Numbered from the stretch's first letter, positions 1 to 24,000 are shown. The stretch: 24,000 nt of DNA from Aeromonas allosaccharophila (GCF_000819685.1 NZ_CDBR01000018.1:1066-25065); one strand, 5' to 3'. Numbers and translations are program-made. The notes: generated by a model not told the origin, from the sequence alone.

Positions 1-1
1 G

Positions 2-211
<210 letters not shown>

Positions 212-483
212 TTTTAGTAAAACCTGCCTACCTGCAGCCGCCTCATCCTGATACGGGGCTGCCTGGCTCTTTATCCATGATTGGTCGGGTGTGCTGGTTA
301 ATACCACCCTTGGCGCAACCCTGAGCGGGGATATTCAGCTGGAGGTGCCTGGCGATCATCTTCTGGTCCGGTACCTGTCAGGACTGGGGTGATCCAGGCA
401 TGTTTAATTTCACTCTATCCACTGGTCGTTGCTCAATCTTGCGCCTCTTGGTTATCACGGTAAGCTGGAGGTTCGTTTTAGCG

Positions 484-515
484 GGAGGTGCCAGACACCT
501 CCTGTTGTGTTTCTT
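484..515 (+). terminator. Terminator-like hairpin in the long leader between the LacI-family gene and yfeH
   Basis: GGAGGTG (484-490) pairs with CACCTCC (496-502) around loop CCAGA and is extendable by G-U/C-G pairs. It is followed by the U-rich TGTTGTGTTTCTTG. Confidence 0.3.
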
Positions 516-575
516 GTCCTCCCCAATCCTGACTGCCGTCACGGCAGCAGGATGCCCTTCTGATGGAGACCTTTC

Positions 576-1526
576 GTGCGTCTGGATCCCTTTACTGTTG
601 TGCTGATTGCGGTGGTCACCCTGGCCTCCCTCTTTCCCTGCGAGGGGCAGGTGGCTGTCTGGTTCGGTCTGCTGACCAAGCTGGCGGTGGCGCTCCTGTT
701 CTTCATGCATGGCGCCAAGCTGTCGCGCCAGAATCTGCTGGCGGGCCTGGGTCACTGGCGGCTTCATCTGGTGGTGATGCTCAGTACTTTCGTGCTGTTT
801 CCGCTGCTGGGGCTGCTGCTCACCCCGCTGGTACCGAGCTGGCTGAGCCCGGCTATCTACCTTGGCTTCCTCTATCTCTGCGCTTTGCCAGCCACCGTGC
901 AGTCGGCCATCGCTTTTACCTCGATGGCAGGGGGCAATGTGTCGGCGGCGGTGTGCAGCGCCTCGGCCTCCAGCATCCTCGGTATCTTTCTCTCGCCGGT
1001 GCTGGTGGGATTGATGATCCATGTGCAGGGAGAGGGGATCGACACCTGGCACTCCATTCAGGCGATCATGGTGCAGCTGATGCTGCCGTTTGTGGTGGGT
1101 CATCTGTCGCGGCCACTGATCGGCCGCTGGGTCGACAGCCACCGGCCGATGATCGGCAAGCTGGATCAGAGCTCCATCCTGCTGGTGGTCTACGTCGCCT
1201 TCAGCGAGGCGGTGGTGCAGGGGATCTGGCATCAAGTCGGCTGGTACGATCTGGCCAGCATCGTGCTGCTGAGCTGCGTCTTGCTGGCGCTGGTGCTCTG
1301 CTGGAACGTCTGGATCAGCCGTCGCCTCGGGTTCGACAAGGCGGACGAGATCACCATCGTCTTCTGCGGCTCGAAAAAGAGCCTCGCCAACGGGGTGCCG
1401 ATGGCCAACGTCATGTTCCCGGCCGCCAGCGTCGGGGTCATGGTGCTGCCGCTGATGATCTTCCACCAGATCCAGCTGATGGTCTGCGCCGTGCTGGCGC
1501 GCCGCTATCACGAGCAGGGGCATTGA
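576..1526 (+). CDS. yfeH: Bile acid:sodium symporter (BASS) family transporter, YfeH-like
   Basis: 316-aa ORF with a GTG start at 576 and GGAG 7 nt upstream. The protein (…LFFMHGAKLSRQNLLAGLGHWRLHL…LPATVQSAIAFTSMAGGNVSAAVCSASASS…ITIVFCGSKKSLANGVPMA…LPLMIFHQIQLMVCAVLARRY) is collinear with E. coli YfeH as I recall it. Confidence 0.85.
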   Translation: MRLDPFTVVLIAVVTLASLFPCEGQVAVWFGLLTKLAVALLFFMHGAKLSRQNLLAGLGHWRLHLVVMLSTFVLFPLLGLLLTPLVPSWLSPAIYLGFLYLCALPATVQSAIAFTSMAGGNVSAAVCSASASSILGIFLSPVLVGLMIHVQGEGIDTWHSIQAIMVQLMLPFVVGHLSRPLIGRWVDSHRPMIGKLDQSSILLVVYVAFSEAVVQGIWHQVGWYDLASIVLLSCVLLALVLCWNVWISRRLGFDKADEITIVFCGSKKSLANGVPMANVMFPAASVGVMVLPLMIFHQIQLMVCAVLARRYHEQGH

Positions 1527-1554
1527 TACTCGCGCCATTTTTGCTGCCATAACA

Positions 1555-1580
1555 AGAGGGAGGCCCGTTGGCCTCCCTCT
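1555..1580. terminator. Hairpin between convergent yfeH and ovoA (possible bidirectional terminator)
   Basis: Perfect 11-bp stem AGAGGGAGGCC / GGCCTCCCTCT with loop CGTT. It lies between the stop codons at 1526 and 1606. The U-tracts are only moderate. Confidence 0.55.
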
Positions 1581-1605
1581 TCTCATCTGTATGCCGACCG
1601 GCGGA

Positions 1606-3756
1606 TTAGCGTTTGCGCCAGACGGTCAGCTGCGCCACCGTGTGCTGGTATTTGCGGGCGGTTTCGCGGATGACGAAAGGCACATCCCGCGGCGGGCAGT
1701 GCTCCTCGAACTCCGCCGCCAGCAGCCGTTGCAGCGCCTGATAGGTGGTGAGCGCCTCGCCATTTTCACGAATGCCGCCGAGCCAGTTGGCGGGCGGGGT
1801 ATATTCCGCCAGCCAGGTGTAGGGGCTGGTGAGCACCAGCAGGCCACCGCTGCGCAGCCGGGGAGCTATGTCCCGCAGGAAACGGGCTGGCTCCCGCAGC
1901 CGGTCGATCAGGTTGGAGGCAAGCACCAGATCGTAGTGGTCATATTTGGGTTTGAGGTTGCAGGCATCCCCCTGACTGAAGTGGATGCGCTCAGCCTGAC
2001 TCGCTCCCAGCCCGTGGCTCGACAGGCGCGCCTCGCAATACTCCACCAGTTCCCCCTCCAGCGGAATGGCGTAGCGGAAACTGTCCTGACTGGCGAGGGC
2101 CAGCGCCACATCGATGAAGCGGGCCGAGTAGTCGACTCCGTCTACATGCTGGAAGTGGCGGGCCAGTTCGAAGCTGGCGCGGCCGGTGGCACAGCCGATA
2201 TCCAGCGCCCGCTGGTGGTTGCTGCACAGCTCGCCAGCAAGATCAGCAAGCGTCTTGGCGTAGTTGGCTACCCCGAAGTGGCTCGGGCCGTACTGGAAGT
2301 CGAGGTACTGAGCGACCAGCGTGTCGGTTTCATAGGGATTCACGATAACGGGTTCCTGATAACGGGAGACCAGATAGCGGAAACCCGCATGCTGGAAGAA
2401 GTGACGCCGGAAGGCGTAACGGGATGATTTGAGCGCTTCGTTGCCTGTGCTGATCCAGCTGCCGCCCTTGATCAGGGTGTGCTTGCCATCAAAGGTGGGG
2501 GTGGAGAAGTCGTCGTAGAGCGGGTGGATTTTAAAGCCGTCGAAGCCATCGATGGCGGTGCTGGTCCACTGCCAGACATTGCCCACCAGATCGAAGAACT
2601 CCCCTTGTGGGCAGGCATCCACCGGGCAGGAGGAGGCGAAGCGGGCCAGATTGATATTGCCCGGGGCCTCCGTCCAGTCCGGCTGATCGCCGGGTACCTG
2701 CTCACGCAGCAGTTGCCACTCTGCCTCGCTCGGCAGCTGGATGGGCAGTCCGGTCTGGGCCGCCTTCCAGCGACAGAAGGCGGCCGCTTCCAGCTGGTTT
2801 ACCTCGACCGGCCAGTCCCATGGCATGGCGACCTGCTCGGTCATCAGCCGCAACTGCAGTTGCCCGGGCTTGGTGGGATCACCCACCCAGAAGGTGGGCA
2901 TCTGCGCCTTGGCGTACTGACACCAGCTCCACCCCTCTTCATCCCACCACTGTTGCTGGCCATAGCCGCCCGCCTGTACGAAGGCGAGGTACTCGGCATT
3001 GCTCACCAGCATGCGGCTGGCCTGAAACGGGGCCAGCTCGATATGGCGCTCGCCATATTCGTTGTCCCAGCCGTAGGTGGCGTCCCGCTTGCCAAGGCGC
3101 ACCTTGCCGCCGGCCATCGGCAGCAGGCTGTTGGCGGGCACCTGGTCAATACGTTGGCGTGCTTCGGTGCAGGCGGGCCAATAAGGCTGCGGTCGCACCC
3201 AGGCGAGCGGCAACTGGCGGATCAGCACGCTGGAGGTCTCGAGGTGGATGCGTTCGTGCTCTATCCCCATCAGGATCACCCAGGCCGGGCTTTGCCAGTC
3301 GATGGGCAGGGTGAGCGGCATCTGGCGAATGAAATCGCACACCAGCGAACGGACTTTGGCCCGATAGCTGCGCAGCTCGGTGACCTTGGGCCAGTCGTAG
3401 TGGGTCTCGTCCAGATCGTCCCAGCTCATCTCGTCCACCCCGATGGCGACCATGGCCTCGATGCGGGCATCCAGCCGCTGGTCGATCAGGCGCGCCGCCA
3501 GCAGCTTGTTGATAAAGAAGGCGGCGGTGTGCCCGTAGTAGAAGATGAGCGGGTGGCGCAGCGGGATCGCCTTGTTGAACCAGGCCCGCTCATCGGCCAG
3601 ACAGTCGAACAGCGAGTCGTAGAGATCGAAGGTCTGGCAAAAGTAGCCAAGCAGCTCGCGCCGTTTCTGCTCGGGGTCGCTACCGGTCAGCAACGGGGTG
3701 CGAGTCGGTGCTGGCAGACCGACGGCAGTGGCATAGAGAGGGCTTGCTTGGGTCAC
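1606..3756 (-). CDS. ovoA: 5-histidylcysteine sulfoxide synthase / methyltransferase fusion (ovothiol biosynthesis, OvoA)
   Basis: Three-domain architecture is read directly from the translation. The N-terminal DinB-like part has YYGHTAAFF and the iron-binding HxxxHxE motif (HERIHLE). The central FGE/sulfatase-modifying-like domain has GNVWQWT. The C-terminal SAM methyltransferase has motif I LDIGCATG. The ORF stays open to 3834, but GTG at 3756 has a strong AGGAG (3764-3768) 7 nt upstream, giving 716 aa. Confidence 0.85.
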   Translation of the reverse strand: MTQASPLYATAVGLPAPTRTPLLTGSDPEQKRRELLGYFCQTFDLYDSLFDCLADERAWFNKAIPLRHPLIFYYGHTAAFFINKLLAARLIDQRLDARIEAMVAIGVDEMSWDDLDETHYDWPKVTELRSYRAKVRSLVCDFIRQMPLTLPIDWQSPAWVILMGIEHERIHLETSSVLIRQLPLAWVRPQPYWPACTEARQRIDQVPANSLLPMAGGKVRLGKRDATYGWDNEYGERHIELAPFQASRMLVSNAEYLAFVQAGGYGQQQWWDEEGWSWCQYAKAQMPTFWVGDPTKPGQLQLRLMTEQVAMPWDWPVEVNQLEAAAFCRWKAAQTGLPIQLPSEAEWQLLREQVPGDQPDWTEAPGNINLARFASSCPVDACPQGEFFDLVGNVWQWTSTAIDGFDGFKIHPLYDDFSTPTFDGKHTLIKGGSWISTGNEALKSSRYAFRRHFFQHAGFRYLVSRYQEPVIVNPYETDTLVAQYLDFQYGPSHFGVANYAKTLADLAGELCSNHQRALDIGCATGRASFELARHFQHVDGVDYSARFIDVALALASQDSFRYAIPLEGELVEYCEARLSSHGLGASQAERIHFSQGDACNLKPKYDHYDLVLASNLIDRLREPARFLRDIAPRLRSGGLLVLTSPYTWLAEYTPPANWLGGIRENGEALTTYQALQRLLAAEFEEHCPPRDVPFVIRETARKYQHTVAQLTVWRKR

Positions 3757-4120
3757 GCTCTGACTCCTTGTTGGCAGTGAAGACTGACAAGACAGTGGTA
3801 ATGACATTACCGCAATAGAGAGCTTGGTACGCACGAAGTACCACTATTGGCTCAACAGATCGGTACGGCAATCAAAAATTGCCACGGGCTGTCAGCATAG
3901 TGACCGGCAGGACGGCCCGCCAACCAGCCACAAACATACCCGTTCGAGGATGGTTGTTTTCACCAACATATGGTCTAAATGACTCTCTAAATACTGAGGT
4001 TGGTGCGGGAGAAAACGGTTATTTTCTTTTGAATCATGCAGTTGATTTTTTGGCGCACGCATTGCAGAGCATGAAAACCAATTGGCCCCGGATGGCCAAT
4101 AGATAACGAGGAGAGTGGTG

Positions 4121-4843
4121 ATGAAGTGGATGATGGTTGTCATGCTAGTGGCAGTGCTCAGTGGTTGCAACTGGCTGGACGAAACCCGGATCAGCGGTGC
4201 TGGCGCCGTGATCGAGCGCCAGCAACCGTTGGGCGAGAGGGTGACCCGGGTGTTGGCAGGCGTGCCTGCCACCCTCTATCTGGTGGCGGGCGAGCCGCGC
4301 GGCATCCTGATCAAGGGGCAGGAGAACCTGCTGCCCTATCTGGAGCTGACCGAGAGCGGCAACAAGCTGGAGATCGAGGTGAAGGAGGGTTATCGGCTCG
4401 ACCCCACCGAACCGCTGGAGCTCACCATCACCCTGCCCGAGCTCCATGAATTGGCGCTGGCGGGCATTGCCAGTGGCGAGTTGAGCGGCTTCAAGGGGGA
4501 TTCGCTGGTGCTGTCGGTGGCCGGGGTCGGTGACCTGACAGCCAGCGGGCTGGAGATGAACCGGTTGGAAGGCAATATTGCCGGTGCGGGCAGTCTGGAT
4601 CTGGGGGAGGGATCGGCCAAAGCGCTCACGCTGAACATCGCCGGGTCGGGTGATATTCAGGGGGGCAATCTCAAGGGTCAGGAGGTCGAGGTCAATATCG
4701 CTGGCAGCGGAGATGTGGAGGTGCGGGCGCAGGATCTGCTCAAGGTCGGCATCGCGGGCTCGGGGTCGGTCAGCTATTGGGGCGATCCCCGACTGCGTAG
4801 CGAGATCGCCGGTTCCGGCGATGTGAGTCGTGTCGGCAGCTGA
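4121..4843 (+). CDS. Lipoprotein with DUF2807/GIN-type (adhesin-head-like) repeat domain
   Basis: ATG at 4121 lies 7 nt after GAGGAG (4108-4113). The signal peptide plus lipobox is MKWMMVVMLVAVLSGC. The C-terminal half has reiterated (I/V)AG(S/A)G(D/S) motifs about every 20 residues, typical of DUF2807 beta-helix proteins. Confidence 0.7.
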   Translation: MKWMMVVMLVAVLSGCNWLDETRISGAGAVIERQQPLGERVTRVLAGVPATLYLVAGEPRGILIKGQENLLPYLELTESGNKLEIEVKEGYRLDPTEPLELTITLPELHELALAGIASGELSGFKGDSLVLSVAGVGDLTASGLEMNRLEGNIAGAGSLDLGEGSAKALTLNIAGSGDIQGGNLKGQEVEVNIAGSGDVEVRAQDLLKVGIAGSGSVSYWGDPRLRSEIAGSGDVSRVGS

Positions 4844-4874
4844 TGCCAACCGATCACCACAACCCCCAACTGAA

Positions 4875-4895
4875 ACAGGCCCGTTACGGGCCTGT
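4875..4895. terminator. Hairpin between the convergent lipoprotein gene and frmB
   Basis: ACAGGCCCG-TTA-CGGGCCTGT forms a perfect 9-bp GC-rich stem between the stops at 4843 and 4901. The flanking U-runs on both strands are short. Confidence 0.5.
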
Positions 4896-4900
4896 GTTGA

Positions 4901-5737
4901 TCAGAGATGGCGGGCGTGAAAGCGCAGGTGCGCCTCGATAAAGCTCGCCACGAAGTAGTAGCTGTGGTCATAGCCCTCGTGGCGGTTGAGCTCCAGCGGC
5001 CACCCCTTGCTGGCGGCCACCTCTGCCAACGCATCGATATGCAGCTGCTCGGCGAGGAAGGGATCATCCAGTCCCACATCCACCAGAGTCGGCAGCGGCG
5101 TGACCGGCTGGTGGCGCAGCAACTGGCAGGCATCCCACTCCTGCCACAACAGCGGATTGCTGCCGAGATAGGCACCGAGCGCCTTCTGGCCCCAGGGGCA
5201 GCGGCTCGGGTGGCAGATCGGGCTGAACGCCGAGACCGAGCGGTAGCGACCGGGCTCCCGCAACGCGGCGATCAGCGCACCGTGACCGCCCATGGAGTGG
5301 CCGCTGATGGCGCGCTTTGTCGAGACCGGGAAGTGGGTCTCTATCACCTCAGGCAGCTCGCGGGTGACATAGTCATACATCTGGTAGTGCGCCTGCCAGG
5401 GGCTCTGGCTGGCATTGACGTAAAAACCTGCCCCCATGCCGAGGTCATAACCGGAATCGTCTGCCACGCCGTCGCCGCGCGGGCTGGTGTCCGGTGCCAC
5501 CAGCGCGATGCCGAGCTCGGCGGCAATGCGCTGGGCGCCTGCCTTCTGCATGAAGTTCTCATCGGTGCAGGTGAGGCCGCTGAGCCAGTAGAGTACGGGC
5601 ACCTTCTGGCCGGTGAGGGCCTGAGGCGGCAGATAGATGGCAAAATTCATCTCGCAGCCGAGCACGCTGGCGTGGTGGCGATAGCGCTTGTGCCAGCCGC
5701 CGAAGCTCTTGTTGCTGCTGATAATCTCCAGATTCAT
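4901..5737 (-). CDS. frmB: S-formylglutathione hydrolase (esterase D family)
   Basis: 278-aa protein. SFGGWHKRYRHHASVLGCEMNFAIYLPP…VLYWLSGLTC…ISGHSMGGHGAL…HEGYDHSYYFV is collinear with E. coli FrmB/YeiG. AGGAG lies 8 nt upstream of the ATG. Confidence 0.9.
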   Translation of the reverse strand: MNLEIISSNKSFGGWHKRYRHHASVLGCEMNFAIYLPPQALTGQKVPVLYWLSGLTCTDENFMQKAGAQRIAAELGIALVAPDTSPRGDGVADDSGYDLGMGAGFYVNASQSPWQAHYQMYDYVTRELPEVIETHFPVSTKRAISGHSMGGHGALIAALREPGRYRSVSAFSPICHPSRCPWGQKALGAYLGSNPLLWQEWDACQLLRHQPVTPLPTLVDVGLDDPFLAEQLHIDALAEVAASKGWPLELNRHEGYDHSYYFVASFIEAHLRFHARHL

Positions 5738-5752
5738 CGAAGGACTCCTGTA

Positions 5753-5776
5753 CCCCGCCCACGATGGCGGGCGGGG
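5753..5776 (-). other. GC-rich intercistronic hairpin between frmA and frmB
   Basis: CCCCGCCC (5753-5760) pairs with GGGCGGGG (5769-5776) around an 8-nt loop, inside the 48-nt frmA-frmB spacer. Confidence 0.4.
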
Positions 5777-5785
5777 CGATCATGC

Positions 5786-7006
<1,221 letters not shown>

Positions 7007-7033
7007 TCAAATCACTTTTACACACAGGTAATA

Positions 7034-7939
7034 ATGTTCGGTTGGGAAGGGATCTGTGAATTTGTCAGCGTGGCGGAGCAGGGGGGCTTTACCCCGGCGG
7101 CGCGCAAGCTGGGGGTGTCGGTGGCGCAAGTGAGCCGTCAGGTGGCACAGCTGGAAGATCGGCTGCAGGCCAAGCTGCTGCTGCGCACCACCCGTCAGGT
7201 GCGGCTCACCGAGCTTGGCGAGATCTACTATCGCCACTGTCGCCAGCTGCTGGACAACCTCTACGAGGCGGAGCTGGCGGTGGGGCGCCATCAGGCCGTG
7301 CCGCAAGGCACCCTGCGCATCACGGCCCCCGTCTCCTACGGCGAGAGCCGCATCGCCCCGCTGGTGAACGACTTTATGGTGCGCTTTCCCCAGCTGGAGG
7401 TGACCCTCAACCTCACCAACCAGCTGCTGGATCTGGTGCACGAGGGCTACGATCTGGCGCTGCGGCTCGGCCACCTCAAGGATTCGACGCTGGTGGCGCG
7501 CAAGCTGGCGCAGCGGGTGCCCTATGTCTGCGCCTCACCGGCCTACACCGCTCGCCACGGCATGCCCAACAGCCTCTCCGAGCTGACTCGCCACACCTGT
7601 CTGGTGGGCAACAGCGACGAGTGGCACTTCACCCTGGATGGCCGCCCCCACAGCGTGCGGGTGCGCGGCTTGCTGCAGTGCAACAGCGGCCACGCCCTGC
7701 TGGACGCGGCGCTCAAGGGGATCGGCATCATCCAGCTGCCGGACTACTACGTGAGCGACCATCTGGCCCGAGGGGAGCTGATCGAGTTGCTGCCTGAACT
7801 GCGGGCCCCGGCGGAGGGAATCTGGGCCCTCTATCCCCACAACCGCCACCTCTCCCCCAAGGTGCGGCTGCTGGTGGACTATCTGGCCGAGCGGCTGAGC
7901 GACCCTCACCAACCGGCGCTGGTGATGCCGATAGGCTAG
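7034..7939 (+). CDS. LysR-family transcriptional regulator
   Basis: 301-aa protein with an N-terminal wHTH (FVSVAEQGGFTPAARKLGVSVAQVSRQVAQLEDRLQAKLLLRTTRQVRLTELG) and a LysR substrate-binding domain. It is divergent from frmAB. Confidence 0.85.
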   Translation: MFGWEGICEFVSVAEQGGFTPAARKLGVSVAQVSRQVAQLEDRLQAKLLLRTTRQVRLTELGEIYYRHCRQLLDNLYEAELAVGRHQAVPQGTLRITAPVSYGESRIAPLVNDFMVRFPQLEVTLNLTNQLLDLVHEGYDLALRLGHLKDSTLVARKLAQRVPYVCASPAYTARHGMPNSLSELTRHTCLVGNSDEWHFTLDGRPHSVRVRGLLQCNSGHALLDAALKGIGIIQLPDYYVSDHLARGELIELLPELRAPAEGIWALYPHNRHLSPKVRLLVDYLAERLSDPHQPALVMPIG

Positions 7940-7998
7940 GGCGCTTCCCACCCGTTGACTCCCCGGCGGCTGGCGGCAAACCCTCTGGCCGAAAAATG

Positions 7999-8031
7999 AA
8001 AAAAAGCCTGAACAGAACGACCTGTCCAGGC
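7999..8031 (-). terminator. Rho-independent terminator downstream of the efflux operon
   Basis: On the minus strand, GCCTGGACAG / CTGTTCAGGC forms a 10-bp stem with one mismatch and a 6-nt loop (8006-8031). It is followed by a run of seven U (A-run 7999-8005 on the plus strand), 25 nt after the emrB stop. Confidence 0.65.
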
Positions 8032-8055
8032 GTGATCCCCTCAGGGCTGAGGGAC

Positions 8056-9582
8056 CTAGTGCACTACGGAAGTGTCTACCTGTGTTTTCGGGCGGGGCGC
8101 CAGCCAGATGGCAAACGCAGCCACGAAAAACAGCACGGCAATAATCATGAAGATCTTGTTGGTGGCCACCATCACGCTTTGGCCTTGCAGCAGCCACTCC
8201 AGGGTGCCTTTGCTCTGCTCCCCGGCACCTGCCATCTGCATCGCCTGGGTGGTGTCACCCGCGCGGTCGGTCAGTCCGGCCAGTTCGGCCCGCACATAGC
8301 GGGTCTCGCGCTCCCAGCCGGTGTTGACCATGGAGGTGGCCACCGCGCCGGAGAGCGTTCGGATAAAGTTCATCAAACCGGCGGCGGACTCCATTTCACG
8401 GGCGAGCACGCTGCCCAGCGCAATGCCGGTGAGCGGCACAAAGAACAGCGGCATGCCGATCCCCTGAAAGAACATGGGGAAGCTTATCTGCCAAAAGGTC
8501 ATGTCCATGTTGGCGTGGCTGCGGTAGAGGGTCCAACCGCCCAGCCAGAGCACACCGATAAACACCATGGGCCGCGGATCGATCTTGGTCGCCAGATTGG
8601 CAATCAAGGGCGCCAGGAACACCGCCAGAATCCCCATCATGGCCGTTGAATAACCGGCGATGGTGGCGGTATAGCCCATGTAGATCTGCAGCCACAGCGG
8701 GGTCAGTACCGTGATGCCGAAAAAGGCACCAAAACCGAGTGACAGGGTCAGCATACTGGTGCGATAGCCCCGATGACGGAACACCCGCAAATCGACCACC
8801 GGGTTGCGCTCGGTCAGCTCCCAAATCAGGAAGGCGACAAAGCCGATGGCCGCGATGATCGCCAGGGTCACAATCCGGGTCGATTCGAACCAGTCGTGAT
8901 CCTTGCCCTCATCGAGCATGATTTGCAGCGCCGCCACCCAGACGATCAGCAACACCAGTCCCACCTTGTCGATAGGCAACTTGAGGGTCTTTGATTCGAA
9001 CGGTCGCAACAGCTTCCAGCACATCACCCCGGCCAGCAGGGCAAACGGCGCCTTCACATAGAAGATGTAGGGCCAGCTGTATTGGTCACACAGGATCCCG
9101 CCCAGAATCGGCCCCATGATCGGTGCGACCAGCGTGGTCATGCTCCAGATCCCGATCGCCGCGTGTGCCTTGTCCTTGGGGAAAATGCGTATCATCAGGG
9201 TCTGCGACAGTGGCATCAGCGGCCCCCCGCACAACCCGAGAAAGACCCGAAACAGCACCAGCATGTTCATGCTGGTGGCCATGCCGCACAGCAGCGAGAA
9301 CAGACCAAACAGGATAAAGCAGGTAGCAAACACCCGGATCGGACCAAAGCGCGACGCCAACCAGCCGGTCAGCGGCACCGAGATCGCCTCGGCTACCGCA
9401 TAAGAGGTGATGACGTAGGTGCCCTGGCTGGTCGAGGTGCCCAGACTACCGGCAATGTTGGAGACAGACACGTTGGCGATGGTGGTGTCGAGCACCGCCA
9501 GGAAGTTGGCCATCGCCAGGATGCCAGCGCCTAATGCCAGTTGTGCTCCGCGCAGCGGAGCCGGCTCAGCGACGTGTTGCAT
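8056..9582 (-). CDS. emrB: DHA2-family MFS multidrug efflux pump (EmrB/VceB-like, 14-TMS type)
   Basis: …FLAVLDTTIANVSVSNIAGSLGTSTSQGTYVITSYAVAEAISVPLTGWLASRFG…VFLGLCGGPLMPLSQTL… is collinear with E. coli EmrB. ATG at 9582 lies 7 nt after AGGAG (9590-9594). The GTG at 9585 is an alternative start. Confidence 0.9.
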   Translation of the reverse strand: MQHVAEPAPLRGAQLALGAGILAMANFLAVLDTTIANVSVSNIAGSLGTSTSQGTYVITSYAVAEAISVPLTGWLASRFGPIRVFATCFILFGLFSLLCGMATSMNMLVLFRVFLGLCGGPLMPLSQTLMIRIFPKDKAHAAIGIWSMTTLVAPIMGPILGGILCDQYSWPYIFYVKAPFALLAGVMCWKLLRPFESKTLKLPIDKVGLVLLIVWVAALQIMLDEGKDHDWFESTRIVTLAIIAAIGFVAFLIWELTERNPVVDLRVFRHRGYRTSMLTLSLGFGAFFGITVLTPLWLQIYMGYTATIAGYSTAMMGILAVFLAPLIANLATKIDPRPMVFIGVLWLGGWTLYRSHANMDMTFWQISFPMFFQGIGMPLFFVPLTGIALGSVLAREMESAAGLMNFIRTLSGAVATSMVNTGWERETRYVRAELAGLTDRAGDTTQAMQMAGAGEQSKGTLEWLLQGQSVMVATNKIFMIIAVLFFVAAFAIWLAPRPKTQVDTSVVH

Positions 9583-9593
9583 CACGTATCTCC

Positions 9594-10799
9594 TCAGCCC
9601 TGCTTGCGGTCATCGGTGTGGGTACGCTCGGCCAGTGCCGGACCGGGCGCCTCGACGCGGGTATCAATGGTGGCGATCATCGACAGCCCCACCTGCAACG
9701 GACGACTGGCAAGCTCGGTGGGATCGAGCTCGATACGAACCGGCAAACGCTGCACCACCTTAATCCAGTTACCGGTGGCATTCTGGGCCGGGATCATGGC
9801 AAACGCCGAGCCGGTGCCGCCGGAGAAGCCGCTCACCGTGCCGTGATAGACCACTTCGTTGCCATAGAGGTCAGCGGTGATCTCGACCGGCTGGCCGATC
9901 TTGACGCTACGCAGCTCCACCTCCTTGAAGTTGGCATCCACGTGCACGGTATGCAGGGGCACCACGCTCATCAACGGTGCGCCAATCTGTACGCGCTGAC
10001 CCACCTGTACCTGACGCTTGGCGATCACACCATCGACGTTGGCAAAAATGCGGGTCCGTGACAGATCGACCCTGGCCTGCTCAAGACGGGCCTTGGCCAG
10101 CAGCACTTCCGGGTTGGTATCCACCGTGGTGTCCCGGATCAGCGCCGCATTGGCCTTTTGCGAGCCGATGGTCGAGTGTACGTTGGCCACGCTTTGCGCC
10201 GAGGAGGCGCGCGCCGCGCTCAGATTGGCCTGGGCCTGAATCAATCCATTGCGGGCATTGGTCAGCTCTTCGCCCGATACCGAGCCGGAGGCCTGCAGGG
10301 CGGCACGACGGTCAAAATCCACCTTGGCCCGATCCAGATCAGCTTGAGCCGCCTGGAGTTGCGCCTGGGCTCGCAGTTGGTCGGCCTCGCGCGCCTTCAC
10401 CTGCGCCGCCAGCCCTTCGTCATTGGCCTGGTAGCTGTGTACCCGCCGCTTGGCCAGCGCCAGGTCGGCCTCAGCCTGTGCCAATGCCAATTGGGCATCG
10501 GTGTCATCTATCTCGACCAGCAGGTCACCCTTACGGACATGCTGGGTATCGACCACCTGAATACGCTTGATGATCCCGCCCACCGCCGGAGTGACCTCGG
10601 CCAGCTCGACCGCGGTGTAGGCATTGTCGGTCGAGACATAATGCGAGCCGACGAAATACCAGTAAGCGCCATAACCACCGGCCGCGACCGCAACGGCGGC
10701 AGCCAGCCCGATAAAGCCACGACGCCGCCGGGCATTGGCCTCACGGGCATCAAACGTCTGCTCGGCAGCGGAGTCGGAGTGTTGAACTTGTTGCGACAT
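9594..10799 (-). CDS. emrA: HlyD-family membrane fusion protein (EmrA/VceA-like)
   Basis: It has an N-terminal membrane anchor (FIGLAAAVAVAAGGYGAYWYFV), a long Ala/Gln-rich coiled-coil hairpin, and lipoyl and beta-barrel segments. ATG at 10799 (MSQQVQ…) is preceded by AGGAA. The ORF is open to 10826. Confidence 0.85.
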   Translation of the reverse strand: MSQQVQHSDSAAEQTFDAREANARRRRGFIGLAAAVAVAAGGYGAYWYFVGSHYVSTDNAYTAVELAEVTPAVGGIIKRIQVVDTQHVRKGDLLVEIDDTDAQLALAQAEADLALAKRRVHSYQANDEGLAAQVKAREADQLRAQAQLQAAQADLDRAKVDFDRRAALQASGSVSGEELTNARNGLIQAQANLSAARASSAQSVANVHSTIGSQKANAALIRDTTVDTNPEVLLAKARLEQARVDLSRTRIFANVDGVIAKRQVQVGQRVQIGAPLMSVVPLHTVHVDANFKEVELRSVKIGQPVEITADLYGNEVVYHGTVSGFSGGTGSAFAMIPAQNATGNWIKVVQRLPVRIELDPTELASRPLQVGLSMIATIDTRVEAPGPALAERTHTDDRKQG

Positions 10800-10822
10800 A
10801 CAATTGAATTTCCTGTCTTTTA

Positions 10823-12268
10823 TCAAGAGTGGGCAACGCTGTAACCCGCACCCAGTGCGTGAACCAGCGAGACATCAATGGAGAGAGCGCGGGCCTGCAT
10901 GTTGACCAGTACCTGACGGCTCTGCAGCAAGGCTGCCTCGGCACTGAGCACATCCAGGTAGGTAGACAACCCGCCCTTGTAGCGGTTATTGGCAATCCGG
11001 TAGGCATCTTCGGCCGCATCCACCGCAGTCCGGGACTGGATCAACCGTGCCTTGAGCGCATCCTGGCTGGTGACGGCATCGGCCACCTGCTGCATGGCCT
11101 GGGTCAGGGTCTGGTTATATTGCGCAACGGCTTCTTGATAGCGACCACGGGCACTGTCCAGCTGACCTTCCAGCTTGCCGCCGGTAAAGATCGGCAGATA
11201 GAGGGCTCCACCGACCCCCGCCGTTTGCGATCCGGACTCGAGCAGCTTGTCGAGCCCCATCGACTGGTTACCAAAGAAGGCTGACAACGAGACGTTCGGA
11301 TAGAACAGGGTTTCTGCGACACCGACCTCCTGAGCGGCAGCTTCAACGCGCCAGCGGGCAGCGGTCACATCCGGTCTGTGCCCCAGCAAGTCGATACCGG
11401 CGCTGTCCGGCAAACCAAACACCGAGGTCATGGCCAGCGCCGGGCGCTGCAGAGCCAGTCCGCGATCCGGCCCCTTACCGAGCAGGGCGGCAATGGCATG
11501 GCTCTGCAGCACTATGGTCTCTTCCACTCCCAGCAACTCTTGCTCGGCACTCGCCTTGAGTGATTCGACCTGACGCACTGACCCCAGGGTTTCCAGACCG
11601 TTGTTGTAACGCTGCTGGAACAGGCTGACGGTCTCACTGCGGATCTTCAGCGCTTCTGCAGCTGTGTCGCGATTGGCGTACAAACGGGCCAGCTCGACAT
11701 AAGACTGCATCAGGGCACTGACCAGCACCCGCTCGGCATCGGCCTGCTCCGCTTCGCTGGCAGCCAGCGTCGAGCGCGCGGCTTCCACCGTGGCCCGGTT
11801 CTTGCCCCAAAAGTCGAACTCATAACTGAAGTTCGCCATACCGCTGCCAAACGTGTTCCAGCCATGCGGTGGCAGTGAGCTGTAGTTGTAACTCACCCGC
11901 TGCCGGGTGACATCACCACTGACAGAGAGCTGCGGCATCTCACTGGCTCCGGCTTGTCTTGCCATCCCCTCGGCACTGCGCAGACGGGCCTGTGCGATGG
12001 CCAGAGACGGCGCATTGTGCAGTGCCTCCCGGATCAGCTGATCGAGCTGATTATCACGGTAACGCTGCCACCAGCTGGATTGAGGCCAGCTGTCCTGACG
12101 CGTCGCCAGCAAACTCTTGCTGTGCTCGAGGGTATCGGCGCTGGCAAGGGCCTCGCTGGGCAGATCAGGTTGATGGGCACAACCACTGAGCAGGGCAAAC
12201 AGGGACCAACAACAGACTCGCCAACCCTGCGAATGGTTGTCTGCAACGTCACGAGAGAGGAATGACAC
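10823..12268 (-). CDS. NodT-family outer-membrane efflux lipoprotein (VceC-like)
   Basis: GTG start at 12268 with AGGAG (12274-12278) upstream. It has a lipobox LLSGC and two TolC-like repeats with coiled segments (…LDQLIREALHNAPSLAIAQARL…, …YKGGLSTYLDVLSAEAALLQSRQ…). It is the first gene of a three-gene operon with emrA and emrB. Confidence 0.85.
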   Translation of the reverse strand: MSFLSRDVADNHSQGWRVCCWSLFALLSGCAHQPDLPSEALASADTLEHSKSLLATRQDSWPQSSWWQRYRDNQLDQLIREALHNAPSLAIAQARLRSAEGMARQAGASEMPQLSVSGDVTRQRVSYNYSSLPPHGWNTFGSGMANFSYEFDFWGKNRATVEAARSTLAASEAEQADAERVLVSALMQSYVELARLYANRDTAAEALKIRSETVSLFQQRYNNGLETLGSVRQVESLKASAEQELLGVEETIVLQSHAIAALLGKGPDRGLALQRPALAMTSVFGLPDSAGIDLLGHRPDVTAARWRVEAAAQEVGVAETLFYPNVSLSAFFGNQSMGLDKLLESGSQTAGVGGALYLPIFTGGKLEGQLDSARGRYQEAVAQYNQTLTQAMQQVADAVTSQDALKARLIQSRTAVDAAEDAYRIANNRYKGGLSTYLDVLSAEAALLQSRQVLVNMQARALSIDVSLVHALGAGYSVAHS

Positions 12269-12279
12269 ATGTACTCCTG

Positions 12280-12305
12280 ATAACTGAACTGTACGGTTTA
12301 GTTAT
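12280..12305. promoter_or_regulatory. Palindromic candidate TetR operator
   Basis: ATAACTGAAC-TGTACG-GTTTAGTTAT pairs 9 of 10 positions. It sits immediately upstream of the efflux-operon RBS, in the 100-bp divergent intergenic region shared with the tetR gene. Confidence 0.45.
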
Positions 12306-12368
12306 AATTTGACAAAGCCTCTTCGTCAAGCAAAACTAGACTGATGAGTTCATTAATGAAGGTTTGCA

Positions 12369-12974
12369 ATGAGAGTTAAAAGCGAAGAACGGCGACAGGC
12401 GATCCTCGATGTTGCCAGGGAAGCGTTTACCCAGCTTGGGTTTGAAAACACCACCATGTCGGAGATCGCCAACCGGACCGGTGGGTCCAAGGCCACGCTG
12501 TATAACTATTTCAGCTCGAAAGAAGAGCTGTTTGCCGCAGTGATCGACGAGTTTGGTCGGCAGCGGATTGCGGAAGCGTTCATGTCGATGAATCCGGCCA
12601 AGCCGGTGCGCGAAGAGATCACCCGTTTAGGCCTTCACTACCTGCGTTTTATCCTCAATCCGGACGTCATTGGCCTGCGCGCGGTGATTGTCCATGAGTC
12701 CGCCCGTACCAATATTGGCCGCGAATATTATCGCCTTGGGCCACAACGCGGCTGGCAATACATCAGTCAATATATTGAACAGCAATCTCGCAGTGGCCAA
12801 CTCTGTGCTATCGAAAACAGCTGGGCGGCAGCCATGCACCTCAAAGGCTTGCTAGAGGTCGAGATGCTGGAGCCTCTCCTGCTCGGAGCAAGAGCATGTC
12901 CGGATGATAAGGAGATGGCAGAGGTCGTGGAGCGCGCCATTAACGTCTTTATGCTGGCTTACGGCCCGAGGTAA
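12369..12974 (+). CDS. TetR/AcrR-family transcriptional repressor
   Basis: 201-aa protein with an N-terminal TetR HTH (RRQAILDVAREAFTQLGFENTTMSEIANRTGGSKATLYNYFSSKEELF). GAAGG lies upstream of the ATG. It is divergent from the efflux operon. Confidence 0.85.
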   Translation: MRVKSEERRQAILDVAREAFTQLGFENTTMSEIANRTGGSKATLYNYFSSKEELFAAVIDEFGRQRIAEAFMSMNPAKPVREEITRLGLHYLRFILNPDVIGLRAVIVHESARTNIGREYYRLGPQRGWQYISQYIEQQSRSGQLCAIENSWAAAMHLKGLLEVEMLEPLLLGARACPDDKEMAEVVERAINVFMLAYGPR

Positions 12975-13397
12975 GTCGCAAGGCTGCACCGAATTCGCAG
13001 CCCTCTTTCCAGCCAATATCATCGCGCTCATAAGCCCTCGCGTCAGAATGGCCCGAACAAGCCCCTGATGTGAGGCGAAGCCGCGTTGGGCAAGAGCATC
13101 ATCACCTCCCGTTTGGTCTGGCAGTGACCTTGCGGCATCACGCATCGCTTATCAAACGAGAATACGTTCTGTGTGAGCGGCTTTTTGATTGCCTGATTCA
13201 GCGATTCAGGATCACGTTATGGGGAAGGGGGATTACGTTGTATGGTGATACCACTTTGCTCGAACAATCCAGAACGATGCAGACATCCAAAAAAAACAAA
13301 CCACTGAAAATCAGGGGTTTGTGAGTCATCTGAAACAGCGGTAAACGCCGAAAAACATCACTCGATGTTCTGGATCTGATTGTATAACTAACTGTAA

Positions 13398-13420
13398 ATG
13401 GCTATAAAAATCATAGCCAT
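13398..13420. terminator. Perfect 8-bp hairpin in the AT-rich junction region
   Basis: ATGGCTAT-AAAAATC-ATAGCCAT. T-rich sequence follows on the plus strand, and TTTAC follows on the minus strand. No adjacent gene clearly uses it. Confidence 0.25.
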
Positions 13421-13528
13421 GATGTGATTTTTCTTATTTTTTTAGAAAAAACTACCCAAAGTACTACCCAGACAATGGTCATAGCCCCCTGTTTATGCTG
13501 AACCATCCCGCGCTGGCTAAGTGGAGGT

Positions 13529-13557
13529 GGGAAAAGTGGGAAACCGGGAAAACTGGG
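13529..13557. repeat. Short tandem GGGAAA(A)NN repeats
   Basis: GGGAAAAGT GGGAAACC GGGAAAACT GGG with period 8-9, about 70 nt downstream of the hipA stop. Confidence 0.7.
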
Positions 13558-13627
13558 CCTAGATATAAGGTTGCAATGGTTGGTGCTTATGTTTTGTCTC
13601 TGGCCAGGATTCGTTTCACTTGGTTGA

Positions 13628-14938
13628 CTACAGAGTTAAACGCTGCGCTCTGGTGCTGAGCCCATCCAGAATCGAGTCCGCAATCTGGGCGGGAAATGTA
13701 TCTGGTAACTGCTGACGGACGGCCGAGATCACTTCATCCAGACTACTGGCCATTTCGTTTAGGATCATTTCCATTTGAACCTTTTCAAATCCAACCGCTT
13801 TGGCAGTCTGATAGAAATGGCGAGGAAATATCTGCTCTATCGCATATTTCTTGCCCTTAGTCGCGGTCAGGCCCATGGCCAGCTTTGCATCGCGTGGGTG
13901 TAGACCTCGGCCGCCAAACACTGGATAGACAGATAGGATGTCGTAAAAAGGGGTCAGGCGAAAACGCCCTTCCGGTTCAATAAAGACCGAGAAGTTCTTT
14001 GCATGGCCATCGGTGGCCGCCAGCAGCCAGAACAGCACCTGAGATTTCATGAACAGGTAGCGATCCTGTTCTGGTGTCGCAGAGCCCAGCAAGGTTTTCA
14101 TGATGTCAGTGATCCCCGGTCCTCCATGGCTCTCGTATTTCCGTGCTGACGGAACATTCAATACCTGACAGAAATCTTCTTGGGGAAGGCGCATGATCCA
14201 ACTGCGATCGGCAGCGTAACGTCTGTCGAAGCGTTCCACAGCCAGTGCTTTGACCTGGCCAACCTGCATCATGAAGCAGTGAGGTACGGGTAGACCAAAC
14301 TCCTTGGCAATCAGAGTGCAGATATATTCATTTTCTACGCTCTGGGAGAGGTCTATCGAGTAGGAGTGGCTTTCAATCTTGCCGATAGGGAGTTTGATAA
14401 TGTGGGTTGTCGGCGTTGCGTTGAGTGGCAAGTACCAACGGCCATCGAGATAGAGCAGCGCAGTCTTTTCTTGCGCCCCAGCGATAGAGATCCGGAACTC
14501 CTCTTGCTCCCTGACCATCCCCAAAGGGATTCCTGATTTGTAGCTGGTCAGGATATGCTCGAGCTCGTCATCGGAAAGTGCCTTGTAGTCGATTCGCCTG
14601 ACATCTGGAACATCGTGCCCTTCGGTAACCAGCTGTAATGCCCCTACGCTATCCTGGCCAATGCAACTTAGCAGATCGAAGGGCTGGGTTGATGCCGCTT
14701 GATAGCGTGCTACAACCCTGTTCCTCACCTCCGTATTATCTGGCAGCAGGTTGTCGAAGAAGTTATAGGCTTCATCGCCCCGGTAGGGCTGATGGCGCAA
14801 TGGCATGGAGAGTGAGATGGGACGGCTGCCTGGTTGTGCTAACCATGACCCATGGTACTGAAACTGATGGGCGCCGCTGGTAGTTTTGGTGAATGTGCCT
14901 ACCCGATAGCCGTTCATGTAGACAGCCAGATTGGCCAT
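13628..14938 (-). CDS. hipA: Type II toxin HipA (Ser/Thr kinase)
   Basis: The protein is collinear with E. coli HipA (…FFDNLLPDN…ISIAGAQEKTALL…TTHIIKLPIG…LAVERFDRR…LPQEDFCQ…KYESHGGPG…ATDGHAKNFSVFI…LTPFYDILS…). ATG at 14938 overlaps the hipB stop as TAATG. Confidence 0.9.
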   Translation of the reverse strand: MANLAVYMNGYRVGTFTKTTSGAHQFQYHGSWLAQPGSRPISLSMPLRHQPYRGDEAYNFFDNLLPDNTEVRNRVVARYQAASTQPFDLLSCIGQDSVGALQLVTEGHDVPDVRRIDYKALSDDELEHILTSYKSGIPLGMVREQEEFRISIAGAQEKTALLYLDGRWYLPLNATPTTHIIKLPIGKIESHSYSIDLSQSVENEYICTLIAKEFGLPVPHCFMMQVGQVKALAVERFDRRYAADRSWIMRLPQEDFCQVLNVPSARKYESHGGPGITDIMKTLLGSATPEQDRYLFMKSQVLFWLLAATDGHAKNFSVFIEPEGRFRLTPFYDILSVYPVFGGRGLHPRDAKLAMGLTATKGKKYAIEQIFPRHFYQTAKAVGFEKVQMEMILNEMASSLDEVISAVRQQLPDTFPAQIADSILDGLSTRAQRLTL

Positions 14939-15192
14939 TACCACTCCTCCTTCCAGCCTGATATAGGGCTGTCGGATGACTCATTGCGGGGTTTGATATC
15001 CAGTGACAACTCGAGTGCTGCGAGGATCTTGAACAGGGTCTCCAGCTTGGTGGACTCAGGGTTGAGCTCGAAGCTGGATACAGTGTCTTGCCTAATCCCC
15101 ACTTTCTCGGCCACTTTACCCTGGGAAAGCTTTTGCGAAAGCCTGGCATCCTTGATACAGGCGCTGAGCTGCTTGGCGCTGGTTACTTTCAT
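14938..15192 (-). CDS. hipB: HipB antitoxin (XRE-family HTH)
   Basis: MKVTSAKQLSACIKDARLSQKLSQGKVAEKVGIRQDTVSSFELNPESTKLETLFKILAALELSL…EEW has a Cro/C1 HTH and a terminal Trp as in E. coli HipB. There is a 1-nt stop/start overlap with hipA. The ORF is open to 15225, but ATG at 15192 fits homologues. Confidence 0.85.
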   Translation of the reverse strand: MKVTSAKQLSACIKDARLSQKLSQGKVAEKVGIRQDTVSSFELNPESTKLETLFKILAALELSLDIKPRNESSDSPISGWKEEW

Positions 15193-15223
15193 GATTCGAC
15201 TACCTGGTCGCGTGCGTTCTTTC

Positions 15224-15251
15224 AATTTACACGCTGTGACAGGTATATCAA
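15224..15251 (-). promoter_or_regulatory. Candidate sigma70 promoter of hipBA
   Basis: On the minus strand, TTGATA (15246-15251), a 16-nt spacer, and TAAATT (15224-15229). It overlaps the promoter-proximal dyad operator. Confidence 0.4.
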
Positions 15252-15328
15252 TGTTTACCTGTTATAGAGGGTAAATATCATTTACACGCCATAGGCGGTA
15301 TTTAACATTTATCCCCTATAGCGGGTAA
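15226..15328. promoter_or_regulatory. Four imperfect dyad repeats: candidate HipB operators
   Basis: The four dyads are TTTACACGCTGTGACAGGTAT (15226-15246), TTTACCTGTTATAGAGGGTAAA (15254-15275), TTTACACGCCATAGGCGGTA (15281-15300) and TTTATCCCCTATAGCGGGTAA (15308-15328). Each has TTTA(C/T)C … GGTA(A/T) arms about 10 bp apart. Four operators of the form TATCC-N8-GGATA are known for E. coli hipBA. Confidence 0.5.
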
Positions 15329-15361
15329 GAGAACAGCAAACAGGTAGATGATGTCGAAGTT

Positions 15362-15784
15362 TCAATCAATATGGGTAGCCAACCAGTCGAGACCTTGCTC
15401 TGCAAACGTGGACAGCTGGTCGCTGTGGCCTTGAGCAATGACGCTACGGATGATCTCGGGGTCAATATTCAGATAGTCGTGCACCAGCGCATTGCGAAGG
15501 CCACTAATCTTGCGCCAGCCGATCAAGGTGTCGGGGGATAGCTCACCACGCTGGGCCAGGATTTCGAATGCCTGATAGGCATCCTGTGGGGTATGACTTG
15601 CCAGCGTTTTGGCCCAGTGTTTTGCCACTCCAATACACGCTTCGATAGAAACCTGCAGGATTCGCTCGGCGGCGCGGTACTCCAGATTGGAAAGCGCATG
15701 CTGCGCCAGAATAGCCAAGATCTCTGACAGTTCGGCCTGATAGGCTGATGCGCAAAGCGCCGATATATAGGCGTTATCGCTCAT
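15362..15784 (-). CDS. hepT: HepT-type HEPN RNase toxin (DUF86)
   Basis: Uninterrupted 140-aa ORF with the HEPN R-x4-H-x-Y motif in GLRNALVHDYLNID. There is an ATGA start/stop overlap (15781-15784) with the upstream MNT-type gene. Confidence 0.8.
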   Translation of the reverse strand: MSDNAYISALCASAYQAELSEILAILAQHALSNLEYRAAERILQVSIEACIGVAKHWAKTLASHTPQDAYQAFEILAQRGELSPDTLIGWRKISGLRNALVHDYLNIDPEIIRSVIAQGHSDQLSTFAEQGLDWLATHID

Positions 15785-16150
15785 CTCTGCACCTCCTCCT
15801 GCAAGCGTCGTCTCTCATCATGGCTATAGAGAGGACGATTGGCATCGATTACCGCAAAAGCCAGCGAGAGCGGGGCCTGATTGATATCGACGATCGAGAG
15901 TTTCCCTGCCGCCAGCCCCAGAGCTCGTTGCCACTCCAGCACCAGCAGTTCGGGCCGCAACCGGTTTTCCAGTGCAGCACCCAGGGGGCCGCTCTGTTTG
16001 ACCGGATCAAAGGCCACCGCCAGATCCTAGTCGCTAGCGGGCCCAGCCGCCCCCCTGGCACGAGAGCCGTAAAGCCAAAGTACCTGCACTTGGAGGGGGG
16101 CTGCTGGCGAGGGCGATCAGCTGGTGAAGAACATCGCTGTCAGGTTTCAT
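15781..16150 (-). pseudogene. mntA: MntA-type nucleotidyltransferase antitoxin, disrupted by a frameshift and an in-frame TAG
   Basis: ATG at 16150 gives MKPDSDVLHQLIALASSP, then enters a C6 run (plus-strand G6 at 16095-16100) and terminates at 16034-16036. The conserved core LQVQVLWLYGSRARGAAGPASD*DLAVAFDPV… is in another frame. TAG (16027-16029) sits at the middle position of the GSx10DxD motif. Only the last 78 codons, from GTG 16017, are in frame with the hepT overlap. Confidence 0.7.
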
Positions 16151-16260
16151 ATTTGGTGCGGCCATTTGGTCGTTCGAGACAGAGTACTGGTTAGTATGGT
16201 GCCACATGGTTGGGCTTTTGTACGTAACGTCCAATGGGCTTCATCGAGCCAGCCAAAACA

Positions 16261-16269
16261 GGGGGGGGG
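16261..16269. repeat. G9 homopolymer tract
   Basis: Nine consecutive G, about 110 nt upstream of the mntA ATG on the opposite strand, in a non-coding spacer. Confidence 0.9.
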
Positions 16270-16549
16270 AATCTGTCAGTCTATGGGGTGAGAATATCAC
16301 CTCTAATCAGGTGGCCAAGTTCACTATGCCACTACAGTCGAATTGGGTCATGTGCAAACCCTCCGATGCCAGAAAGGCTCTTGATGCTGGCTGAGGGTTA
16401 TGGTGAATCAGGTAACGATATGGCGCCAACATGGCTTGGGTAATATTGACTGGAGAATTTACGCAACTTTGCTCACATTTTTGTTCAGATGCGATTGAAG
16501 TATTCCATAACTGTTTAGACAATACGCCCAAGTAACCCATTTTTATGAT

Positions 16550-16578
16550 GGCGTGTTACTGCGAAAGCAGGCAAGACC
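16550..16578 (+). promoter_or_regulatory. RAT (ribonucleic antiterminator) element for a BglG/LicT-family antiterminator
   Basis: GGCGTGTTACTGCGAAAGCAGGCAAGACC matches the RAT consensus GGATTGTTACTGC-N-GCAGGCAAAACC. Its 3' end overlaps the left arm of the downstream terminator. Confidence 0.8.
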
Positions 16579-16633
16579 AAAATAGAAATGCTCTCCCGTA
16601 AAGGGGAGCGTCTCTGTTTTGGTCTTTTTTTTT
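16574..16633 (+). terminator. Leader terminator controlled by the RAT element
   Basis: AGACCAAAATAG (16574-16585) pairs with CTGTTTTGGTCT (16614-16625). There is an inner CTCCC/GGGAG stem, followed by a T9 run (16625-16633), 22 nt before the bglF ATG. Confidence 0.8.
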
Positions 16634-16654
16634 GCCTCAATACCGAGGAACACT

Positions 16655-20792
<4,138 letters not shown>

Positions 20793-20975
20793 GTGAATGA
20801 TGGTGGTTAGATCCCTAATGCCCCAAAAAAGTAATTGATGTTTCGGAATTATTATTTAGATGGACGTCTGAATTTAATATTTTTTCTGGTTATCTAAACC
20901 ATGCATCCCTAGCTAATCCACGTAGTCTATATACACCACCCAAAGACCATCAAAAAGAGATCTTTTGGTGGCGTA

Positions 20976-21137
20976 GGCGTTGTTGAACAAACGCATATCT
21001 GCGCAGTTTCAATGATTAAAATCAGCAGAACTTTCTGTGCACCACCATAGCCGTGACACTGGAGTGCGGCTTCCAAGTGCGATGTTTAGGCCCGTGTCGC
21101 TTTTAGCCAGTGGAAAATTCTGTTATTCAACAACGCC
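20976..21137. mobile_element. 162-bp MITE with IS903-like (IS5 family) terminal inverted repeats and a 9-bp target-site duplication
   Basis: The terminal inverted repeats are GGCGTTGTTGAA(C/T)AA (20976-20990) and its complement ending at 21137, with 12 perfect bp. They are flanked directly by identical 9-bp direct repeats GGTGGCGTA (20967-20975 and 21138-21146). There is no internal ORF. The ends resemble the IS903 inverted repeat GGCTTTGTTGAATAAATC, and IS903 makes 9-bp duplications. Confidence 0.6.
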
Positions 21138-21212
21138 GGTGGCGTAGTCCAACTAGAGTTTGTTTCTTCAGATCAACATGCTACCGAAAGGTCGTGTTTT
21201 GATCGTCATGTG

Positions 21213-21307
21213 GTGGTTCCAAAAAGGTATACCCCATAAAAACCACCTAATACCCTCTCGAAAATCATATTGAAACCACTTATATTGAACCAATAATTAG
21301 GAACCAC
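21213..21307. repeat. Array of (G)GAACCAC / AACCAC motifs upstream of the recombinase gene
   Basis: GTGGTTCC (21213-21220, inverted), then AACCAC at 21241, 21274 and 21302 (the last two as AACCACTT), plus a GAACCAA variant at 21287. The spacing is about 28-33 bp, and the array ends 26 nt before the recombinase ATG. Confidence 0.6.
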
Positions 21308-21332
21308 TTTAAACAGACTGATGGGGGTTTCA

Positions 21333-21956
21333 ATGTTCATACGAGCGTATTTACGTGCATCGACTGTGGAGCAGGATGCTGAGCGGGCACGAGAGCTACT
21401 GATTGGTTTTGCTGCAGAGCATGGCCATCAGATAGCCAGTTTCTATGTGGAGAATGAGTCTGGTGCGACGTTGGACAGGCCTGAGCTTATGCGGCTGATC
21501 CGCGACGCTGCAGATCGTGACATTGTGCTGGTAGAACAGATTGCTCGTCTGGCTCGTCTCAATCAGACGGATTGGCAAACATTGAAGCAGTTGCTAGCTC
21601 AGAAACAGCTCTCCATCGTTTCTCCGGAGCTTCCGACTTCCTGGGTGGCGTTACAGGGGGACAGCCGCTCCGAGCTCACCAGCGCCATCTTGCAGGCTGT
21701 AAATGGCATGCTGCTGGATATGCTGGCAGCCGTCGCTCGCAAAGACTACGAAGATCGCCGACGCAGGCAACAGCAGGGTATTGCCAAGGCTAGGGATGAT
21801 GGGAAATATCGCGGTCGCCAGAAAGATGAAAAGAAGCGTCAGCACATCGCACAGTTGTTGAGCACCGGACACAGCTACTCGGTGATCCAGGAAATGTTGG
21901 GCTGCTCCCGCCATCTGATTTCGTGCGTGGCAAAAGAGGTCCATTCAGTAAAATAG
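21333..21956 (+). CDS. Small serine recombinase (resolvase/invertase family) with C-terminal HTH
   Basis: MFIRAYLRASTVEQD… contains the catalytic-Ser motif (Y-x-R-x-S-T-x-x-Q). It is collinear with gamma-delta resolvase through ESGATLDRPEL and VLVEQIARLARL, and has a C-terminal HTH (HSYSVIQEMLGCSRHLISCVAKE). ATG at 21333 follows a G-rich RBS. The ORF is open from 21321. Confidence 0.85.
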   Translation: MFIRAYLRASTVEQDAERARELLIGFAAEHGHQIASFYVENESGATLDRPELMRLIRDAADRDIVLVEQIARLARLNQTDWQTLKQLLAQKQLSIVSPELPTSWVALQGDSRSELTSAILQAVNGMLLDMLAAVARKDYEDRRRRQQQGIAKARDDGKYRGRQKDEKKRQHIAQLLSTGHSYSVIQEMLGCSRHLISCVAKEVHSVK

Positions 21957-21960
21957 CGGG

Positions 21961-22071
21961 TCATTTATCCGAGGCACCCATGCGACGCTTCTCGATATAC
22001 AGCCACGCAGCAAAGGCGCCAAAGCCTATCAGGAATGAAAACAGGAGGATCAGGATGACGATGCTGTTCAT
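21961..22071 (-). CDS. Unannotated 36-codon ORF: candidate small hydrophobic membrane peptide
   Basis: ATG at 22071 has GAGG (22080-22083) 8 nt upstream. The peptide is MNSIVILILLFSFLIGFGAFAAWLYIEKRRMGASDK, one predicted TM helix with a basic tail. Its stop lies 4 nt from the convergent recombinase stop. It falls below the ORF-track length cutoff. Confidence 0.3.
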   Translation of the reverse strand: MNSIVILILLFSFLIGFGAFAAWLYIEKRRMGASDK

Positions 22072-22216
22072 GGTGATGGCCTCAGGTGTAGCGGATAAAT
22101 GATGCAATCAGGTGATCGTGTGACCAAACTCCATATCACCATGGACTTCGCTCAGGGGAAAATCAACAACCAACTGAAAGTATTAAAGTTTGTCCGTTCG
22201 TGACAAATATGGCGGT

Positions 22217-22501
22217 GTGGAATCTCGCAGGATGTGGGGCCATGAAATGAGCCTTGTCATCCCCAGCCAATTCCCGTCCAGTTTCTTTCCACATAACTAT
22301 CTATCTGGAAAAGTGGTGCGAATTTTCCACATAGTGGAATGCCAGTTCAGAACGAGTTATGTGGAATCCTGATCGAAGACTTCCTATCTATCTGGAAATT
22401 TCGTGCCGTTTTTCTCTCTGGAATATTGGTCATCTTGTTTGAAGGGATTATGGATCTTGGTGTGCTGGAATTGATGGGGGCGGATTCCTATCTATCTGGA
22501 A
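22217..22501. repeat. Non-coding array of 17-bp direct repeats and GTGGAA/TTCCAC hexamers
   Basis: (TTC)CTATCTATCTGGAA occurs at 22297-22310, 22381-22397 and 22485-22501. TTCCACATAAC (22287-22297) pairs with GTTATGTGGAA (22356-22366). There is a palindrome TTCCAC-ATA-GTGGAA (22325-22339) and TGTGGAATC at 22216 and 22360. Extra CTGGAA(T/A) copies occur at about 22419 and 22465. Confidence 0.6.
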
Positions 22502-22742
22502 TCTTGGCCTGTGCATTCAGCGGGAGCCAAGCCGTCTAACTGGCTATGGGACTAACTCAAGCGATGCCCTTCAACAAGTATTCACTACGACCTGGTTATG
22601 CCATTGCCAGACGTATCCTTGGCCAGAAGGTACGCTATCAAGAGCAGCCTCCCATGTTGCTTTATGAGTCTGAAATCAACAAAACTCGGCTGATTTTATG
22701 AGAGAATCTTGAGCAATATTGTCCCCGACCGGAAGTGTGCTC

Positions 22743-23643
22743 ATGGCAGAGATCAACAAAGCAACCCTCACCGAAGCCGACATCATCTCGAAATACCTGT
22801 TGCCTGCTATCAAGGCTGCCGGGTGGGATGACCTGACCCAGGTCCGCCAAGAGGTGAAGCTGCGGGATGGCAAAGTGGTGGTGCGCGGCCAGATGGCGGC
22901 ACGCAAGAAGGTCAAATCGGCCGATATCGTGCTCTATCACAAGATGGGCTTGCCACTGGCGGTGATCGAGGCCAAAGCCAACAAGCATGAGATTGGCAAG
23001 GGGATGCAGCAGGGGCTCGATTATGCCCGTCTGCTGGATGTGCCGTTCGTATTTGCCAGCAACGGCGATGGTTTCGTATTTCATGACAAGACCAATCCGG
23101 CCAAGCTGGAATCCGAGATCGCGCTGGAGGACTTCCCCAGCCCGGGCCAGCTTTGGGACAAACTCTGCACCTGGAAGGGTTACACCCAGGCACAGTTGCC
23201 TGTCATCAGTCAGGACTATTACTCGGATGGCAGCGGCAAATCTCCCCGCTATTACCAGCTGCAGGCCATCAACAAGACCGTAGAAGCCATCTCGAAAGAT
23301 GAGGATCGGGTATTGCTGGTGATGGCCACCGGCACCGGCAAGACCTACACCGCATTCCAGATCATCTGGCGTTTGTGGAAGGCGGGCGCCAAGAAGCGCA
23401 TCCTGTTTCTGGCCGATCGCAACATTCTGGTAGATCAAACCAAGATCAATGATTTTCAGCCCTTTGGCTCGGCCATGACCAAGGTCACCGGACGCACGAT
23501 CGATCCTGCCTATGAGATCCACCTTGCCCTCTATCAGGCGCTCACCGGGCCGGAAGAGTCGCAGAAAGCCTTCAAGCAGGTCTCACCCTACTTCTTCGAC
23601 CTGATCGTGGTGGATGAGTGCCATCGGGGCAGCGCCGCCGAAG
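22743..23643 (+). pseudogene. hsdR: Type I restriction endonuclease R subunit (HsdR), N-terminal 300 codons, truncated by an IS insertion
   Basis: [28 protein letters not shown]… has a PD-(D/E)xK nuclease core (ADIVLY…LAVIEAKA), helicase motif I (VMATGTGKT) and motif II ([12 protein letters not shown]). Homology ends at about 23643, where the IS inverted repeat begins. The frame then reads 14 IS-derived codons to a stop at 23687. Confidence 0.85.
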
Positions 23644-24000
23644 TGAATCGCCCCCAGTTCCCTAGACACCTCACAGCCTTAAAATGAGGCAACTATTGGA
23701 GGTGTTATGACCCGTCAGCGTTATCCAGAAACATTCAAAATCGAAGCCGTTAAACAAATCACCGAGCGCGGACGGCCGGTGGCTGACGTTGCACGCGCCC
23801 TTGGGGTATCCAGCCACAGTCTGTATGCCTGGCTCAGGCAGTACGGTAAGCCTGCTGACCAGCAGCTCGAAGAGTCTGCCTTGCAAGCCGAGATCCGCCG
23901 CCTGAAAACTGAACTGCGCCAGATCACCGAGGAGCGCAACATCCTAAAGGAGGCCGCCGCGTACTTTGCCAGCGAGTCAAGGAAAGGTACGCGTTCATAA
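23644..24000 (+). mobile_element. IS3-family insertion sequence, left end (continues beyond window)
   Basis: The terminal sequence TGAATCGCCCCCAGTTCCCTAGACACC starts with the TG typical of IS3-family inverted repeats. It is followed 63 nt later by orfA, and it interrupts hsdR. Confidence 0.8.
23707..24000 (+). CDS. IS3-family transposase OrfA (HTH / leucine-zipper protein)
   Basis: MTRQRYPETFKIEAVKQITERGRPVADVARALGVSSHSLYAWLRQYGK… followed by a coiled LKTELRQITEERNILKEAAAYFA, the standard IS3 OrfA layout. GGAGG lies upstream. The stop is at 23998-24000. Confidence 0.85.
   Translation: MTRQRYPETFKIEAVKQITERGRPVADVARALGVSSHSLYAWLRQYGKPADQQLEESALQAEIRRLKTELRQITEERNILKEAAAYFASESRKGTRS

Follow-up and report, generated by a model that had tools for sequence, protein, structure and literature searches.

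The prototype of type VII toxin-antitoxin (TA) systems is the HepT/MntA pair of Shewanella oneidensis (SO_3166/SO_3165; structures 5YEP, 6M6U and 7BXO; PMC7641770). In characterised systems of this kind, the R-x4-H-x-Y motif of HepT provides the catalytic Arg and His together with the Tyr that is AMPylated by MntA, and the GSX10DXD motif of MntA is essential for AMPylation and neutralisation (PMC7641770). In the HEPN/MNT system of Aphanizomenon flos-aquae (7AE2, 7AE9), the C-terminal helix of MNT docks on HEPN. Both this system and that of Legionella pneumophila (8XEH; PMC11586414) have a HEPN dimer with helix alpha1 at the interface, and in L. pneumophila HEPN this helix forms part of that interface and is hydrogen-bonded to the Tyr loop (PMC11586414). 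The L. pneumophila MNT is naturally short, is catalytically intact and works without the C-terminal helix.

In the genus Aeromonas, intact pairs are present in A. fluvialis LMG 24681 (L005), A. bivalvium (L008) and A. sobria (L009) (P0009/P0007, P0124). Their MntA proteins are 144-149 aa long with a long C-terminal helix, their HepT proteins are 142 aa long with IGALRISLSR in alpha1, and they carry the motifs SDWDLAV and RNALVHDY. The genes orthologous to them in A. allosaccharophila are located on the minus strand of the 24,000-nucleotide stretch of DNA that was analysed (the window), mntA at 15781-16150 and hepT at 15362-15784. They adjoin each other and are co-oriented with mntA upstream, and this gene order is the same in all related loci. 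Protein identity between the window and the intact Aeromonas pairs was found to be 85-89% for HepT and 82-84% for MntA. The likeness to S. oneidensis lies in the two-gene architecture, the RX4HXY and GSX10DXD motifs and the HepT fold (TM 0.72-0.75); in contrast, its HepT is only approximately 24% identical (35 bits) and belongs to a different subfamily. A search of solved structures by sequence found distant relatives only, with 35 bits for S. oneidensis HepT and 25 bits for A. flos-aquae MNT.

The intact ancestor of the locus is a standard class I HEPN/MNT (HepT/MntA) member with RX4HXY and GSX10DXD, in which MntA would be expected to poly-AMPylate the Tyr beside the RNase motif (PMC7641770). 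Judged as a type VII TA system, the window locus has neither an uninterrupted MntA, nor the MntA C-terminal helix, nor a colinear HepT. The copy is pseudogenised and belongs to a system that is already known; it is not a new variant, and it is likely to represent a degenerating type VII TA module in the chromosome of A. allosaccharophila.

The relic sits between hipBA (13628-15225) and a bgl-type PTS/GH1/BglG operon for beta-glucoside (16619-20792). The hipBA genes appear intact and show synteny across all the lineages; in A. fluvialis they are likewise found after hepT. The wider flanks hold efflux and metabolic genes on one side and a serine recombinase and a type I hsdR gene, cut off by an IS3-type element, on the other. 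A first reading of the sequence (hereafter the earlier note) had placed the locus in a defence-type island. This description is apt in part only: hipBA adjoins the relic, but the bgl sugar operon separates the relic from the resolvase and the IS-disrupted hsdR, and the other flank is given over to efflux and metabolism. With PADLOC, HepT gave no match and MntA gave weak matches only, to the candidate system PDC-S09; assigning the locus to any particular defence system is not supported by this result.

When the window DNA was aligned with the intact loci of A. fluvialis (L005), an Aeromonas MAG (L007), A. bivalvium (L008) and A. sobria (L009), a total of five lesions were found, three in mntA and two in hepT. 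The earlier note had listed two, and the difference arises because the DNA was aligned with intact orthologous loci. The frame that opens at the ATG at 16150 reads MKPDSDVLHQLIALASSP, passes a C6 run at 16095-16100 and ends at a stop at 16034-16036. The next frame reads LWLYGSRARGAAGPASD, followed by TAG at 16027-16029 and by DLAVAFD. Both breaks in mntA were thus present where the earlier note had put them. The repaired MntA translation scored 49.5 bits on PF18765 and 28.5 bits on PF01909 in a profile search, and 59.6 bits on NF047752 (MntA_antitoxin, cut-off 60) with an X at the stop position. It was 83-84% identical to the intact Aeromonas MntA proteins of 144-149 aa. Profile alignment and identity alike confirm that the core in the shifted frame is truly an MNT domain, a point on which the first reading could have failed.

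The frameshift in mntA is a net +1 insertion at 16091-16100, where the C6 run is followed by a T (minus strand; CAGCAGCCCCCCTCCAAGTG in the window compared to CAACAGCAACCC-CCAGGTG in the intact L005 and L007 loci). It precedes the G-S motif, and the shifted frame terminates at 16034-16036. The net +1 is real, but the extra C to which it had been ascribed is not required, as dropping T16094 yields SSPPQVQV, which is nearer to the family xPQVQV. A homopolymer slip is not the sole reading of this lesion. The nonsense codon lies inside the G-S-x10-D-x-D catalytic motif of the shifted frame (16024-16068, minus strand), at which intact MntA homologues read SDWDLAV. This codon is TGG in L005-L009 and TAG in the window and in three related lineages (L004, L085 and L086), and the residue replaced is the conserved Trp, not the Tyr that had been assumed. 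With the +1 ahead of G-S and the TAG inside DXD, an uninterrupted ORF containing GSX10DXD is absent from the window mntA.

The third mntA lesion is a deletion that removed the C-terminal tail RIMSQMELGY..., with its junction at 15785-15789 (minus strand) in the DNA alignments. The deletion measures 72 nt when compared to the 144-aa type and 77 nt when compared to the 149-aa type, and the lost tail is conserved out to Shewanella and Methylococcaceae homologues. An AlphaFold model of the intact P0007 (pLDDT 87) places the C-terminal helix at residues 112-140. Of this helix, the window MntA keeps the part up to approximately residue 122, residues approximately 123 to 144 being deleted, and most of the helix is therefore removed by the 72-77 nt deletion. 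In intact relatives, mntA extends 22-27 codons beyond the point at which it ends in the window, and the two genes meet at TAGAGATG (...GAGTAGAGATG) or in an 8-nt overlap, not at ATGA. The ATGA overlap with hepT, which had been taken for the normal operon layout, is a by-product of the tail deletion, which created the junction.

ORF calling confirmed a 78-codon remnant from GTG 16017 (15781-16017, minus strand) that runs in phase to the ATGA overlap and is publicly labelled as a hypothetical protein (WP_208597748.1). The 78-aa product is without strand 1, the G-S motif, the D-x-D motif and most of the C-terminal helix, and it scored 15.4 bits on PF18765, under the cut-off. The short L. pneumophila MNT does not serve as a precedent that rescues this remnant, because the remnant also lacks the catalytic motifs. 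These findings show that mntA is a pseudogene, inactivated independently by two lesions or more. The antitoxin gene is unquestionably dead, and the window mntA cannot yield an adenylyltransferase.

The same lesions were recovered from other sources. A 939-nt region was identical in the NCBI contig JBSTXZ010000027.1 (GCA_054052725.1), whose match to the window extends over 6423 nt, and in the Logan assemblies of runs ERR11042444 and ERR11042429. The exact HepT protein was found under three NCBI accessions, all from A. allosaccharophila, and the 78-aa remnant (WP_208597748.1) was found on five contigs. In the search for MntA paralogues, a single scan of genome contigs, which covered one genome for each species, gave no locus from A. 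allosaccharophila. The C6 run is a context prone to length errors, and one of the mntA lesions lies there, so that errors of homopolymer length or assembly in an mntA that is really intact had been offered as one explanation of the frameshift and the stop. This is extremely unlikely. Frameshift and TAG recur base for base in the NCBI assembly and in two independent run assemblies, in which neither a C5 run nor a sense codon at 16027-16029 was present. Moreover, the TAG is a substitution and not a length error, it is common to lineages that are approximately 3% divergent, and the mntA tail deletion is also common to other lineages. The mntA lesions are not random sequencing or assembly errors, because they recur in this manner.

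The hepT gene was confirmed to be an uninterrupted ORF of 140 codons with the R-x4-H-x-Y motif RNALVHDY at residues 97-104 (15473-15496, minus strand). Helices 2-6 are intact, as is the catalytic motif, and the ATG is preceded at 7 nt by GGAGG, a good Shine-Dalgarno sequence. The product scored 91.8 bits on PF01934 (cut-off 23.5) and 92.8 bits on NF047751 (HepT_toxin, cut-off 60), and in public annotation it appears as a HepT family toxin or DUF86-domain protein (WP_042656124.1), labels that give no hint of a scar. The description of this HepT as intact could not be upheld, however, since its frame would be closed by an older 8-nt deletion if a +2 insertion of TA, specific to the window, did not compensate it. 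The deletion, with its junction at 15739-15742 (minus strand), removed GTCGCGCT from between CAGCCT and ATCAGG and is common to four sister lineages. The insertion lies 24 nt upstream of it, in a (TA)3 tract at 15764-15769 (minus strand) that is (TA)2 in all relatives, and restores the hepT frame (GCCTATATATCGG in the window compared to GCCTATATCGG in L004, L085, L086, L087, L088, L005, L007, L008 and L009). Between the two lies an out-of-frame scar in the middle of helix alpha1 (15743-15766, minus strand), in which DNA and protein alignments show the eight codons ISALCASA in place of the family's ten, IGALRISLSR. Codons 7-14 are off the family frame, the net change in hepT is -6 nt, and alpha1 is two residues short, which gives a protein of 140 aa compared to 142 aa for most among the homologue clusters listed. 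HepT is consequently not colinear with the family over its full length, the alpha1 segment YIxALRxSLSRYxAEL included.

The scar was visible in a subfamily HMM built from 46 homologues. With 263.6 bits, the window HepT had the lowest score of the 48 sequences that were scored, and putting back the ten family residues increased the score to 282.3 bits (+18.7). HepT differs from the consensus in 8 columns whose conservation is 90% or more; across the family, the median number of such differences is 1 and the highest is 9. The deviations include L12A, R14A, R29H and F125S, at positions invariant in the 46 other aligned homologues; four other aligned homologues, whose status was unchecked, also show 8-9 deviations at conserved columns, and the deviation count by itself is not decisive for damage to HepT. 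Pfam and NCBIfam scores were tried as a damage test and rejected, as the intact orthologue P0124 scores alike (92.2 compared to 91.8 bits). The generic profiles are blind to the scar because they omit alpha1 in this subfamily, and a subfamily HMM is needed. An AF2 model of the window HepT (pLDDT 77) has six helices, of which alpha1 (residues 3-28) has the lowest pLDDT. It keeps the HepT fold, with Foldseek TM of 0.72-0.75 to the S. oneidensis chains 5yep/6m6u/7bxo, but AF2 is insensitive to local scrambling and the fold of the model does not show that the scarred protein folds. A loss of HepT function may be inferred because alpha1 helps to form the dimer interface beside the Tyr loop in solved HepT homologues. 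The HepT product is probably crippled, that is, inactive or strongly attenuated, and it may have residual RNase activity.

Four sister lineages with the same clade-specific substitutions were recovered: Logan run ERR14207156 (L004), GCA_033691125.1 (L085), JGI metagenome 3300060288 (L086) and ENA analysis ERZ27272093 (L087). The hepT 8-nt deletion was present in all four and the TA insertion in none. In all four, hepT is frameshifted and only C-terminal fragments of 88-122 aa are called. The TAG, the mntA tail deletion and the hepT 8-nt deletion are common to the window, L004, L085 and L086. These three sister lineages also share a 70-nt deletion that takes out the mntA G-S motif, and in L085 and L086 another 8 nt are deleted from hepT. 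The L087 contig begins inside the mntA tail, which is kept, and the hepT deletion is present. Because L087 has the hepT deletion yet retains the mntA tail, the comparison suggests that the toxin was hit before the antitoxin, a step suggested by a single short metagenomic contig that is possibly chimeric. By parsimony, gain of TA on the window branch requires one event, compared to three if TA was present in the ancestor.

Between intact orthologues, dN/dS (omega) was 0.02-0.2 for both genes. Within the lesion-bearing clade, parsimony counts outside the scar gave 9 nonsynonymous to 1 synonymous substitutions in hepT and 7 to 1 in the mntA remnant, four of the nonsynonymous changes in the latter being on the window branch. 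The probability of at least 9 of 10 changes in hepT being nonsynonymous is 2e-5 at omega = 0.1 and 0.27 at omega = 1. On the window branch of hepT there were 3 nonsynonymous and 1 synonymous changes, for which P was 0.05-0.17, 4 substitutions being too few to reject purifying selection. Two of these three nonsynonymous changes (Y120H and F125S) also occur in the ORF-intact 142-aa relative P0246/L088 and may be polymorphism or a recombination patch rather than decay. Purifying selection on the two partners was not seen within the clade, and the substitution pattern is consistent with neutral decay or relaxed constraint.

Degenerate and orphaned chromosomal TA loci are a general phenomenon; they decay by frameshifts, nonsense codons and small deletions, and inactivation of the toxin releases the antitoxin from selection. 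The following order of events may be proposed for the window locus from parsimony and from the lesions shared with sister lineages. The 8-nt deletion would have come first, shifting the hepT frame near codon 15 and inactivating the toxin. With the toxin gone, mntA would have decayed. As the shared lesions show, it acquired the change of TGG to TAG in D-W-D and the 72-77 nt deletion of the C-terminal helix, to which the +1 frameshift was added in the window lineage, whereas sister lineages lost the G-S motif through the 70-nt deletion. The +2 TA insertion then reopened the hepT frame in the window lineage only. A scarred HepT that is inactive or strongly attenuated would require no neutraliser, and this would explain why the ORF is tolerated without MntA. 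The locus would now be functionless and drifting neutrally. The earlier note had seen a paradox in an active toxin left without its antitoxin. The paradox loses its ground when the sister lineages, which suggest that hepT was frameshifted before or with the decay of mntA, and the neutral-looking substitutions of the clade are taken into account.

Other readings keep HepT alive. It is unlikely that the 140-aa HepT is a still active RNase held in check by a paralogous MntA acting in trans. RX4HXY is intact with its acceptor Tyr, the genus has other MntA subfamilies (clusters P0057-P0059, 65-70% identical), and a 45% identical HepT is present in A. australiensis (L078). However, no MNT-domain protein was found among the 24 ORFs scanned in the 24-kb window, the scar affects alpha1, on which the C-terminal helix of MNT also docks in systems with solved structures, and the clade, whose sister lineages have a frameshifted hepT, evolves neutrally. 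Sequestration of HepT by the 78-aa MntA remnant, bound without AMPylation, had also been put forward. The remnant ORF is in phase and ends at the ATGA overlap, AGGA lies 7 nt before its GTG, and it is kept in four lineages; yet it persists equally where hepT is frameshifted, so that its open frame has no tie to a live toxin. It has lost two-thirds of the C-terminal helix, the known docking element in other HepT/MntA systems, and its nonsynonymous changes outnumber synonymous ones by 7 to 1, four of them on the window branch. Binding between MntA and HepT is weak even for the intact proteins (PMC7641770). Such sequestration is thus weakened to the point of being highly improbable.

A HepT that is active but silent, either in an untranscribed operon or untranslated after loss of its coupling to mntA, is the nearest to our reading among the four options of the earlier note, although it is improbable in itself and a HepT that is itself damaged by the alpha1 scar is the better statement. 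A promoter and terminator scan upstream of mntA gave nothing useful, and no sigma-70-like promoter was found directly upstream by this crude consensus test, which is too crude to establish silence. Premature stops in mntA could cause polarity, but hepT has its own strong Shine-Dalgarno sequence. The upstream region is nearly identical to that of intact loci, which argues that the native promoter is probably retained, and silence leaves the scar and the neutral substitution pattern unexplained. Restoration of the hepT frame could in principle have been selected. The +2 insertion would then have resurrected a HEPN RNase with a remodelled alpha1, independent of an antitoxin and attenuated or differently regulated, a course of events that we regard as very improbable. 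Equally doubtful is its service as, for example, a stress or phage-defence effector, a toxin domesticated from a dead TA module.

On the preferred reading, as a degenerating TA module, the locus is an ordinary relic of a system that is already known, and the compensating indel in the toxin frame is a minor curiosity. An uncommon detail for a degenerate TA locus is that the toxin frame was reopened by this +2 once the antitoxin had decayed. The relic also carries a caution, in that an open frame with an intact catalytic motif does not equal an intact gene. Reading at the level of motifs produced the paradox of an orphan toxin, and comparison with orthologues dissolves it. An ORF reopened by a compensating indel is a possible test case for pseudogene callers. 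Together, the five lineages form a tidy small example of the decay of a TA module, with a toxin-first order that one contig suggests. If the scarred HepT were active, alpha1 would be dispensable for HEPN toxicity, and the question would be how the cell tolerates HepT.

In the sequence upstream of the mntA pseudogene, an intergenic run of nine C residues on the minus strand was found at positions 16261-16269 of the window, compared to seven in the two sister lineages L085 (GCA_033691125.1) and L086 (JGI metagenome 3300060288). The run is a homopolymer length polymorphism between the window and these lineages.

The order in which the mntA/hepT pair decayed was addressed by a single contig. Positions 1-570 of L087 (ENA ERZ27272093) contain the 8-nt deletion in hepT and retain the mntA 3′ tail, which codes for most of the MntA C-terminal helix and is deleted in the window; the retained tail has its own 6-nt deletion. 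Damage to the toxin may thus have preceded loss of the antitoxin tail, the sole evidence being this short metagenomic contig, which is possibly chimeric. An ORF-intact HepT of the A. fluvialis type (P0246, 142 aa) was found at positions 1-717 of contig L088 (ENA ERZ27260032). The codons CAC (His120) and TCC (Ser125) were common to P0246 and the HepT of the window; in every other relative these positions are Tyr and Phe. The shared codons point either to recombination between lineages over a short tract or to homoplasy. P0243, a partial HepT belonging to the intact Aeromonas type, was deposited as Klebsiella pneumoniae (HHY0818981.1, 1023-nt contig), probably through contamination or as a transferred fragment.

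At the right end of the window, a type I restriction R-subunit (hsdR) ORF of 322 aa and an IS3-type transposase OrfA occupy positions 22719-24000 on the plus strand. The REase_I match of the hsdR ORF (567 bits) was limited to profile positions 1-300 of 807, and OrfA (PF01527, 69.5 bits) starts 20 nt after it. An insertion sequence appears to have cut hsdR, which appears to be a second defence gene in the window to have decayed. A serine recombinase/resolvase (PF00239 plus HTH; 21321-21956, plus strand) lies with the bgl operon on one side and the disrupted hsdR on the other, and this hints that the segment is, or once was, mobile.

Elsewhere in the window, a 742-aa protein (1606-3834, minus strand) joins DinB_2, FGE-sulfatase and methyltransferase domains in one chain, the architecture of OvoA-type 5-histidylcysteine sulfoxide synthases of ovothiol biosynthesis.

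Directly downstream of hepT, the minus strand encodes hipB (HTH_3) and hipA (Couple_hipA and HipA_C, 438 aa) at 13628-15225, a pair intact in appearance. The synteny of hipBA with the mntA/hepT locus was kept in every lesion-bearing lineage, and conserved intergenic sequence 3′ of hepT suggests that hipBA would follow hepT in A. fluvialis LMG 24681 as well. Because the intact-looking, syntenic hipBA adjoins mntA/hepT, the region looks to hold two neighbouring toxin-antitoxin modules, hipBA alive and mntA/hepT dead.
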